This document shows, one piece after another, positions 1 to 64,000 of a DNA stretch of 64,000 nt. The translations under genes and the position numbers were made by a program. The number at the start of each line of letters is the position of its first letter. Within the stretch, counting starts at the first letter, position 1. The stretch covers positions 96,001-160,000 of the IMG/VR virus record IMGVR_UViG_3300028591_000083; one strand, 5' to 3'. The notes under the pieces were generated by a model that did not search any database, was not told the origin of the DNA, and worked only from the letters and a program-made list of their open reading frames with translations. Origin of the DNA: a virus (taxonomy: Duplodnaviria > Caudoviricetes).

Positions 1-406
1 TTGTAATATCCTCACCAATAATACCGTTTCCTCTTGTTTCGGCACAGACAAAGTTACCGTTTTCATCATATGTGAGTTGTACTGTCAGTCCGTCAAGTTT
101 ATGCATATACAATACATCTTTATCACCTTGGAACTTTTGCACTTCCTCAAATGAATGTGCTTTATCCAGTGAAAGCAGTGGCTTAAAATGTGTAACCTCT
201 TTGAAGCCACTGACAACAGAATACCCGACTGTTTGAGTAGGAGAATTACTAAGAACAATACCACTTTCCTTTTCAAGCTGTTCAAGTTTATCAAACAACT
301 CGTCATACTGTTTATCTGTAATAATGGAATTGTTATTATTATAGTATTCATCTCTGCAAACATTCAGGTATTCTACAAGCTCTGTAATTGTTGATGTAGT
401 TGACAT
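1..406 (-). CDS. ligA: NAD-dependent DNA ligase, N-terminal part (runs off window start)
   Basis: Not in ORF track; manual translation from ATG 406 gives ...YYNNNNSIITDKQYDELF...SPTQTVG...PLLSLDK...HKLDGLTV...ETRGNG (KxDG adenylation motif); GGAGG RBS upstream. Confidence 0.93.
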   Translation of the reverse strand, partial: MSTTSTITELVEYLNVCRDEYYNNNNSIITDKQYDELFDKLEQLEKESGIVLSNSPTQTVGYSVVSGFKEVTHFKPLLSLDKAHSFEEVQKFQGDKDVLYMHKLDGLTVQLTYDENGNFVCAETRGNGIIGEDIT

Positions 407-429
407 TTTATTTCCTCCAAAAATAAAAA

Positions 430-687
430 TCAAAGTTCTTTTGTAATGATATCGAACGGCACTCCTGCGAGACTTCTAATGTATTGCATTAAAGCTATCT
501 GTGCATCGTCAGCATCTACTTTTCCACTATCATCTAAATCACAAGCGATATTCTGATCTGCTGTGAATTTAGTTTGGTTGCCTCCAAGAACGCCTAAATA
601 TTCTTTAAGTATCATCTGTGCGTTCTCAGCTCTTAAACTTCCGTCAAAGAATACATCTCCGCCAACTACTTCTACATTATATGCCAT
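430..687 (-). CDS. Stand-alone dockerin-domain protein (Ruminococcus-like)
   Basis: Two repeats GDVFFDGSLRAENAQMILKEY and DLDDSGKVDADDAQIALMQY; the second has an intact Ca-binding loop. Confidence 0.8.
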   Translation of the reverse strand: MAYNVEVVGGDVFFDGSLRAENAQMILKEYLGVLGGNQTKFTADQNIACDLDDSGKVDADDAQIALMQYIRSLAGVPFDIITKEL

Positions 688-705
688 AGTACATCAATCC
701 TTTCT

Positions 706-1104
706 TTAGTAATCTCCACGCTCAACTTTACTCATAGCATCTAAAATATCCATTGCTTGTTTTTGAGTAAGCCGAATTACTGTTCCAAGCTCATATGTGT
801 CTATTTCCTGATCCCACTGTTTTCTCAATGGGATACTAAACTTCTTTATAAAGTCAACAGCTTGCTTTGCATATTTGAATTTACGCACTGTTTTTGAATC
901 ATTTATTATTTCAACATCATCATTTCCATGAAGTATTAAATCAAGTTCTACTCCGTTTGCTGTTACTTTATATCTTGGCTCATTGTGTTTTGTATTTCTT
1001 GTTTTTCCAAATTCGTCAACCCATAAATCAAAAGGCTGACCTGTAATTTTTGTTCTTAGTATCGCGTGTTCATATAATGGTGATTCAGATACATAAAGTT
1101 TCAT
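706..1104 (-). CDS. Hypothetical protein, possibly DUF4160-like
   Basis: Start MKLYVSE after GGCGGTGG RBS and own promoter; TG.P..LWVD...H.EPR motif. Confidence 0.5.
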   Translation of the reverse strand: MKLYVSESPLYEHAILRTKITGQPFDLWVDEFGKTRNTKHNEPRYKVTANGVELDLILHGNDDVEIINDSKTVRKFKYAKQAVDFIKKFSIPLRKQWDQEIDTYELGTVIRLTQKQAMDILDAMSKVERGDY

Positions 1105-1148
1105 TTTAGAAACCACCGCCTTTACAAAAACCAATTCTATACAAATAT

Positions 1149-1177
1149 AGTATAACATGAACTAATTGAATTGTCAA
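1149..1177 (-). promoter_or_regulatory. sigmaA/sigma70-type promoter
   Basis: TTGACA-17bp-TATACT with TG extended -10. Confidence 0.85.
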
Positions 1178-1211
1178 TATCTATAATAAATATTTTTATT
1201 TTAACTTATAT

Positions 1212-2006
1212 TCACTTCTCAATCTTAGTGTAAGGAATAGGTTTTCTCTTTCCAGTTCCGTTATATCTCGCGGCAATAGCGAATTCTTTATTTTCAGTAT
1301 CAATGAAATCTTGTGCATCTTGAACAAGTCTTGGTAATTTTGACAATTCTTTTTTCAACTTATCTACATCAAAATTATAATCTCTTTCAGCAGCAATCAT
1401 TTCATCTTCAATACGACTAATCTGTTTAGAGATATTTGTGATCATTCTATCGTACTCAGACCGCTTACCAGTAAGTCTATCCTTACGTTGATCTATAAGT
1501 TCCTTAACAACATCATAGGCATCATTGAGTTGCTGTGCATACTTACCTAAATGATTTTGCTGTAATAGTTTAGCATAGTATCTTTTATTTACTTCCGGAT
1601 TCCAGTCTTTATCGAAGATATATGATACTGATTTCGGAACATTTGGATAATCTACTTCTGACGGTTTTACAAGTCCTTGACGATAATGTCTTCTTTGTTC
1701 GCGGCGATTTTGAACATTTACTCCGCCCTCAATAACCTCATAAACATCATAATCCTGAATTTCAGATGACTTAATCTTATTTTGATTATACATAAATTTA
1801 CCGTCACCGTATACGGCAATAATGGTATCTCCGTTTGCAATAAGAACATTCTTTCCTCTTAAATCGTGGTAAGAAGAAATATCAAGTTTCTCGATAGATG
1901 AATTTTGAATATCAATATAGGTATTTAGATATTCAAACACATTATCTGAAATATGAATTCCATTTCGTCTTAGATCCGTAATAATATTTTCAACAGCTAA
2001 GATCAT
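1212..2006 (-). CDS. Hypothetical protein, coiled-coil C-terminus
   Basis: 264-aa ORF with AAGGAG RBS. Confidence 0.75.
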   Translation of the reverse strand: MILAVENIITDLRRNGIHISDNVFEYLNTYIDIQNSSIEKLDISSYHDLRGKNVLIANGDTIIAVYGDGKFMYNQNKIKSSEIQDYDVYEVIEGGVNVQNRREQRRHYRQGLVKPSEVDYPNVPKSVSYIFDKDWNPEVNKRYYAKLLQQNHLGKYAQQLNDAYDVVKELIDQRKDRLTGKRSEYDRMITNISKQISRIEDEMIAAERDYNFDVDKLKKELSKLPRLVQDAQDFIDTENKEFAIAARYNGTGKRKPIPYTKIEK

Positions 2007-2037
2007 AATTCGTTCAACTCCTTTAAGGAAAAATAAT

Positions 2038-2074
2038 CTACATATAGTGTTTTAATTTCCATACTATATGTAGA
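2038..2074. terminator. Intergenic hairpin (probable terminator)
   Basis: tctacatatagt...actatatgtaga inverted repeat. Confidence 0.5.
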
Positions 2075-2093
2075 CTATTTATATATTTTAGTT

Positions 2094-2438
2094 TTATGTT
2101 TTGTTTAGCGATTCTTCATATTTCTCGTATGCATCAGAAATCAACCACGGCATATAATCTCTTCCCATATCATCACCGTAATAGTTCATTCTTATAATAT
2201 CTTCAACAGTTCTATCTTTAATCCATTCCAGAAAATCTTTAATTGTATCATCATCAACAACTAGAAATTTTGCATCCAATGTTTCAGAAAAAGCGAACCA
2301 TGCTTTTTCAAGATTCATCGGACTAATGTTGAGTGTTCCATATTTTGATAATTCATTTTTAAGTTTTTCCATTTCTTCCGGATACTCAAAATTCTCATAT
2401 TCCATTTCAGGATTGAAGAATGGTTCAAATGCAAGCAT
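2094..2438 (-). CDS. Hypothetical protein
   Basis: ORF with GAGGAGG RBS before MLAFEPF. Confidence 0.7.
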   Translation of the reverse strand: MLAFEPFFNPEMEYENFEYPEEMEKLKNELSKYGTLNISPMNLEKAWFAFSETLDAKFLVVDDDTIKDFLEWIKDRTVEDIIRMNYYGDDMGRDYMPWLISDAYEKYEESLNKT

Positions 2439-2614
2439 CTTTATTCCTCCTCTGTGTTTAATGTTTGTTCCCCTTTGCACGAATCATATGCTTTAATATA
2501 TTCAATGAATTCTCTTGTGTCAAATTCATCATACGTTGACAATGTAATCTTTGATATGATGCCATCACATAGACATGATTCGGCTTGCTGAACATTCCAA
2601 TTTTCAAGTTTCAT

Positions 2615-3826
2615 TTAGTTATCCTCCGATTTCTTAATTGTATATTTTTCAATAATTTGCTCATACGTAGCTTCACTCATAAGATCAATATTCATCTGAG
2701 CGATTGTTACAGATTCAGCGGTTGTCCTATCTTCCGGCAATCCTTTTCCAAAATGGGCATTCAAACATTGCTTCATTACTTCATCACAAACATATCCAAT
2801 TTCAATCTGTTTATCAATTCTTCCGGCTCTTAGAAATCTTGGATCAATTCTTTCTGGATAATTTGTAGTGAAGATATAGATAATATTTGTGCAACTGCAA
2901 GCACCATCAATAGCATTTAGAAGTTTTGAGAGATTTGATTCCTTTAACTTCGATACATACGCTTTATCCTTTTCAGAATTAACACAATATTCGTTATATT
3001 CAAACATTTCATCTGCACTTCTATATCCAGACAAAAGAATATCACAATCTTCAACAATAACTGCTGTATAGATATCATCGGATGCAGTTCCATACGCATT
3101 TCTTATAGGTTTTTCAATGTTAGCAAGACCTCCTAGCGAGTCTACATAGACTCGATACAAATTGAATTTATCACAAAGAGCCGATACAATAGAACTTTTA
3201 CCTGTACCCGGAGGACCGTATAGAAGAATTCCTGTATGATATGGAATTTGATATTTCTTAAACCACGCTTTTCGATCAATAAAATGTTTGATATGTGATT
3301 CAAGTTCTTTCAGTCTAGCTTCTTGAATATACAGAGTTGACATATCTCGTTCGTGATATTCAGCAATATCAAGATAATCACCGTCACCATCATATCTATG
3401 AGCACCACTATCTGCTGTACTTATAATCAACTGTTTTCTTTGAAATTCCAAGTAACTAATAAATCTCTTTAATGTTTTTATATTCTTCTTTGTTCTTAAT
3501 ACAGATAGACTTAAAGATGGAGCCCTATCACCGTTATGAGAAACTTTAGAAATAATTGGAATATTGTTATATATGAAAACATCATAACACACATCTTTAT
3601 CAAGATATCCACATGAGTCGGTATATTCCCTATCTGATAATTTTTTAGGGATATACTTAAACATCTCTCTGAAATAATCTGTTCTAAGATGTGACCATCT
3701 TATTTGTTCACTGTAAAAAACTCTATCAGAAACAACAGATAAAAGTTGATTCACAAATGATCCTGAATTATTAAGCACTTTCGTACCTAGATTTTTACAC
3801 AGTGTCTTACCATTAATAAAACTCAT
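2615..3826 (-). CDS. AAA+ ATPase (BCS1-like)
   Basis: GILLYGPPGTGKS Walker A, VIVEDCD Walker B, LLNAIDG, TTNYPERIDP..LRAGRID. Confidence 0.9.
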   Translation of the reverse strand: MSFINGKTLCKNLGTKVLNNSGSFVNQLLSVVSDRVFYSEQIRWSHLRTDYFREMFKYIPKKLSDREYTDSCGYLDKDVCYDVFIYNNIPIISKVSHNGDRAPSLSLSVLRTKKNIKTLKRFISYLEFQRKQLIISTADSGAHRYDGDGDYLDIAEYHERDMSTLYIQEARLKELESHIKHFIDRKAWFKKYQIPYHTGILLYGPPGTGKSSIVSALCDKFNLYRVYVDSLGGLANIEKPIRNAYGTASDDIYTAVIVEDCDILLSGYRSADEMFEYNEYCVNSEKDKAYVSKLKESNLSKLLNAIDGACSCTNIIYIFTTNYPERIDPRFLRAGRIDKQIEIGYVCDEVMKQCLNAHFGKGLPEDRTTAESVTIAQMNIDLMSEATYEQIIEKYTIKKSEDN

Positions 3827-4251
3827 TCTTCATCCTCCGGGATATAAGTCCATTTGGTTACAAATTCATCATCTGCCAGTGCATTTCGATTATCTGAGTG
3901 AATCCATCCATTGTCTGTAAATTCAACAAGGTATTTTACTTCATATCTGTATCTAGTGTCTTCTACAACTGCCAGAATTTCTGTATTCATTGGTGGTTCA
4001 ACATCTGGAAATTTTCTCCAAATTTTCTCCTTAATTGTTCCACATGAAACATTTACTCTTGAATTCCATTTTTCCACAAGTTTTTCATATGTTTTCATAA
4101 CGTCAGCAACACTCGGACCACATTGAAGTGTTTCTGTGAAACTATACCCACAGCTAGTGCAACCAAGTTTCAACATTATTCTATTACCGACCTGTGAAAC
4201 AATATCATATGGCGCTTTTCCGCAGAATGGACATTCAATATGTTTATTCAT
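3823..4251 (-). CDS. Lar-like Zn-finger fused to DUF551-like domain
   Basis: CPFCG...C..C...KWNSR followed by W....EPP...VTKW. Confidence 0.6.
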   Translation of the reverse strand: MNKHIECPFCGKAPYDIVSQVGNRIMLKLGCTSCGYSFTETLQCGPSVADVMKTYEKLVEKWNSRVNVSCGTIKEKIWRKFPDVEPPMNTEILAVVEDTRYRYEVKYLVEFTDNGWIHSDNRNALADDEFVTKWTYIPEDEE

Positions 4252-4571
4252 TTTTTATCTTCCTTATTATTAAAAAGACTGATAGCCATGTCTTCAAGAT
4301 ATGTTATGCTTTCAACTTTAGTTGGATCACAAGATTCGATTATGTATTGATCAACTGAGAATCCTAGATTCACAACTCCATCTCGCAGCCATTGTCTTAC
4401 AGTTCCGTAAGGTTCAATAGTTAGACACCTTACAAATATGCATATATGATTTATTGTACGAATCACAATTACCGGAGAATGAAGTTCATTTATCTGCAAA
4501 ATATAGAAATCAAGATTGTGGAATTCATCAACAGAAAACTCAAACTCACTTCGTTTTATTACAATTCGCAT
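4248..4571 (-). CDS. Hypothetical protein
   Basis: Coupled ORF in operon. Confidence 0.6.
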   Translation of the reverse strand: MRIVIKRSEFEFSVDEFHNLDFYILQINELHSPVIVIRTINHICIFVRCLTIEPYGTVRQWLRDGVVNLGFSVDQYIIESCDPTKVESITYLEDMAISLFNNKEDKK

Positions 4572-4572
4572 A

Positions 4573-5271
4573 TTAGCTCTCCTTTTCATAAATTAAATGT
4601 GTAAGACCACATAGTTTTAATGCATCGAAATATAGAAGTCTTTGTGATCTTGTTAAGTTAATTCCTGCCGCTTTCTTTGCAATTACATCTGCATATTCAT
4701 TTCCAATAACTCCTGTATGGGCTTCTACTTTCTGGAAATTTAGATTCATGTTCAATCCGCGAATGAATTGAACATAGGCAACAGTTCCCTCTCTTTTAGC
4801 TTTCCATGTTTTATCAGCCCATGCTCGGATACCTTGATAATCATAGTAAATAGTAATATCTTTGATTCCAATGGTTGTTGCAAGTTTCAACGCTTCCATT
4901 GTTCCAGTGACTTCTCCTGCCACATTTCGCATGGAAGACATATCAACATCATTATTACTTCCTTGAATCAGATGATAATTTTTGCCGTCAAACAAAACTC
5001 CACCGTAACCATAATATCCTGTATCTGCATTGAAAGATCCATCTACGAAACAATAACAGTCTGAACTCACTCCTGTAAGATCAGGAACTTCAGCATCATG
5101 TGAAGGTTCTTCCGGAGCGTTATTCACAAAATCCCAAGCTGATTGTTCATCTTTGAATTTCTTGAAAATAGCACCGGAAAAACCTTTTACTGAATTTTCA
5201 CATTCAGACCATGTTCGGAAAACTCCTACTTCCCTACCGTTTCTTACGGCATAGTAAAAATTAGTATCCAT
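4573..5271 (-). CDS. rnhA: Ribonuclease H with N-terminal hybrid-binding (viroplasmin-like) domain
   Basis: YYAVRNGREVGVFRTWSEC..V.GF; FVDGSF, RNVAGE, YYDYQG, KVEAHTGV.GNE.AD. Confidence 0.93.
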   Translation of the reverse strand: MDTNFYYAVRNGREVGVFRTWSECENSVKGFSGAIFKKFKDEQSAWDFVNNAPEEPSHDAEVPDLTGVSSDCYCFVDGSFNADTGYYGYGGVLFDGKNYHLIQGSNNDVDMSSMRNVAGEVTGTMEALKLATTIGIKDITIYYDYQGIRAWADKTWKAKREGTVAYVQFIRGLNMNLNFQKVEAHTGVIGNEYADVIAKKAAGINLTRSQRLLYFDALKLCGLTHLIYEKES

Positions 5272-5641
5272 AATTAAATTCCTTATTTGTTTTGATGTTA
5301 ATGTCAATATCCTTGTAATCTGCAAGATATGCTGTCTTCGTCACAGCAGAACCAATAAAATCTTCCTCTGTAACATCTGCTGCATTTTCAATGTCAAAAA
5401 TCTCGATAATGTCTGCAACAGTGAGGACAGGAGGATTTCCACGCACATCCTCATCACCAAAAACATAGCTATATTGATCACAAGCGTTGATTGTGATAAT
5501 ATACTTAGTTGTGATAATTTCAATATGGTTAATTCTTTCTGCACCAATTTCACAGGTAGGACAGCTACCGTGAATATAAGTTGCATCTGCTTTAATATCA
5601 AGAATTCCACCATTCTTAAACTCAACAATAAAATCAGTCAT
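5261..5641 (-). CDS. Hypothetical protein (CPTC motif)
   Basis: RBS AGGAG before MTDFIV. Confidence 0.65.
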   Translation of the reverse strand: MTDFIVEFKNGGILDIKADATYIHGSCPTCEIGAERINHIEIITTKYIITINACDQYSYVFGDEDVRGNPPVLTVADIIEIFDIENAADVTEEDFIGSAVTKTAYLADYKDIDINIKTNKEFNYGY

Positions 5642-5654
5642 TGTAATTCTCCTT

Positions 5655-5843
5655 TCACCACGCACAAGTTTCAAAAGTGGAAATATCTTCTCTGAGATCG
5701 CAATAATCATAGATTTCCAAGAAATCTTCTTCTTCCTGTAACTGTTCAAGCTCGAACTCTGCCTGACGGATAAGTTTCAGGTTTCTAGTGACAACGCCCT
5801 CTGCAAACATATTGTTGATCTTATTTCTCATAGTATTTACCAC
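5655..5843 (-). CDS. Hypothetical protein
   Basis: First ORF after promoter, AGGTGG RBS. Confidence 0.6.
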   Translation of the reverse strand: MVNTMRNKINNMFAEGVVTRNLKLIRQAEFELEQLQEEEDFLEIYDYCDLREDISTFETCAW

Positions 5844-5880
5844 CTTTCTTTACTTTCATATTCCTCTGTCTTACAAATAT

Positions 5881-5909
5881 AGTATAACATAAAATACTCT
5901 ATTTGTCAA
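5881..5909 (-). promoter_or_regulatory. sigmaA-type promoter
   Basis: TTGACA-17-TATACT, extended -10. Confidence 0.85.
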
Positions 5910-5931
5910 GTATTTTCGGAAAAATAAGTAT

Positions 5932-5963
5932 AAAAAATCTCCACAAAAATAATGTGGAGATTT
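5932..5963 (-). terminator. Intrinsic terminator
   Basis: aaatctccaca...tgtggagattt hairpin plus T-run on minus strand. Confidence 0.75.
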
Positions 5964-5977
5964 GTGTAATATAACAA

Positions 5978-6214
5978 TTAGTTTGATTGATCGTCTAAAA
6001 CAGGTTCTACTCCTCGCTTTGCAAGATCCACTTCCATTTTTGTAATAGCGGATAAAACATCTTGTAGCATTTCAGGATCAGAACGTTTATCAATGATTGC
6101 AGAATATACATCAAATTTATAAAAAGGACAAGCAGATGTGTTATTGTAATTCTGATATCCTTGACCACACATATTTCCGTAATTCCAGAAACAATCAGCA
6201 CAATTAAATTTCAT
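5978..6214 (-). CDS. Small Cys-rich hypothetical protein
   Basis: C..C...C...C N-terminus, coupled ORF. Confidence 0.6.
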   Translation of the reverse strand: MKFNCADCFWNYGNMCGQGYQNYNNTSACPFYKFDVYSAIIDKRSDPEMLQDVLSAITKMEVDLAKRGVEPVLDDQSN

Positions 6215-6819
6215 TTCTTCATATCCCTCTTATCTTTGTCACTTAGAAAACGTCCTCTAACAATTCTGGCAATTCCTTCTGCTAAAATAATAGAAGCAAT
6301 CTCAGTCCAATCATCGGCATAGATTACATTTTCAAGATCACCGTTCTCATTCCACGGATACTTCAAACAAATGCCTGTATACTCTGCATCTTTGAAATTA
6401 TCAAGACAATCATCAATTAGGATATCCAGTTTCAACATTTGTTTCTTATGCATTACGATTGTATGTTTTTCTACATATCCTTCTGGTAGAAATTTTAGAT
6501 TTCTTGTAAGATGCTTAATCTTCTTTCTGGCGTTTTCGCAAGACGAACTTGTAACAAAATAAATATCGTGTTGACCAATATCATACAAAGCTCTAATACC
6601 TTCAACACAATCAGGAATAATCTTTACTTTCTTCCACATTGTTTTATCGGCAAATGCAGCTTCAACTATCCATTGATCCTTTTCCGGAAGCATATTCTCA
6701 ATATAGTATTGCTTAACGTCTGTTATCTGATAATTTGTCTTTAGTCTCTCATTGATATAGTCTAATACACAATAAGCGGTATTAACACATATATTATCAA
6801 TATCAATTCCTATAACCAT
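6211..6819 (-). CDS. 5'(3')-deoxyribonucleotidase (NT5C, HAD family)
   Basis: IGIDIDN motif I, FVTS, DILIDD, PWN. Confidence 0.88.
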   Translation of the reverse strand: MVIGIDIDNICVNTAYCVLDYINERLKTNYQITDVKQYYIENMLPEKDQWIVEAAFADKTMWKKVKIIPDCVEGIRALYDIGQHDIYFVTSSSCENARKKIKHLTRNLKFLPEGYVEKHTIVMHKKQMLKLDILIDDCLDNFKDAEYTGICLKYPWNENGDLENVIYADDWTEIASIILAEGIARIVRGRFLSDKDKRDMKK

Positions 6820-6837
6820 AATTAAATCATATCCTTC

Positions 6838-7038
6838 TTATAGTAGTTGTGAAATTGCTTGTTTTAGATTTTGACAAAAGTTGAACATCTCAGCGTTCGC
6901 ACGATTATCAGCACTCTCTGTAGGAGTATTTCTAATCACATAGTAAGAACTTTCAATCTGTCTATCACAGACTTTGATAATTTCAAGTGCAAGATCTCTT
7001 GCTTTCAATTCTTTATCTGGCATTCCAAATATCCTCAT
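6838..7038 (-). CDS. Hypothetical protein
   Basis: Coupled ORF. Confidence 0.55.
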   Translation of the reverse strand: MRIFGMPDKELKARDLALEIIKVCDRQIESSYYVIRNTPTESADNRANAEMFNFCQNLKQAISQLL

Positions 7039-7345
7039 TTCTTACATTCAAATGTTTCCATTTGATAATTCTCAGATTTGTCCAACCAGAAGAACCATTT
7101 ATAAATCCTTCATATGGATATGTAAACAAACCAACAGCTTTTACCATTCTGTTATAATCGCCATATCTGAAATATTCAAAAATGACAAGCACTTGTTCTT
7201 TTTCTGGCGGTTTCTCAGCAGCATAAGAATGCCACTCAGAGTCATGTTGATTTCTATAAGATTCTAATTCAGTAAGCCAATCGTATAGAGTGTTTAGATT
7301 ATCACGTTCATCTTTATCATCCCACACTCTAAGGCTATCATTCAA
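7013..7345 (-). CDS. Hypothetical protein with DUF551-like C-terminus
   Basis: WHS...EKP...VLV...IIKW; start uncertain (frame open to ATT at 7384). Confidence 0.55.
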   Translation of the reverse strand: MNDSLRVWDDKDERDNLNTLYDWLTELESYRNQHDSEWHSYAAEKPPEKEQVLVIFEYFRYGDYNRMVKAVGLFTYPYEGFINGSSGWTNLRIIKWKHLNVRNEDIWNAR

Positions 7346-7384
7346 CGTGTCTGCAAGTTTGTTGATTGCTTCTTTAAGTTCAAT

Positions 7385-7618
7385 TCACTTTTTTCCTTTC
7401 TTAGAATCTTCATAAAAGAAGTCTCTGGCAATCTGATAGTAAATCATTCTCTTTAATTTGTATACAAAGAAAGCAAAACTTCCAATCGCCATAAATAGAT
7501 AAATTACAATTTCAAAAATGTCATTTGTATAACATTCCTGAATAATCGCCGTAGCTCCAGCAAAAAGCCATAGTGAAAGAATCAGAATATCAAGTAGATC
7601 CATTAGCTTCTTTTTCAT
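7385..7618 (-). CDS. Small membrane protein (2 TM)
   Basis: Two hydrophobic segments, basic tail. Confidence 0.6.
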   Translation of the reverse strand: MKKKLMDLLDILILSLWLFAGATAIIQECYTNDIFEIVIYLFMAIGSFAFFVYKLKRMIYYQIARDFFYEDSKKGKK

Positions 7619-7967
7619 TTGCTGCTTCCTTTCTTCTATCTAATTCTTTTCTAATTGTTTCTAAGAAATTCATCCATGTATTAAAATCACAATCATCTCC
7701 GTATGCTTCCCGACTCATATCACCAAGTTCGAGAGTTGTAAATCCAAAATCATTATGAACAGGAATATATGATCTTCCATGTTCATTTACATCTCTTTCA
7801 AGAATAGAAAGTTGACTGTCATTAAATTTGTCAATATGTTTACTAATGTATGATGTCACAATACTAGGCATATATGTTCTGCGCCCTAAAGAATATCTTA
7901 CAGCACATATACAAATATCGCAAAAATCATTGTCATACAAGTCTTCATTCTTTTTCTTTTTTGCCAT
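7590..7967 (-). CDS. Conserved phage hypothetical protein
   Basis: CAVRYSLGRRTYMPS motif. Confidence 0.65.
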   Translation of the reverse strand: MAKKKKNEDLYDNDFCDICICAVRYSLGRRTYMPSIVTSYISKHIDKFNDSQLSILERDVNEHGRSYIPVHNDFGFTTLELGDMSREAYGDDCDFNTWMNFLETIRKELDRRKEAANEKEANGST

Positions 7968-8071
7968 TCTTATCAATACTCCTGTTTGCATATTTTTCTT
8001 CTAGTTTCTTTTCTAAATTTTGTCGTTCAAGTTCTTTTCGTGCGTTGCTGTAGCACATTCCATAAACATAG

Positions 8072-8563
8072 TCATAATCTTTTTGCTTTGACATTCTTAT
8101 CCTTCTCTCTTTCGTTTTCTTCTACCATGCGAATAAGAGGATCATGCAACTTTTCAACAGCTTCTTGTCGTGCCTCGATAGCATCTTCAAGTTTATCAAA
8201 TCTGCCAATGAAAGTTGTTTTTCTGTGAACGCAAATAGATGCACACCATTTGTTTCTATGTTTATCAAAATAAACACCTTTATGTCCACTTCTGTTATTG
8301 CTATAAGGTTTATCTGTTTTAATCACTTCAAGATTTGTATAGTATGCTCTATTCTTAGCATTATGTGACTGTGCGTTTTCTACACATCGTTTTTTCGATT
8401 CGCACCCACATGATCTTGCGGGTCTACGATTTGTTGTCAAATTCCAACGCCGTACCGATCTCTCTGTTCCACAATCACAACGAACAATTACATATTCATG
8501 CTTATCAGGATCGTTAGCAATAACAGTGAGTTTTCCAAATCTTTGTCCAACAAGATCTTTCAT
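8072..8563 (-). CDS. AP2-domain protein (homing endonuclease-related)
   Basis: DLVGQRFGKLTV, CDCG, SCGC, NNRSGHKGVYF...W.A.I...IGRF...EDAI.AR. Confidence 0.85.
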   Translation of the reverse strand: MKDLVGQRFGKLTVIANDPDKHEYVIVRCDCGTERSVRRWNLTTNRRPARSCGCESKKRCVENAQSHNAKNRAYYTNLEVIKTDKPYSNNRSGHKGVYFDKHRNKWCASICVHRKTTFIGRFDKLEDAIEARQEAVEKLHDPLIRMVEENEREKDKNVKAKRL

Positions 8564-8620
8564 TTCAATCCTCCTATTTTTCACTTCTTAATTGTGTTTA
8601 TTACAAGTCACAGACGAAAA

Positions 8621-8842
8621 TCAAGAATGTTCTTTGAGTGTCTTAACATATAGACCACAATGACAAACTCCTTCAAAAGAATCATCCTTTAGTTCATCTC
8701 TGAATTCCTGACACATACACTTGTATTCCGGAAGTTTACCAATTCTACATGGACAATACCCATCGTTCTCTTTTAATGCTTTCTTAATAGCCTCAACGTG
8801 TTCCTTATCAGCACTCTCTGTAATATAATAGTTCATACTCAA
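8621..8842 (-). CDS. Ferredoxin:thioredoxin reductase catalytic-subunit-like protein
   Basis: GYCPCR...CMC...CHCGLY triple CxC signature. Confidence 0.8.
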   Translation of the reverse strand: MSMNYYITESADKEHVEAIKKALKENDGYCPCRIGKLPEYKCMCQEFRDELKDDSFEGVCHCGLYVKTLKEHS

Positions 8843-8849
8843 TCTCTCC

Positions 8850-9221
8850 TTATAGTTTCATGTAATCTGGCATATTTTCATAGATATTATCGGGAAGCTC
8901 CATTGTAGAATTATTCGCTTCCCAAGAATCACAAAGAAATTCCCAGTTAGTTCTGCTCTTTCTTTTGTTCTTTGAATTAAGAAAATAAACCAACGACTTC
9001 TTTAGTTTATGATTTAACTTATCTTCTTTTCCTTCATGTTCAAAGTATTCTGGTTTACAGATAAGGATACAACTACTAAAACCAGTCTGTGCATTCTTAA
9101 TGTGAAAGTGAGGTTTGTCACCGGGATCGTTTGTATAGATCCAAATTTCATAACTTCCTGTTTTACCAACCTGTGTATCAATGGCTCCAATCTTCGCCAT
9201 TTCTTCAAGTCTAGTTACCAT
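8850..9221 (-). CDS. DUF4160-like protein
   Basis: EMAKIG...IWIYTND....PHFHI; GGAGG RBS before MVTRLEE. Confidence 0.55.
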   Translation of the reverse strand: MVTRLEEMAKIGAIDTQVGKTGSYEIWIYTNDPGDKPHFHIKNAQTGFSSCILICKPEYFEHEGKEDKLNHKLKKSLVYFLNSKNKRKSRTNWEFLCDSWEANNSTMELPDNIYENMPDYMKL

Positions 9222-9222
9222 A

Positions 9223-9390
9223 TCAATAATCCTCCAAACTTTTTTCAATCTCTTTTTGTTTGATCTTCTTATAGTCTTTATCAGAAACCTTCGTTTCTGG
9301 ATTCAATTCTCCCCATGTTCTGCGTTTCCTATTATTTAGTTCCTTCTTTGCTTTCTTTGACATTTTTTCATATGGTACAAAATTTTCCAT
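9223..9390 (-). CDS. Small basic protein (MENFVPYEKMSKK...RRTWG..NP)
   Basis: 55-aa ORF below track cutoff, AAGGAG RBS; motif recalled from Clostridia mobile elements. Confidence 0.65.
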   Translation of the reverse strand: MENFVPYEKMSKKAKKELNNRKRRTWGELNPETKVSDKDYKKIKQKEIEKSLEDY

Positions 9391-9403
9391 TTGTTACATC
9401 TCC

Positions 9404-9868
9404 TTACTCTACATAGTCAAGAAGTTCATCTATCTCTGTAACAACTTCTTTTCTTTTAACGCTTCCAACTGTTGAAAGTTTTTCTGACAACCAATCAAAA
9501 TAATTAGAACATATTAAATCAAGTTCTTCCATAATTTGATATGTTGTTTTCGTTGTTTCTATATTTTCAATATCACAATAACTATCTGTAGTATTTTCAA
9601 CCCACTTAATGTTCTGCACTGTGTCTTGAACCTCACCATAGCTATTCTCATAGATAAATTGTTTATCTGGTAACTTGTTCTTTCCCTTAATAAGCTCAAT
9701 GCTATTTAGAAAAGCATATATTTCAGTTTGCCAATGACTTTTATTGATATTGTCCTTATCAAGTACAAGGTAGAATAAGTGCTGAATAATTTTTGGTGTT
9801 GCAAAACACAATTCCATTTCAATCTTTTTCTTATTCTTAGCGAATTCAAATAATGTTACCATATTCAC
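9404..9868 (-). CDS. Paralogue family A member 1 (DUF29-like)
   Basis: KIIQHLFYL...HWQTEIYAFL...LP...FIY...YG; homologous to 50223, 57290, 57767. Confidence 0.7.
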   Translation of the reverse strand: MNMVTLFEFAKNKKKIEMELCFATPKIIQHLFYLVLDKDNINKSHWQTEIYAFLNSIELIKGKNKLPDKQFIYENSYGEVQDTVQNIKWVENTTDSYCDIENIETTKTTYQIMEELDLICSNYFDWLSEKLSTVGSVKRKEVVTEIDELLDYVE

Positions 9869-9887
9869 ACACTTCCTTCCTTAATAT

Positions 9888-9916
9888 AGTATAACACAAA
9901 CTATGTGAAAAGTCAA
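9888..9916 (-). promoter_or_regulatory. sigmaA-type promoter
   Basis: TTGACT-17-TATACT. Confidence 0.8.
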
Positions 9917-9945
9917 GGCTTTTATAAAAAGTTTATCAATAAACA

Positions 9946-9979
9946 AAAAGAGGTTGCTACATATTTAACAACCTCTTTT
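9946..9979 (-). terminator. Intrinsic terminator
   Basis: aaaagaggttg...caacctctttt hairpin. Confidence 0.7.
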
Positions 9980-10007
9980 GCTTTATATATGATTGTTTTG
10001 TGAACAA

Positions 10008-10295
10008 TCACGAAGGAGTTACATTGTCATCTTCATAATCCTCTGCCGGAGGAAGATTGTTTGCTTCTTCCTCAATAGTAGGACACATATAAATCTTCAT
10101 ACCAATAGTAGTAAGAGGATTAACAATATCAGAACTAATACCAATATAGTTTACTTGTCCACCAATATTATTGCGAACATATTGTTCTAGTTCTTCCTGT
10201 GTTCCATACATAATCATGTTGGTTTCAAAACCATTTACAACTGGTTTTACAATCCAAAATCTACGCTCACTCATTTTCAAAATCCTCCAATTCAA
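10008..10295 (-). CDS. Hypothetical protein
   Basis: ORF coupled to clpP; start probably MSERRF. Confidence 0.6.
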   Translation of the reverse strand: MNWRILKMSERRFWIVKPVVNGFETNMIMYGTQEELEQYVRNNIGGQVNYIGISSDIVNPLTTIGMKIYMCPTIEEEANNLPPAEDYEDDNVTPS

Positions 10296-10917
10296 TTTCC
10301 TGATTTACAAGTTGTGCTAGTTGCTCACGGAAACAATCTCTTGTATCCGTGTTATTTATGATCTTATCGCAAACTCCATGCTTTAGGCATTGTTTTGCGG
10401 TAAGGTACATATCCTGTTTCAAATCAACCATTTTATGAAAGAACTTCTTTTTCAACTTTGTGTGTGACTTGATATATTTGATGATTCCTTTGTGCATTGC
10501 GTCAAACTGTTTTTGTTCTAGTTTAAGATCTTCAAACTTTCCAAATGTTCCTGCAAGCATTTGATGGAACATGATTGAAGAATGTGGATACATAACTCTA
10601 TGATGTCCGGCAAGGAAGATAAGTGCCGCTGCCGACATACAGTATCCAGAACAATAGGTGATAACAGGAGTTATACTAGATTCAATAATATCAATTAAAG
10701 CCCACATATCATCAATAGTTCCGCCGTAAGACTGAACATGAAGTTGAATCGGAACAAGATCATAGCTCTTAAATTTCTCCATTCCTTTTCTATCCGTATC
10801 ATTGATTGATAAAATGGATGAACAAACTTCTGAGATATTTGTGTTTTCAACATCTCCGGATAAGTATAGGATTCTTGTATCGTTCATTTGTGGAATTAGA
10901 ATAGTATCTTGTTGCAT
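10267..10917 (-). CDS. clpP: ClpP-family protease
   Basis: SYGG oxyanion loop, GYCMSAA catalytic Ser, MFHQ His, QDMYLTA Asp region. Confidence 0.9.
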   Translation of the reverse strand: MQQDTILIPQMNDTRILYLSGDVENTNISEVCSSILSINDTDRKGMEKFKSYDLVPIQLHVQSYGGTIDDMWALIDIIESSITPVITYCSGYCMSAAALIFLAGHHRVMYPHSSIMFHQMLAGTFGKFEDLKLEQKQFDAMHKGIIKYIKSHTKLKKKFFHKMVDLKQDMYLTAKQCLKHGVCDKIINNTDTRDCFREQLAQLVNQEIELEDFENE

Positions 10918-10940
10918 AAACAACACCTCCAAGTTATTTA

Positions 10941-10969
10941 ATTATAACACAACTTCGGTAAAAAGTCAA
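10941..10969 (-). promoter_or_regulatory. sigmaA-type promoter for clpP
   Basis: TTGACT-17-TATAAT. Confidence 0.8.
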
Positions 10970-10970
10970 G

Positions 10971-11258
10971 TTAAATTTTTTCAATTCCAGAAGAAAATGT
11001 AATAGATGTAATTGTACTGCGAATATCGTCTTTTTCAAATTCTTCTGTTTTGAGTTTTCCTGTTGAAAATGTTGTGCTTCCAACAGATGAGACAGGACTT
11101 CCGCCGAGTGAAGATGGAACTTTGATATTTGTTTTATTACCATAATAGATATCAGTTTCAACATTTCCAGAACCAATACTATGATATGTAAAAGGAGCTT
11201 CATTCGATACTAGGATGCTACTGTAAAATCTTCTAAGTCTTTTCATTCTTTCGTTCAT
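10971..11258 (-). CDS. Hypothetical protein coupled to fibre gene
   Basis: ATGA overlap with 11255..13591. Confidence 0.55.
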   Translation of the reverse strand: MNERMKRLRRFYSSILVSNEAPFTYHSIGSGNVETDIYYGNKTNIKVPSSLGGSPVSSVGSTTFSTGKLKTEEFEKDDIRSTITSITFSSGIEKI

Positions 11259-13591
11259 GGATTACTCACTTCCTCATATCCAGATACAATAGCGCAAATA
11301 TTGAATCCGTCATTAAATAGCATAACATGAAGAATTGTAAATGTTGAAATATCAATATCTTTATTTAGAAGATATATTCTTGTAGAATCATTTGCCGTAA
11401 AGTTTGTCATGATATCTTCTGCTGTTGAAATGCTAGTTCCTTTTTTAAGAATAATCACTGAATTATAATCAGAAGAAACTGCTTTTGTTTCTACGCCGAA
11501 ACCTCTATTGAAGTACATATTAGCAATGTCTGTAACGGTTACTGATCCAATAGTATACGTAGAACTAAGTATTATTTCTTGTCCGTTCTTTGGCAATTTT
11601 GCGAATGTATAACTAGCATCATCGGCTGCAACGGTTGTATCGGTTGTTCTAATACTATCAATACTATTACCATTATTTGTGATTACATTTCCGCCATCAG
11701 ATGGTAAATGAAGTTTTCCGTCATAAGTAAGAATAGCAGAAGTTGATCTTGTGATAACATTTCCTACTTCATTACCATTACCAACAATAAATGTTGCTTT
11801 ACCATAAACATTATCATATTCAGGTACATCGGATGTTGTAGGTGTAGCACTGTTATTATACTGACCTATAACAGTTTGTGCATTATCTGTATTATTGCTA
11901 TTTTCGAGTCCTCGCCCGAAAACAGATGCACAGAGATGTCCATTTGTTACATTATTATCTTCACCACTAATAATGGAGCATTGAGAAGTACCGCCATAGT
12001 TATTATTACCAAATATAGCAGTATATGATATACCCGCTGCTTGGTTGTATTCACCAACAACAATAGATTTTTGTAATGACAGATTAGTATGTCCGTTTGC
12101 ATAACCAACAATCAAAGAACTTTGAGAATGGTTTGTTTCGTTTGAATCACCAACAACAAAACAATTTTCCAAAGATCTTATTGTGTTTGCATATCCAATA
12201 ACACCTGAATTTGTACTTCCTTGTCCGGTATCTGTTGAAAATGCCGCTTTATTATTCTGTCCCATCATAAATACGCCACTTATACCATTATTAACGGTAT
12301 TTTGTGTTCCGGCTATTAAAGAATTAGCTATGCTCGCTTTATATGTATTGCTAGCTCCAAATATTGCTGAATTTGCAACATATGTTTCGGAATCCGTTGC
12401 GGTTGTTGCTCTATTATCATCACCAACAATAATACTAAATAAAACAGCAGAATATCCACAGTTCTCACCATGAATAATAGAATTTTCAGAACCTATAGAT
12501 GACGTTGTTACCTTATTAGAGGCACCTTCTATGCACATATAAGGAAATGTGTTTCCATTAACATTATTATAATCACCGTGAATTCTGGAATATGTCATAC
12601 CACTACAACCTATAGAATTATTATTACCAATGATTGTATTATATTCAAGTGTTCCACCACTTACAGTATTACTTAATCCGGATATTGTATTACATCTTAA
12701 TTTTTCTGCTGATGTCGTATTTGATTCACCGATAGCAATATTGTATCCACAATAACTGGATGAGCCTTGCTGTGACGGATCTATATTAACACCACTTATG
12801 CTATTATTATAACCAAATGATAAGCCATAAGCACCTGACAATTTATTTGATTTACCAAATGCTACTGAGTTAAATCCAGTAGGTGCATTTGTTGCGGTTG
12901 ATTCATCATATTCATTAAATATAATAGCTCCTTCCTGTGCTGTTATCTGACTAGTTCCAACTGTGAATGTTTTTCCTGCTACATTAGCACCAACACCAGT
13001 TACGATACCAGTTTGTTCATCTTGTAAAATAGTAAACTGATCTGGAATGAAAGAAGATGTAACTGCCGGAACAAGATTTGTTCCGTCAAAAGCGTAAATA
13101 CCTTTTTCTCCGTCTGCAATAACAACATATACAAATCCTTTAACACAATTAGATACATCAGGTTTTCCACCGTAACAAACAATGGTATTGTTGGTAATAC
13201 CACACTCTAAAAATCTTCCTGTATCACTTGCATCCCGTTTATTATAAGAAAGAAGTGTATATGTTTCTTTTCTCAAAATATCTCCTGTGACATCATCAGT
13301 AATAGCATCATCGTGTCTTAGATACATTTTACCGTTGATTCTATATTGCTGATCGTACAATACATCTCCGGTATCAGGATCTTGTGTATATGTAACACCT
13401 GTAATATCATACAATTCACACACCAATGCTGTTCCGGCATACATTGTAACAATATTTGGATTTATGTTTGTTGATTCTTGAACAAAATAAAGACTATTAG
13501 AATCTCCTGCCGGAGAACCTGCTGCTTCATATTGTTCTCGTGTCATGTAATATATCTTACCATTTGAAGGGGTAAAATCTGTCAAAGCCAT
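11255..13591 (-). CDS. Putative tail fibre/adhesin with beta-roll repeats
   Basis: Many ~14-16 aa S/N/G-rich repeats (I.G..N), AQTVIGQYN and FIVGNG motifs typical of trimeric fibres. Confidence 0.7.
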   Translation of the reverse strand: MALTDFTPSNGKIYYMTREQYEAAGSPAGDSNSLYFVQESTNINPNIVTMYAGTALVCELYDITGVTYTQDPDTGDVLYDQQYRINGKMYLRHDDAITDDVTGDILRKETYTLLSYNKRDASDTGRFLECGITNNTIVCYGGKPDVSNCVKGFVYVVIADGEKGIYAFDGTNLVPAVTSSFIPDQFTILQDEQTGIVTGVGANVAGKTFTVGTSQITAQEGAIIFNEYDESTATNAPTGFNSVAFGKSNKLSGAYGLSFGYNNSISGVNIDPSQQGSSSYCGYNIAIGESNTTSAEKLRCNTISGLSNTVSGGTLEYNTIIGNNNSIGCSGMTYSRIHGDYNNVNGNTFPYMCIEGASNKVTTSSIGSENSIIHGENCGYSAVLFSIIVGDDNRATTATDSETYVANSAIFGASNTYKASIANSLIAGTQNTVNNGISGVFMMGQNNKAAFSTDTGQGSTNSGVIGYANTIRSLENCFVVGDSNETNHSQSSLIVGYANGHTNLSLQKSIVVGEYNQAAGISYTAIFGNNNYGGTSQCSIISGEDNNVTNGHLCASVFGRGLENSNNTDNAQTVIGQYNNSATPTTSDVPEYDNVYGKATFIVGNGNEVGNVITRSTSAILTYDGKLHLPSDGGNVITNNGNSIDSIRTTDTTVAADDASYTFAKLPKNGQEIILSSTYTIGSVTVTDIANMYFNRGFGVETKAVSSDYNSVIILKKGTSISTAEDIMTNFTANDSTRIYLLNKDIDISTFTILHVMLFNDGFNICAIVSGYEEVSNP

Positions 13592-13616
13592 AAATATCAC
13601 CTCTCTATAAAATAAA

Positions 13617-13658
13617 AAGAGTAAACTCCTACATCTACTAATGTAGAAATTTACTCTG
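13617..13658. terminator. Intergenic hairpin
   Basis: agagtaaa...ctacat/atgtag...tttactct. Confidence 0.5.
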
Positions 13659-13694
13659 TTTATTTCATAGATAAAATTGTTATATCTTTACAGT

Positions 13695-14324
13695 TTAGTG
13701 AAACCAGATGTTTACCCGTTTATAGCCGACAATCTTGTCTTCCTTCATCCATTTTAGAAGTTTTGTTTCTGGTACGTAAAATGTATCTCCAAGATTTGAT
13801 TTCATATTGTATGTTACCTGATCAAAATCTCCTGTTACTTGAGCTGTGACATGAGTAATTGTAATCCAATAATCTACGAGAAGAAGCATAGCGTTTGATG
13901 AAAGTTCTTCAGCCAATACTTTATTGCACTTGAAAGAATCTCCAACATGAAATTTTGGTTTTGTTGATGTTGCTTTCTTTACATCTACTTTCTTCGTTTC
14001 TGGTTTTTCTTCTACTTTAGCTGGAATTGGAATTGTTTTTGAATATTTATGTTTGATACATTCACTATCATTAACTATTCCAGCAATATCTATCTTTGGC
14101 AGAAATTCAACAAATTTACCATAAGAATATGGATCATCTTTCGCAAGTCTATTTACATATTTCGCAGCAACATAAGACATAACACCAAAATTCATTCCAT
14201 CTACAAGCTCTGAAAGTTTATCTTTATCATTCAGACATTCTTTCAAAAACTCATTTACTTCTTTTGCTGTGACATCAAAAGTTACTTCTTTTTTAATTTG
14301 CATAATCAATTCAATTCCTTTCAT
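13695..14324 (-). CDS. Hypothetical protein
   Basis: ORF; PKFHVGD SH3-like C-terminal start. Confidence 0.65.
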   Translation of the reverse strand: MKGIELIMQIKKEVTFDVTAKEVNEFLKECLNDKDKLSELVDGMNFGVMSYVAAKYVNRLAKDDPYSYGKFVEFLPKIDIAGIVNDSECIKHKYSKTIPIPAKVEEKPETKKVDVKKATSTKPKFHVGDSFKCNKVLAEELSSNAMLLLVDYWITITHVTAQVTGDFDQVTYNMKSNLGDTFYVPETKLLKWMKEDKIVGYKRVNIWFH

Positions 14325-14554
14325 CTTTCATCTGCAAAAATATGAAGTCTATCTTTCATAACTCCATATCTTGTTGTCATTCCTGTTTCTGTAAATTCGA
14401 TTTCTTTCAGCGGACATTTCATAACGGATAATTCTTCGCTATCATTAATCATTCCTTCAAAAGCCCCATATCCGTCAGAATTAAAAACAATTACAACTTC
14501 AAGATCATCGTCAAACTCTGAAAGTTTATCTCTTAGCTGTTTTACGGTCATCAT
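14321..14554 (-). CDS. Hypothetical protein (MTVKQL...L..F.DD.EV family)
   Basis: Common phage N-terminal motif. Confidence 0.65.
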   Translation of the reverse strand: MMTVKQLRDKLSEFDDDLEVVIVFNSDGYGAFEGMINDSEELSVMKCPLKEIEFTETGMTTRYGVMKDRLHIFADER

Positions 14555-14563
14555 CGTACCACC

Positions 14564-15079
14564 TCAAAGAATTCTAAAAACTGCACCAGAACAATCTACA
14601 AGTCTCTCATATCTAAGTTCTCTGGATTTTTCTGAACGCTTAAAAACAATTTGTTCTTTATTAGTGTCTTCATTCTTCAAAAATCCAACAAAGCACCAGA
14701 TTTTGTTACAGTGATTTGAAGAAAATGCAAAATAATCATTCGGCTTCAAATCTTTAATTCCAATAATTTCAACCTTATAAGGCACTTCCATATTTCTATA
14801 TTTCGCCCAAGCAATAGCAATTCCTTCATGCAAATTAAACTCATCATTACCAGAACATCTTGCAATCGCAACTTTTCCTGTTTTGATATTCATAATAATA
14901 ACTCTTTTTGTATCCGGAGTATGGGCTTCAAAAGAAGTCATAAGGAAAACATTTGAGAACCTACCGTCTGTGATATATCCTTTTGAGCCGTTAAACCTAC
15001 GATGATCGAAACTGAGGTACATATCCTCAACCCAACGATTATAATCTTTTTCATTCATAAATCTCATAGTTTTATTCAT
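14564..15079 (-). CDS. Hypothetical protein
   Basis: ARC...D.F....GIAIA motif. Confidence 0.65.
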   Translation of the reverse strand: MNKTMRFMNEKDYNRWVEDMYLSFDHRRFNGSKGYITDGRFSNVFLMTSFEAHTPDTKRVIIMNIKTGKVAIARCSGNDEFNLHEGIAIAWAKYRNMEVPYKVEIIGIKDLKPNDYFAFSSNHCNKIWCFVGFLKNEDTNKEQIVFKRSEKSRELRYERLVDCSGAVFRIL

Positions 15080-15317
15080 CCTCCTTCATGAATTTTGTGA
15101 TAACTGCATCTAGCTTATTCAAATATTCGTTTCTTTCTTTTAGAAGATCCTCTATCAGTTCTTTTACCTGATCTAATCGGCACTTAACTACTTCAGGTCG
15201 TACATTGTAAATAACTGTTGTTGTAAAATCATTATCACCTAATATAATGCCACGAGTATTATTTGACAGCCAATCTAATTCACTTAAAAGCCAATCACGT
15301 TTTTCATAATCGAACAT
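15072..15317 (-). CDS. Hypothetical protein
   Basis: GGAGG RBS. Confidence 0.6.
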   Translation of the reverse strand: MFDYEKRDWLLSELDWLSNNTRGIILGDNDFTTTVIYNVRPEVVKCRLDQVKELIEDLLKERNEYLNKLDAVITKFMKEDE

Positions 15318-15332
15318 TCTTTGTTTCCTCCC

Positions 15333-15620
15333 TTATTTAATATGTAGGTTATGTTTCCATGTAAATTTTCCAATATCGTTTTCTTCCGGTAAGTATTTAT
15401 CTTTTGGTAGTTCTGGTTTTTTATTCTCGGCAGCACACATTGATAAATAATCATTTACTGCGTTTTCAAAATCAGAAAACATTGTGCTTTTATCATGAAC
15501 ATCAAATAAAATAGTATCACTTAGAAGATATATGACTTTCCCATAAAAGCAATTATCATCCTCCGAATAACAAATAACCGCCTCGTATCCCCTATATGAA
15601 AGAAGTGCTGTAATTTTCAC
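15333..15620 (-). CDS. hicB: Orphan HicB-family antitoxin domain
   Basis: LSYRGY.A.I.YS.DD..FYGKV....D.I.F......FENAVNDYL..C...K.PE; no RHH tail, no adjacent hicA. Confidence 0.8.
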   Translation of the reverse strand: MKITALLSYRGYEAVICYSEDDNCFYGKVIYLLSDTILFDVHDKSTMFSDFENAVNDYLSMCAAENKKPELPKDKYLPEENDIGKFTWKHNLHIK

Positions 15621-16183
15621 AATATCGCATCCCTTACATAATATTTATTGAAATCATCGTCCTTAAACATATCAGAAACAACAGATGTTTCTCTGAGATA
15701 TCTGGATGTATTTGTTACAACTCTGAGTTCCACACAAATATTACTCAGGATTTTTGAATAGTCTTCGTAAGTTGCGTACATTGGTCTTTTCGGCAAAATC
15801 CAATAAGGACTATCTGGATTTGAAATAACAAGTTCGTAGTCCTTATTATTATTGAATCTAAAGTGGATTGTGTATTCTCGGTCATCATATCCATGACCTA
15901 CAACTTCGTGTACTTTTACTTTATCAATGATTCCGAAATATCCCTCAATGTGAACTTCCAGTCGCCGCTTGCACTGATCCTGCTTATTCTTATCAGAAGT
16001 AGACATATAATCTTTAGCTGCATTGATGATACCATCAAAAGAATTACGAATCAGATCAATAGCTATTTCAAGTTCTTCCTTTGCTGCAAGATTCAATCTC
16101 AATAGAACAGAATCATATTCTTCTTTTAGCTTCAAACGCTCTTTCTTAATGAGAACATAAGGGCAGTATTCATTCATTTTCAT
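15617..16183 (-). CDS. Hypothetical protein
   Basis: Coupled ORF. Confidence 0.65.
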   Translation of the reverse strand: MKMNEYCPYVLIKKERLKLKEEYDSVLLRLNLAAKEELEIAIDLIRNSFDGIINAAKDYMSTSDKNKQDQCKRRLEVHIEGYFGIIDKVKVHEVVGHGYDDREYTIHFRFNNNKDYELVISNPDSPYWILPKRPMYATYEDYSKILSNICVELRVVTNTSRYLRETSVVSDMFKDDDFNKYYVRDAIL

Positions 16184-16475
16184 TATCCTCCGTTTCTGCC
16201 ATCAACCAGACATTGCATCTGAGTGTATCAATATGCTTTTTCGCGCTATTCATAGTATATAGGTTTTTATTATATTCAGTTAAAATGTGGTAAAGTTCCT
16301 CCAAAATCGTATCTTCTTCTTTTTCAGAATCCATTAAAGACATTATAGCGTTATCTGTAGATTCTACAGCAGCAACACATTCCTTAATAATATTAATCAT
16401 ATATTGTTTTCTTGTTTTAAGAAAATCTCTAAGCTCTTCTTTAGTGTATTCAGTAACGGATGTATATTCATTCAT
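16170..16475 (-). CDS. Hypothetical protein
   Basis: Coupled ORF. Confidence 0.6.
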   Translation of the reverse strand: MNEYTSVTEYTKEELRDFLKTRKQYMINIIKECVAAVESTDNAIMSLMDSEKEEDTILEELYHILTEYNKNLYTMNSAKKHIDTLRCNVWLMAETEDNENE

Positions 16476-16723
16476 TTTCCAGTACCTCCAACTCGCTTAC
16501 TGATTCTCTCAATTTCCTCTTTGCTTCTGCCGTAGAATGGATTTTCTTCTCTCCGTGCTGCAACAGCAATTCTGGTTTTTTCATTTCTTACGATATCACG
16601 CATATCAAGATTTTCAATAAGTTTTGCGAGTTCCTTTGCTTGATCATGCATATCAGATTTATCCTTAATGTCGTGAAAAATGGATTCCAGAAGATCAATT
16701 TCACCTTTTCTGATGTTTGCCAT
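16472..16723 (-). CDS. Hypothetical protein
   Basis: AGGAGG RBS, first gene after promoter. Confidence 0.65.
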   Translation of the reverse strand: MANIRKGEIDLLESIFHDIKDKSDMHDQAKELAKLIENLDMRDIVRNEKTRIAVAARREENPFYGRSKEEIERISKRVGGTGK

Positions 16724-16759
16724 TGTCTATGCCTCCTGACTTGTGTATTTACATAATAT

Positions 16760-16788
16760 AGTATAACATATATTTTACGTTTTGTCAA
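16760..16788 (-). promoter_or_regulatory. sigmaA-type promoter
   Basis: TTGACA-17-TATACT. Confidence 0.85.
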
Positions 16789-16829
16789 GTCTTTTCTAAA
16801 ATGTTTTTTATTTAAGTATGTGCGGTTTT

Positions 16830-17975
16830 TTACGCCGCACACACCTTGCATCTAGTAAGAATTGTTTGCTTTTCAAGTTTGTATTCCTTATGATCTTTAA
16901 CAGTACCTTTAAGCGTTACATTGCTTCCACTTTCAAGGCTAATTGCCGTGCTTGTTTTCCAAATGTAAATATTTCCAGATTCATCAACAAACTTGTAAAT
17001 TCTCACGTAACCAAACTCTGTGTCATAACCGCCAGCAAGATTCATTTCAGCGTTTACTGTGATCTTTTCACCAACAGTACCAACATAATTGGAATTCTTT
17101 GCAGCTTCTTCCATTTTAGCTCTCTCAGCAAGTCTCTCAATAATCTTTTTATACAGTGTATATGCATAAGCAACAAAACCATTTTCTCTTACAATAGGCA
17201 TTCTGCCGGTAACATAAAGTCTGATATTATGCTCAAAGTTATCTGTTGTTTCATAAGTTTCAAAGAACTCAGCAACTTCCTTTGCTTTGTCAATGTACTT
17301 CTGCTCGATTGTAGTGTTCCTCTTTGCCTCGAAAATTGCTTCTTCTTTCATCGTCTTGAAGTAACCTTTAGCTTCTGTCATCTTAATGCATCTTGCCAGA
17401 TAATCAATAGTGTCAAAACATCTGTTGTAAATGTGCATTTCTGTGTCGTGGATTTCCTCTGTGATATCATTGAGGATTTCATTGATGCTGTAAAGATATC
17501 CTGCAAAAGAGTCTGTTCTAACTCCGATAAAGTCTTTCAGACAAGTTTTGCCGACCATAATTTCATTTCCTGTTTCGTTGTCAATGATAACAACTGCTTT
17601 TGCTCTGTTGTGATTTCTACGGCAGTGATCGCATCTGAGGGCTTCTGTTGTATATTGTGCATAATCAAAGTTATCATCAATCGCGTAAACAAGATTTCCA
17701 TTTTCCAGTGTTCTTTCCAGAACAGCACCAAGTCTGTAGTTGCCAATCTTGTACTCATCAAAGTCAAGATCAAATTCAACACACTCAACCATCATGCTAT
17801 CAATTTTATGCTTTGCCTGAGTGATAGGATCAATCGTGTAGATCGGCACTTCCTTTACAAACTCATTCAGCTTAGTGAAGGTATGTGCAATGTGAAGAAC
17901 GTCCATCTTCTTGAACAGTCTGTTCAGTTTCTTTTCCAGTTCCTCGAACTTGACTTTTGTTGTCTCGTACTTCAT
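16830..17975 (-). CDS. Conserved phage protein with Zn-binding motif and C-terminal OB-fold
   Basis: CDHC...R...VGKTCL.DF.G; C-terminal YVG.VGEK...WKTS...GTVKDH..Y...QT.LTR. Confidence 0.7.
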   Translation of the reverse strand: MKYETTKVKFEELEKKLNRLFKKMDVLHIAHTFTKLNEFVKEVPIYTIDPITQAKHKIDSMMVECVEFDLDFDEYKIGNYRLGAVLERTLENGNLVYAIDDNFDYAQYTTEALRCDHCRRNHNRAKAVVIIDNETGNEIMVGKTCLKDFIGVRTDSFAGYLYSINEILNDITEEIHDTEMHIYNRCFDTIDYLARCIKMTEAKGYFKTMKEEAIFEAKRNTTIEQKYIDKAKEVAEFFETYETTDNFEHNIRLYVTGRMPIVRENGFVAYAYTLYKKIIERLAERAKMEEAAKNSNYVGTVGEKITVNAEMNLAGGYDTEFGYVRIYKFVDESGNIYIWKTSTAISLESGSNVTLKGTVKDHKEYKLEKQTILTRCKVCAA

Positions 17976-18020
17976 ATTAACAACCTCCTTGACTTTGGTT
18001 ATCCTTTACCTTACAAATAT

Positions 18021-18049
18021 AGTATAACATATTTATAGTAAAAAGTCAA
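18021..18049 (-). promoter_or_regulatory. sigmaA-type promoter
   Basis: TTGACT-17-TATACT. Confidence 0.85.
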
Positions 18050-18070
18050 GTCTTTTCGAGAAAATAAAAG

Positions 18071-18102
18071 AAAAAACTCCCACAAATATTTGCAGGAGTT
18101 TT
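18071..18102 (-). terminator. Intrinsic terminator
   Basis: aaaaactcc...ggagttttt hairpin. Confidence 0.7.
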
Positions 18103-18247
18103 TGTGTATATTGTATACATTCAAATGTTTTTTAATTTTGTACGAACTTCGTTAAAATAATCCATCTTAAATGTTGAGATGTTTTCCTGAACCTTGTCAA
18201 GACCGCCAATTATTACCTGTCGTGCATACCGCATAAGATTTCATCCC

Positions 18248-18661
18248 TTATTTACATATACTTATAAATTCAGACAGAGTTCTGCTTTTATATATTTTGT
18301 CGGTATAGTTTGACCGAAGAACAAAGTCCCCATTGAAGTAATCCTCAATATCTCCAACGACACTATCCCACTCGTCTTCGTCAGAATATAAATATTCAAT
18401 ATTATCAATATTATTCTTTATGAATTCAGCAGCTTGTAAACTTGTAAATGCATCAACATCATACAGTTTATTAAATATACTAATAGTATACCTGTCAGCA
18501 TGATTCATATATTCTCTATCTTCATCTTCAAGCATATCTGAGTCAGAATCGCTTTGAATATCTGGAACTACTATATCTTTATTTCTATGTATAATGTAAT
18601 TCAAACCACATATAATATCTTCCTTGTATTGATTAAAGTCTAACACATGAATCACCTCCAA
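18248..18661 (-). CDS. Acidic hypothetical protein
   Basis: ORF after promoter. Confidence 0.6.
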   Translation of the reverse strand: MEVIHVLDFNQYKEDIICGLNYIIHRNKDIVVPDIQSDSDSDMLEDEDREYMNHADRYTISIFNKLYDVDAFTSLQAAEFIKNNIDNIEYLYSDEDEWDSVVGDIEDYFNGDFVLRSNYTDKIYKSRTLSEFISICK

Positions 18662-18669
18662 CTATACAT

Positions 18670-18698
18670 AGTATAACACATATTCTCTAAATTGTCAA
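18670..18698 (-). promoter_or_regulatory. sigmaA-type promoter
   Basis: TTGACA-17-TATACT. Confidence 0.8.
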
Positions 18699-18710
18699 TA
18701 TGTATATTAA

Positions 18711-18744
18711 ACAAAAACCGCCAGTAATATTTTGGCGGTTTTGT
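18711..18744 (-). terminator. Intrinsic terminator
   Basis: aaaaccgcca...tggcggtttt hairpin. Confidence 0.75.
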
Positions 18745-18764
18745 ATATGTATACTGTATGCGTT

Positions 18765-19343
18765 TTACCAACGATCTGGATTGTTTTTATAGTAAAGGTC
18801 TTCATCAAACTCATTGATAATTTCTTCGGCTTTCTCACCGTACTCGTATTCATAATTGGTGTCAATAGCATCCTGTCTGATTTCTTCAAGTTCATCAAAG
18901 TATTCTCTATTATTCTCAATAAAGTCAGCTACCTCAAAAAAGCGGATATCATCAATATCATACTGATATTTAGGATCATCCTCATCTCTATTGGCATAAT
19001 CAAGTGCAAGCTGTTTAAGTTCATCTGTTGTCATACCAAGAGCATCTGCAATGTCATCCTCATCATTCCAGAAATCCGTCCAATCCTCATAACGCTGTTT
19101 GTCAGTGAACAGAACATAATGGTCATCATCTAGCCAAGAGTTTCCGCCAACATTGGTAAAATCTTCAAGAGTTCCATTCATGTTATCATCAACATAAAGA
19201 TAAACGTCAGTCTGATAAGAATTCTGATCTTTGTCAAACTGTTTTAATTTCTGGATAATCTCATCTCTTAGCTGTTCAGCGTTATTTAAATCATAAAAAC
19301 TTTTAAGACGATTTTCATTCTCATAGATAAGTTTCATAATCAA
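18765..19343 (-). CDS. Highly acidic hypothetical protein
   Basis: D/E-rich 192 aa, MKLIYE N-terminus. Confidence 0.7.
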   Translation of the reverse strand: MIMKLIYENENRLKSFYDLNNAEQLRDEIIQKLKQFDKDQNSYQTDVYLYVDDNMNGTLEDFTNVGGNSWLDDDHYVLFTDKQRYEDWTDFWNDEDDIADALGMTTDELKQLALDYANRDEDDPKYQYDIDDIRFFEVADFIENNREYFDELEEIRQDAIDTNYEYEYGEKAEEIINEFDEDLYYKNNPDRW

Positions 19344-19439
19344 TCATTTCCTTTCATATAATCGCTGTAACCCTGTATTTGGTTACATGGATATTGTATA
19401 TGATATGTTTCTTTTTGATTTCCGGAATAAATAAATATT

Positions 19440-19841
19440 TTAATATGGGTTGGAAAACTCAGCTTCATGCATATCTAGGATTTCCTCGCACTCTTTAAGA
19501 TGTTCCTCTGTTTGCTTAAATCTATTCTTCCAGTATTCTTCATGTTCTTTATGATATTTTACCTGCTTACACAAGAATGCAATGATATCAAAGATTCCAT
19601 AATTTTCTACAATACGATCATAGACTTCCGGCGAGAATAATTTATACTGCTCAAACAATCTAATGAGTTCATTTTTACTTGGTGTATTAGGTGTTTCTTC
19701 TTTAAGTTCCTTAATTCTGCTACAGAGTAATTTTATAATATCACCTAGTGAGTTATCAATGATATTACTAACTTCTGAACAACTGTAAGTTGACATAGTT
19801 TCAATAAGATTATCTCTTGCAATAGATTCAACTGCTTTCAT
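19440..19841 (-). CDS. Hypothetical protein with internal duplication
   Basis: Two repeats (S.EV...I..N....DII..LC). Confidence 0.65.
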   Translation of the reverse strand: MKAVESIARDNLIETMSTYSCSEVSNIIDNSLGDIIKLLCSRIKELKEETPNTPSKNELIRLFEQYKLFSPEVYDRIVENYGIFDIIAFLCKQVKYHKEHEEYWKNRFKQTEEHLKECEEILDMHEAEFSNPY

Positions 19842-19991
19842 TTTTCTTCCTCCTTATACTTTTTCAATTCTTCACAAAGATTACGTATAATTTCATCCGA
19901 AGACATATTCACAAACCAATTCATCACTGTATCTTCATTATATAGTTCGCTGTCTATCAGGATATTTAAGATTTCTTGTTGTGTTATAAGA

Positions 19992-20310
19992 TCAAGCATC
20001 CTTAATCACTCTCTCTTTCAAATAAAGATCAATATAGGTTTTACCACACTCATTGCATGGATACTTATAAAAATACTCACATCTTTGACAAACTGGTTTA
20101 ACTGTCCAGTGTGGCGGATACCCAATATTTGATTCACTGATTTCATAATTACTATATTTACCACTATTAATGACTTCCTTAATTAGATTGGTTAGCTTCT
20201 TCATAGCCAATTCTTTTGTTTCAAAAATACCAAGATCTTCTAAAATAGTTTCTTCTTCTGACCTTAAATTTGAAACAAGTTGAACAATTACATAACCCCC
20301 TTTTACGCAT
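19992..20310 (-). pseudogene. Hypothetical gene apparently frameshifted at a G5 run (or non-ATG start)
   Basis: ATG CGT AAA AGG GGG is out of frame by one base with GYVIVQLV...LGIFETKELAMKK. Confidence 0.45.
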
Positions 20311-20315
20311 TAGTA

Positions 20316-20759
20316 TCAACCTACTTTCATAAAATCATCAATAAAGTCAACAAGTTCTTCTACTTCTGCAATGACTTCATGAATCCCGTAAGAATGACCT
20401 CTTTCCCATGCCTTTGCGAAAATAAGGTCTGCTTTCTTTTTAAGATTGTCAGGATGAATAAGTTCTGCATCTGCACCGGGAAAAATAGTTTTAAGTTCAT
20501 CTGCAATTAAACTAATAACCGTATTTTTTGCTAAGTCAAATTCATCTTTATGTTCTTTAATGAGTCTTTTTTGTTCTTCTTTATATTCTTTATTCTTTCT
20601 TTTTACTTCTTCACGATTCCATTTTACAGATTTTTCTTCGTCAAAAACATGACCTTCCTTATACATTGCAAATTTTTCATGATCTGGAAAGGCTGACATT
20701 TTATCAATTTTCTCAAACCATTCAATAATTGGTTTCCAATTTCCATATTCAAAAGTCAT
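20316..20759 (-). CDS. Conserved phage hypothetical protein
   Basis: VFDEEKSVKWNREEV and AWERGHSYG motifs. Confidence 0.7.
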   Translation of the reverse strand: MTFEYGNWKPIIEWFEKIDKMSAFPDHEKFAMYKEGHVFDEEKSVKWNREEVKRKNKEYKEEQKRLIKEHKDEFDLAKNTVISLIADELKTIFPGADAELIHPDNLKKKADLIFAKAWERGHSYGIHEVIAEVEELVDFIDDFMKVG

Positions 20760-20939
20760 AAGTTACTCCTTATAATTACTTACAAATTCCAGTGTTCTTT
20801 GATATGCTGATTTTTTATGTTTCTCTGCTTTGAAACGAACAAAGTGCAAGGCTTGATTAAAACTATATGCTTGAGTATAATATCTTACTCCCCTATATCT
20901 TATTATATACAGTGATTTGTCCTTCAACTCTAACTCACC

Positions 20940-21302
20940 TCATTTATAAAAATACCTATCAATAAGTTGTTGCATATTTTCTTTTCCGACTGGATTCATC
21001 GTGTGAAGTCTGAACTTGAATTTTTCTGTTGTATATCCAATCTCAATCATCCACAAGATTATTTTATAGGCATCTCCGCCATCTTCTGCAAAATCTAAAA
21101 GGTCATGATCTAGGTCAAGGAGATATCCGTCATATCTATTTTGTTTAATTGCCATTTCAAGTAATAGTTTTGCATAGTTTACGGATTTTGCTCTGTATGT
21201 GATATAAGTGTTCATTCCGAACTCCGGTTCTTCACGTACACAATGCCGAACATTGATTTCCGGAATAGGACGCAGATCATCTAACCAAACGTACATAATC
21301 AC
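20940..21302 (-). CDS. Cyclic-phosphate-processing receiver-domain protein
   Basis: VWLDDLRP, DLDHDL, HTMNPVG..NM. Confidence 0.8.
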   Translation of the reverse strand: MIMYVWLDDLRPIPEINVRHCVREEPEFGMNTYITYRAKSVNYAKLLLEMAIKQNRYDGYLLDLDHDLLDFAEDGGDAYKIILWMIEIGYTTEKFKFRLHTMNPVGKENMQQLIDRYFYK

Positions 21303-21319
21303 GTTTTATCTACCTCCAA

Positions 21320-21553
21320 TCAGATTGCGAATTCATTATAAACTCGCTGTCTGTAATATCCGATATAATACGGCTTCATGTTTTTAGTCAATTCCCCGTA
21401 CTTTTTGAATTCAGATTTTTCAATCTTATGGTTTTCTTTAAGATCACCGTGAAGATATCCGTGCTCATCAAAATAAGAGTTTTCAAGTTCCTCTACCATT
21501 ACGGACAGGATCTTTCCACTCTTTCCGCCTCTGATAATCTGTACTCTATTCAT
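21320..21553 (-). CDS. Hypothetical protein
   Basis: AGGAGG RBS after promoter. Confidence 0.65.
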   Translation of the reverse strand: MNRVQIIRGGKSGKILSVMVEELENSYFDEHGYLHGDLKENHKIEKSEFKKYGELTKNMKPYYIGYYRQRVYNEFAI

Positions 21554-21600
21554 TGTGTTTCCTCCTATTTGACATCTTTATTCCTTTTGCTTACAAATAT

Positions 21601-21629
21601 AGTATAACACATTTTATTGAAAATGTCAA
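21601..21629 (-). promoter_or_regulatory. sigmaA-type promoter
   Basis: TTGACA-17-TATACT. Confidence 0.85.
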
Positions 21630-21651
21630 GTCTTTTCAGAAAATAAAAGAT

Positions 21652-21682
21652 AAAATCCATGCCAAAATATGACATGGATTTT
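21652..21682 (-). terminator. Intrinsic terminator
   Basis: aaaatccatg...catggatttt hairpin. Confidence 0.75.
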
Positions 21683-21702
21683 TGTTGAATATATACAAAG
21701 AA

Positions 21703-22014
21703 TTAAAAATAATCAAACCATTTGACTGCCTTGAACGGCTTATCTTCTGAATCATAAAAGCAAGGATCAGTGTTTTCTGACTCACTGTAAAAGGAACCGA
21801 TTTCAATGATATGATTTTCATCTTCCATCATAATAGCTCTGTCATAGTTATCTTCCGGAAGTTCTTTATCTACATCATGCCATAGATCGGCATCTTCAAC
21901 ATCTACTATCATATCCAGCACATCTGAATATGCTTTTCTCGCTTCTCCTTGTGAGTTCTTGTACTTATTTTGTACTTTTTCAAAAATGTCATCTGCAAAA
22001 ATAATTCTTTTCAT
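21703..22014 (-). CDS. DUF551-like protein
   Basis: WHDV..ELPE...VKW. Confidence 0.55.
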   Translation of the reverse strand: MKRIIFADDIFEKVQNKYKNSQGEARKAYSDVLDMIVDVEDADLWHDVDKELPEDNYDRAIMMEDENHIIEIGSFYSESENTDPCFYDSEDKPFKAVKWFDYF

Positions 22015-22034
22015 TGTTAGGTTTCCTCCTTGTT

Positions 22035-22400
22035 TTAAAACCCTTCTGGTAAATCTTTCGGGTAGTATTCACCACACCACAAACCAGTTGGATTTCTATA
22101 AGTACAACTGTCTCCGCAATATTTACAATCCTTACAGGTTGGCTCGTTTTTAGGGTTTATATAGTTTCGATATTCATCTAAATATTTTTGTATTACTTCT
22201 TTTGTTTCATTCGTAACCTTTGAGTCTTTCATATTGCTAAGTGGAGATGGATAAATTTCATAATCTTTCGACACCCCAATATTCTCCAATTTATTTGCAA
22301 GAATAGCAGAAATAGCAAACATCAGATTTTTATATCCATATTCATCACACAGTTTTTCGATTGTAGTATAATCTAACTTTGAAAGCATTTCCATAGTCAA
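22035..22400 (-). CDS. Hypothetical protein, C-terminal Cys cluster
   Basis: CKDCKYC...C...C. Confidence 0.6.
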   Translation of the reverse strand: MTMEMLSKLDYTTIEKLCDEYGYKNLMFAISAILANKLENIGVSKDYEIYPSPLSNMKDSKVTNETKEVIQKYLDEYRNYINPKNEPTCKDCKYCGDSCTYRNPTGLWCGEYYPKDLPEGF

Positions 22401-23194
22401 TATTCCTCCTCTCTTATTTTCATATCATTCATCGACCGAATATCATTAAGATATCTTTCTGCTTTATCAACATTTCCGTTTACAAATTCATGAACAAGCT
22501 CTTCTAACCTCTGAGGATAACCTATTGGAAGAATATAGTTTTTCTTATTTCTAAAAAACCAATCAATTTCTTTTAGAATTTCCATTGGTAAATTTGTATT
22601 ACAAACTCCGTTCGGCTGCATAAATGGACATTTATGTAGCTTTGGAAATTTTTCACTTGCATTTTGTTTTTCACCATAATACCTTTCCTGACATCCGGCA
22701 TTGCAAATAGTGGAACCAAGCCCCCATTGATTAGGAATAATGTAATAAGAAAAGAAATCATTTATATTATCAAATGTCAAAATAAAGAAATCATTTGTTT
22801 CTTCTGCGTGTTCTGTGATATAATAACAGACCTCAAAAATTGACTTAGTGATATCTCCATATTTATAGGTTTTATCGTATCTAAACGTGAGACTGATATT
22901 TTGATTCACAACTCCACTTTTGTATTCATCAAATGTTCGCTTCTCCTTCTTATCAATAACCACAAATGGAATTTGATACATCATTGTGATCTCAGAAATC
23001 GGCGCGCTTTTTATGTCTGAGATCTTATTTTGCACCATTTCACGGATTCCAAATTTAGGAATAATAATCTGCCCCAATGAGAAAATAACATTGTTAGGAT
23101 CTTGCGTAAAAGGATAAGGATATCCTTTTGTTTCAAACTTATGACTGAATGATAGGAAATTCAAAATATCCTGAAAAGATTTATACTCACTCAT
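22397..23194 (-). CDS. Hypothetical protein
   Basis: 265-aa ORF, GGAGG RBS. Confidence 0.65.
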   Translation of the reverse strand: MSEYKSFQDILNFLSFSHKFETKGYPYPFTQDPNNVIFSLGQIIIPKFGIREMVQNKISDIKSAPISEITMMYQIPFVVIDKKEKRTFDEYKSGVVNQNISLTFRYDKTYKYGDITKSIFEVCYYITEHAEETNDFFILTFDNINDFFSYYIIPNQWGLGSTICNAGCQERYYGEKQNASEKFPKLHKCPFMQPNGVCNTNLPMEILKEIDWFFRNKKNYILPIGYPQRLEELVHEFVNGNVDKAERYLNDIRSMNDMKIREEEY

Positions 23195-23237
23195 TATTGA
23201 CTATTCCTCCATGAATTATTTGTTTAGTTTCAACTGA

Positions 23238-23552
23238 CTATGGAAGTGGCATCCAATGTGTTATTTTATCAAGATCCATAAATCCGCAATCAGTATCAAA
23301 AACATCTTCGGAACATAAATATCCAACAACATAATCACAATTACTTTGGCGAAGTAGTACATCCTTATCTTTTTCCGGCAACCTCTCGCTACACGGAATA
23401 CAGAGGTTAGCAGCAGGAATGTCGTTTATTGCCTTATATGCCTTTTCTTCATCAGCTTTTGAAAATGAACTTGCAATGATGTCATACTCTCCAAATAAAA
23501 TCATATCTTCAAGCAATCCGATTACATCAGATCGTCTTATCAAATCATCCAT
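23238..23552 (-). CDS. DUF551-family protein
   Basis: IPCSERLPE...VL...THWMPLP. Confidence 0.75.
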   Translation of the reverse strand: MDDLIRRSDVIGLLEDMILFGEYDIIASSFSKADEEKAYKAINDIPAANLCIPCSERLPEKDKDVLLRQSNCDYVVGYLCSEDVFDTDCGFMDLDKITHWMPLP

Positions 23553-23897
23553 TGTCAACAACCTCCTCACTCAGCTTGGACTTGAGATATTCAACTTCCA
23601 GCTCCTTTGCTGCAAGATCATTAATCAAAGTCGTTATCTCGCTATTGAGTTCTCTCTCCTCTGCGTCTTTTTTCTCATAAATATCAATAAGTGCGCATAT
23701 CACTTTTAAGGTTCGTTGCTTAATTATTCTATCTCTATCGTCAATATATATATATTAATATCAAACATGGAATCAAGCTCTTTAACACACCATAGGAGTG
23801 AACCTTCCTCAGCACCGTTATCGGTTGGACCAAATCCATAGATGGCATTTTCATGCTCACTGAAGAACTCAATAACCTTATCGTAATCGTCATTCAT
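23545..23897 (-). pseudogene. Hypothetical gene frameshifted at an (AT)6 repeat
   Basis: Removing one AT unit at 23744-23755 gives a 116-aa ORF overlapping both neighbours. Confidence 0.6.
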
Positions 23898-24268
23898 TCT
23901 GCTACCTCTCCCATCATAACGCTGTCAGCCATATAAAGCTGCACCTCTGTTGGTGTGCGCAAGTCCATCACTGCACCGCAATGCGGACACCGTGAAAAAT
24001 ATTTTGTCAATTCTTGATTGCAGACGGAAACATCAACAGGGACAGGGAATCGTTTACACTCACTGCAAAATGTATTGTTAATCCACCGACCGTGCCTCAC
24101 TGGTTCGGCTTCGATTATGGGCAGTTCTGCAAAAAATCTGTAATTATTACAATTACCAGCAACAAAGTCCGGATGTGTTGAACGCATAGCATTTTCACAC
24201 TTCTCACAATAGCCGCACGTATCACACATCTTTTTCAACGCTGCCTGTCTGTCAATCAGTTCTTGCAT
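23894..24268 (-). CDS. Zn-ribbon protein (V.HGRW...CS.C...CP.CGA.MD family)
   Basis: Motif visible; paralogous C-terminus in 25950..26333. Confidence 0.7.
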   Translation of the reverse strand: MQELIDRQAALKKMCDTCGYCEKCENAMRSTHPDFVAGNCNNYRFFAELPIIEAEPVRHGRWINNTFCSECKRFPVPVDVSVCNQELTKYFSRCPHCGAVMDLRTPTEVQLYMADSVMMGEVAE

Positions 24269-24285
24269 CTCTGTTCACCTCCACC

Positions 24286-24543
24286 TCACTGATAATGATG
24301 CCCATACTTCGTACCGTTCATCGTCCGTGTTGCCCCATTTCCGCAATTTACTCTGCCTTGTCGTGAACGTCCGATGGTATGTGAGCCGATTTGCACGTTC
24401 ACTTCAAGCTGATATACGGCGTCAACATCTTCGTAACAATATTCGCTCTTTGGATTCTCCTCCATATAAGCATCAAGGATTTTCACCCGTGCAATATGTT
24501 TTGCCTTGATGTACTTCCTAAATTCATCAGTCGTGAATACCAT
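24286..24543 (-). CDS. Hypothetical protein
   Basis: GAGGAGG RBS before MVFTTDE. Confidence 0.55.
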   Translation of the reverse strand: MVFTTDEFRKYIKAKHIARVKILDAYMEENPKSEYCYEDVDAVYQLEVNVQIGSHTIGRSRQGRVNCGNGATRTMNGTKYGHHYQ

Positions 24544-24694
24544 CTTCTTCAGCCTCCTCATACAACCAATCAACACGGCAATCGCTGCACGAATCGTGAT
24601 CGCATTCAATTCCTTTTTCCTCACAAGGACAAATCTTGATAATACCTGCAAGCTCATCCGCGCTCATTTCTCTGATTCTGTCAATGTTCAACAT
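24527..24694 (-). CDS. Small Cys-rich protein, N.DRIR.M..ELA family
   Basis: 55 aa below track cutoff: MLNIDRIREMSADELAGIIKICPC...C...C..C...WL. Confidence 0.65.
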   Translation of the reverse strand: MLNIDRIREMSADELAGIIKICPCEEKGIECDHDSCSDCRVDWLYEEAEEDGIHD

Positions 24695-25061
24695 CTTTGT
24701 CACCATCTTTCATTATACATATTCTCATTATATTATATGCAATATTCAATCCTGCTTTGATTCCAGCATGATAGCTTTGTGTTGCATATTCATTATTCTC
24801 AATAATATTACATTGCTTGTCGATTTCTTCTTTCAATATTTCATATGCTTTATCCATATCGAAGTTAAGAATCTTCGGAGATTGTAGACGGCTTTCTACC
24901 TCTTTCCACAGAGAAACTGTGTCTTCTGAAAAATCAGGATGAAACTGTGCAGTGTTCTTTTTACTGTGAGTTATATAATCACATCCGATTGCAGATACAA
25001 ACATTCTTAAAAGCATTTCGTTGCTTTCCTGTGCGATTCTATTACTGTTCATCTTCTTCAA
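24681..25061 (-). CDS. Hypothetical protein
   Basis: Coupled ORF. Confidence 0.6.
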   Translation of the reverse strand: MKKMNSNRIAQESNEMLLRMFVSAIGCDYITHSKKNTAQFHPDFSEDTVSLWKEVESRLQSPKILNFDMDKAYEILKEEIDKQCNIIENNEYATQSYHAGIKAGLNIAYNIMRICIMKDGDKDVEH

Positions 25062-25434
25062 CCTCCTTTCTCAACCATTCAATAGCAGCATCTTTGCATT
25101 TTTTGCCTTTACATCCAGATTTATACGTGCATTTTGAGCACGTAAAATAGTTACTATTCAGCAAAAGATTTTCCGCAAGCTCCTCATCCGCCATCTGTCT
25201 AATACTGTCGCCGTTCGTTTTCGGACTTACAGCAGTTTTACACAGCTCCAAAAAATCAGACCTTGATTTTTCTTTGATCTCTTCTGCTAGAATTCCCATC
25301 TCATGTGAATATATTTGTCTACCCATGATTTCAGTGACATACTTGTAAAACTCGTCAAGATCATCACCTGTCAGCATTACAACTCCTGTAAATGCCATAA
25401 TCACAGCACATTCATGTTTTGTCATTTTCTTCAC
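25042..25434 (-). CDS. Protein with C-terminal TNGD.IR.M.DEELA domain
   Basis: KTNGDSIRQMADEELAE...C..C...C...C...WL. Confidence 0.65.
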   Translation of the reverse strand: MKKMTKHECAVIMAFTGVVMLTGDDLDEFYKYVTEIMGRQIYSHEMGILAEEIKEKSRSDFLELCKTAVSPKTNGDSIRQMADEELAENLLLNSNYFTCSKCTYKSGCKGKKCKDAAIEWLRKEVEEDEQ

Positions 25435-25726
25435 ACTCCTGTTTAAGCCATTTCAAAGCGCATTCAATACAACTGATATCTTCTCTACTACATCTTTCAA
25501 CATTATGGCAGATAAATGCTTCGAGCTGAGTAGCCAGCTCCTCGTCTGTCATCTGCCGTATGCGATCAGCATTGCTTTTTGGCGGTGTGGTGACTTCTCT
25601 GAAAATATCCATTTGTGCATTGTTGATAAAATCTAAATCTGAATGAAGTGCAGGATAATGCTTTTTATCGCTCATAGCAACTAAGCCAATTTGTTGACAC
25701 AATTTCATGATTTTCTCTTTATCCAT
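25412..25726 (-). CDS. Protein with C-terminal SNADRIR.M.DEELA domain
   Basis: KSNADRIRQMTDEELA...C...C...C..C...WL. Confidence 0.65.
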   Translation of the reverse strand: MDKEKIMKLCQQIGLVAMSDKKHYPALHSDLDFINNAQMDIFREVTTPPKSNADRIRQMTDEELATQLEAFICHNVERCSREDISCIECALKWLKQECEENDKT

Positions 25727-25738
25727 TCATTCCACTCC

Positions 25739-25978
25739 TTAATCATTCCAAACTTCAACATCAATCTTATTTCCATCAGCATCGTAGTGTACGGATTTCC
25801 CCCACGGATATCCAGCAGAGTGATAGTTGATCTGGAATCTATCAACTCCGTATTTTCTGCATAACTCACATCCTCTCCGAATCGCATCTTCAAGATGCTC
25901 TTTCAATGTGATTGTCATCATGTTAAAAATCTGTTGGTGTCCGTTCCTGTCAATAAGACTTATCGTGTTGTAAGGCAT
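25739..25978 (-). CDS. Hypothetical protein
   Basis: Coupled ORF. Confidence 0.55.
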   Translation of the reverse strand: MPYNTISLIDRNGHQQIFNMMTITLKEHLEDAIRRGCELCRKYGVDRFQINYHSAGYPWGKSVHYDADGNKIDVEVWND

Positions 25979-26333
25979 CCATTTTCGTGCCGCATTCTTT
26001 GCACCAATTTGAACAATCGCAATGTCTCATATTCTTTTCTATCGGCGCATACTTACCGCAATATGAGCAGTAGTATTCATTCGGGCTTTCTTCTATCCAC
26101 CGCCCGTGCCGCACAAATGTGATCTCCACAGTTCTTTCCGGTTTCTTCGCCTGAATCTCATTCTGAATATTGAATGCCATATCGTCAATGTGAACAATCG
26201 GCAGTGCCTCTATTTCGTCAAGCATTTCTCTGAGGTCATGACCGGCTTTTGAACAACTACCGTCATCATCTGGACAATATGCAGAACAAATAGTAAGCAC
26301 GTCTTCTAGCTTAACTAGTTCCATTATCTTCAT
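25950..26333 (-). CDS. Zn-ribbon protein
   Basis: VRHGRW...CSYCG...CKECG.KMD. Confidence 0.65.
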   Translation of the reverse strand: MKIMELVKLEDVLTICSAYCPDDDGSCSKAGHDLREMLDEIEALPIVHIDDMAFNIQNEIQAKKPERTVEITFVRHGRWIEESPNEYYCSYCGKYAPIEKNMRHCDCSNWCKECGTKMDALQHDKSY

Positions 26334-26637
26334 TAACCTTCTTTCTCAACCATTCTAAAATGCCTCTACTACATTCTGCATTATCGTCACAACCTTCTTC
26401 ATATGCACAGTGTGCACATTGAGAATTGTCAAGAAGTTCTGCAAGTTCTTCATCATTCATTTCTCTAAGTCTGTCACCATTAGTCTTTTTTGGTTTGATT
26501 ATATTAACTATATGTTCAATTTCCGCAGTTAGATCAAAATAATGTGAATATTCGAGTCTATTAGAATCCCACAATTCATATGCCATAGCCTCAATTCTAT
26601 CGCAAAGTTCTAACATCTCATCGTTTGTCACTTTCAA
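26311..26637 (-). CDS. Protein with C-terminal TNGDRLR.M.DEELA domain
   Basis: KTNGDRLREMNDEELAE...C..C...C...C...WL. Confidence 0.65.
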   Translation of the reverse strand: MKVTNDEMLELCDRIEAMAYELWDSNRLEYSHYFDLTAEIEHIVNIIKPKKTNGDRLREMNDEELAELLDNSQCAHCAYEEGCDDNAECSRGILEWLRKKVNEDNGTS

Positions 26638-26809
26638 TCACCTCAGAACGTAACCAGATTTTCCGGCATTCATCACAACTTATCTTCTTATCTGTTTCAT
26701 ATGGACATATTTTTACATGATCACAAATAGATTCTCCTAAGAATTCTATAAGTTCTTCCTCATTCATGTTTTTGATTCTGTCAGCATTAGTCATACTAAA
26801 CTCACCCAT
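26618..26809 (-). CDS. Small TNADRI..M.EEEL-domain protein
   Basis: MTNADRIKNMNEEEL...C...C...C..C...WL. Confidence 0.65.
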   Translation of the reverse strand: MGEFSMTNADRIKNMNEEELIEFLGESICDHVKICPYETDKKISCDECRKIWLRSEVIESDKR

Positions 26810-27506
26810 TATTCAAATAATCGCAAACTTTCTGACAATCTTCAAGGTTTCTAAAATACATTCTACAAGCATCATAGCTGCTAAACTTTGTGAAATCTTC
26901 CCCGTCATAACATCTGCGAATTTCTGTATAATCATAATCAGTATTAAAATATTCATTTAACTGATGTTTATGAACATAGATAAGCTCAACACCGTTCATT
27001 TCATACTCTTTAATTCGCTTCAATTCTTTTTCTTTCATATAGACAAGAACTGCTTCTTCTGGACGATATGTATATCTTCTTTGTGAACAGTATGGGCAAC
27101 TTTCTGTATGCTCTTTTCCACTCGGCGCTAAGAAATGAATTGTTCTGGAATCATCACATTTATCACATTTAGGATTCAAATATTCCCAATCTCCGTGAAC
27201 ACACCATGCCGGAGATTCAATCATTGTAAGAAATTCATTTAGTTTCAGTTGCTTTGCTTTTTCTTCTACTTCTGATTCTGTTTTCTTTAACTTATTTTCA
27301 AGCTGATTTATTCTGTTATCATACTGCTCTTTTTCTTCTCGGAACTCTTTAAGATCAGCAAGTTCTTTTTCAAGACGTTCAATTTTATCTTTGACTTCCT
27401 TCTTTACTTCTTTTCGCAATGCTTCTTTGAAGTTATAAATAAGTTCATCTGATTCAGACGGTTCATCCCAGAAATCAGAGTCCATACGAATTGCACAATC
27501 AAACAT
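26802..27506 (-). CDS. Coiled-coil plus Zn-finger phage protein
   Basis: PKCDKCD..R.I.F..PSG...CPYC; start MFDCA. Confidence 0.65.
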   Translation of the reverse strand: MFDCAIRMDSDFWDEPSESDELIYNFKEALRKEVKKEVKDKIERLEKELADLKEFREEKEQYDNRINQLENKLKKTESEVEEKAKQLKLNEFLTMIESPAWCVHGDWEYLNPKCDKCDDSRTIHFLAPSGKEHTESCPYCSQRRYTYRPEEAVLVYMKEKELKRIKEYEMNGVELIYVHKHQLNEYFNTDYDYTEIRRCYDGEDFTKFSSYDACRMYFRNLEDCQKVCDYLNNG

Positions 27507-27529
27507 GATTTTCTCCTTTATAAACAATT
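27497..27529. repeat. Direct repeat copy 1 (gene-junction repeat)
   Basis: aatcaaacatgattttctcctttataaacaatt. Confidence 0.75.
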
Positions 27530-28761
27530 TCAACATATCCGTTAAAGAAGTCGTTTTTTGTAAAAACATAAATGTAAGGTTTATCAGCAAACGTAGATGG
27601 AGTTGCAACATGGATTTGGGTATATGCTGCCGAATATCCTGTGATTATTGCATTACAAACATCATCTTTCTTGAATTTAGAACAACCAACAGAATAAGGA
27701 TCATTAAACTTCAACTTGATAAAAGTTCCAACAGGGAAATTATCCTTGTCGAAGTATTTGAAGGTTTTTGTTTTTACAATTTCAAACTTATTTTCAATTT
27801 CAATCTTTGTAGCAGTAACAGCTTTCTTCTCTAAATCTACAAAATCAGTGGAAGATTGTTTGATTTCAGGATTTTCTTTATTTCCAAGAAAATAACATTT
27901 TAATCTCTTAAATAGTACGTCAAACGCTTCTTTTAGATGTGGATTTATTGAAATTCCAATATTATAATCATTTATAACAATATCGTTGCTGTGATCATTA
28001 TCAAAAACCGTAAGAATTCTATGCTTATATAATCCAGTAACTCTTGGAAACACCGCATATAAGATTCTGATATTTTTAACGTGATCATCTTCGTTTTCTT
28101 TTTTACGAGAAAATATCAGTGTCATTTCTGTTTCATTATCAATACACCGAATAACATCTAATTGAAATTCTGTAATGTCGTTGATAGGAATTGTTGTTAA
28201 TAATTTATAACTGCTTGTAATACCGCCGGAACATACAGGAAATATGAATGAATGTCCGTTCCTATCAATACCATTTTCAAATACTCCTTTAACTATATCA
28301 TGAATAGATTTCAATGTTTTATCCATATTTTCTGGTTTAAGAAGTTGTAATTTAGCATATAGGTTTGCCGTAGAGTTAGGACTAAGACATTGCCAAAAAG
28401 AATCGAATTCTTCTAAGTTATACGAAACGTAGTACCGAATTGGATCTTTTAGAACTTCAATCGAAAACAGTACAGCACTTTCTTGCTTAAACGGGCTTTT
28501 TGTAATAAGAACAGAATTATTGACCATGGTTATTTTAATTTCTTGATTGACCTGATTTTGTTGTTCTCGACCATATAAAAAGAAATCTAAAAAAGTTCCT
28601 GAATAAGTTTCATCGTTCTGCCTATCAATAAAAACAGAACCGCCAGCATTTTTCCACAACCTTACAACAGGTTCAATCCAGTCTTCAACAACTTCACAAA
28701 CCTTATTAAAACATTCCAAAAGCTCTTTACACGGAATCATACGGTAGTCCTCCTTTATCAA
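27499..28761 (-). CDS. Hypothetical protein
   Basis: 420-aa ORF, no motif recognised. Confidence 0.7.
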   Translation of the reverse strand: MIKEDYRMIPCKELLECFNKVCEVVEDWIEPVVRLWKNAGGSVFIDRQNDETYSGTFLDFFLYGREQQNQVNQEIKITMVNNSVLITKSPFKQESAVLFSIEVLKDPIRYYVSYNLEEFDSFWQCLSPNSTANLYAKLQLLKPENMDKTLKSIHDIVKGVFENGIDRNGHSFIFPVCSGGITSSYKLLTTIPINDITEFQLDVIRCIDNETEMTLIFSRKKENEDDHVKNIRILYAVFPRVTGLYKHRILTVFDNDHSNDIVINDYNIGISINPHLKEAFDVLFKRLKCYFLGNKENPEIKQSSTDFVDLEKKAVTATKIEIENKFEIVKTKTFKYFDKDNFPVGTFIKLKFNDPYSVGCSKFKKDDVCNAIITGYSAAYTQIHVATPSTFADKPYIYVFTKNDFFNGYVEIVYKGENHV

Positions 28762-28942
28762 CTAAACCATCATCAGAACCGCAGAAAAGATCACAAGCAA
28801 GTCCACCTTCCTGTGCATAATGACCACCTTGATAAAATGGCGAAGGTGAATTGCACCAACCGCCGTATTCACATGGTTTACCAAAACTATCTTTTCCAGT
28901 GAGTTTGAAATACTCACAATCTGTGCAGTAAAAATCAAACAT
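28727..28942 (-). CDS. Small Cys-rich protein
   Basis: C..C..F...G.C...C..F. Confidence 0.6.
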   Translation of the reverse strand: MFDFYCTDCEYFKLTGKDSFGKPCEYGGWCNSPSPFYQGGHYAQEGGLACDLFCGSDDGLVDKGGLPYDSV

Positions 28943-28966
28943 GATTTTCCCCTTTAATAAACAATT
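28933..28966. repeat. Direct repeat copy 2
   Basis: aatcaaacatgattttcccctttaataaacaatt. Confidence 0.75.
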
Positions 28967-29216
28967 CTTTTACAGAAATTCCTTCATCCGATCTCACAAC
29001 ATCATATCCATAAACATCCTTTGCAAACTTCTTAAATCTCTCAAAATTATCGTTATTGTTTTCAGAAACTTCTAATTTGATAGATTGTAGCTTGATATCA
29101 ATATAGTTCATCAATCCCCAACTGTATTTTTTGCAATCCGGCAAAACAAACTCATCATCAATCAAATCTTGAAGATGTTTCATTAACTTAGTTTTACTAA
29201 TATATTCTTCAATCAT
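28935..29216 (-). CDS. Hypothetical protein
   Basis: Coupled ORF. Confidence 0.6.
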   Translation of the reverse strand: MIEEYISKTKLMKHLQDLIDDEFVLPDCKKYSWGLMNYIDIKLQSIKLEVSENNNDNFERFKKFAKDVYGYDVVRSDEGISVKELFIKGENHV

Positions 29217-29643
29217 TGTTATTCTCCATTTCTACAATAAGTTCAATTCCAACGCCATAGTAACCGTTATCTTCGCCGGAGAATGTAGTTTCAAGAATTC
29301 GTTTATCTTGTGAGTAAATATAGATAGTGTATGCTCCTTCATAATCACTCCAAGAGTTTTCGTTAATTGTTGTGTTTACTTCAACTCTTGTAATTACATT
29401 TCCTTCTGTACCGCAAGTAATAACCTTGTCAAATAGAAACCAACCATTAGCACATCCGCCACAACCTTCATTAGATTTTACTCTAAGTCTAGTTCCATTT
29501 GAAAGATGTAAAATAAGGTTGTCACACTCTGAGGTATCAATATTTACAATGGATTGTCCATAGATTGCATTACGCACATTTTCAGGAACTTCAAATGTTC
29601 CTTCTTCATATTCATACCTTTTATAAGTAATTAATTGTCCCAT
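29209..29643 (-). CDS. Conserved phage hypothetical protein
   Basis: NEGCGGC.NG and DNGYYG motifs. Confidence 0.7.
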   Translation of the reverse strand: MGQLITYKRYEYEEGTFEVPENVRNAIYGQSIVNIDTSECDNLILHLSNGTRLRVKSNEGCGGCANGWFLFDKVITCGTEGNVITRVEVNTTINENSWSDYEGAYTIYIYSQDKRILETTFSGEDNGYYGVGIELIVEMENNND

Positions 29644-30167
29644 ATCATTTGTTCCTCCACTTCATTACAGAATTTAATAATCTCAAAAATAGTTTCTTTT
29701 ACCTTATCGGTAACTTCATGTTTCAACAATGTTTCAACATAATCATACTCCTGTGTCTTAGTATCAACTTCCTGTTTATACATATCCATCACTTGTCTGC
29801 TAAATGAGAACTGGATTCCAAAGTGTCTATGAATAGTTCTCAATCCTGAATATGCCCCATTCACATAAATATGAATATCTGATATAATCAAATCATATCC
29901 ACAGTAGTTACAATCAACATCTACATTGATTCTAAAGCTGTTGATTGATTTTGGAAACAAGTCTTTAATAGTATTCATGATTCTAATGTGTAAATCTCTT
30001 AGCTGTTGATTCTGGGCTTCTGTTGTTGAAAGAGGAATTCCTGTTGATTCATCTTTTACTTCATACTGCCGAAATAATCCATAATGATCTCCTGATGCAA
30101 CATACCGTTCACAATGATCTCCTGTTGAAATATACGGTTCACTCATCACAAACATCCTCCACAACAT
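29631..30167 (-). CDS. Hypothetical protein
   Basis: Coupled ORF. Confidence 0.6.
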   Translation of the reverse strand: MLWRMFVMSEPYISTGDHCERYVASGDHYGLFRQYEVKDESTGIPLSTTEAQNQQLRDLHIRIMNTIKDLFPKSINSFRINVDVDCNYCGYDLIISDIHIYVNGAYSGLRTIHRHFGIQFSFSRQVMDMYKQEVDTKTQEYDYVETLLKHEVTDKVKETIFEIIKFCNEVEEQMIWDN

Positions 30168-30511
30168 CCATGCTCTGTATTCTCGTTCATTACTTTTAGA
30201 ATATCAGGAATTAGATTTTTGATTTCTTCGTTGTTGATATCATCTAACGCTCCGTGTCTGATATACCATTCTCCGGATTCTACATTTGGATTCCAAGAAC
30301 TATCAAAACTACATGATCCACCTGATGCCCAAAATCTAGGATAATCACAATTACTTCCAAATCCGCCAAATGAAACTTTCTTACCGTCAATCTCTACAAT
30401 AAGTTGTCCCATGCAAAGACACGGATATTTACCATCATATGAAACAAACTTTAACACTTTATTCATTCCTCCTATTCCAAGAATCAACCAATATCTTCCA
30501 ATCAAAAGCAC
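30146..30511 (-). CDS. Conserved phage protein (YDG.YP.LC.G ... GCCGGC)
   Basis: Motifs visible; start likely MNKVLK. Confidence 0.7.
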   Translation of the reverse strand: MLLIGRYWLILGIGGMNKVLKFVSYDGKYPCLCMGQLIVEIDGKKVSFGGFGSNCDYPRFWASGGSCSFDSSWNPNVESGEWYIRHGALDDINNEEIKNLIPDILKVMNENTEHGCCGGCL

Positions 30512-30713
30512 TTGCTTCTGAATTTCTATTCATGCCGTTTATATATCTGAAATAACATCCTTCTTTGTGATTTACAATTAGATAGTATGAGGAATATTTC
30601 TTCGCTGTTTCAAAATCAATATCACCTTTCCAACTAGTACAATCACAATATAGAATTGGATATTCGCCACAGAACGGACACGATTTCATTGTCATTTCTT
30701 CCGGAATAATCAT
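30459..30713 (-). CDS. Lar-like restriction-alleviation Zn-finger protein
   Basis: K.CPFCG...WNRR. Confidence 0.6.
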   Translation of the reverse strand: MIIPEEMTMKSCPFCGEYPILYCDCTSWKGDIDFETAKKYSSYYLIVNHKEGCYFRYINGMNRNSEASAFDWKILVDSWNRRNE

Positions 30714-30934
30714 TTCTTCCCTTTCTGCTTTTTAAGCCACTCAAATAAATCTGGTGGAGTTCTGTCCTTATGTAGCATTTCATAAGAACCATTCTCAAAC
30801 TTCCATAGCTTATAGGATTCTCGCCGTTTGTCAGATGTTACGAAATAAACATTCTCTCCACCCTCTTTAATCGCAACGCTTTCCCAAACAATTTCAGAAG
30901 TAGGAATCTTATTCGGCATTTTTAATCTCCTCAT
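30710..30934 (-). CDS. Hypothetical protein
   Basis: Coupled ORF. Confidence 0.55.
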   Translation of the reverse strand: MRRLKMPNKIPTSEIVWESVAIKEGGENVYFVTSDKRRESYKLWKFENGSYEMLHKDRTPPDLFEWLKKQKGKK

Positions 30935-31151
30935 TCACAGAAGCAATAATACTAGAATAGCAAATACTATACTTATCATTTCTAATATAGATTGAATATG
31001 TGAATTTATTTACATATTCTACAAAGATATCGGCTGATTCTAAAGTATCTGCTCTTTTAATTCTTCTAACGCACTCATCCACCTTATCGGCAGTTGTATT
31101 TCCTGCATTGGCAAATAATTTATCATTGATTCTTTTGAAAATAGCCATCAT
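30909..31151 (-). CDS. Hypothetical protein
   Basis: First ORF after promoter. Confidence 0.55.
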   Translation of the reverse strand: MMAIFKRINDKLFANAGNTTADKVDECVRRIKRADTLESADIFVEYVNKFTYSIYIRNDKYSICYSSIIASVNEEIKNAE

Positions 31152-31209
31152 TTTGATCTCTCTTTCTTTTCTTTATTTTTCGTGGAACTGCATTCACATC
31201 CACAAATAT

Positions 31210-31238
31210 AGTATAACACATAGTTAAGGATTTGTCAA
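31210..31238 (-). promoter_or_regulatory. sigmaA-type promoter
   Basis: TTGACA-17-TATACT. Confidence 0.85.
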
Positions 31239-31261
31239 GAGTTTTCTGGCAAATTTCTAAT

Positions 31262-31291
31262 AAAAAACTCCACACTTTCAATGTGGAGTTT
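31262..31291 (-). terminator. Intrinsic terminator
   Basis: aaaactccaca...tgtggagtttt hairpin. Confidence 0.75.
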
Positions 31292-31322
31292 TGTTTGTTA
31301 TATACAAAATAACTACAGACTG

Positions 31323-31847
31323 TTATTCATCCATAAAGTAAATTCCTTTACTGTTAGAAAATTCAATCAATGAACTGTTGTACTTATGGATCATCACATA
31401 TCCAAGAATAAGAGAAATGAATGTGCATGAATTTACAACTCTTTCATCAAATGCAATAGTAAGATCATAAACATCTTCTTTTGGTGTCCACGGAAACTTT
31501 TTTACAATAATTTCTTTCAAGTCATCATCCGTATATTGAAGTTCCTTTGATGTGTTATAAATAATATCGGCTACTTGTTTGTGTGCTAGTAAAAGTTGCT
31601 TCGCAAAAGATCTTCTTGCTTTACCTTCAGCAGATGGATTATTCAACTCATCACGTTCGGTACAGGCAGAATAATCCACATCAAAAAGATAAGATGCTAC
31701 AACAGAATAAAGATCATCACCATTCATAACTCTATCGTAGATCTCCTCAAGAACTCTGATACATTTCATATTCCCTGTGATTGCTTCGATTTCATAAAAT
31801 TCTGCCATAATAAAATTCCTCCAAATTAAAATAATATAAATAAACAA
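31323..31847 (-). CDS. Hypothetical protein
   Basis: Start likely MAEFYE after GGAGG. Confidence 0.65.
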   Translation of the reverse strand: MFIYIILIWRNFIMAEFYEIEAITGNMKCIRVLEEIYDRVMNGDDLYSVVASYLFDVDYSACTERDELNNPSAEGKARRSFAKQLLLAHKQVADIIYNTSKELQYTDDDLKEIIVKKFPWTPKEDVYDLTIAFDERVVNSCTFISLILGYVMIHKYNSSLIEFSNSKGIYFMDE

Positions 31848-31851
31848 GACA

Positions 31852-32274
31852 TCAATTCTTGTTTTCCCACCAAACAGTGAACCAACGACAATCTTCTAAT
31901 TCAAGTCTAACTTTGTATCCAAGACCTTCAAGCTCCTCAATAAGTTCTTCCCTAGGTATCACCGGATCTTCATAAATATTGTATAGATGAACTTCACAAT
32001 GATCTTCTCCATTTGAAATAGCTTTATTTATTGCTCTGTAAACTTTTTTCCAACTAGGATTTCTTACTGAATTTCTCAAAAATCTTGCGTCATCGGCTGT
32101 TGGAATAGAATTATCTTGTGTTGGAATAAAGCTATAGTCTGTTGGAATAAAGTTAAATTCTTTTGAAATTTCGTTATTGTGATCTATTTGTCTTTTTATA
32201 TCGTCTTGCAGCTTCGCAATAGTTGCCATAAAGACTAAGTTTAGAATAAGTGAAATTACAAGTGCATATATCAT
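31852..32274 (-). CDS. Membrane-anchored hypothetical protein (similar to 40737..41144)
   Basis: N-terminal TM; IPTA...KAI..G...L..LGY...W. Confidence 0.6.
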   Translation of the reverse strand: MIYALVISLILNLVFMATIAKLQDDIKRQIDHNNEISKEFNFIPTDYSFIPTQDNSIPTADDARFLRNSVRNPSWKKVYRAINKAISNGEDHCEVHLYNIYEDPVIPREELIEELEGLGYKVRLELEDCRWFTVWWENKN

Positions 32275-32278
32275 ACTA

Positions 32279-32605
32279 TTACTCCTTACTGCAAACAGTT
32301 CCAGAGAAATTCAAATCTAGTTTGATTTCATTTCGTGAAAACATCTTTCCAGAATTTCCATATTCACAGAAAACAGGGTCATAACCTGCTGTATATGAAA
32401 CTAAATGTCCTTTGAATGGAATAATTTGTAATTCATTTCCGCGCTTTACTTTAATTTCAATTTTAATAGGCTCCATAAGATAATCACCAAGATCTACTTC
32501 AAGAATGTTAGCATATCTTACCTTTGTATTACAGTAAGTGCAGAATCCATCAGAAGTCAACTCTCCACCACAGTTAGGACAATTTGTTTGTAAGACTTTA
32601 TTCAT
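32279..32605 (-). CDS. Zn-ribbon protein
   Basis: CPNCGG...C.YC. Confidence 0.65.
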   Translation of the reverse strand: MNKVLQTNCPNCGGELTSDGFCTYCNTKVRYANILEVDLGDYLMEPIKIEIKVKRGNELQIIPFKGHLVSYTAGYDPVFCEYGNSGKMFSRNEIKLDLNFSGTVCSKE

Positions 32606-33297
32606 GTCCAGTATCCCTCCTCTTTAAGTTTACTGATTACATCATTGATTCTTCTATATATTTTTAATAGTTTAGTGTTTGTAAACTCACGATAGCTTTC
32701 ACTCTTCCAAATATCAGGAACAAGGTCAATTATTTTTGAAGTATCAATACAAAACATTCTTTCATAGTTATAGTAGTTTTCTGGTACTGCATTAACTGGA
32801 ATAAGCATATCTACAATTAGTTGATCCTTAAATAATGTCAAACTAAAAGCTACAGATTCTTGCTCAATTTCAAATTCACAACGAGTCTCAAGCGAGTCTG
32901 AAAATTCTCTTGAAATCATATTAGAACAGCAACAGCCTTCATTTTCTGCCAAATAAAAATCAACAAATGCTTGCTTTAAATCAAAGTAAACCCGTCTTAA
33001 AAAGGCATCATAGTCTAGGTTATTCATATACTCTTCTCGTGAGGCAACATGCTTTAATACCCGAACCTCACCACTAAATAAATTATTTCTCGTTACACAA
33101 AGACCATTTTCAAACAAAAGATCATAAGGTGGTTGATCTATCGCTTTCAGAACAGAGAAATAGTATTTCCTATCTTTTCCTTTTCCACTGCTAAGAAAAT
33201 AAACGTCACCAACAATAAATTCCATTTTAATTTTCCTCCTTGTTTTTACAGTTATGACACATATAATGATCAGACTCAACTTCACATTCAGAACCAA
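32602..33297 (-). CDS. Hypothetical protein
   Basis: Start likely MEFIVG. Confidence 0.6.
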   Translation of the reverse strand: MVLNVKLSLIIICVITVKTRRKIKMEFIVGDVYFLSSGKGKDRKYYFSVLKAIDQPPYDLLFENGLCVTRNNLFSGEVRVLKHVASREEYMNNLDYDAFLRRVYFDLKQAFVDFYLAENEGCCCSNMISREFSDSLETRCEFEIEQESVAFSLTLFKDQLIVDMLIPVNAVPENYYNYERMFCIDTSKIIDLVPDIWKSESYREFTNTKLLKIYRRINDVISKLKEEGYWT

Positions 33298-33739
33298 TAT
33301 ATTTGATATGACAATTCACTTTTAGACGGAACTCATGAATGATATCTTTTAAGATTTTTGGGTTATTGATGCAATCATCAATATAAATGTAAACATCATA
33401 ATGAACGAATATTTCATCGTTGCATATAGGGTTTACAATTACTCTACCACGAGGAAAATAATCATAGCTTACAGTACATCCATTTTCCAATCTATAGTTG
33501 ACAAATTTATCATTCCATATTCTTTTATGTTCCAATGTTGTTGATATCTTCTCGCCTGTATCCACTTGTTTTGTAAAAGCTACAAGCTGTTCATTGATTA
33601 TCCAAAATATTCCCTCACTCGGAATATATGGCATATAATCTTCATACAATTCCGCCAAGAAGTGATTGCGGTTTTCCAACATTTTCACGATTTCTTCCTG
33701 CGAAGGTATTCTTTTATTCATAAAAAATCCTCCTGACAA
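33227..33739 (-). CDS. Conserved hypothetical protein
   Basis: GIFW, H...W, YDYFPRGRV, HY.CH.C motifs. Confidence 0.65.
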   Translation of the reverse strand: MSGGFFMNKRIPSQEEIVKMLENRNHFLAELYEDYMPYIPSEGIFWIINEQLVAFTKQVDTGEKISTTLEHKRIWNDKFVNYRLENGCTVSYDYFPRGRVIVNPICNDEIFVHYDVYIYIDDCINNPKILKDIIHEFRLKVNCHIKYIGSECEVESDHYMCHNCKNKEEN

Positions 33740-33754
33740 TTCCTGTATAAATAT

Positions 33755-33783
33755 AGTATAACATACTATTAAGGAAATGTCAA
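33755..33783 (-). promoter_or_regulatory. sigmaA-type promoter inside an inverted repeat
   Basis: TTGACA-17-TATACT; 20-bp arms at 33725 and 33772. Confidence 0.8.
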
Positions 33784-33806
33784 GAGGATTTGAAAATAAT
33801 TATGAA

Positions 33807-34322
33807 TTAACAATATTGCTTAATCAGATCTCCGATAATGAAATGAAGTTTATCATCTGAAATTGTTCCTTGATTGTTCGCCAGTCCAACACTGTCACAA
33901 AGTTCGTGCTTTGATGTAATTTCAAATGTGAACCCTGACGGAGTTTTATCTACATTTACGGCACGAATGCAATCAAGTGCCGTTTCTACATTATCTAGGA
34001 ATCTAAGCACAATATCATAGTGAACAGCTTTATCGTGAAATGTCCAACAGAAGCTAGACTTTTCTTCACGGATGATGACATCAACTTCATATCTATAGCC
34101 AATAACTCTTTCCTGAACCTCTACTGGTCTGTCAACCGTATAGTTTACGTCACATTCTCCTCTTTTGTTTATAGCATTCATACTATCACAGTACATCACT
34201 GCATCTGCCTCAGTCAAGAATGCCGTTACAACTTTTGAATAACCTCTTTCATTGTAAACGATTGGAAAAATAGTCATACTTCGCTTAACTCCTTTACATT
34301 TTTTGCACAAACTGTGTAACAC
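33807..34322 (-). CDS. Hypothetical protein
   Basis: Start likely MTIFPI. Confidence 0.6.
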   Translation of the reverse strand: MLHSLCKKCKGVKRSMTIFPIVYNERGYSKVVTAFLTEADAVMYCDSMNAINKRGECDVNYTVDRPVEVQERVIGYRYEVDVIIREEKSSFCWTFHDKAVHYDIVLRFLDNVETALDCIRAVNVDKTPSGFTFEITSKHELCDSVGLANNQGTISDDKLHFIIGDLIKQYC

Positions 34323-34456
34323 AGTTTCATCTTTTCAGCTAGTTCTTTTGTGTCCTCGTTATTGTCCGATTTCTGATTTAGTTCCCAAATCAAAAGACCT
34401 AGTTCTTCTAGGTACTTTAGTGCTTCTTCTGCTTTTTTCTTTGTGGATACTTTCAT
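34274..34456 (-). CDS. Hypothetical protein
   Basis: Coupled ORF. Confidence 0.55.
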   Translation of the reverse strand: MKVSTKKKAEEALKYLEELGLLIWELNQKSDNNEDTKELAEKMKLCYTVCAKNVKELSEV

Positions 34457-34459
34457 TTG

Positions 34460-35068
34460 TTAAATTTCCTTTCTAATTTGAATAGAGTTTTGCTTATGAT
34501 CTACAACATAGTTGTAAAATCCGTAACAGATTTCAAATTTTGCATCCCTGATATCTTCTTCATTGGATACAACTAAATCAGCTAATTTTCTAATCTCCAT
34601 TAGATTGAATTTTTCGTTATCGTCTTTTAGTCTGCGATTCCATTCTGTCTGGTCAAATGATGCTCTGTGCTTAGCACGTTTCTCTCGTGTGGCATCACTT
34701 GCATCAACATAGACAACATATACATTTTCTTTGCCGTATTCTTTTATATAGTCTTTTGTTCCTTGAATATCAACGATTGTTCCATAGTTTACCTTTGTTG
34801 GATCTACTCTTGCTGAACCATAATACCAGATATCTTCTTTTCCGGCAACACAGGTTTTATACTCTCTTGTTTGAAAGAACTTACCATGATTCTTCATATC
34901 TTTGAAATATTGTTCACTCACAAAGAAATAATCAACGCCGTTACTCTCGTTTCCTCGCTTTGGTCTAGTGGTATGAGATATGATTTTCTGTACGAATTTA
35001 TCTTTTACAAGATCATTTAGAATTGTATCTTTTCCACTTGCTGATTTTCCACATAGAATAAGAATCAT
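34460..35068 (-). CDS. gmk: Guanylate kinase
   Basis: GKSASGKDT P-loop, SHTTRPKR..E.NGVDYFFV, WYYG. Confidence 0.9.
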   Translation of the reverse strand: MILILCGKSASGKDTILNDLVKDKFVQKIISHTTRPKRGNESNGVDYFFVSEQYFKDMKNHGKFFQTREYKTCVAGKEDIWYYGSARVDPTKVNYGTIVDIQGTKDYIKEYGKENVYVVYVDASDATREKRAKHRASFDQTEWNRRLKDDNEKFNLMEIRKLADLVVSNEEDIRDAKFEICYGFYNYVVDHKQNSIQIRKEI

Positions 35069-35106
35069 TTAACTGAGCCTCCGTGTTAATTTTTCTACAT
35101 ATATAT

Positions 35107-35135
35107 ATTATAACACATCTTACTAAAAATGTCAA
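35107..35135 (-). promoter_or_regulatory. sigmaA-type promoter overlapped by hairpin
   Basis: TTGACA-17-TATAAT; taacacatcttact/agtaagatgtgtta arms. Confidence 0.85.
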
Positions 35136-35166
35136 GTAAGATGTGTTATAATTTTTTGATTTAATT

Positions 35167-35418
35167 TTATTCTTCGTTTGGAATAATAACTATAAACTTA
35201 GGATCAACAAAACATCTACATCTTGATCTTTCAATCCCATGTTTGGAGAACTCGTTGAACTTGTTAAAGACTTTATCGAATGTATTTATAAACTTACTCA
35301 ATGCGTCTACATTCGCTTCTGACAATGAATAGTCACTCTTTTGACACCTAAGTATATCGACAATTAGTTCTATATCATCAATCATGAAATATCCTTCGGG
35401 AAGTTTTACATCTTTCAT
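35167..35418 (-). CDS. Hypothetical protein
   Basis: Coupled ORF. Confidence 0.55.
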   Translation of the reverse strand: MKDVKLPEGYFMIDDIELIVDILRCQKSDYSLSEANVDALSKFINTFDKVFNKFNEFSKHGIERSRCRCFVDPKFIVIIPNEE

Positions 35419-35419
35419 T

Positions 35420-36235
35420 TTACTCTCCTTCGTTATTCACAACGTAAACCATAGCATTCTTAATAACTCCTTGATTCTTAAAAGGACAGTTATTCTTATT
35501 TGAATAATACAGATCTACAATATAATCTCCACCGCTACAATCGTCAACAAAGTAATATCCACTAAGTTCCGGAAACTCTGGAACATCCATATAAATAGTT
35601 GTTTGTTTTCCTTTATATGAATATCCACACTTAGGGATAATTCCTTTCACGCCCATAACAATACTTTTACTAGCTACTGATCCCATTACTCCGGAGCTAG
35701 TTGTTGAACAGTCAAGAAGTGTTCTTCCAGAACCACCTTTCAAACCATTCGGATTCTGATTCTTTGTTGGTGTATAGTATGTGAGTTTGAATACACCTAC
35801 TGGAATCAAATTATCGGCAATATCAGTTTTTGTTGCTTTTGTTGTGGTAGTTGTTACTTTCTTTTTTGTTGTTGAAATAGTGGTTGTTACTCCGGCAGTC
35901 GTTGTTCGTTTTAGTGGTAAAGTTGTATTGTCTTGTGCTGTTGATGTTACAACTTCGATTTCTGTAATACATGAAGTTGTATTGGTTGTGGTTTCTGCAA
36001 CAGAAGTTGTATTGGTTTCCGTGGTTTCAGTATCACTTGTTGATTCTGTAATAGTTTCTTCTGTTGTGCTTGTGGTTGTGTTTGTTGTCGTTTCTTGTGT
36101 TTCATATGATGTACCTACAATACTATTATCATTTGTTTCTCCTGCCGGAATATTGAAGAAACAAACCATAATAATAAATGTAAGTAGAACAAACATCATA
36201 ATGAACGCAATGTAAAAACCTTTCTTGAATCTCAT
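35420..36235 (-). CDS. Membrane-anchored 3D-domain-like (peptidoglycan-acting) protein with Thr-rich stalk
   Basis: N-terminal TM, poly-Thr linker, G.FKLTYY...VA...VDD.....VDLY. Confidence 0.65.
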   Translation of the reverse strand: MRFKKGFYIAFIMMFVLLTFIIMVCFFNIPAGETNDNSIVGTSYETQETTTNTTTSTTEETITESTSDTETTETNTTSVAETTTNTTSCITEIEVVTSTAQDNTTLPLKRTTTAGVTTTISTTKKKVTTTTTKATKTDIADNLIPVGVFKLTYYTPTKNQNPNGLKGGSGRTLLDCSTTSSGVMGSVASKSIVMGVKGIIPKCGYSYKGKQTTIYMDVPEFPELSGYYFVDDCSGGDYIVDLYYSNKNNCPFKNQGVIKNAMVYVVNNEGE

Positions 36236-36255
36236 AGATATCTATCTCCTATTCT

Positions 36256-37200
36256 TTAATGTGCTTCAATATCGGCTTGGTGCAACAATTCAAGTAAAGC
36301 TCTGAATCTCTTTCCGTTATACTTTTCAAAGTTATCCAACTTGAAATTCTCATCAAAGAATCTCATGTGATTCTGAATCAGTGTAGCAACAGAAATTGCT
36401 TCTTCATCTGTTGCTGTAAACATATTGCTGAGATATGGATTTGACAATTCGCCGCACAAATACAAATATGCACCAACCTCTGCATGATTATAGTAATGTG
36501 CATGATCGTCAATCTTTCCGGAAAATGTTTCATAAGTCTTACAAATTGGCTTACCGATATCGTGATATAATGTTGCCATATTTAGAATTTTTCGGTCTGT
36601 ATCACTTAAATCCATATACATTGTTAATTCTACTACTCTTTGATATGCTTTCTCCATGTGTTCTGAAAGAGTAAGTGTATGATTTGGATTATCTTGATCC
36701 ATTCCAACTGTTTTCAGAAAATAATCTAATGCTTTATTTTTATTATATGGATGTCTTGTATAATAAACAGCTTCAAATCCTTCTTCTGTGGTAGGGACAG
36801 TCATGTGTTTTAACATTCTCATAATAACTTCTTCTGGCACTTTTCTTTCTCTTTGTGCATTTTGTTTCAAACACACATCAAGTTCGGTACACATAAGAAT
36901 TGCTACTTTTCTAATTTCTTTCGGAATTGTATTGAGAAATGCCCTACGTCTTTTTCTCGAAAGATTTGTTGCATCGTACACTACATTCTTTCCGGCAACA
37001 AACAACTTCTTAATCCGGCTATGAACTTCATTAAATACTTCATTATTATGTGTTTGATCATTTTCATCTTCAAACAGTTCTTTTCTGATTTCGTCAGAAG
37101 ATACAATCTCAGTATTACCGTCATCATTGATAAGAGCTTCATTTGCATGATATGATTTTCCTGAACCCGGAAGTCCTACCATCATAAAAAGTGTTTGCAT
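36256..37200 (-). CDS. Polynucleotide kinase (P-loop) fused to HD domain
   Basis: GLPGSGKS, SSDEIR, YDATN..R..R; H..TL.EH, LYHDIGK, HAEVG, HM, QAD. Confidence 0.88.
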   Translation of the reverse strand: MQTLFMMVGLPGSGKSYHANEALINDDGNTEIVSSDEIRKELFEDENDQTHNNEVFNEVHSRIKKLFVAGKNVVYDATNLSRKRRRAFLNTIPKEIRKVAILMCTELDVCLKQNAQRERKVPEEVIMRMLKHMTVPTTEEGFEAVYYTRHPYNKNKALDYFLKTVGMDQDNPNHTLTLSEHMEKAYQRVVELTMYMDLSDTDRKILNMATLYHDIGKPICKTYETFSGKIDDHAHYYNHAEVGAYLYLCGELSNPYLSNMFTATDEEAISVATLIQNHMRFFDENFKLDNFEKYNGKRFRALLELLHQADIEAH

Positions 37201-37209
37201 TTCTATTAT

Positions 37210-37617
37210 TCACCCTTTCAGCATTCTTCTTTTCGTTGAATTTATTTCTTTATTTAGTTCCTTTATTTCTTTTTCTAACTTTTTAATTTTTGCTTCTTTC
37301 CACAACACGTCTTCCATATTTAATTCAAGGATATATACATCTTTATCAGCATGAATAATATCTTCTGTATTCTGAAACTTGTTTCTGCGACTAGAATCAA
37401 ATTTTTGTTTTTCTAAACAAGAAGATGAACAACGAACTATGCATTTAGGACTGTGACATGGGCTTTTCATTTCATATTTAGCATATTCCCACAATCTATC
37501 ATACTGATCTTCTGTAAGTTTAATCATCGCACACCTCAATGCTTTCTTCCATAAAATTCTTAAAATCTTCGCAAACTTGTGTGTACTTACGTGAAAGTTC
37601 TTCATATTCACTACCAA
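37210..37617 (-). CDS. Hypothetical protein (tandem paralogue)
   Basis: Start likely MIKLTE. Confidence 0.55.
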   Translation of the reverse strand: MVVNMKNFHVSTHKFAKILRILWKKALRCAMIKLTEDQYDRLWEYAKYEMKSPCHSPKCIVRCSSSCLEKQKFDSSRRNKFQNTEDIIHADKDVYILELNMEDVLWKEAKIKKLEKEIKELNKEINSTKRRMLKG

Positions 37618-37891
37618 TAGTAATCATGTTTGAATATTTGGTGCAGAAATCTTTTATAATGCTGTTGTCAAGCATTTTTAGCACATCCGAGAATTTAGAA
37701 TTCCTCTCTTCCTTAAATGCACGTTCTTCTCGACATCCACAGCACTCCCATCCAACTCCATGTGTAATGCACAACCCATGATGACTACCTTCTCTACATG
37801 GATCATTTTGCATAAATCTGCAATATTCTACCAAGTTACCGTATTCCTTGTTCGTTATCCTTGTTTTCATGTATGATCTACTCCTACTCAC
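37520..37891 (-). CDS. Hypothetical protein (tandem paralogue)
   Basis: L.EY...M..PC...CCGC. Confidence 0.6.
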   Translation of the reverse strand: MSRSRSYMKTRITNKEYGNLVEYCRFMQNDPCREGSHHGLCITHGVGWECCGCREERAFKEERNSKFSDVLKMLDNSIIKDFCTKYSNMITIGSEYEELSRKYTQVCEDFKNFMEESIEVCDD

Positions 37892-38157
37892 TCATCAAAT
37901 CTTGTTTCAATCATGGCGTGAATTCCGTAAAGCATTTTTCTAGCGTTCTCTTTTGCATCAGAAGCGTGTTCAAGAAATTTCTCCGCATTATACAAATTGA
38001 TTGATGCATCAATATAGCTATGAATAATTGGATCTTTGATAATTTCTTTGATATCCTTATATTCTTTGAAATCCTCAACAGAATCACCTGTATCAATCAA
38101 ATATTTAATAAGGCGATCAACCTTTTCCTTTTCTGTAAGTGTGATTTGAACTTTCAT
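37888..38157 (-). CDS. Hypothetical protein
   Basis: AGGAGG RBS. Confidence 0.6.
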   Translation of the reverse strand: MKVQITLTEKEKVDRLIKYLIDTGDSVEDFKEYKDIKEIIKDPIIHSYIDASINLYNAEKFLEHASDAKENARKMLYGIHAMIETRFDE

Positions 38158-38226
38158 TTACTTAGTCCTCCTTAATAAAATAATTGGCATACTCTTCATA
38201 TAGATTCTTAACCATATTTCTTTACA

Positions 38227-38526
38227 TTACCACCATATATAGATATAGAATTCGTGTGGCATTTTATCCTCATTAATCAGTTTTTCAAAAGCCTTATAAA
38301 TCTTATTATAGTTGGTCCATTCAGATTCATCCTCACTGCAATCTTCTGTCATTTCTTCAATGTTTACATCATCAATATAGCACATAGATCCATTTCCGTC
38401 ATCCCCGTATAGAGCCTCAAAAATTTCATGTTCGCTAAGACCTGTCATTTCTGTAAGAATAGGGTACAAATCATTAATATCGACTGTATCCCTTTTATTA
38501 AAAGGTACGATATATTTATTGTTCAT
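38227..38526 (-). CDS. Hypothetical protein
   Basis: AGGAGG RBS. Confidence 0.6.
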   Translation of the reverse strand: MNNKYIVPFNKRDTVDINDLYPILTEMTGLSEHEIFEALYGDDGNGSMCYIDDVNIEEMTEDCSEDESEWTNYNKIYKAFEKLINEDKMPHEFYIYIWW

Positions 38527-38528
38527 TT

Positions 38529-39656
38529 TTAATTTTCCTCCTTGATAAAATAGTTAGAATACCAATGCCAATCCAATAATGTGAACCAACCATATGCATG
38601 ATGTTCGTAAGACTTCATCACAAGCGTTTTGAATCCACCGTCATGTACTGTCTTATTTACAATCTTAAAGAAATCATATCTTTTCATCTTTTCGTCAAAT
38701 GGAATATTGTCAAGCAATAAAGCTGCTTGTTTGATTTTGTTATACCGGTCTACAACAGCGTTAAACTTTTCTTGCAGATTTGGAAAATAACTAAGTAGTT
38801 CTTCATAGTCTCCTTCAAAGTATAGCTTGATAAAATACTTATCTGAGAACTGACCATTATTATACAGATAATGAAGTTGCAACCAATTAAGGTTTTTGAT
38901 CTTTAATCTGTCATTCTTGCTGTCTTTTACAACAATTCCTTCAAGCTCCTGCGCTTTGAATGTCGATACATATTCTTCAATGTCTTTCAGACTTTTGAAA
39001 TCATATACTTTAGGTCTATGAAAAATACATCTTGTTTCAACTTCTTCCAATGTCTTATTATTCCGACACATAAGAAAATACATATCTACTTTCTTATACG
39101 GAATAATGATTTGAAAGTTTGGTGAAACAAATTCAAAACAATACGTGCAATCAGGATCAAGCATTTCAATATTGAATCTTGTATGTTCATACTCTACAAG
39201 ATAATCATTGATCTCGTGTTGCATTCTTCTTAACTTCGTTGTGTTTCCGGCAGCTACCGTATCTTCTGCTAGATCAAATACTGATCTTGTTCCAAATCTC
39301 CACTTGCCGTCAAAGAAATACATGAATACAAGAGAACCATCAACTTTCTCTGTTGCAGAAATATTATTGTTTAATTCTGCCGCACAAGGTTCTCCAAGAT
39401 TATAGAACCTATTAAACCCGTATCGTACAACAGAACATTCATTTTCAATATCAAGAATCAATCCACGACATTCAGTTACAATGTCACTTGGTTCTGAAAG
39501 ACCATGAACATAATTAAATAAAACTAAATGATACGGTTTTCCAGTATCTTTGAATGTTCCGGTTTTATGCTTAGTTTGAATATGATAAGGAGAATCCTTA
39601 ATAAGGTTCTCCCAATCATCTTCATGTTCAAGAATAAATCTTTGAACAGCTAACAT
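38529..39656 (-). CDS. RNA ligase, T4 Rnl1-like
   Basis: ECRGLI, RFYN.GE, EKVDGSL (motif I), TYCFEF, EGIVV (IV), LKIK (V). Confidence 0.88.
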   Translation of the reverse strand: MLAVQRFILEHEDDWENLIKDSPYHIQTKHKTGTFKDTGKPYHLVLFNYVHGLSEPSDIVTECRGLILDIENECSVVRYGFNRFYNLGEPCAAELNNNISATEKVDGSLVFMYFFDGKWRFGTRSVFDLAEDTVAAGNTTKLRRMQHEINDYLVEYEHTRFNIEMLDPDCTYCFEFVSPNFQIIIPYKKVDMYFLMCRNNKTLEEVETRCIFHRPKVYDFKSLKDIEEYVSTFKAQELEGIVVKDSKNDRLKIKNLNWLQLHYLYNNGQFSDKYFIKLYFEGDYEELLSYFPNLQEKFNAVVDRYNKIKQAALLLDNIPFDEKMKRYDFFKIVNKTVHDGGFKTLVMKSYEHHAYGWFTLLDWHWYSNYFIKEEN

Positions 39657-39665
39657 CTAATCACC

Positions 39666-40046
39666 TCAAAACTCAATATATGTTACATCCGAATATCCAA
39701 GAGCGTACAGGATGTTCATGCCAGACACACGCTTGCACTTTCTCCGGAGTTCTTCGTACTGAGAGCCGACACCTGTTACTGCTTTTGCAAAATAATCATC
39801 AGTGACATCATAATTAACTTCCCACACAAGAGTAGTGAAATCAAGATCAACTGTAATGTACTTATGATCTTCGAGTTTTGCAATGTATACCGTTTCACAA
39901 TCATCATACTTCTCAAATCCTCTTTCTTCGAGTTCCTTTTTGATATCCAACTCATTCACCTTAATTGTTTTCATTTTTATTTCCTCCTGTTTGTTTGTGT
40001 TTTTGGTTTTTACAGTTTGTCTTACTGTAAATATAGTATAACACAT
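39666..40046 (-). CDS. Hypothetical protein
   Basis: Start likely MKTIKV after AGGAGG. Confidence 0.6.
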   Translation of the reverse strand: MCYTIFTVRQTVKTKNTNKQEEIKMKTIKVNELDIKKELEERGFEKYDDCETVYIAKLEDHKYITVDLDFTTLVWEVNYDVTDDYFAKAVTGVGSQYEELRRKCKRVSGMNILYALGYSDVTYIEF

Positions 40047-40063
40047 ATTTGCTGAAAAGTCAA
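40035..40063 (-). promoter_or_regulatory. sigmaA-type promoter
   Basis: TTGACT-17-TATACT. Confidence 0.85.
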
Positions 40064-40113
40064 GAGATTTTCGGAATGTTTATATGAACACACAAAAATC
40101 TCTTGAATTTACA

Positions 40114-40371
40114 TTATTCGTTTGTATACTTTTTCATCCACGGTGCGTTTGCGATTTCGATGATTTTCTTCGCCTCATTCAAACATTTATAGCTGCAAAA
40201 CCATCTTGCTCTGTGTTTCTTGTTGTATGTTTTATAAGCCCATTGTCTTGTAGGGATACCAAATTGTTTATCACATACAGGACAAACAACAGAGTATGCT
40301 GTCTTTTTTTGAATTTCATCACTCAACAAGAATTCCTTGCTCATCTTTTTCAACCCCCATAATTTCATCAA
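40114..40371 (-). CDS. Zn-finger (TRASH-like) protein
   Basis: CPVC.K.F...WAYK...FCSYKC. Confidence 0.65.
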   Translation of the reverse strand: MMKLWGLKKMSKEFLLSDEIQKKTAYSVVCPVCDKQFGIPTRQWAYKTYNKKHRARWFCSYKCLNEAKKIIEIANAPWMKKYTNE

Positions 40372-40744
40372 TTTGTTGAATAGCCGCCGATCTCATTAAG
40401 TGCCATTCCATGAGAGAGCCGTATTTTCTTGTAATAACTGCAACAAACCTTCTTTGACTTGCCGCCGATGGTGGGTTTATTTCTCCTGAAAGAACTTTCT
40501 TTGTATAAGAATATCTATTACTATGTCTATACGATTCTATCATTTCATGTTTTTCATCGACTGTTAATTTATTTCGATTTTGTTTAAGAACTTCTTTCTT
40601 GTACTGTCTAGCTATAGCACGTTTACAGTCATCCAATGCTTCTTCAAATGTATGAGCTTTTGTGTGTGGTTTCAAATTATCACAAAACTCTTTGAATATT
40701 TGCTCTCTTTCTTTTTCAGATATCTTTTCCATAAGATCACTCAT
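40319..40744 (-). CDS. Hypothetical protein
   Basis: Coupled ORF. Confidence 0.6.
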   Translation of the reverse strand: MSDLMEKISEKEREQIFKEFCDNLKPHTKAHTFEEALDDCKRAIARQYKKEVLKQNRNKLTVDEKHEMIESYRHSNRYSYTKKVLSGEINPPSAASQRRFVAVITRKYGSLMEWHLMRSAAIQQIDEIMGVEKDEQGILVE

Positions 40745-41144
40745 CTACTACAAATCCAAGACCAGTCAACAAAGGTTTCGGTTCTTGTTTTAGGAACTTT
40801 TCTTCTGGTGTTTCTTGTATTTCACTGTCAGCTGAGTCTCCCCACATGATTTTTAATGCCGGTTCATTGTGGCTAGTCCACTCGTCTGGTACTTTCATGT
40901 TTGTCTTCTTAAATGAGTATTCAAGTCTAGTTAAATAGTCTTTTAAGAAATCAATGTCACCAATATCATCTTCTAATATAGCACAACTACTCTGCCCATG
41001 TTTAATTGCTTTGTGAATTAACTTAGTTACTCTTCTCAATGTTTTCTGATTCTTCTTTTCCATAATTTTAGTAAGACTTGATTCAGACATAGCTAATGCA
41101 ACTTCTGCCGGAGGAATATCAATTTTTGGCTTTCTACAAAACAT
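40737..41144 (-). CDS. Hypothetical protein (similar to 31852..32274)
   Basis: IP.A...KAI..G...L..L.Y...W. Confidence 0.6.
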   Translation of the reverse strand: MFCRKPKIDIPPAEVALAMSESSLTKIMEKKNQKTLRRVTKLIHKAIKHGQSSCAILEDDIGDIDFLKDYLTRLEYSFKKTNMKVPDEWTSHNEPALKIMWGDSADSEIQETPEEKFLKQEPKPLLTGLGFVVDE

Positions 41145-41168
41145 AGTTAATCACCTTTAATCAATTTC

Positions 41169-41435
41169 TTATTTAAGCATTAGCACTCTATTGCTAGATT
41201 TGCTGAAACTCTGAAAACTGGCTACGTGTGCAGTTACATAAAATGATCTATTTACATCTGACTTAGAAACGATTGTTGCATGAGGTTCTTCTGATATCAC
41301 AAAAACATATTGATCAAGAAGTTCGGCTGTTAATATGGCAAACATCTTATCTCCTTTCGGATTATCTCTGAAATCAACAACAAAATAAACATCCTTTTCT
41401 TTAAGATTTTTTGTATCCACGAACATATTACTCAA
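41169..41435 (-). CDS. Hypothetical protein
   Basis: Coupled ORF. Confidence 0.55.
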   Translation of the reverse strand: MSNMFVDTKNLKEKDVYFVVDFRDNPKGDKMFAILTAELLDQYVFVISEEPHATIVSKSDVNRSFYVTAHVASFQSFSKSSNRVLMLK

Positions 41436-41938
41436 CCTCCTGAAACAATGAGTTCAATTTCATGCAAGCTAATAGGTTTATAATTATGTCGTTCAACACA
41501 AACACAAAGAAACCCATTCTTATATGTGTCATACATAGGACTATTATGAACATGACCGTAAACATTGATATACATTCCATTCAGTCTAAATGCATTTGGT
41601 TCGTGTGATAACAACATGAAATCATTTACAAGAATTGGGTTATCGTATACTTCTTTGAATCCTAATTTACGATATTTTTCATTATTCCATGTATCGTGAT
41701 TTCCTTTTACAAGCCTAATATTTCCATTTAGCTGAGAAACAATGTCCTTTACTTCTTCCGGCGAAAGACCTAATGAGAAATCACCTAAATGATAAACAGT
41801 ATCATTTTTCTTCACAACAGAATTCCATTGTTGAATCATATACCTATTCATCTGTTCAACAGAAACAAAAGGTCTGTCACAATAAGGAATAATGTTTGTA
41901 TGTCCAAAGTGTGTATCAGAAATAAACCATGTATTCAT
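41432..41938 (-). CDS. Calcineurin-like metallophosphoesterase
   Basis: SDTHFGH, HLGDF, GNHD, SHEP, GHVH. Confidence 0.92.
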   Translation of the reverse strand: MNTWFISDTHFGHTNIIPYCDRPFVSVEQMNRYMIQQWNSVVKKNDTVYHLGDFSLGLSPEEVKDIVSQLNGNIRLVKGNHDTWNNEKYRKLGFKEVYDNPILVNDFMLLSHEPNAFRLNGMYINVYGHVHNSPMYDTYKNGFLCVCVERHNYKPISLHEIELIVSGG

Positions 41939-42762
41939 AGTTCGTACCTCATCTTATCAAAAATATCCTTATCACTTTCACCATTCATTTTCGGGTCAAT
42001 GCACATCAGGCTCCACACTTCCTTTGCAGTATAGTTGACAGGATACTGTTTCTTAAATCCTTCAACTCCATATCCGAAAATTACTTCATATTTATGTCCA
42101 TTAAGAGTAAATGTTACATCAAATCTGTGAACTTGATCTGTGGTTGTATAAGCATCTGGAATTTGCCACCAGTCCGTATTCTTATAAATACGTTCAAGTG
42201 TTTTAGATCTTCTCATGTTCTTAATAAAACGTGCATACTCTCTTTCAGAATAAGCACTCTTTCTCTCATTTTCCCAACCAATACATTTTTTATAATGCTC
42301 CCATGCTGTCATGTATTTATCTGGCTCATACTCAAACTGAGTTCCACAATCACTGAAATAGTAAGAATCATCCAAAAGACTAATCTTAATATCAATTCCG
42401 CAATTAAATGGATTCAACAGTTTCTCATGTGTTAATGTAGAATAAGTAATATTTTTGTTATCCGGATATGTGTCATTCGCAATACCACACAAAATAGTGC
42501 CGAGAATTTTAGTTCCTTTAACGATCATAATATGTGTTTTATAAAAGCACAACATAAGATCAGTATCGCCAACGTAGGCAAAGAAATCATCCTTAATAAA
42601 TTTCTTATTTCCGTAAAAGTCAAACGCACAATCAACAGGGTCTACACCCATATCAGATTTTTCCATAAACATATGATTGTTCGTGCAATCAATAAGTTTT
42701 CCATCTCTCAAAAGAATGTATCCATAATCTCTCATTGCCATAATTCTATACCTCACTTCCAA
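41935..42762 (-). CDS. Conserved phage hypothetical protein
   Basis: MAM.DYG....G...FAY.GD...FYK...YEV.FGYGV. Confidence 0.65.
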   Translation of the reverse strand: MEVRYRIMAMRDYGYILLRDGKLIDCTNNHMFMEKSDMGVDPVDCAFDFYGNKKFIKDDFFAYVGDTDLMLCFYKTHIMIVKGTKILGTILCGIANDTYPDNKNITYSTLTHEKLLNPFNCGIDIKISLLDDSYYFSDCGTQFEYEPDKYMTAWEHYKKCIGWENERKSAYSEREYARFIKNMRRSKTLERIYKNTDWWQIPDAYTTTDQVHRFDVTFTLNGHKYEVIFGYGVEGFKKQYPVNYTAKEVWSLMCIDPKMNGESDKDIFDKMRYEL

Positions 42763-43027
42763 GCATCTTTCTAAGAGCTACATTTTCTTCAAGCAGTGCA
42801 AAGTTCTTATAAAAAACATCCATTGTTTCTTTTGGAAACTTCCAAAGTCTAGTTGCTGTGATATGAAGATTGTCTTTTATTCCGTTCTTTTCGAGTTCAA
42901 ACTTCAATCCGGAAGTATTCATATTCAGCAATTTACCGGAGAATCCATGTTCTTATAGGTATTTAATTACAAACATATCAAGTTTGCAAAACTCTTTCTT
43001 TCCTTCATACTTTGAAATATCAATCAT
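42746..43027 (-). pseudogene. Hypothetical gene with one in-frame TAA
   Basis: MIDISKY...IKYL*EHGFSGKLL...; stop at 42953-42955, strong RBS only at 43027. Confidence 0.6.
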
Positions 43028-43421
43028 TTTTATTTCCTCCTACAATCAACATATCAAATGGAGCCTCATCCTTCTTATGCGAGGGTAAGAAATTTAAACT
43101 AAATGCGCACACATATTTAACAATTTCTGCATTTGTGTCAATATCACACAAAGGTTCAACGTAGGCTGCCTTATCGAGAATAGTAAGAACTTCACACCAC
43201 GCGCTGTCAAACACGGTACATAATACTGTTTGCTCTGTATCTTTTCCAATATTAAAATCTGAAATATAACCGATTCTACGATTATCAGCATATAAGAACA
43301 CATTTCCTTTATTATATTCGGCAGTCTCAATGAAATTTTCAACCGCTTTTTCAACACCTAAATATTCAGGATAAGTCAATTTCAATCTGAATGTTTGAGT
43401 ATCTTTTTTGTATGTATTCAT
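43020..43421 (-). CDS. Hypothetical protein
   Basis: GGAGG RBS after promoter. Confidence 0.65.
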   Translation of the reverse strand: MNTYKKDTQTFRLKLTYPEYLGVEKAVENFIETAEYNKGNVFLYADNRRIGYISDFNIGKDTEQTVLCTVFDSAWCEVLTILDKAAYVEPLCDIDTNAEIVKYVCAFSLNFLPSHKKDEAPFDMLIVGGNKND

Positions 43422-43460
43422 TTTAATCCTCCAAACATAGAGTATTTACCTTACAAATAT

Positions 43461-43489
43461 AGTATAACACATACTGTGGCGTTTGTCAA
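43461..43489 (-). promoter_or_regulatory. sigmaA-type promoter
   Basis: TTGACA-17-TATACT. Confidence 0.85.
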
Positions 43490-43507
43490 GTGGTTGTGCA
43501 AAATAAA

Positions 43508-43550
43508 AATAACCAAAACTCAGTAAATGATTTGTTTGAGTTTTGGTTAT
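43508..43550 (-). terminator. Terminator of methyltransferase operon
   Basis: aataaccaaaactca...tgagttttggttatt hairpin. Confidence 0.75.
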
Positions 43551-43559
43551 TATGATTTA

Positions 43560-44453
43560 TTAAAATAACTTATTAGCACTTACTGTCTTAGTTTTGCTTT
43601 TCTCTGTCTTATAATTTATAATCAATACTTCATTAGTTTCACAATATCTGTCTTTCAGATTATAACTTGCAGCAGAATAATCAGTGTCGATATTCACAAT
43701 ATTGTATTTTTGCGCCCACCGTATTAGATTGTCATTCTTCATTCCTTTATGCTCTGTTACATTAGATAATGAAAATAGAATTCCTTTATCGTTTAGCGAA
43801 TCAAGCAACTGAAATAAATCAATGTCATCTTTGTCAGACCAACCATTGAATCCGCGCTTTCCGTCATTGTAAGATGCTGTTGATATTGAATATGGCGGAT
43901 CACAATAAACAAAATCTCCGGCAGATAAAATAGAGAAATCGAATGATCTGAAATCAACTGATGAAAACATAAAGTTCTTTGAATGTAAAGCATTGCAGAA
44001 TCGAATCAAGTTACTCTTTATATTCTCATTATATCTGCGCATTCCAAAAGAAGTATTGAACTCATGTTTACTGTTGAACCGTATTTGATGATTATATGAA
44101 AAACAAGTCAGTACAAATAAATCAATATTATTTCTAGTTCTGTTATATTCTTCTCTCAGTCTAAAATAAGAGTCTTTGTTATCGTTCGATAACCTATATT
44201 CAGCAATTCTTTCCTCAATTCGTTTGATCAGTTCATCTGTATCTATGCTTTGAAAATATTTATATAAATCAATTATATAAGAAATCTGATCATTTGCATA
44301 TATTGTATCTGCATTCACGTTGATTCCTACATTCAATCCGCCGCAAAATAGGTCAAAGAATTTTCCAATCTTATTTGGAAATACAGGAATAATTGAATCA
44401 AGTAATTTATATTTACCGCCGATATAATTCAATGGGCTTCTTATATAATTCAA
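43560..44453 (-). CDS. dam: Dam-family (D12, alpha) N6-adenine DNA methyltransferase
   Basis: SPLNYIGGK, DLFCGG (motif I), RFN, YCDPPY (motif IV), LSN, EVLI; ends NKLF. Target specificity not determined. Confidence 0.92.
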   Translation of the reverse strand: MNYIRSPLNYIGGKYKLLDSIIPVFPNKIGKFFDLFCGGLNVGINVNADTIYANDQISYIIDLYKYFQSIDTDELIKRIEERIAEYRLSNDNKDSYFRLREEYNRTRNNIDLFVLTCFSYNHQIRFNSKHEFNTSFGMRRYNENIKSNLIRFCNALHSKNFMFSSVDFRSFDFSILSAGDFVYCDPPYSISTASYNDGKRGFNGWSDKDDIDLFQLLDSLNDKGILFSLSNVTEHKGMKNDNLIRWAQKYNIVNIDTDYSAASYNLKDRYCETNEVLIINYKTEKSKTKTVSANKLF

Positions 44454-44465
44454 AGCATATTCACC

Positions 44466-45506
44466 TCAAAATAGTTTATTTTGTTTATTTGTAGTTTCTT
44501 TTAACTGCGGTTTCTTTAACTTAGATTCAACCAAATGAGCTTTATCTCTCTTAGCAAATTCAATTCTTCTTTCTGCAATATCACAATATTCTTTATTTAA
44601 CTCAATTCCTATAAAGCTGTAATTTGCATCACGATCATTGTTCTCGTAAGCAACAGCTTTTCCTGTGGAACCGCTACCCATAAACGGATCAAGTATTGTT
44701 TCTCCCTTTGGTGTTACAAGTCTTACTAAATATTGCATTAAGGAAGTTGGTTTTACGGTTGGATGAAAATTTTTATGCGGTGCTTTTTCACTTCCAAATT
44801 TCCCAGAGCAACTATTAACATCATCTACATAATCACCAATTCCTCCGCCACCTCCTACAGTTTGCTTTGTAGGTAGATCATCTAATCCCTCATCACGATC
44901 ACGCTTTGATGCCTTTGCACAATAAAAATATCTTGATGCTGACCCTGTGTCATTATAATTTGACGGTGCTTTCGGTTTATCACCATTAAACATTGATGTT
45001 TATTTATTATGATATTCTTTGCCAGAATAACTATACGGATTTCCACAATTTCCACTTCCGCTTATTGGAAATCCACCACAAACTTCATCAAAATCATCTT
45101 CATCGTATGTTAAAATCACATTAGCAGGAAATCTCCCATTATTGTTTATGTTCATTTCACCTTTATCTTTTTTAAGAACATATGAGGATGCATCTGTATC
45201 TGCGCCATGTTCTATCCTATATCCATTTATTTTTCTATAAAGTGGATTAGTTGCCGGATTCTTAGTATCTTCAAATGGTACTCTGCACTCATCTATATTT
45301 ATTCCACCAACTCCATACTTCAATACATTATCAACACAAGAACCATTGAAAGGTTTACGGGCTACTATTATAGGCTCGTAAGCTGGTTTAAGCTGTGTAC
45401 CAATCTGTTGAAGTTCGTTTATACAGTCAGGAATTATAAACTTACCGTCATCATCTTGTATTATTGAAATGATATTACCATTAACATTTACTTGATATTC
45501 TTTCAT
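44466..45506 (-). CDS. C-terminal part of split beta-class N6/N4 DNA methyltransferase, with an in-frame TAA at 45000-45002
   Basis: LKPAYEPI..ARKP, GRFPANV, HPTVKP, LDPFMGSGSTG; the two tracked ORFs are in frame across one stop; ends NKLF. Confidence 0.8.
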
Positions 45507-46068
45507 AATCCTCTAAAACCTTTCGTAATTCATCAACTGTGGCATCTGCTTTAATTCGATTTGCCCTATTGCTAATAATTCTTATATTCCCTTTAACATA
45601 TCCTTTTGTACTATCAATTCTATCAACTGACGGACTATTATCTGTTGGTGCATGAACACCATCGTTTGAAATTATAGGTATTCCTAAAACGGGGCAAATA
45701 TCTGGTATTTGTGGTATATCATCAAGGGTTAAATTAAATTCAATCCCCTTCTGCTTCGCTCGTTTCTTTATAGAACACAGCATCTTATATCTTTTATTAG
45801 ATTTATTATGTAATTCTTCATACTGCCGATTACTCTCGGTTAGACATTTAAGCGAGCAGTAGTGATTGGCACTTCTGTTGTAATGTGTTTTTCCTCCTTT
45901 ATAAACATATGGTTTACCACAATAATCACATAATCTTGTGTGTGATTCTATAAATTGTTGTTTTGCGTATTTATAATAATGGTCTTTGCAGCAAAAATTA
46001 TGTTTCTTAATAATATATTGTTTAATTTCAAACTCCTTATTACAATAAGCACATTTTACTCTTTCCAT
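45481..46068 (-). mobile_element. Free-standing HNH-type homing endonuclease inserted in the methyltransferase gene
   Basis: Two CxxC...(F/Y)C Zn fingers, CPVLG, SVDRIDS.KGY..GNI..IS..AN..K. Confidence 0.85.
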
Positions 46069-46445
46069 TGAATATCTGTAACTCCCTGTTCTCTTAATTG
46101 CTCTTCTATATTTTTTAATACCTTATTGCCTATATTCATAGACTTAGGAAAACCTGAACCAAATAAATACATAATAGTATCTCTTATTTCAAATCCTGCG
46201 TCTTCAATAGCACAAGCAATCCTATGTTGAGTTCTTGGTGCTGCGAAAGATAGAAGATATCCACCCGGTTTTAATACTCGTAAACACTTCTTCCATGTTT
46301 CAACTGAAAAAGCTACTCCACGATTATCCCAATCATTTCCCATAAAATTTATCTCATAAGGAGGATCAGTTACAATACTTCCGATACTGTTTTCTTCTAG
46401 TTTATCTAATTCTTCTAACATATCTCCATTTATCAACTTAATCAT
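46056..46445 (-). CDS. N-terminal part of split beta-class DNA methyltransferase
   Basis: VTDPPY, RVLKPGG, EDAGFEIRD, GSGFPKS; lacks motif I. Confidence 0.85.
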   Translation of the reverse strand: MIKLINGDMLEELDKLEENSIGSIVTDPPYEINFMGNDWDNRGVAFSVETWKKCLRVLKPGGYLLSFAAPRTQHRIACAIEDAGFEIRDTIMYLFGSGFPKSMNIGNKVLKNIEEQLREQGVTDIQWKE

Positions 46446-46454
46446 CTTGTCACC

Positions 46455-47069
46455 TCAAAATAGTTTATTTTGTAATGTATTCTGTAATCTCTCTCTTGCA
46501 AGATTGTAGTATCGCTCGTTGATCTCGAAACCAAGATATTGACATCCAAACAACTTACACGCAACAAGAGATGATCCACTTCCAACATGAGTATCAAGAA
46601 TCTTCATATCTTTTGTTGCGAATGTGTTTAATAAATATGAATATAGCTCTACTGGTTTTTGAGTTGGATGAATTTTCTTTGTAGTTCTATTATCAAATCT
46701 AAATAGTTTAGCCGGTTTGTCATAAGAAGTCCACGCTAATTCTATTTGTGAAAAATTATCCCACGGCTGAACTTTATCCCAACAGACTATACACCTTGTC
46801 GGCGGAAGGTTGAAATAATTTCCGCCCCATATAATTTGATTTTTACTGACTCTAAATAATTCATCAAAATATTCCTGAGTAGGAGCGACATCCCATTCAT
46901 GAATACAGTCTGAATTGATGATTCTATTCTTTAATTTTCCTCTACAATGTGTTGAAGATTTGTCTAATCCATACGGAGGATCAACAATAGCAATATCAAA
47001 ATATTTATCTGGAATTTCTTTTAATGCTTCCATACAGTCTATGTTGTATAAATCATTTAGTTTATACAT
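46455..47069 (-). CDS. Beta-class N6/N4 DNA methyltransferase
   Basis: VDPPY, IWGGNYF, HPTQKP, LDTHVGSGS; ends NKLF. Confidence 0.92.
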   Translation of the reverse strand: MYKLNDLYNIDCMEALKEIPDKYFDIAIVDPPYGLDKSSTHCRGKLKNRIINSDCIHEWDVAPTQEYFDELFRVSKNQIIWGGNYFNLPPTRCIVCWDKVQPWDNFSQIELAWTSYDKPAKLFRFDNRTTKKIHPTQKPVELYSYLLNTFATKDMKILDTHVGSGSSLVACKLFGCQYLGFEINERYYNLARERLQNTLQNKLF

Positions 47070-47078
47070 CTTATCACC

Positions 47079-47984
47079 TCAAAATAATTTATTCTTTTGC
47101 TCAATAATATATTCATTCAACCGATCATTGGATAAGTTGAAGTAATCTTCATCTAACTCAAATCCTATAAATCCTCTTTCATTTCTATATGCTGAAAGCA
47201 TAGTTAAACCAGAGCCGGAAAATGGATCAAGAATTAGATCGCCTTTATTACTGCTTGCAAGTATCAATCTATCAATCAGCTTTTGTGGCTTCTGTGTTGG
47301 ATGATATCTTTTTTCTTCATAGAAATTTATATCTCTCCAAACATCTGTAATTCCTAGCTGTGCGTTATATGTTTGTGATATCTTTTTATACTGCATATTA
47401 AACTGCAAAATCTCCTGTAGCTTGTTCCACAACTCTTCCGTTGGTATCTGTTTGCATACATTATCTCCTGTATAAATGCTCCACATACCGCCGCCATTAG
47501 ATTTTACACCTAATTTTTCGTTAATCTCTTTTGCGCTTAATCCAATCTCTTTTTGACGTTGTTTCAAGAATTCCTTAACAAATTGCTTTGAATCTTTTAT
47601 AAGAAACAATATGCTCTCTGTTACGTTCGGAAACATTTTATAGTTCTTTGTAGCTCTACCTGAAACAGACTTAATTCCTTTATCAATTATAATTTGCTGT
47701 CTTAATTCAAATCCAAATCTCTCCAATATTGGAAGTAGTTTACACAACATTCTAAAATATCCGAATAAATACATCGTTCCGCATTTTCTGAGAACTCTAT
47801 TTACTTCTGAAATCCATTTTTCAGACCATTCTAAATAGTCTAATTCTGTGCGCCAAATATAATCCCATTTCTCATCAATTACCTTAAAATACGGAGGATC
47901 TGAAATTATAAGATCAACAGATTCATTTTCAATATGATTTTTAATTCCTGTAATGCAGTCTTCTTTGAACAATTTTACAGACAT
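47079..47984 (-). CDS. Beta-class N6/N4 DNA methyltransferase with HTH-like insert
   Basis: SDPPY, HPTQKP, LDPFSGSG; ends NKLF. Confidence 0.92.
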   Translation of the reverse strand: MSVKLFKEDCITGIKNHIENESVDLIISDPPYFKVIDEKWDYIWRTELDYLEWSEKWISEVNRVLRKCGTMYLFGYFRMLCKLLPILERFGFELRQQIIIDKGIKSVSGRATKNYKMFPNVTESILFLIKDSKQFVKEFLKQRQKEIGLSAKEINEKLGVKSNGGGMWSIYTGDNVCKQIPTEELWNKLQEILQFNMQYKKISQTYNAQLGITDVWRDINFYEEKRYHPTQKPQKLIDRLILASSNKGDLILDPFSGSGLTMLSAYRNERGFIGFELDEDYFNLSNDRLNEYIIEQKNKLF

Positions 47985-47986
47985 AA

Positions 47987-48913
47987 TTATTTTCCTCTTT
48001 CTTTTGGATATGAATATGTTTTATTCTTTTCTTCAAACTCTTTTCTCAAACGCCTAGTCTCTAACTTCGATGCTCCAAGAACGTACACATATTTATGTTT
48101 TGGCGGGATATTCACTTTCTCTGATTTAGATTGCATCTTCTTAGAATACTCACGCAACTGATTTTCAACATCATCAGGAATATTATTAAATATAACTTTA
48201 TCACCAATAGACCAATTAGACTGCCACTCAATTCCCAAATCCTGCGCGTATCTTTTATAATAACTTCTGCTCCTAAAAGTTCGATCAGATATCAATTTTC
48301 CGCTGTACGGAGATATGTATTTGAATTTAGCGCCGAAACTATTTCCAAGATAATAGAAATTCAATGACTGATAAATTGTTCCTAATTCCTTTGCAGACGG
48401 ATCAGAATAAGCCGAGAACAAACGATATTTAGTATTCTTTACCATCCAACGAATACACCAACTAACAAAAGCGCTTCCTAAACACTTAGGCGACCATGAT
48501 ATACAAGCACCTCTTGAAATAAGTATCTCGATATCTTTTGTATTTTCTCCAAGCATATTTGAATATGCTGTTGGATTTCCCATTGTTACTACTCCGGCTA
48601 GAATATTATTATAATATGCACCGAAATAATGAGTTGTATTTAACGCAATATCTCCTAACCATTCATGTCTTTTTATAAACTGCCTCGCACAAGCCTTATC
48701 AAAATCACTTGTAATCCGCCTAAACTCAAATTCTGATACTTTCAGATCTTCATAATTTATTTCGTCAGGCAACAGCTTCAAATCATCTAATAGATTATTC
48801 AATCTTATATCATATTGCCAGCAGTGCGTCTTGTTATACGATTGCATTCTTTCTTGTTGCATTTTTCTTGAATCTGAATAATCGTCTTGAAAAAGTTTTA
48901 TTCTGTTTGGCAT
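47987..48913 (-). CDS. Mom-like (GNAT-fold) DNA modification enzyme
   Basis: A..FI.RH..LG, G.Y....LAGV.T.G, ISRG, SAYSDP....GTIYQ..NF.YLG. Confidence 0.75.
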   Translation of the reverse strand: MPNRIKLFQDDYSDSRKMQQERMQSYNKTHCWQYDIRLNNLLDDLKLLPDEINYEDLKVSEFEFRRITSDFDKACARQFIKRHEWLGDIALNTTHYFGAYYNNILAGVVTMGNPTAYSNMLGENTKDIEILISRGACISWSPKCLGSAFVSWCIRWMVKNTKYRLFSAYSDPSAKELGTIYQSLNFYYLGNSFGAKFKYISPYSGKLISDRTFRSRSYYKRYAQDLGIEWQSNWSIGDKVIFNNIPDDVENQLREYSKKMQSKSEKVNIPPKHKYVYVLGASKLETRRLRKEFEEKNKTYSYPKERGK

Positions 48914-48920
48914 ATTTACC

Positions 48921-50135
48921 TCAAAATAATTTCTTCTTTCTACTATTTTCTTTTATAGTAGCTTCTACTCTTTGTTTTCCTACTGCGCAATATGGATTTT
49001 CTTCTGAATTGCATAATTCTACATCTATATATCTTAAAGAATATCCACTTTCATAATTTAATTTTTCACAAGCTACAGCATGAGTACAACTTCCGGCTGT
49101 TATATCAATAGTAAGTCCTTCTTTCGGCGTAATTAGTTTAATTAACCAAGAAATTAGATCTATTGGTTTTAGAGTTACATGAGGATTTCTTTTACCGTTT
49201 GGAAGTAGTCTTTCTGACGGACTTACTTTAGGACAGTATTTGAAAACAGGAAATAATCTTGAACCGCCACCTGAATCTCCATATCCGCCAAGAGAATCAT
49301 TCTTATAGTTATCGTTGGTTTCTTGATTGAACGCTCCGTAAATATGTCTTGCACGACATACTGTAGATGCTTTACCAGAACAACCTGTTGATTTTGTAAC
49401 TCCTGTTTGCCTATCAACTTCATCTGTGATATTGTCAGCTAAAACAATATTCGGCGGAAATCTACCGGCTTCATTTGCAGGAACCGCAATGTCTTGAGCA
49501 TAAGCTCCATAAACTTTATCTTCTTTATTTGAATAATTAGTAGTTGGATTCTTAGAAGCCTTTGCATTTAACATATCAATATCTTCTTTTGAAATAGGAA
49601 CTCTACAAGCTCCTATATTCATTCCGCCAACTCCGTACTTTTCAATATTCTCAATATATGTTCCTTCTAATGGTTTTTGAAAGATTGTTATTGTTTCGTG
49701 TGCTGGTTTTAGCCCTGCTGTTTTCCAATCATTCCATTTTTCTGAAAATTCTGAACTGCTGACCCCATTCTTTCGATCATACATTTTTCCGATATCTTGA
49801 TTTGACGGCATACCGCTGCAATAGATCCAATCAACTTCTTCAACAATAGTAAATCCAGAATCTTCAAAAGCAGATTTCATTCTATGATTAGTTTTAGGAC
49901 TTCCAAAGATAGCTGCATATGATCCATGTTTCATAATTCTGATAAGTTCTTTTGCTCGTTCTTCGCACCACCCATAGAAGTTCTTACTGGAATCCCAATT
50001 TTTTCCCATAAAATCAATAGCGTAAGGAAAATCAGATATGCATGAATCAATAGAATTATCTTCTACTGATTTCATCCATTCTATATTATCTGCGTTTATA
50101 ATTTTGCCGGATTTAGATTCATAAATTATTTCCAT
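48921..50135 (-). CDS. Beta-class DNA methyltransferase with atypical motifs (paralogue of split enzyme)
   Basis: SDFPY, FMGKNWD, LKPAHE, GRFPPN, HVTLKP, IDITAGSCT; ends KKLF. Confidence 0.8.
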   Translation of the reverse strand: MEIIYESKSGKIINADNIEWMKSVEDNSIDSCISDFPYAIDFMGKNWDSSKNFYGWCEERAKELIRIMKHGSYAAIFGSPKTNHRMKSAFEDSGFTIVEEVDWIYCSGMPSNQDIGKMYDRKNGVSSSEFSEKWNDWKTAGLKPAHETITIFQKPLEGTYIENIEKYGVGGMNIGACRVPISKEDIDMLNAKASKNPTTNYSNKEDKVYGAYAQDIAVPANEAGRFPPNIVLADNITDEVDRQTGVTKSTGCSGKASTVCRARHIYGAFNQETNDNYKNDSLGGYGDSGGGSRLFPVFKYCPKVSPSERLLPNGKRNPHVTLKPIDLISWLIKLITPKEGLTIDITAGSCTHAVACEKLNYESGYSLRYIDVELCNSEENPYCAVGKQRVEATIKENSRKKKLF

Positions 50136-50176
50136 TATTAACTATTTCCTTTCTACTGAAAGTAATTCTTTATTTT

Positions 50177-50205
50177 ATTATAACACAAACCGCCTGAAAT
50201 GTCAA
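50177..50205 (-). promoter_or_regulatory. sigmaA-type promoter of the modification operon, overlapped by hairpin
   Basis: TTGACA-17-TATAAT; acaaaccgc/gcggtttgt arms. Confidence 0.85.
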
Positions 50206-50222
50206 GCGGTTTGTAGTTATTT

Positions 50223-50684
50223 TTAAGTTACGTTTTTCAGAAGTTCATCAATCTTATCATAGGCTTCGCCGCTGTCAATAATTCCTACTGTTGAAAGATT
50301 ATCTGCTAGCCATGAGAAATAAGCAATGCATAAAGTATCTAGTTCTTCTTTAATAGTCATAATGTCTTTCGTGTTTTTGAAATTCTCTTTTCTGCAAACA
50401 TTTCTAACTGAAATTGTAATCCAGTTATCATCTGTTACTCTATCTTGTCTTTTTCCATATGTTGCATCATAGATGAACTTCTTTTTAGGCAACCTCTTAT
50501 TTCCTTTCTGAATATCAATGTCAGAAAGAAACGATACAATTTCCTGTTTCCAGTGATTTCGAGCCGAATTATTCTTATCCAATACAAGGTAAAGTAAATG
50601 TTCAATTATCTTTACAGTTCTTGCTTTGAGATCACGCTCAATTTCTTTTCTCTGCTCTACGAATTCAAACAATCTGATAACCAT
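50223..50684 (-). CDS. Paralogue family A member 2 (DUF29-like)
   Basis: KIIEHLLYL...HWKQEI..FL; GGAGG RBS before MVIRLFE. Confidence 0.7.
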   Translation of the reverse strand: MVIRLFEFVEQRKEIERDLKARTVKIIEHLLYLVLDKNNSARNHWKQEIVSFLSDIDIQKGNKRLPKKKFIYDATYGKRQDRVTDDNWITISVRNVCRKENFKNTKDIMTIKEELDTLCIAYFSWLADNLSTVGIIDSGEAYDKIDELLKNVT

Positions 50685-50718
50685 AGCACATTCCCTCCAA
50701 TAGATTCTTACTAAATAT

Positions 50719-50747
50719 AGTATAACATACAAATACTAAAATGTCAA
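50719..50747 (-). promoter_or_regulatory. sigmaA-type promoter
   Basis: TTGACA-17-TATACT. Confidence 0.85.
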
Positions 50748-50771
50748 TATCTTTTAAGAAATGAATATGTT

Positions 50772-51218
50772 TTAACTATATCTATTCACAACACATCCAG
50801 TAGGGAATGAAGAATCTTGATATACACAATCATCAGCAATAGTTACAGAAGTTAATCCTGTATCCAAGAAAGATAGATAATCTATATATTTTACTGATGG
50901 TGGTATTGTTACTGATGTTAGATTTGTTAGTCCTCTACAAGCCGCCGGAGTTGTAATGTGATTTGTTATTTGTGAGGAAACAGGACAACCATAATAATTC
51001 TTAACATTTAGAGTTGTCCAAAATTTAATTCCAGAAACATTTAAGCTATCAATAGGAACTAAACCATTAACACATACATATGTTCCACGGAGATTCCAAA
51101 CAAATTTAATTCCGGTAGTATTAATAGTATCTACTATATCTGATGTTAGTTGAGTTGGATATGGAAGTCCTGATAGTATGACATCTACTGATTTCCAATG
51201 TGTTTGTGTCCATGACAT
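50772..51218 (-). CDS. BspA-type leucine-rich-repeat protein
   Basis: LTNLTSVTIPPSVKYI...F..TGLTSVTI. Confidence 0.75.
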   Translation of the reverse strand: MSWTQTHWKSVDVILSGLPYPTQLTSDIVDTINTTGIKFVWNLRGTYVCVNGLVPIDSLNVSGIKFWTTLNVKNYYGCPVSSQITNHITTPAACRGLTNLTSVTIPPSVKYIDYLSFLDTGLTSVTIADDCVYQDSSFPTGCVVNRYS

Positions 51219-51235
51219 GATTAGATCACCTCACC

Positions 51236-52243
51236 TTACGGCACAAATCCAATATCAAGAAGTTTTTGTTCTGATTTTAATTCATCTAATGTTAGCCAAT
51301 ACCATCTTCCGGATGAATCAGATCCTTTTGTTATTACTGTTCCATATGCTGATGAATCTGTTGCAAATATTGTTGTTGCTGTTGAATCGAATGCGTTAAT
51401 TGATACAGGAGCAGATACACCAGATGCCACAGATGGATTCACAAATGCTATATAATTATATGCGCCAAGATACATTCCAAAAATATTATTAGGACTTTGA
51501 ATTATTGGATTCTTAAATATGAAACTATTATAACAATCATTATTATTTTTGAATCGGATTAAAGGATAATCCCATGAATTTCCTTGACTTCGTATGTAGA
51601 AACCATCTAGTATGAATATGTTATTTGTTGTTGATCTACTACTGTTGTGCATCGGATAAAATATTTTATAATTTGAATACATAATTCCAGAAGAAGCATT
51701 ATTTTTGATATAGATAGAACAATTATTAAATGCAACATAATTTGCAAGACCGCACATATATGTCGTACTGCCAGATGCATACCCATAAACGCTTAAAGAT
51801 ACAGTTGAGTTTTTAAGCATGGCATATGAGTTAGTTCCTGAATAAAAGGCGTATAGACCGTATGATTCAGTACCAGTTGGTTTAAAGAAACAATCAATGA
51901 AATCAATATTTTCTATTGTTGTTCCCTGACCATTAAAATTCTCGTAAAAATGTATAAAACAAGAATCTTTAACTGTTAAACCACGTATATATTTTTTTGT
52001 GTCTGCATAGATTTTTACTACGGTGGTTGCGAAAGACCCCCCAGCACAGTTAATAGCTCCCGCATATCCAATATAATTAGGATCATCTGCACAATCAATA
52101 TCTTGAGTTAATTTAATATAATAAGGACCACTTGTATTTCCATTTACATTTCCGCTTCTGGCATCTGTTATGATTTTATACAGCTCAGTTATCGTGCTTG
52201 GGATTGCTGGATCTGCTGAACTTCCTGTTCCTGTATAAGCCAT
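51236..52243 (-). CDS. Putative virion/tail beta-helix protein
   Basis: GTGS.ADP N-terminus, YIKLT.DID, N/S/Y-rich. Confidence 0.55.
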   Translation of the reverse strand: MAYTGTGSSADPAIPSTITELYKIITDARSGNVNGNTSGPYYIKLTQDIDCADDPNYIGYAGAINCAGGSFATTVVKIYADTKKYIRGLTVKDSCFIHFYENFNGQGTTIENIDFIDCFFKPTGTESYGLYAFYSGTNSYAMLKNSTVSLSVYGYASGSTTYMCGLANYVAFNNCSIYIKNNASSGIMYSNYKIFYPMHNSSRSTTNNIFILDGFYIRSQGNSWDYPLIRFKNNNDCYNSFIFKNPIIQSPNNIFGMYLGAYNYIAFVNPSVASGVSAPVSINAFDSTATTIFATDSSAYGTVITKGSDSSGRWYWLTLDELKSEQKLLDIGFVP

Positions 52244-52305
52244 AAATGATCAACTCCTTTGAGGAATAAAATTTCTACTTATATTGTTGATATTTGGCGA
52301 TATAA

Positions 52306-52354
52306 AGAAAGAACGATAGAAGTTTTTTCTACATTCCTTCTATCGTTCTTTTTC
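52306..52354. terminator. Intergenic hairpin (probable terminator)
   Basis: aaagaacgatagaag...cttctatcgttcttt. Confidence 0.7.
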
Positions 52355-52591
52355 TTATAGTAGCTTTATTGAATCTTTTTGTTCTGTTTTAGCTAATCTT
52401 TTCATTTCAGATTCTAACTTATCATATAATTGCATAATTATTTCATTTGTTTCTGTGAATTCTTTTGGTGTTATTTGATCTCTTGTTTCTACTTTGTCTG
52501 CCAGTGAATCAGCAAATTGTCTTGCGGCTCTTTCGTGAAACCATCCAACAGATGCATAAAGAGTCATCAACTCTTTCACTGTAAATTCCAT
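52355..52591 (-). CDS. Hypothetical protein
   Basis: Coupled ORF. Confidence 0.6.
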   Translation of the reverse strand: MEFTVKELMTLYASVGWFHERAARQFADSLADKVETRDQITPKEFTETNEIIMQLYDKLESEMKRLAKTEQKDSIKLL

Positions 52592-52593
52592 TT

Positions 52594-52998
52594 TTATTCA
52601 TCCTCCGGAATAAGATTTAGTTTTCCAAGATTTAGCTGACCAAATACAAACATCCTCAATCTTAGATCTTCATGAAGAATTGTGTAACATCCTACATGAA
52701 CAAGCATTCTTTGAAGTTTATCATATAGGCTATCTGCTGTTTTTCGCTGAATATCATTTCCTGCACCTACTTTTACAATAATCAGTGGCGGATTGCAAGT
52801 TGTAAGAAGATTTGCAAGTGCGTAGATAGTGTTGCTATCAAAATCGCTAGCTTCGATATGAATTTCATAAAAGCATTCATCTCTACTGATATTGTCAAAA
52901 CAATGTTTCATCTTCTCTCTGTAAAGAGAAATGCATTCTTTTTGTATATTTGAATATCCATTTTTTACATCAAACACACTACCATATAGAATTCTCAT
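52594..52998 (-). CDS. Hypothetical protein
   Basis: Coupled ORF. Confidence 0.6.
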   Translation of the reverse strand: MRILYGSVFDVKNGYSNIQKECISLYREKMKHCFDNISRDECFYEIHIEASDFDSNTIYALANLLTTCNPPLIIVKVGAGNDIQRKTADSLYDKLQRMLVHVGCYTILHEDLRLRMFVFGQLNLGKLNLIPEDE

Positions 52999-53396
52999 TA
53001 TTCATCCTCCGTTTTATGTTTTCTTTCATCCAAGACATAAGGTTTTTCATCTTCTGTTTTGCAGAAGAACTCTTTAAGGTCAAACCAGTTATCTTTAATA
53101 ATATTGCCAATCTTATGAATGGAGGAACCCCAACCGTCAGACTCTACACGAATATATTTACCTTTAAGATCTTCCCATTTCTCAACTCCAACTGTGTTCA
53201 TAATTTTCATCATTGCTACAATAGCGGAGCCATTACCTTTCCAGTAATCTGCACCAAGATAACCAACACCATTTACATACTGCCCAATACCACAACACCA
53301 TCCGTAACCCTCAACAAAAATAGTAAAAGTAAGAACTCCGTGATCTGCCATAGAAATAGAAACATCCTTAATCTTTGCATTTTCAATATTACTCAT
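52998..53396 (-). CDS. Conserved phage hypothetical protein
   Basis: NAKI...MADHG.LT...IM..VGV..WEDLKGKY.R...IG.II.D.WF. Confidence 0.7.
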   Translation of the reverse strand: MSNIENAKIKDVSISMADHGVLTFTIFVEGYGWCCGIGQYVNGVGYLGADYWKGNGSAIVAMMKIMNTVGVEKWEDLKGKYIRVESDGWGSSIHKIGNIIKDNWFDLKEFFCKTEDEKPYVLDERKHKTEDE

Positions 53397-53650
53397 TTTT
53401 TAACTTCCTTCCAGTAACCTTTTAAGAATTCAAATCTTCCAACATGAGAATTACAGATCAAATCTGCTCCGTCTTTTTGTGTTTCTACTAAGCTAATTCC
53501 TCCTTTTTTAGAATTCATATCACTTTTGTTTACAAACTCTTTACAGAATTCCACTCCGGCTTCACGAGTTTCAAAAATATCTAAGAAAGTGGTGGTAAAG
53601 GGTTTCAAAAGCCCATCCCTTACATATCTCTCCACTACATATATTCTCAT
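53393..53650 (-). CDS. Hypothetical protein
   Basis: Coupled ORF. Confidence 0.6.
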   Translation of the reverse strand: MRIYVVERYVRDGLLKPFTTTFLDIFETREAGVEFCKEFVNKSDMNSKKGGISLVETQKDGADLICNSHVGRFEFLKGYWKEVKK

Positions 53651-54132
53651 TTATTTTTACCCTCCACCTGTTTAACAGTTTTCCACGTTTCAAGATGAAT
53701 ACTAGTATCTCCGTCAACCATACCAACACCTGGAATAAAGTCTTTCCAATTACTCTTGCTGAGAGCATAATCAACAATTCTTGCTTGTTCTGGAGTAAGT
53801 TTAACCCAACCAGATCCAGTAGAAACACCATCTCCACAAGAATCCATGTAGAAATAATAAGGTCTTCCTTCTACTGGTTTGTCTGGATCATAAACAAAAA
53901 TATATGCAACCTCAGTAAAATAAGTAAAACCAGTTACAATACCATAACCAATGCTATAATCTACAACTTCAGCTTTTAACCATTTTTTATCAAAAGTTTC
54001 AGCATCCCATTCCTTTTTAGTGAACAAAGGACTATTAGTAACTTCATTACCAACTTGCTCAAAAACCTTGAATGTGGTAGCTCCCTGAACACATTTCGGA
54101 AGTTTCTTTTCAATAAAATTTTTAAGAGTCAT
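53647..54132 (-). CDS. Hypothetical protein
   Basis: GGAGG RBS. Confidence 0.6.
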   Translation of the reverse strand: MTLKNFIEKKLPKCVQGATTFKVFEQVGNEVTNSPLFTKKEWDAETFDKKWLKAEVVDYSIGYGIVTGFTYFTEVAYIFVYDPDKPVEGRPYYFYMDSCGDGVSTGSGWVKLTPEQARIVDYALSKSNWKDFIPGVGMVDGDTSIHLETWKTVKQVEGKNK

Positions 54133-54235
54133 TGTTCAGTTCCTCCATTTATTTCTCTCTATTACTACTAACCTATACATTTACATTAAAATTCATACAG
54201 CGAAATCTTTCTTTTACAGTGGATTCAGAACATAG

Positions 54236-54571
54236 TTAATCCTCCATTTTAATCTTACCAATCTTATATAATTCTTGCTTATATCGTCTGTGCTCCTTAA
54301 CTGTCTTTGCCCGTTCTTCTTTAGTTTCCTGATAGTCTTTCCAATGCTCTTTGATTCTTCTGTCATTCTTACTCTTTGATTCAGGATTTACAGTTATAAG
54401 AATTAGTTTTTTACTTACTGAGTATTCTTTTGCTAGACCATTGAGACTATAAAATCCCGTTCCGTACTTTTCTCGGATTTCTTGTTTCTGTTCTTCTGTC
54501 AATTTTCTTCTTCTGTCTAGTTGTTCTGGGAGTTTGATTTTTTCTGATTTATAAGGCATTTTAATCTTCAC
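54236..54571 (-). CDS. HTH DNA-binding protein
   Basis: DRRRKLT...IRE.Y...SLN.LAKEY.VSK..I. Confidence 0.7.
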   Translation of the reverse strand: MKIKMPYKSEKIKLPEQLDRRRKLTEEQKQEIREKYGTGFYSLNGLAKEYSVSKKLILITVNPESKSKNDRRIKEHWKDYQETKEERAKTVKEHRRYKQELYKIGKIKMED

Positions 54572-55382
54572 TCACTTCTACAAATTCTCCGTTTTTGATT
54601 GTATAGAAAACATTTTCTTTAATTCTGACTCCATCTACTTGTTCTGTTTTTACACATACAGGAATAAAAGTTCCTTCCTCGTTTCTTTTCCATTCTGTTA
54701 GTGTAATCCAAGATCCTTTTACAGCACTCACCTTATTATCATATCCAGAACAAACAATTACTGAATTTTCTCCCGTTGATTTAATAGTTGCGGAATCACC
54801 AGAGCTTGCAAGTTGTGAATGATTTCCAGAGCTTACAATTCTTGTGCAGTTACCGGAGATTGCAAGCTGTGAACAATAGCCAGAGCTTGCAAGTTGTGAA
54901 TGATTTCCAGAGCTTGCAAGGTTTGCATCGTCACCAGAGCTTGCAAGTTTCGCACCATGACCAGAACTTGCGAGTTTTGCTAAATTACCAGAGCCTACGA
55001 GTTGCGCGAAATTGCAAGAGCTTGCGAGTTTTGCGTAATTACAAGGGCTTGCGAGTTGTGCAAAAGCATTATCGTTTTCATTATTATCTACAAAATCAAT
55101 AAATGCATAAATAATTCTCATTAGTGATAATCTTGCACCGATCTTAATTTTCTTCCCACATACCTTAGTATCTTCTCTTCGTTCACTGGACACTTCATCA
55201 AGTTCAACTTCATGAATTTCACTATCTGTTATATTATAATATGTCCAACAATCTAAAGGATTCAAACAGGCATGGAATCCAGATTCACAAAGTTTTGCTT
55301 TACCCTCATAATATTCTTTTCCTTCTTCAAACTGAAATCCTCTACAAGTCATGTCCTTATTAAATGCCTTATATGCTTTCAT
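54561..55382 (-). CDS. Conserved phage protein with 9-aa tandem repeats
   Basis: MKAYKAF.KD..CR.FQFE.G..Y...C..GFHAC.NPLD; about 10 ASSG..A.L repeats. Confidence 0.75.
   Translation of the reverse strand: MKAYKAFNKDMTCRGFQFEEGKEYYEGKAKLCESGFHACLNPLDCWTYYNITDSEIHEVELDEVSSERREDTKVCGKKIKIGARLSLMRIIYAFIDFVDNNENDNAFAQLASPCNYAKLASSCNFAQLVGSGNLAKLASSGHGAKLASSGDDANLASSGNHSQLASSGYCSQLAISGNCTRIVSSGNHSQLASSGDSATIKSTGENSVIVCSGYDNKVSAVKGSWITLTEWKRNEEGTFIPVCVKTEQVDGVRIKENVFYTIKNGEFVEVSED
54790..55065. repeat. Degenerate 27-bp coding tandem repeat (about 10 units)
   Basis: Recurring ccagagcttgcaagtt core. Confidence 0.8.
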
Positions 55383-55395
55383 TTTTATATCCTCC

Positions 55396-55716
55396 TTAAA
55401 AACAATTATAGCTATGAACAGATTTAACATCTTTTGTAAAATGTTTATATGTTTTGATAAATCTGTCAAGAAGTCATACTTCTCTTCTCCATTCTTTTCT
55501 CTCTTCCGGAAACTCGCTTCTTCGCATTTCTTCATTACAGTGACCAGACTCAAAGAATGTACTTAAAACATATTGACATTCACGAACCATATCTGCAATA
55601 GTCCAATTTTCAGTTCCTTCTGAAAGCGGTTCACCGATTGTTTTGTGCTCGTATCCACACATATTCATAATCTTGTTATACCGCTTAATAGCGGTTTCCA
55701 TATTCAGATTTTTCAT
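55396..55716 (-). pseudogene. Hypothetical gene with one in-frame TGA
   Basis: ...EWRREV*LLDRFIKTYK...YNCF-TAA directly followed by next RBS; stop at 55474-55476. Confidence 0.55.
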
Positions 55717-55762
55717 AATAGATCCTCCTGTTCAAATTTCTTTCCTCTTTCCTTACAAATAT

Positions 55763-55791
55763 AGTATAACACATTTTATTCAAAAAGTCAA
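55763..55791 (-). promoter_or_regulatory. sigmaA-type promoter
   Basis: TTGACT-17-TATACT. Confidence 0.85.
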
Positions 55792-55816
55792 GTCCTTATT
55801 GAATAAATATAGATAG

Positions 55817-55845
55817 AAAAATCCACAGCTATTTGCCGTGGATTT
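55817..55845 (-). terminator. Intrinsic terminator
   Basis: aaatccac...gtggattt hairpin. Confidence 0.7.
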
Positions 55846-55870
55846 GTGTATTATATACAAATAATTAAAA

Positions 55871-56248
55871 TCAATAATAAATAACTCCACCAGAACTGAG
55901 TTGAAATAGAATTCTCTCGGATGGTTTTCTGTATCCGGCTTCTGTATAACTTGATTTAGTTACAAGATTTCTTGCAAATTTATCATAAAGAAGTGCTATT
56001 TCCTTTTCAATAATTTCTTCATCGTCACACAATTCTTCAAAATCAAGAATAATGATTGCATACTTTGAATCAAGTAAGATATCTAAAGCGGCATCTATAG
56101 AACTCGGTGTATACCAGAAATCACATAACTGAAAAGAAATTTCCACAACCTTATTTATTTCCGGATCTATTGGAAGTACAAATGCGTCTAAATATTTTGC
56201 TCTTAGTTCTTGTTCTATTTCACTTAGTTTCTGCACAACTAATTGCAT
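55871..56248 (-). CDS. Hypothetical protein
   Basis: ORF with GGTGA RBS. Confidence 0.6.
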   Translation of the reverse strand: MQLVVQKLSEIEQELRAKYLDAFVLPIDPEINKVVEISFQLCDFWYTPSSIDAALDILLDSKYAIIILDFEELCDDEEIIEKEIALLYDKFARNLVTKSSYTEAGYRKPSERILFQLSSGGVIYY

Positions 56249-56288
56249 ATCATATCACCGTCCTCAAAATTGCTCCATGTGGAACATT

Positions 56289-56873
56289 TCACACTCCACC
56301 TTGGTTATCGTGTCCAATAACATCAAATCTATAAATCTGCTCGGCTCTTGGATATTTATCAAAATCAACAAAACTCATGAACTCTGAATACTTGCGAACA
56401 TAGGACTTGTGCTCACCGAACATTTCTTGATATGTAATAAGAGGTTCATTTGTTTCTCGTACGCAATCTCGTGAAATCGCAGTAACAACGTAGATATAAT
56501 CTTTTTCTGACATCGTTGCTTTGAAATGTCTTACAATATCACCAACTACTATTCTAGGTCTTACGGAGCACTTATTGTAGAAATCAATACATACCATCGT
56601 GTAATTTTCAACAAATCTAAATAGTCTTTCTTCATCTTCAAAATAAGATATATCTGCTCTTGAAGATGTATACATATTTATTGTATGATTATTTGAGTTT
56701 TGATTATTTGATTTTTTATGTATGATTATCTGAACTGCTGTATTTTCGCCAAGATAGATGAATTGCCAGATGTGAAGATCTGACTGTTTTGTATTCTTTA
56801 CAAGGGTATTTAATGATGAATTGTAGATGTATTCGCCAGTATTTTTGAAATCTTCTATGTTCAATTTAATCAC
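56289..56873 (-). CDS. Protein with C-terminal DUF1653 domain
   Basis: GDIVRHFK...YQ...G...YVR...EFMS.VD..KYP...Q.YRF. Confidence 0.75.
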   Translation of the reverse strand: MIKLNIEDFKNTGEYIYNSSLNTLVKNTKQSDLHIWQFIYLGENTAVQIIIHKKSNNQNSNNHTINMYTSSRADISYFEDEERLFRFVENYTMVCIDFYNKCSVRPRIVVGDIVRHFKATMSEKDYIYVVTAISRDCVRETNEPLITYQEMFGEHKSYVRKYSEFMSFVDFDKYPRAEQIYRFDVIGHDNQGGV

Positions 56874-57283
56874 AGCCTTTCAAAGCTAAATGTTTGATTT
56901 CTGTTTGTATAGTATATTTTTTTAATTCCAAAATCTTTAATCGCCGCCATGCAAACATCACACGGTCTTGCCAACCTGAAATCCCCGTCTTTCTTCTTTG
57001 AGATAATAACAATTTCACATTTATCAAACCGGAATTTTGGATGAACCTTACCAAGACAGTTTACCTCAGAATGTTCTTTATCAACAAAGTTCTCAATATA
57101 TTTTAGATCGGTTGTAAGTCTATATTTATTTTGCAGCGGAGAAGTTTTATCAGAATTGATACCAAAACTAACTACCTTTCCTTTATATATAAGAAAAGAT
57201 ACTGTTTTGGTATTCTTATATGGTTTATCTGTGTAGATATAATCGTACATTCTACACAAACTATTAAGCAATTTATTAGTCAT
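56870..57283 (-). CDS. Cytidine/dCMP-deaminase-fold zinc protein
   Basis: HSE...PCDVC...I...GIKKIYYT. Confidence 0.8.
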   Translation of the reverse strand: MTNKLLNSLCRMYDYIYTDKPYKNTKTVSFLIYKGKVVSFGINSDKTSPLQNKYRLTTDLKYIENFVDKEHSEVNCLGKVHPKFRFDKCEIVIISKKKDGDFRLARPCDVCMAAIKDFGIKKIYYTNRNQTFSFERL

Positions 57284-57289
57284 AATTAG

Positions 57290-57757
57290 TTAGTATTTAT
57301 CCAATGTGTTCAAAACCGTATCAATGTACTCATAGCATTCTTCATCATCAATAACGCCGTCCTCAGATAAATGAGATGCTAACCATGAAAAATAACAACT
57401 ACATACAAAATCAACATTGTTTTGGGCTACTTCAATATCGTCTGGGATTTCAATGTTTTCTTTTCTACAAACGGCTTTAAGCCTAGTAGAGAACCATTTA
57501 TAATTTTGTATCTGATCTCTTTTTACACCATACGTGTTATCATAAATGAAGTCTCTTTTTGGTAACTTCTTGCCACCTTTTAGAAATTCAATATCATACA
57601 GAAATGAGTAAATTTCCTGTTTCCAGTGATTTCGGTTTATATTGTTTGGAGATAATGTAAGGTACATTAGATGTTCAACGATTTTAGGTGTTACGTTTAT
57701 TAACCTTCTTTGAATTTCTTTTTTCTCCAACGCGAACTCAGTAATCAATCTAATCAC
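57290..57757 (-). CDS. Paralogue family A member 3 (DUF29-like)
   Basis: KIVEHLMYL...HWKQEIYSFL. Confidence 0.7.
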   Translation of the reverse strand: MIRLITEFALEKKEIQRRLINVTPKIVEHLMYLTLSPNNINRNHWKQEIYSFLYDIEFLKGGKKLPKRDFIYDNTYGVKRDQIQNYKWFSTRLKAVCRKENIEIPDDIEVAQNNVDFVCSCYFSWLASHLSEDGVIDDEECYEYIDTVLNTLDKY

Positions 57758-57766
57758 AATATCACC

Positions 57767-58216
57767 TCAAATAAGTTCATCTATCTTATTTTTGCATGAA
57801 CTCCTTGTTACTTTTCCTGATTTTGAAAGAGTATTCGACAACCACTTAAAATATTCGGCACAGATTATATCAAAATCTGTCTGTATGGAACCAATATCTT
57901 CCGGAATGTCAATATTTTCCTCCTCACAGATAGATTCAATTTGCCGATTAAAATATTCGTTATTCAAAATATTATCTTGCCAAACTCCATAAGTAGAGTC
58001 ATATATAAACCGTTCTGTCGGGAGTTTCTTTGTTGACTTCAAAATAGGTACGTTGTTAATAAACGCATATATTTCAGATGTCCAGTTATCTCTGTTCACA
58101 TTTTTCGGATCAAGAACAATGCATAGAAGGTGCTCAATAATTTCTACTGACCTGTCAATGAGCCTATCTTCCAGATGTCTCTTTTCAATAGCTAACTCTG
58201 TGAGCAATCTAATCAC
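57767..58216 (-). CDS. Paralogue family A member 4 (DUF29-like)
   Basis: EIIEHLLCI...NWTSEIYAFI. Confidence 0.7.
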   Translation of the reverse strand: MIRLLTELAIEKRHLEDRLIDRSVEIIEHLLCIVLDPKNVNRDNWTSEIYAFINNVPILKSTKKLPTERFIYDSTYGVWQDNILNNEYFNRQIESICEEENIDIPEDIGSIQTDFDIICAEYFKWLSNTLSKSGKVTRSSCKNKIDELI

Positions 58217-58568
58217 TGAAATAATCCTTTCTCCATGTTACTTCAATATGTCCACAATTTACACATTTAAGAACCTCAACTGTTGCATTCTCATGAGTTT
58301 CGACAATTTCATATAAACATGGATCAATTTCATCTTGTGTGCCTAGCAGACTAAATGAATCGCCGCATTTATTTGATTTCGAGCAAACATATTCAAATGT
58401 TCCGGTTACTACTTCTTCAGGATAACTTCTTCCTCCACCGTACCAACACTTATTTTGTGGAACATAAATAAAATCCTCATTATATACTCTAAACTTTGGC
58501 TTACCTTCAATGAGTGGAGTTATTTCCAGATCACCATGAAATGCTTTGTAACCTTCCGATTCAATCAT
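58209..58568 (-). CDS. Hypothetical protein, C-terminal Zn ribbon
   Basis: IDPC.YE..E...N.TV..L.C..CGH....W. Confidence 0.65.
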   Translation of the reverse strand: MIESEGYKAFHGDLEITPLIEGKPKFRVYNEDFIYVPQNKCWYGGGRSYPEEVVTGTFEYVCSKSNKCGDSFSLLGTQDEIDPCLYEIVETHENATVEVLKCVNCGHIEVTWRKDYFSD

Positions 58569-58601
58569 CTTTGAATCCTCCTATTTCATATTCTTAAATA
58601 T

Positions 58602-58630
58602 AGTATATCACAAAAATCATTCTTTGTCAA
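58602..58630 (-). promoter_or_regulatory. sigmaA-type promoter
   Basis: TTGACA-17-TATACT, -35 inside upstream ORF end. Confidence 0.75.
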
Positions 58631-58916
58631 TAGGTTTATCGAAATATTTATTTGCTTCCTCTACCAACTCTTTGATATCAGAAGCAATTACAGGAAAATC
58701 TACTCCACCTAAAGTTCTGAAACGACCGATATATGTATCATCTGTTAGATCGTGAAAACAGCTTTTCATAATCAGTCTATTATCTAGTGCTGCTTCAATA
58801 GCCGATTTACCAAGAAAGCTAAAATCTACTCGCTCAATATTTTCATCAATCTTTACAAATCTCATAAGAGATTCAGTTGCTTTCTTTACAATGTTTGCGC
58901 TTACCCTGCTTTTCAT
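58617..58916 (-). CDS. Hypothetical protein
   Basis: GGAGG RBS. Confidence 0.6.
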   Translation of the reverse strand: MKSRVSANIVKKATESLMRFVKIDENIERVDFSFLGKSAIEAALDNRLIMKSCFHDLTDDTYIGRFRTLGGVDFPVIASDIKELVEEANKYFDKPIDKE

Positions 58917-61113
58917 GTGTAGCTACCTCCAAATACAATTTATCGTTTTTCAATTTAACATTTATACTACTGTTTTCAAAACATCCAAACTTATCGCTAT
59001 TCAATATCAAATCATCTAAATATGATTCAATATTTCGTTCAATAAATCTTACTCCATTCTTTCTATCAAAGCTATGTTCACACATAAAGTCAATGGCTTT
59101 ATCACTAAATAGAATCTCTGTTCTTAATTTTTCCATATATCTTTGTGATATTTTTGATAGCTTTAGATTGAATATTCTACTAGATAATTCTTTTGTGATT
59201 GGCTTAAACATAATGATTGAATCTAATCTATTCCTGAACTCAGGAGATAGGAAGTTATTTACTGCGTTTGTCACCGCAGATTCTCTGAATTCTGTTTCAG
59301 TAAATCCGATTTGTTTTGTTTCAAGATATTCTTTACATCCTAGATTTGAAGTCATTATAATCAGACAGTTTCTAAAATCAACTGTTTCTCCATTTGCTTC
59401 TGTCAACCTACCGCAATCCATTATTTGAAGAAAAACATTCAATACATCTTTATGTGCTTTTTCAATTTCATCAAGAAGTATTACAGAAAATGGATTATGT
59501 TTAACGTGTTCTGTCAAGGCACCTCCTGCGTGAAATCCGACATAGCCGGGTGGAGAGCCAATAATTTTAGAAACTGAATGTGATTCCATAAACTCAGACA
59601 TATCTAATCGAATAAAACTTTCGTCTGAGAATATGTGTTTTGCAATTAGTTTACTCAATTCTGTTTTTCCTGTTCCTGTAGATCCTACAAAAAGAACAGA
59701 TGCTATTGGCTTTTCAACATTGTTTAGTCCTACAAAATAACGCTTGATGTACCGCATCATAGTATCTACGGCTTCATCCTGTCCAATAATAGATGCTTTT
59801 ATATCTTTGGTTATTTTATCTATGTCTGGTTTCTGTTGATCTTTTGTTTCAATATTTAAGTAACTCATAAGTAAGTTACTTACAAGTTTATTATCCGGAT
59901 CACAACCACTTAGCTTTGCCTGAACACATACTTTATCTAAAATATCTAACGCCTTATCTGGAAAATACCGATTCCGTATATACAAGTCACACATATCAAT
60001 AATACACTGACACACTGAATCTGATACTGTCACACCGTGAAATTTCTCATAAGCACTTTTTGAATTCTTTACGATTTCAAATGCTACTTCTTTCGTTGGT
60101 TCAGCAATATGAATTTTTTGAAATCTTCGTTCAAACGCCCTGTCTGTTTCAATCTTCCGGTACTCTTTTTCTGTCGTGCATCCAATGACAATAGATTCTC
60201 TTGAAAGAAAATTCTTTAATACACTTTCTATTGGAACACTATCACTATCACCTGTACCACTCGTAAACAATGTATGAATCTCATCAATGAACAGTATAAT
60301 ATTCCTATGTGATTCTAATTCTGAGATTAGTTCTTGAAGTCTTTTTTCAAGATCACCTCTATACGTGGTTCCACTTACTAACTTATTAGTGTCGAGTGAA
60401 AAAACACATTTACCTTCTAACTGTTTCGGGCATTTTTCTGATTGAATATAATTACAGATACCATAAACAACAGAGGTTTTACCTACACCTGTATTTCCAA
60501 CCAGAAGAACATTTGATTTTTTCATCTGACAAAGTGTTTTAATACTTTTTTCAATTTCAACTTCTCTTCCGAAACAATCACGATGTTTTATCATCAATGG
60601 ATTTATTAGATATTCACCATAAGCACATAACTTAGATGACATCGGATTTCCTATTTTTCCAACAATAAATGTGAGTACATCTTTACGTGCTTTTTCGGAA
60701 GCATTATTAAATAATGCATTTTCAAAAAATATGTAGCTTTTCAAACTCTTATTTGATAACAGCAGGTATGTAACATACTGAGTAAGAAGTTCTGAATCAA
60801 TCTTCTGCTTGTATGATCTGATAAAGAATAAATAATTATCTAAGAATTCCTCAAACTCATATGATAACTTTATATCCTCATACTCAAAATACTTCTTCTC
60901 TGCTGCACCATCTTGTTTCAACATCGTATTGATTACTTTGTCATAGCTTTCTTTTATATTATCTACTACAATCTTTTTTACAATTCCTTGTTGAACGCAT
61001 AAAGCGGAGAACAATTCTGTATCAATCACTTCATATTTATTTGGAAGCATTCTGAATGTAAGTTGTGCCGTTTTAGGTAGTTTTGTAAAAAAGTCTACAT
61101 ATTTTGATTGCAA
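58873..61113 (-). CDS. ClpA/ClpC-like double AAA+ unfoldase
   Basis: GNTGVGKT, LFIDEIH, ERRF, PDKA.D, GSTGTGKT, RLDMSEF, LLDEIEKAH, IGF loop, PEFRNRLD. Confidence 0.92.
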   Translation of the reverse strand: MQSKYVDFFTKLPKTAQLTFRMLPNKYEVIDTELFSALCVQQGIVKKIVVDNIKESYDKVINTMLKQDGAAEKKYFEYEDIKLSYEFEEFLDNYLFFIRSYKQKIDSELLTQYVTYLLLSNKSLKSYIFFENALFNNASEKARKDVLTFIVGKIGNPMSSKLCAYGEYLINPLMIKHRDCFGREVEIEKSIKTLCQMKKSNVLLVGNTGVGKTSVVYGICNYIQSEKCPKQLEGKCVFSLDTNKLVSGTTYRGDLEKRLQELISELESHRNIILFIDEIHTLFTSGTGDSDSVPIESVLKNFLSRESIVIGCTTEKEYRKIETDRAFERRFQKIHIAEPTKEVAFEIVKNSKSAYEKFHGVTVSDSVCQCIIDMCDLYIRNRYFPDKALDILDKVCVQAKLSGCDPDNKLVSNLLMSYLNIETKDQQKPDIDKITKDIKASIIGQDEAVDTMMRYIKRYFVGLNNVEKPIASVLFVGSTGTGKTELSKLIAKHIFSDESFIRLDMSEFMESHSVSKIIGSPPGYVGFHAGGALTEHVKHNPFSVILLDEIEKAHKDVLNVFLQIMDCGRLTEANGETVDFRNCLIIMTSNLGCKEYLETKQIGFTETEFRESAVTNAVNNFLSPEFRNRLDSIIMFKPITKELSSRIFNLKLSKISQRYMEKLRTEILFSDKAIDFMCEHSFDRKNGVRFIERNIESYLDDLILNSDKFGCFENSSINVKLKNDKLYLEVATHEKQGKRKHCKESN

Positions 61114-61119
61114 TTTTCA

Positions 61120-61380
61120 TCACCGCCAGAACTGTGGATTTTCGTACTTCCTGTACTCTGCATCAAGTTTCTTTAGCTTTCTGTCACACATATAAATCTT
61201 ATGATGTGTTTTCTGTCTCGTCAGTGTATATTCGCGCTTATCTTCAACAAGACCTTCTTTTAGTTTTTCACTCATTCTATCAAGATCAGCATAGTATTCC
61301 TCTATGCAATCTTTAAGTGTTTTTCTTTCTTTTTCAATAGTTCTTAAAATGAAATCTCTATCAATTTTCATTCCAAACAT
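61120..61380 (-). CDS. Hypothetical protein
   Basis: GAGGTG RBS after promoter. Confidence 0.6.
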   Translation of the reverse strand: MFGMKIDRDFILRTIEKERKTLKDCIEEYYADLDRMSEKLKEGLVEDKREYTLTRQKTHHKIYMCDRKLKKLDAEYRKYENPQFWR

Positions 61381-61398
61381 CTAGTTCACCTCATATCT

Positions 61399-61427
61399 AT
61401 TATAACACAAAGTATAGAAAAAGTCAA
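61399..61427 (-). promoter_or_regulatory. sigmaA-type promoter
   Basis: TTGACT-17-TATAAT. Confidence 0.8.
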
Positions 61428-61440
61428 GTATTACAACAAA

Positions 61441-61470
61441 AAATCACTCAGATATTTCTACCTGAGTGAC
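61441..61470 (-). terminator. Intrinsic terminator
   Basis: tcactcag...ctgagtga hairpin with T-run. Confidence 0.65.
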
Positions 61471-61557
61471 TATGATTCTTTCTTTTACACCGTGAATCTA
61501 CGGTGTTATCTAGCCAACAAGTTTTCTTTTTATCGTGGTTACTTTCCAACGCTGTCT

Positions 61558-62271
61558 TCATAACTCTAAGCTGTCTGCTGTTTGACTAATCCAACCTCTA
61601 TAATTCTTTGTTAGCTTACAAACAGCAACTCTTGGATCATTGAAACTTTGAAAATAATCCATATACTTTACAAATGAATCTTTTGGATCATCAATATCTT
61701 TTTGTAGGTTGTGTCCAATGACGATTACTTTACAATCATCATTTACTCTAGTGAGGATTTTCTTTAGATCTGGAAATCCGACATTTTGAGCTTCGTCAAT
61801 AATAACAACCTTATTCTCAAAGTTTGTTCCTCTTAGATATGTATGTGTTAGACATTTTACATAACCAGTTGATTCTTTATTTGCGGATGCTAATGAATCA
61901 TTATATATTGCCTTTGGCGGAAAAATATTACATTTAATCATTGCTTGATATAGCGGTTCAAAATAAACCTCTGATTTTTCTGTAATATCACCCGGCAAGA
62001 ATCCTTGTTTACCTTCACCGTATGGACTCACAACATAAATAATACCATCGTATTTTCCATACTCGTAAAGTAGATTTGCAGTTGCGAATGCCATGACCGT
62101 TTTGCCTGATCCGGCTCTGGCGTTGCAGAACACAATTCTAACAGACTCATCCCATATATTGTCTCTAAAATATCTTTGATCTTCATCTAATGTAAACCCA
62201 TAGAAAGGATGTTCAGAAAGTGTTTCCGGAGCATCTTTTGGTGCTTCAACTACTTTCTTTGGTCGTGCCAT
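61558..62271 (-). CDS. phoH: PhoH-family ATPase
   Basis: AGSGKT, GFLPG...EK, YLRGTNF, IIDEAQN, ILTR, G...Q.D. Confidence 0.92.
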   Translation of the reverse strand: MARPKKVVEAPKDAPETLSEHPFYGFTLDEDQRYFRDNIWDESVRIVFCNARAGSGKTVMAFATANLLYEYGKYDGIIYVVSPYGEGKQGFLPGDITEKSEVYFEPLYQAMIKCNIFPPKAIYNDSLASANKESTGYVKCLTHTYLRGTNFENKVVIIDEAQNVGFPDLKKILTRVNDDCKVIVIGHNLQKDIDDPKDSFVKYMDYFQSFNDPRVAVCKLTKNYRGWISQTADSLEL

Positions 62272-62286
62272 AAGGCATCACTCTCC

Positions 62287-62655
62287 TTAGAATAATTTTG
62301 GTTTTGATTTAGTGCTAAGATGTGTTAGAACAATATCTTCCTTCTTTTTCTTGATATCTGAGGATTTATGTGAATTATCTGCGCCTGTCACTATTTCAAC
62401 AAACCGAATATCGGAATCTTCATATTTACACCGAACATATTTTATTGACATTGTTTTAGATATAATATAAGCATCAAACTCATACTCATTAGCTGAAGAA
62501 GCTATTTCATCACTATATTTATCTGAATCCACATATGCCAAATAATATATTAAGCTGTCTGTTGCAGAAACGTATTTTAGTTTATTATTTATTAAATATT
62601 TTGAAGATATTGTTCTATTCTTTGGAATCTTTTTAATGTCTGATTGGAAGTCCAT
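62287..62655 (-). CDS. Hypothetical protein ending in KLF
   Basis: ...KSKPKLF*. Confidence 0.6.
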   Translation of the reverse strand: MDFQSDIKKIPKNRTISSKYLINNKLKYVSATDSLIYYLAYVDSDKYSDEIASSANEYEFDAYIISKTMSIKYVRCKYEDSDIRFVEIVTGADNSHKSSDIKKKKEDIVLTHLSTKSKPKLF

Positions 62656-63190
62656 TATTCACTGTTCCGGTATCTATTAAATCTTTAATTGGGTATGTTT
62701 TGAACGGTTCAACCCAATCCCATTCGTCAGCAACAAAGTTTGGAATATCTGAAATAGACTTATCCGTGTATCTTGTTTCAAGTTGATCTGTTACATATAC
62801 TGCTGTTTTTATCATATTAGGATACAAACACTTAATATAGTCTCTGTATACATATCTATACCCAGAGGCATATAAACCTTTCAGTATTTCAACAACTTGT
62901 TCTGTCAAAACGATTGGAAGTGATATACGTACATTAAATCCAAAATTATTCAATACTGTGATTATATCATCATTTTGCATTCTTGCTGTTTCTGGTATAA
63001 TCGTTGAGTGGATATCTGTTCCAAATGCGGCGAAATAAACTTCATTTGTATTATAGTCAATAACAGATATCTTTGTTCCTTCTAATTTATCTGAATTATA
63101 TTCAGATACGACAATCCTAAGACTGTCGTATCCTTCTGATCTTGCTTTAACTAATTGTTTCCAATTAGATATTTCTAAAATAGTATTCAT
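62633..63190 (-). CDS. Hypothetical protein
   Basis: AAGGTGG RBS. Confidence 0.65.
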   Translation of the reverse strand: MNTILEISNWKQLVKARSEGYDSLRIVVSEYNSDKLEGTKISVIDYNTNEVYFAAFGTDIHSTIIPETARMQNDDIITVLNNFGFNVRISLPIVLTEQVVEILKGLYASGYRYVYRDYIKCLYPNMIKTAVYVTDQLETRYTDKSISDIPNFVADEWDWVEPFKTYPIKDLIDTGTVNNGLPIRH

Positions 63191-63208
63191 TATTATACCA
63201 CCTTACAA

Positions 63209-64000
63209 TTAAGATGTTCTGACAGTCCAGCCGGTAGCGCCACCATTATAAACAACATAACCGGGACTAACACCATCACCTTCTTGTGCTGTGTATAGGT
63301 CGTTGATTTTAGGCTGAATTGCTTCAAGTCTGCCAAGAACAGAATACTGATCTGTTTGTCCGGCAGGTGCAGCTTTAGATGCCGCTCTATGAAGAATGTC
63401 ATACCATATTGTTCCAGACGTTGAATCTGTTCCTAGTTTTGTTGAAACGGAATTTACATTAGTTCCAACTCCGCTAATGCTGCCAAAAACAGAAGAACTG
63501 GATGTATCGCCAGAGTTTCCTATCTTACCGCTCACATTATTCACTGATCCAAAAATAGTAGATGTTCCTGTATCAGAATCAGAACCAAGTGTTGATTTGA
63601 CACTATTTACTTTTCCAAATACAGAGGTACTTGACGAGGAATCATCCGATGTTCCTATTGTAGAATATAGTGTTGGATGTCCATCTGTTCCAAAAGCTCC
63701 CAACTGATTCACACTAATATTTTCAAAATTCGCTTCCTCAATATCTGTTTGTTGTTTAACTGAACATGATACTGAACGTACAGTTCCTCCATAAGCGTCT
63801 GAATCATTTTCATCTCTAAGAGCTTTAGAAATAGTATACAAATCTGTATCAGCTTTAATATTTGTAGCAACCTTGTTTATCTTATCGTTTGTGGAAGATA
63901 GAACTTGTTGCATTGCACTATAACCAACATTCATTTGCTGCCCAAGACCAACAAAATCGTCACTTCCGATAACAAGTGTTTTTGCAAGCTCGGATGCCGT
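63209..64000 (-). CDS. Putative structural/fibrous protein, 5' end outside window
   Basis: Frame open to 64000; S/G/T-rich repeats (IG...D..S.VFG.V). Confidence 0.55.
   Translation of the reverse strand, partial: TASELAKTLVIGSDDFVGLGQQMNVGYSAMQQVLSSTNDKINKVATNIKADTDLYTISKALRDENDSDAYGGTVRSVSCSVKQQTDIEEANFENISVNQLGAFGTDGHPTLYSTIGTSDDSSSSTSVFGKVNSVKSTLGSDSDTGTSTIFGSVNNVSGKIGNSGDTSSSSVFGSISGVGTNVNSVSTKLGTDSTSGTIWYDILHRAASKAAPAGQTDQYSVLGRLEAIQPKINDLYTAQEGDGVSPGYVVYNGGATGWTVRTS

Follow-up and report, generated by a model that had tools for sequence, protein, structure and literature searches.

Why should the DNA methyltransferases (MTases) of one phage, belonging to different enzyme classes, all end with the same few residues? 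The question arises from a gene cluster in a 64,000-nucleotide stretch of a Caudoviricetes genome (positions 96,001 to 160,000 of IMG/VR record IMGVR_UViG_3300028591_000083), which is referred to as the window and to which all coordinates apply unless genome positions are given. A preliminary description proposed that the phage equips acquired modification enzymes with a common tag for docking to the replisome or sliding clamp.

The methyltransferase cluster

Between positions 43560 and 50135, all five MTase termini, encoded on the minus strand, read [N/K]KLF, namely SANKLF (43560), KQNKLF (44466), LQNKLF (46455), QKNKLF (47079) and RKKKLF (48921), each directly before the stop codon. These sequences are as originally described, and Pfam assigns one of the tailed ORFs to the D12 (alpha) and four to the N6_N4 (beta) family. 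The last gene of the cluster (43560..44453) encodes a D12-class (Dam-like, alpha) DNA adenine MTase of 297 aa (PF02086, E 6.6e-37; score 128 bits, cutoff 22, covering 1-251 of the 253 profile positions), the C-terminus of which, ...KTEKSKTKTVSANKLF, is followed by TAA and a terminator-like hairpin. Its PF02086 match stops at residue 259; the AlphaFold model places the end of the last strand at residue 279 and coil from residue 280, with pLDDT below 50 for residues 286-297, and the tail is accordingly predicted to be flexible.

The beta-class enzymes match PF01555 (cutoff 26.7 bits). The 404-aa MTase (48921..50135; E 1.1e-20, 75.0 bits, domain end at 362) ends with ...ATIKENSRKKKLF, the 301-aa MTase of the M.MamI-like family (47079..47984; E 1.2e-42, 146.8 bits, domain end at 286) with ...NEYIIEQKNKLF, and the 204-aa MTase (46455..47069; E 8.6e-16, 59.0 bits, domain end at 192) with ...RERLQNTLQNKLF. 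The N-terminus of the 301-aa enzyme reads MSVKLF. The remaining terminus, ...KKPQLKETTNKQNKLF, is genuine, but the ORF bearing it (44466..44993, 175 aa; C-terminal part of PF01555, 74.7 bits, domain end at 141), previously counted as an MTase of its own, is the final portion of a gene that is broken up into three ORFs. It is collinear with the 404-aa paralogue, to which the 168-aa middle piece (45000..45506, minus strand; phrog_3008 DNA methyltransferase, E 1.1e-9) and the 129-aa N-terminal piece with its DPPY motif (46056..46445, minus strand; N-terminal part of PF01555, 37 bits) also align. The split results from an HNH/endonuclease VII-type homing endonuclease ORF (45481..46068, minus strand; phrog_3322 endonuclease, E 5.5e-35; phrog_1035 and phrog_3118, HNH) and from a single in-frame TAA, which divides the C-terminal from the middle piece; an Rfam search of positions 43000-51000 returned no intron. 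Across the tailed MTase ORFs, Pfam envelopes stop 12-42 residues short of the C-terminus, leaving the tail beyond the catalytic domains.

Also within the cluster lies a gene for a 308-aa protein (47987..48913, minus strand) assigned by its sequence to the Mom family of DNA-modification proteins (PF25680, E 1.9e-15; score 57.5 bits, cutoff 27.1). It carries the motif at its other end, as had been noticed, starting with MPNRIKLF as part of a lineage-specific N-terminal extension, MPNRIKLFQDDYSD, which is missing from more distant Mom homologues; one of these (L042) has an N-terminal QLPLF.

Occurrence and coding of the tail

In the whole genome (207,349 bp, ~207 kb), 296 ORFs have 60 aa or more, and seven of them have KLF C-termini, compared to ~0.17 predicted by the frequency of internal KLF (binomial P ~6e-10), so that an explanation by chance fails. 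All five MTase termini are among these seven (hypergeometric P ~1e-9). The sixth belongs to the NAD-dependent ligase LigA, which corrects the earlier impression that no other likely real gene ends this way; its tail falls just outside the window. Only the 5' part of ligA (1..433, minus strand) lies inside, the whole gene (genome 94346-96433) encoding 695 aa with the ligase domains PF01653, PF03120, PF12826/PF14520 and PF00533 in this order. After the BRCT domain, which ends at residue 671, a 24-residue extension closes with KRKLF, and this tail, ...KSVSKPSGKRKLF (ending GKRKLF), sits 1.65 kb before the window start. The seventh is ORF122 (62287..62655, minus strand), in which a K-rich linker leads to the KPKLF end already reported, ...THLSTKSKPKLF. 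Neither Pfam nor PHROG gives a match for it, and the sole lead to a function is that a language model finds it weakly similar to the C-terminal domain of Mu transposase.

At the nucleotide level, the Lys-Leu-Phe-stop string of the MTases is written as AAG TTA TTT TAA, AAA CTA TTT TGA, AAA TTA TTT TGA or AAA TTA TTC TAA, and that of ligA as AAG TTG TTC TGA. The Leu codon in the tail of the 301-aa MTase is TTA, CTG or CTA across this phage and its orthologues on the related contigs L025 and L026, where the stop-codon contexts of the tailed MTase genes differ as well. The synonymous variation together with the differing contexts means that the peptide is under selection, as had been argued from the codons of the cluster.

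Tails in related phages and homologues

Full-length MTases of L025 (5/5) and L026 (7/7, plus one split piece) end with x[K/R/T]LF, giving 12/12 for both contigs together, including LQKKLF in the L025 orthologue of the 204-aa and RNKKLF in the L026 orthologue of the 404-aa enzyme, and no LF C-terminus occurs on any non-MTase ORF in these two loci. Among homologues of two unrelated MTase families, the tail position is frequently occupied by a canonical beta-clamp-binding motif (CBM), found in 39 of the 120 best matches of the 301-aa MTase and in 84 of the 120 best matches of the D12 MTase. These motifs (QLSLF, QMSLL, QLSLPI, QMTLML, QLTLTL, QMSLPL) conform to the consensus published as Q-phi-x-[L/M]-[F/L] and Q-phi-x-[L/M]-x-[F/L] (PMC11139829), and a canonical terminal motif is present in none of 150 clamp homologues analysed as control. 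The tails of the phage itself (ANKLF, QNKLF twice, KNKLF and KKKLF in the MTases, KRKLF in LigA) deviate from this consensus: Gln occupies position 1 in two of them only and an aliphatic residue occupies position 2 in none, while the Leu-Phe anchor is kept. Since the homologues conform, the phage tails are classed as a variant and not as a canonical CBM.

In a tree of the 301-aa MTase family, built from the catalytic domain after trimming off the tails, the phage-clade group with basic-LF tails (12 rows, SH-aLRT 99) is nested in a clade whose other members have canonical tails or none, and the basic-LF state requires at least four changes; tails may thus have been swapped as modules. For LigA, 104 of 120 homologues end with [KR][KR]xLF (as [KR][KR][K/S/G]LF), and many of these lie on contigs with a length of about 200 kb. 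The linkers before these tails vary highly in length and sequence, Leu-Phe-COOH is invariant (104/104) and the mean net charge over positions -8 to -3 is +3; bacterial-type LigA of 652-666 aa is devoid of the tail. A further relative, L063, has a 7-deazaguanine cluster in which a DpdA-like transglycosylase (phrog_887, E 1e-47) ends with KTNKLF and a weakly glycosyltransferase-like protein with GKKRLF, and in which QueC, QueD, QueE, FolE and a dehydrogenase are tailless. In that cluster, the tail thus marks the DNA-acting enzymes and not the small-molecule ones.

The idea of a tag added by the phage holds only in part, as cellular MamI-type restriction-modification MTases end with QLSIL or TP[KR]LF, the latter in Patescibacteria and other phyla. 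Hence, the motif is not private to this phage, and the tails would fit a phage or a host clamp alike. For this one family, the tail is therefore present in non-phage homologues, which the preliminary description had named as evidence against its proposal; clamp docking is not thereby refuted. In a Firmicute mobile element, one of three stacked MTases has a canonical tail, which makes the feature frequent but not universal.

Probable clamp docking and alternative explanations

The phage itself encodes a DnaN-type clamp of 371 aa (genome 180055-181170), the profile of which (104 homologues) matches beta clamps of the PDB over the full length (E 8e-20), as well as the clamp loader subunits DnaX, delta and delta'. 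The clamp ends with DDEDE, and a net acidic C-terminus is found in 58% of clamp-family members; such acidic ends would complement basic tails.

Judging from these comparisons, we consider it reasonably probable that [basic]-x-Leu-Phe-COOH serves as a short linear motif for docking to a sliding clamp and represents a lineage-specific form of the bacterial CBM. Docking is supported by the enrichment and conservation of the motif, by its terminal position outside folded domains (Pfam envelopes, D12 model, variable LigA linkers), by the canonical motifs of the homologues and by the presence of a phage clamp and loader. As the same tail is found on every MTase and on LigA, where relatives carry the classic clamp-binding peptide, the enzymes probably ride the replication clamp; DNA ligase is a known beta-clamp partner (PMC11139829). 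The tail would tether the DNA-acting enzymes of the phage, with alpha- and beta-class MTases and LigA as clients, to a DnaN-type clamp, most likely the phage's own, which the DnaX/delta/delta' loader would place on DNA. The Mom-like enzyme probably joins by its N-terminal motif copy, as does a Cas4-like exonuclease encoded next to the clamp gene, which starts with MPKAKSLF and has relatives starting with KKALF or RQSLL. Clamps remaining on new DNA could then act as mobile platforms from which nicks are sealed and sites methylated soon after synthesis. Physical binding, the choice of phage or host clamp and a benefit against restriction are inferred, and so is modification ahead of host restriction, as first suggested.

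Several observations count against this reading. The affinity of the canonical motif is ascribed to its Gln and aliphatic residue, which most of the phage tails lack, only two reading QNKLF. Additionally, tailed ORF122 has no recognised link to DNA. Of the original proposal, the behaviour as a short linear docking motif stands, with LigA as a further client, but PolA, the only recognisable replicative polymerase of the phage, has no LF tail and ends in the acidic run DDEDEDDD. The tail was therefore not copied from a polymerase clamp peptide, and it is also missing from DnaB, primase and the clamp.

The tailless polymerase would suit docking to a non-clamp hub such as a polymerase, helicase, SSB or phage scaffold, or else a role as a basic peptide speeding one-dimensional search along DNA. 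Adenovirus pVIc is an example of a short basic peptide that slides along DNA, and the strongly basic character of the 104 LigA tails as well as the restriction of tails to DNA-acting enzymes would agree with such a role. However, a purely electrostatic sled leaves the invariant Leu-Phe-COOH of the LigA tails unexplained, and homologues have non-basic canonical motifs, among them EQMTLML and RQLSLF, in its place, so that we regard a hub or sled as rather unlikely. Still less probably, a Clp-type AAA+ unfoldase of the phage would recognise the tail as a C-terminal degron or adaptor tag and so time the removal of modification enzymes. A two-ring unfoldase of this type is indeed encoded at 58873-61113, ~9 kb from the cluster and adjoining the ORF122 neighbourhood, and the MTase stack of L026 has a Clp-like ATPase ~4 kb upstream of it; synteny is the sole basis, though, and canonical clamp motifs in homologues and N-terminal motif copies are unlike a C-terminal degron.

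Two further roles are very improbable, to about the same degree. K/R-rich stretches, e.g., GKRKLF and SRKKKLF, resemble nuclear localisation signals and could target proteins for capsid packaging or compartment import, but PolA, DnaB, primase and clamp would share the destination and are tailless, and cellular restriction-modification homologues bear similar tails. An intramolecular or oligomerisation element, packing on the catalytic domain or a partner subunit and recruiting nothing, could be intrinsic to the MamI-type family, in which cellular members keep TP[KR]LF or QLSIL; the tail is modelled as unstructured, however, follows linkers of varying length and sequence, and is shared by five unrelated folds (D12 MTase, N6_N4 MTase, LigA BRCT, TGT-like transglycosylase, weakly glycosyltransferase-like protein). 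Finally, a by-product of stop codons that lie within the Shine-Dalgarno sequence of the following gene (TGA-GGTGA), of chance or of shared descent is close to refuted: TGA followed by GGT(G/A) does end four of the five MTase genes as well as ligA, and four MTases are paralogous beta-class enzymes, but 18 of 24 genes with a stop inside a Shine-Dalgarno-like sequence have unrelated C-termini, the D12 gene ends with TAA and a terminator, D12, LigA and DpdA are not homologous to beta MTases, and codon variation, contexts in relatives and the probability given above disagree with it.

Comparison with known systems

If clamp docking applies, the closest counterparts are the bacterial beta-clamp clients with QL[S/D]LF (Dalrymple) or hexapeptide QLxLxL motifs, i.e., Pol II, Pol IV, Pol III alpha, UmuC, MutS/L, Hda and DNA ligase. 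In both groups, the peptide is short, terminal and flexibly linked, has a Leu-Phe (or Leu-x-Leu) anchor with free C-terminus and may sit at either protein end (Hda has an N-terminal copy); ligase is a client in both, and MTase homologues hold the exact canonical motif. In contrast, the phage tails have Lys, Arg or Asn in place of Gln and the aliphatic residue, the putative clients are DNA-modifying enzymes and the receptor would probably be a diverged DnaN of the phage itself. A 2024 beta-clamp review names no DNA-modifying enzymes, the word "methyl" being absent from it (PMC11139829), and no description of clamp-binding motifs on prokaryotic or phage MTases was found in the literature. A methyltransferase on a sliding clamp, as proposed here for the phage, has its analogue in DNMT1, which is tethered to PCNA such that newly replicated DNA is preferentially methylated (PMC9690074). 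The likeness is one of analogy without evolutionary link, as clamp (PCNA), peptide (PIP box) and enzyme type (C5 cytosine) all differ.

Among phages, one terminal peptide common to proteins of unrelated function is also known from T4 and RB69; the RB69 polymerase tail contains KKASLF. There, gp43, gp33 and gp55 dock on the phage clamp gp45 with their C-terminal tails (PMC9690074), whereas the clamp here is of the three-domain DnaN type and the polymerase is tailless. MuC, the late-gene activator of phage Mu, is likewise a phage protein outside replication that needs a clamp-binding motif for its function (bioRxiv 10.1101/2025.01.04.631326). It differs in that it is a transcription factor, has a canonical motif and uses the host beta clamp, whereas the tails described here are found on a DNA-modification toolkit.

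The methyltransferase cluster and its C-terminal tails

The window contains a dense minus-strand gene cluster at 43560-50135, which encodes an alpha-class (D12) DNA methyltransferase (MTase), a beta-class MTase distributed over three ORFs, beta MTases of 204 and 301 aa, a Mom-family protein and a 404-aa beta MTase. In the preliminary description, a K-L-F tag was claimed to be shared by five MTases, and all five C-termini read [N/K]KLF, precisely as noted there. When a greedy set of ORFs of at least 60 aa was scanned across the whole genome, with the expectation derived from the internal KLF frequency, terminal KLF was obtained for 7 of 296 ORFs compared to about 0.17 expected (binomial P about 6e-10). 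These seven comprise the five MTase termini, ORF122 (window 62287-62655) and the NAD-dependent ligase LigA (genome 94346-96433), the tail of which falls just beyond the window edge. A 244-aa protein (genome 43841-44575; L003:3841-4575, minus strand), for which Pfam gives no family above curated cutoffs, ends ...NRMNRKSLFK and thus carries basic-SLF one residue short of its C-terminus. The 301-aa MTase (window 47079-47984, minus strand) additionally begins MSVKLF, so that KLF is present at both of its ends.

The split beta MTase (window 44466-46445, minus strand) is interrupted by an HNH/endonuclease VII-type ORF (45481-46068), which overlaps the MTase pieces on either side, and by one in-frame TAA (...YHNK, stop, TS MFNGDK...) between the middle and last pieces. 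A search for a group I intron enclosing the HNH ORF gave zero Rfam matches at E up to 0.1 in window 43000-51000. The pieces may be produced as subunits of the enzyme, or the gene may be in decay.

The codons of the KLF peptide vary between genes (AAA/AAG; TTA/CTA/TTG; TTT/TTC). The corresponding stops are mostly TGA followed by GGTG, placing the stop within the ribosome-binding site of the next gene; the D12 gene, by comparison, has a TAA stop followed by a terminator-like hairpin. Genome-wide, 24 gene junctions carry the stop inside the next Shine-Dalgarno sequence as TGA-GGTGA or TAA-GGAGA (e.g. window 44463-44470 and 47076-47083), which suggests widespread translational coupling, and 18 of these 24 have unrelated C-termini. 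Together with the D12 stop and terminator, these other C-termini speak strongly against an origin of the tail at the nucleotide level from a stop in the Shine-Dalgarno sequence; considering also the codon differences, it is the peptide and not the RNA that is conserved.

Conservation of the tail in relatives and on other proteins

Two related phage contigs, L025 and L026, were retrieved via close homologues of the 301-aa MTase, and 20-kb loci were examined in each. They hold MTase stacks of five (L025) and seven full-length (L026) members, and x[K/R/T]LF is the C-terminus of all 12; between orthologues of this phage, L025 and L026, the Leu codon of the tail has changed synonymously. Apart from these 12, the loci contain only one ORF ending in LF, the final segment of a split MTase. 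For LigA, [KR][KR][K/S/G]-L-F stands at the extreme C-terminus in 104 of the 120 best homologues, many of them on contigs of about 200 kb, and the linkers preceding it vary freely in length and sequence. LigA of the bacterial-chromosome type (652-666 aa) ends directly after the BRCT domain, and more distant phage ligases (42% identity) are devoid of the tail as well. Such constancy of the terminal peptide, combined with variability of the linker, is the appearance of a short linear docking motif. This agrees with the D12 MTase model from AlphaFold, in which the last strand extends to residue 279 and is followed by coil with pLDDT <50 at residues 286-297.

LigA is the only one of the two non-MTase proteins with C-terminal KLF in the genome for which a function is known, and DNA ligase is an experimentally known partner of the beta clamp (PMC11139829). 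For the other, ORF122, neither Pfam nor PHROG gave a family match, and an Atlas lead to a Mu-transposase C-terminal domain is below the reliable range. Further tailed proteins are found in L063, a relative reached through the clamp gene, where a 7-deazaguanine DNA-modification cluster (QueC, QueD, QueE, FolE, DpdA-like; L063:508-5983) is flanked by the genes of PolA and the clamp. Two of the cluster's products are tailed, the DpdA-like transglycosylase (phrog_887, E 1e-47) with KTNKLF and a weakly glycosyltransferase-like protein with GKKRLF; QueC, QueD, QueE, the GTP cyclohydrolase and a dehydrogenase of the same operon lack the tail, so that in this cluster it is confined to the DNA-acting proteins. 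At the N-terminus, a comparable peptide is seen in the Cas4-like exonuclease adjoining the clamp gene (MPKAKSLF; KKALF or RQSLL in relatives) and in the Mom-like protein, which has a lineage-specific extension MPNRIKLF and one distant homologue of which carries QLPLF at its N-terminus. Hda provides a precedent for a clamp motif placed at the N-terminus (PMC11139829). The list of tailed proteins thus points to DNA. PolA, the only DNA polymerase recognised in the genome, has an acidic run at its C-terminus instead of LF.

Canonical clamp-binding motifs in homologues

The strongest evidence on the probable binding partner of the tail comes from the sequences of homologues outside the phage clade. 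Among the best 120 matches of the 301-aa beta MTase, 39 display a canonical beta-clamp-binding end (QLSLF, QMSLL, QLSLPI, QMSLPL, QMTLF), and the same applies to 84 of the best 120 matches of the unrelated D12 MTase (QMTLML in 33 cases; also QLTLTL, QMTLPL and QLSLIPE). In a control set of clamp homologues, canonical ends were absent (0/150). These tails conform to both forms of the published consensus, Q-phi-x-[L/M]-[F/L] and Q-phi-x-[L/M]-x-[F/L] (PMC11139829). The C-terminus of the same MTase is QPTLF, QLTLF or QFTLF in phages of about 100 kb from IMG/VR, which encode a DnaN-like protein as well. Judged from sequence, basic-x-L-F in this phage clade occupies the textbook clamp-peptide position of its relatives.

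A maximum-likelihood tree was built on the MTase catalytic domain after trimming of the last 18 residues. In this tree, the basic-LF group of the phage clade (12 rows, SH-aLRT 99) is nested in a clade of canonical or tail-less MTases, and the basic-LF state requires no fewer than four changes on branches with good support. Therefore, the tails have been exchanged separately from the enzyme core.

Cellular enzymes bear clamp-like tails as well. On one bacterial chromosome, a homologue ending QLSIL is encoded next to a controller protein and a MamI-type restriction endonuclease. In Patescibacteria, MTases of about 520 aa with a complete N-terminal LexA module (DNA-binding domain and S24 peptidase) end TP[KR]LF and lie convergent with MamI-type restriction endonucleases (L109:3326-4888, L116:3311-4873, L104:1624-3183); such fusions may represent SOS-linked restriction-modification controllers. 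In a Firmicute mobile element (L058:6958-9883), the QMTLML tail is present only on the middle, D12 enzyme of three stacked MTases; the element is seen in 312 collection blocks, and GmrSD, a Y-family polymerase, a LexA-like protein and a serine recombinase are encoded beside the stack. The earlier proposal of a tag added by the phage is accordingly right only in part, as MamI-type MTases of cells end QLSIL or TP[KR]LF. A motif private to the phage clade is weakened by TP[KR]LF on these enzymes, although the tree shows an independent origin. With the privacy argument removed, the phage clamp and the host clamp are both candidate receptors. The preliminary description had counted presence in non-phage homologues against clamp docking; such presence was found for one family, and in our view it would widen the clamp idea rather than refute it.

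Phage clamp, loader and predicted docking

The phage clamp comprises 371 aa, and the profile of its 837-member family matches solved beta clamps over the full length (E 8e-20); close relatives were not found in IMG/VR. The genes of a clamp loader, DnaX (with a LAGLIDADG intein inside), delta' and delta, are encoded as well. Acidic ends are present on PolA (DDEDEDDD; genome 181253-183628) and on the clamp (DDEDE; 180055-181170), resembling acidic tails of the SSB or T7 type, and a net acidic C-terminus is found in 58% of the clamp family. As the peptide pocket of E. coli beta is lined by C-terminal residues, we infer that the acidic extension could meet the basic residues ahead of Leu-Phe. In E. 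coli delta, the clamp wedge is formed by Leu73-Phe74. The phage delta subunit carries RRNLF at residues 72-77, and its alignment with B. subtilis delta (3zh9) covers residues 113-326 only, so that a correspondence with this wedge, made by position alone, deserves little weight. Complex prediction for the phage clamp (alignment A1) and the last 46 residues of the 44466 piece, run without controls, gave a score of 0.25 (mark 0.32), which speaks neither in favour of binding nor against it.

Interpretation of the tails

Docking onto a clamp probably accounts for the tails and is their best-supported explanation. In most tails of this phage, the canonical Gln and aliphatic residue are missing, in departure from the sequence rule of the motif; hence the tails do not belong to the canonical clamp-binding motifs. 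Binding to another hub, or action as a basic peptide sliding on DNA, is unlikely. A degron read by the phage Clp-like ATPase appears quite improbable, a targeting signal and an intramolecular or oligomerisation element are each about as improbable, and a nucleotide-level or chance artefact can practically be dismissed. Three observations weigh against these rivals: the invariance of Leu-Phe-COOH, the non-basic canonical clamp motifs that homologues bear at the same position, and the presence of the tail across five unrelated folds.

Taken together, a broader reading can be put forward tentatively, with the odds rather against it: the coupling of DNA modification to clamps would be an overlooked principle common to prokaryotes, with canonical beta-clamp-binding motifs at the ends of many orphan, mobile-element and restriction-modification MTases, and a family of phages of about 200 kb would have evolved its own basic-x-Leu-Phe code for its own diverged, acidic-tailed DnaN. 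This code would bring a modification and nick-sealing toolkit onto newly made phage DNA, in which alpha and beta MTases, Mom, the DpdA-like transglycosylase, the weakly glycosyltransferase-like protein, LigA and the Cas4-like nuclease might be included. Such a system would work like the bacterial clamp-binding-motif "tool-belt" (PMC11139829) and resembles the shared gp45-binding tails of T4 proteins, the likeness to DNMT1-PCNA being one in outcome (PMC9690074). A 2024 review of the beta clamp nowhere mentions methyltransferases (PMC11139829), and no description of clamp-binding motifs on prokaryotic or phage MTases was found in full-text literature outside subscription journals.

If the tails dock on clamps, methylation and other base modifications of the phage would be physically coupled to replication, and the canonical motifs of homologues point to a like coupling for many bacterial restriction-modification and mobile-element MTases. 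Docking would also explain many-site protection in a fast-replicating phage and how cells spare their own freshly replicated DNA from cutting; the "tool-belt" would gain a new client class, and a terminal clamp motif would become a simple sequence rule predicting fork-acting modification enzymes. The broader reading, if true, would provide an equivalent of DNMT1-PCNA in prokaryotes, based on a phage-tuned pair of motif and clamp.

Genome setting and selfish inserts

The window represents positions 96001-160000 of a single contig of 207,349 bp with a G+C content of about 33%, nearly all genes of which are located on the minus strand. With a T4-like portal and tail sheath present, the contig is a large myovirus. 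Its host is probably an anaerobic Gram-positive bacterium, based on a GH25/CHAP/PG-binding endolysin, the anaerobic ribonucleotide reductase NrdD and relatives from Clostridia-rich gut and rumen samples. Megablast of the MTase cluster against INPHARED phages gave zero matches. The phage also encodes a Clp-type AAA+ ATPase with two rings (AAA, AAA_2 and ClpB_D2-small domains; window 58873-61113, minus strand), which is likewise found near the MTase stack of L026. Selfish inserts are abundant in the genome: inteins or homing-endonuclease domains reside within DnaX (LAGLIDADG; genome 165415-167655, L006:9415-11655), a UvrD-like helicase (174834-176882, L007:834-2882), NrdD (74900-78769, L004:14900-18769) and one 815-aa protein (22463-24910, L002:2463-4910).
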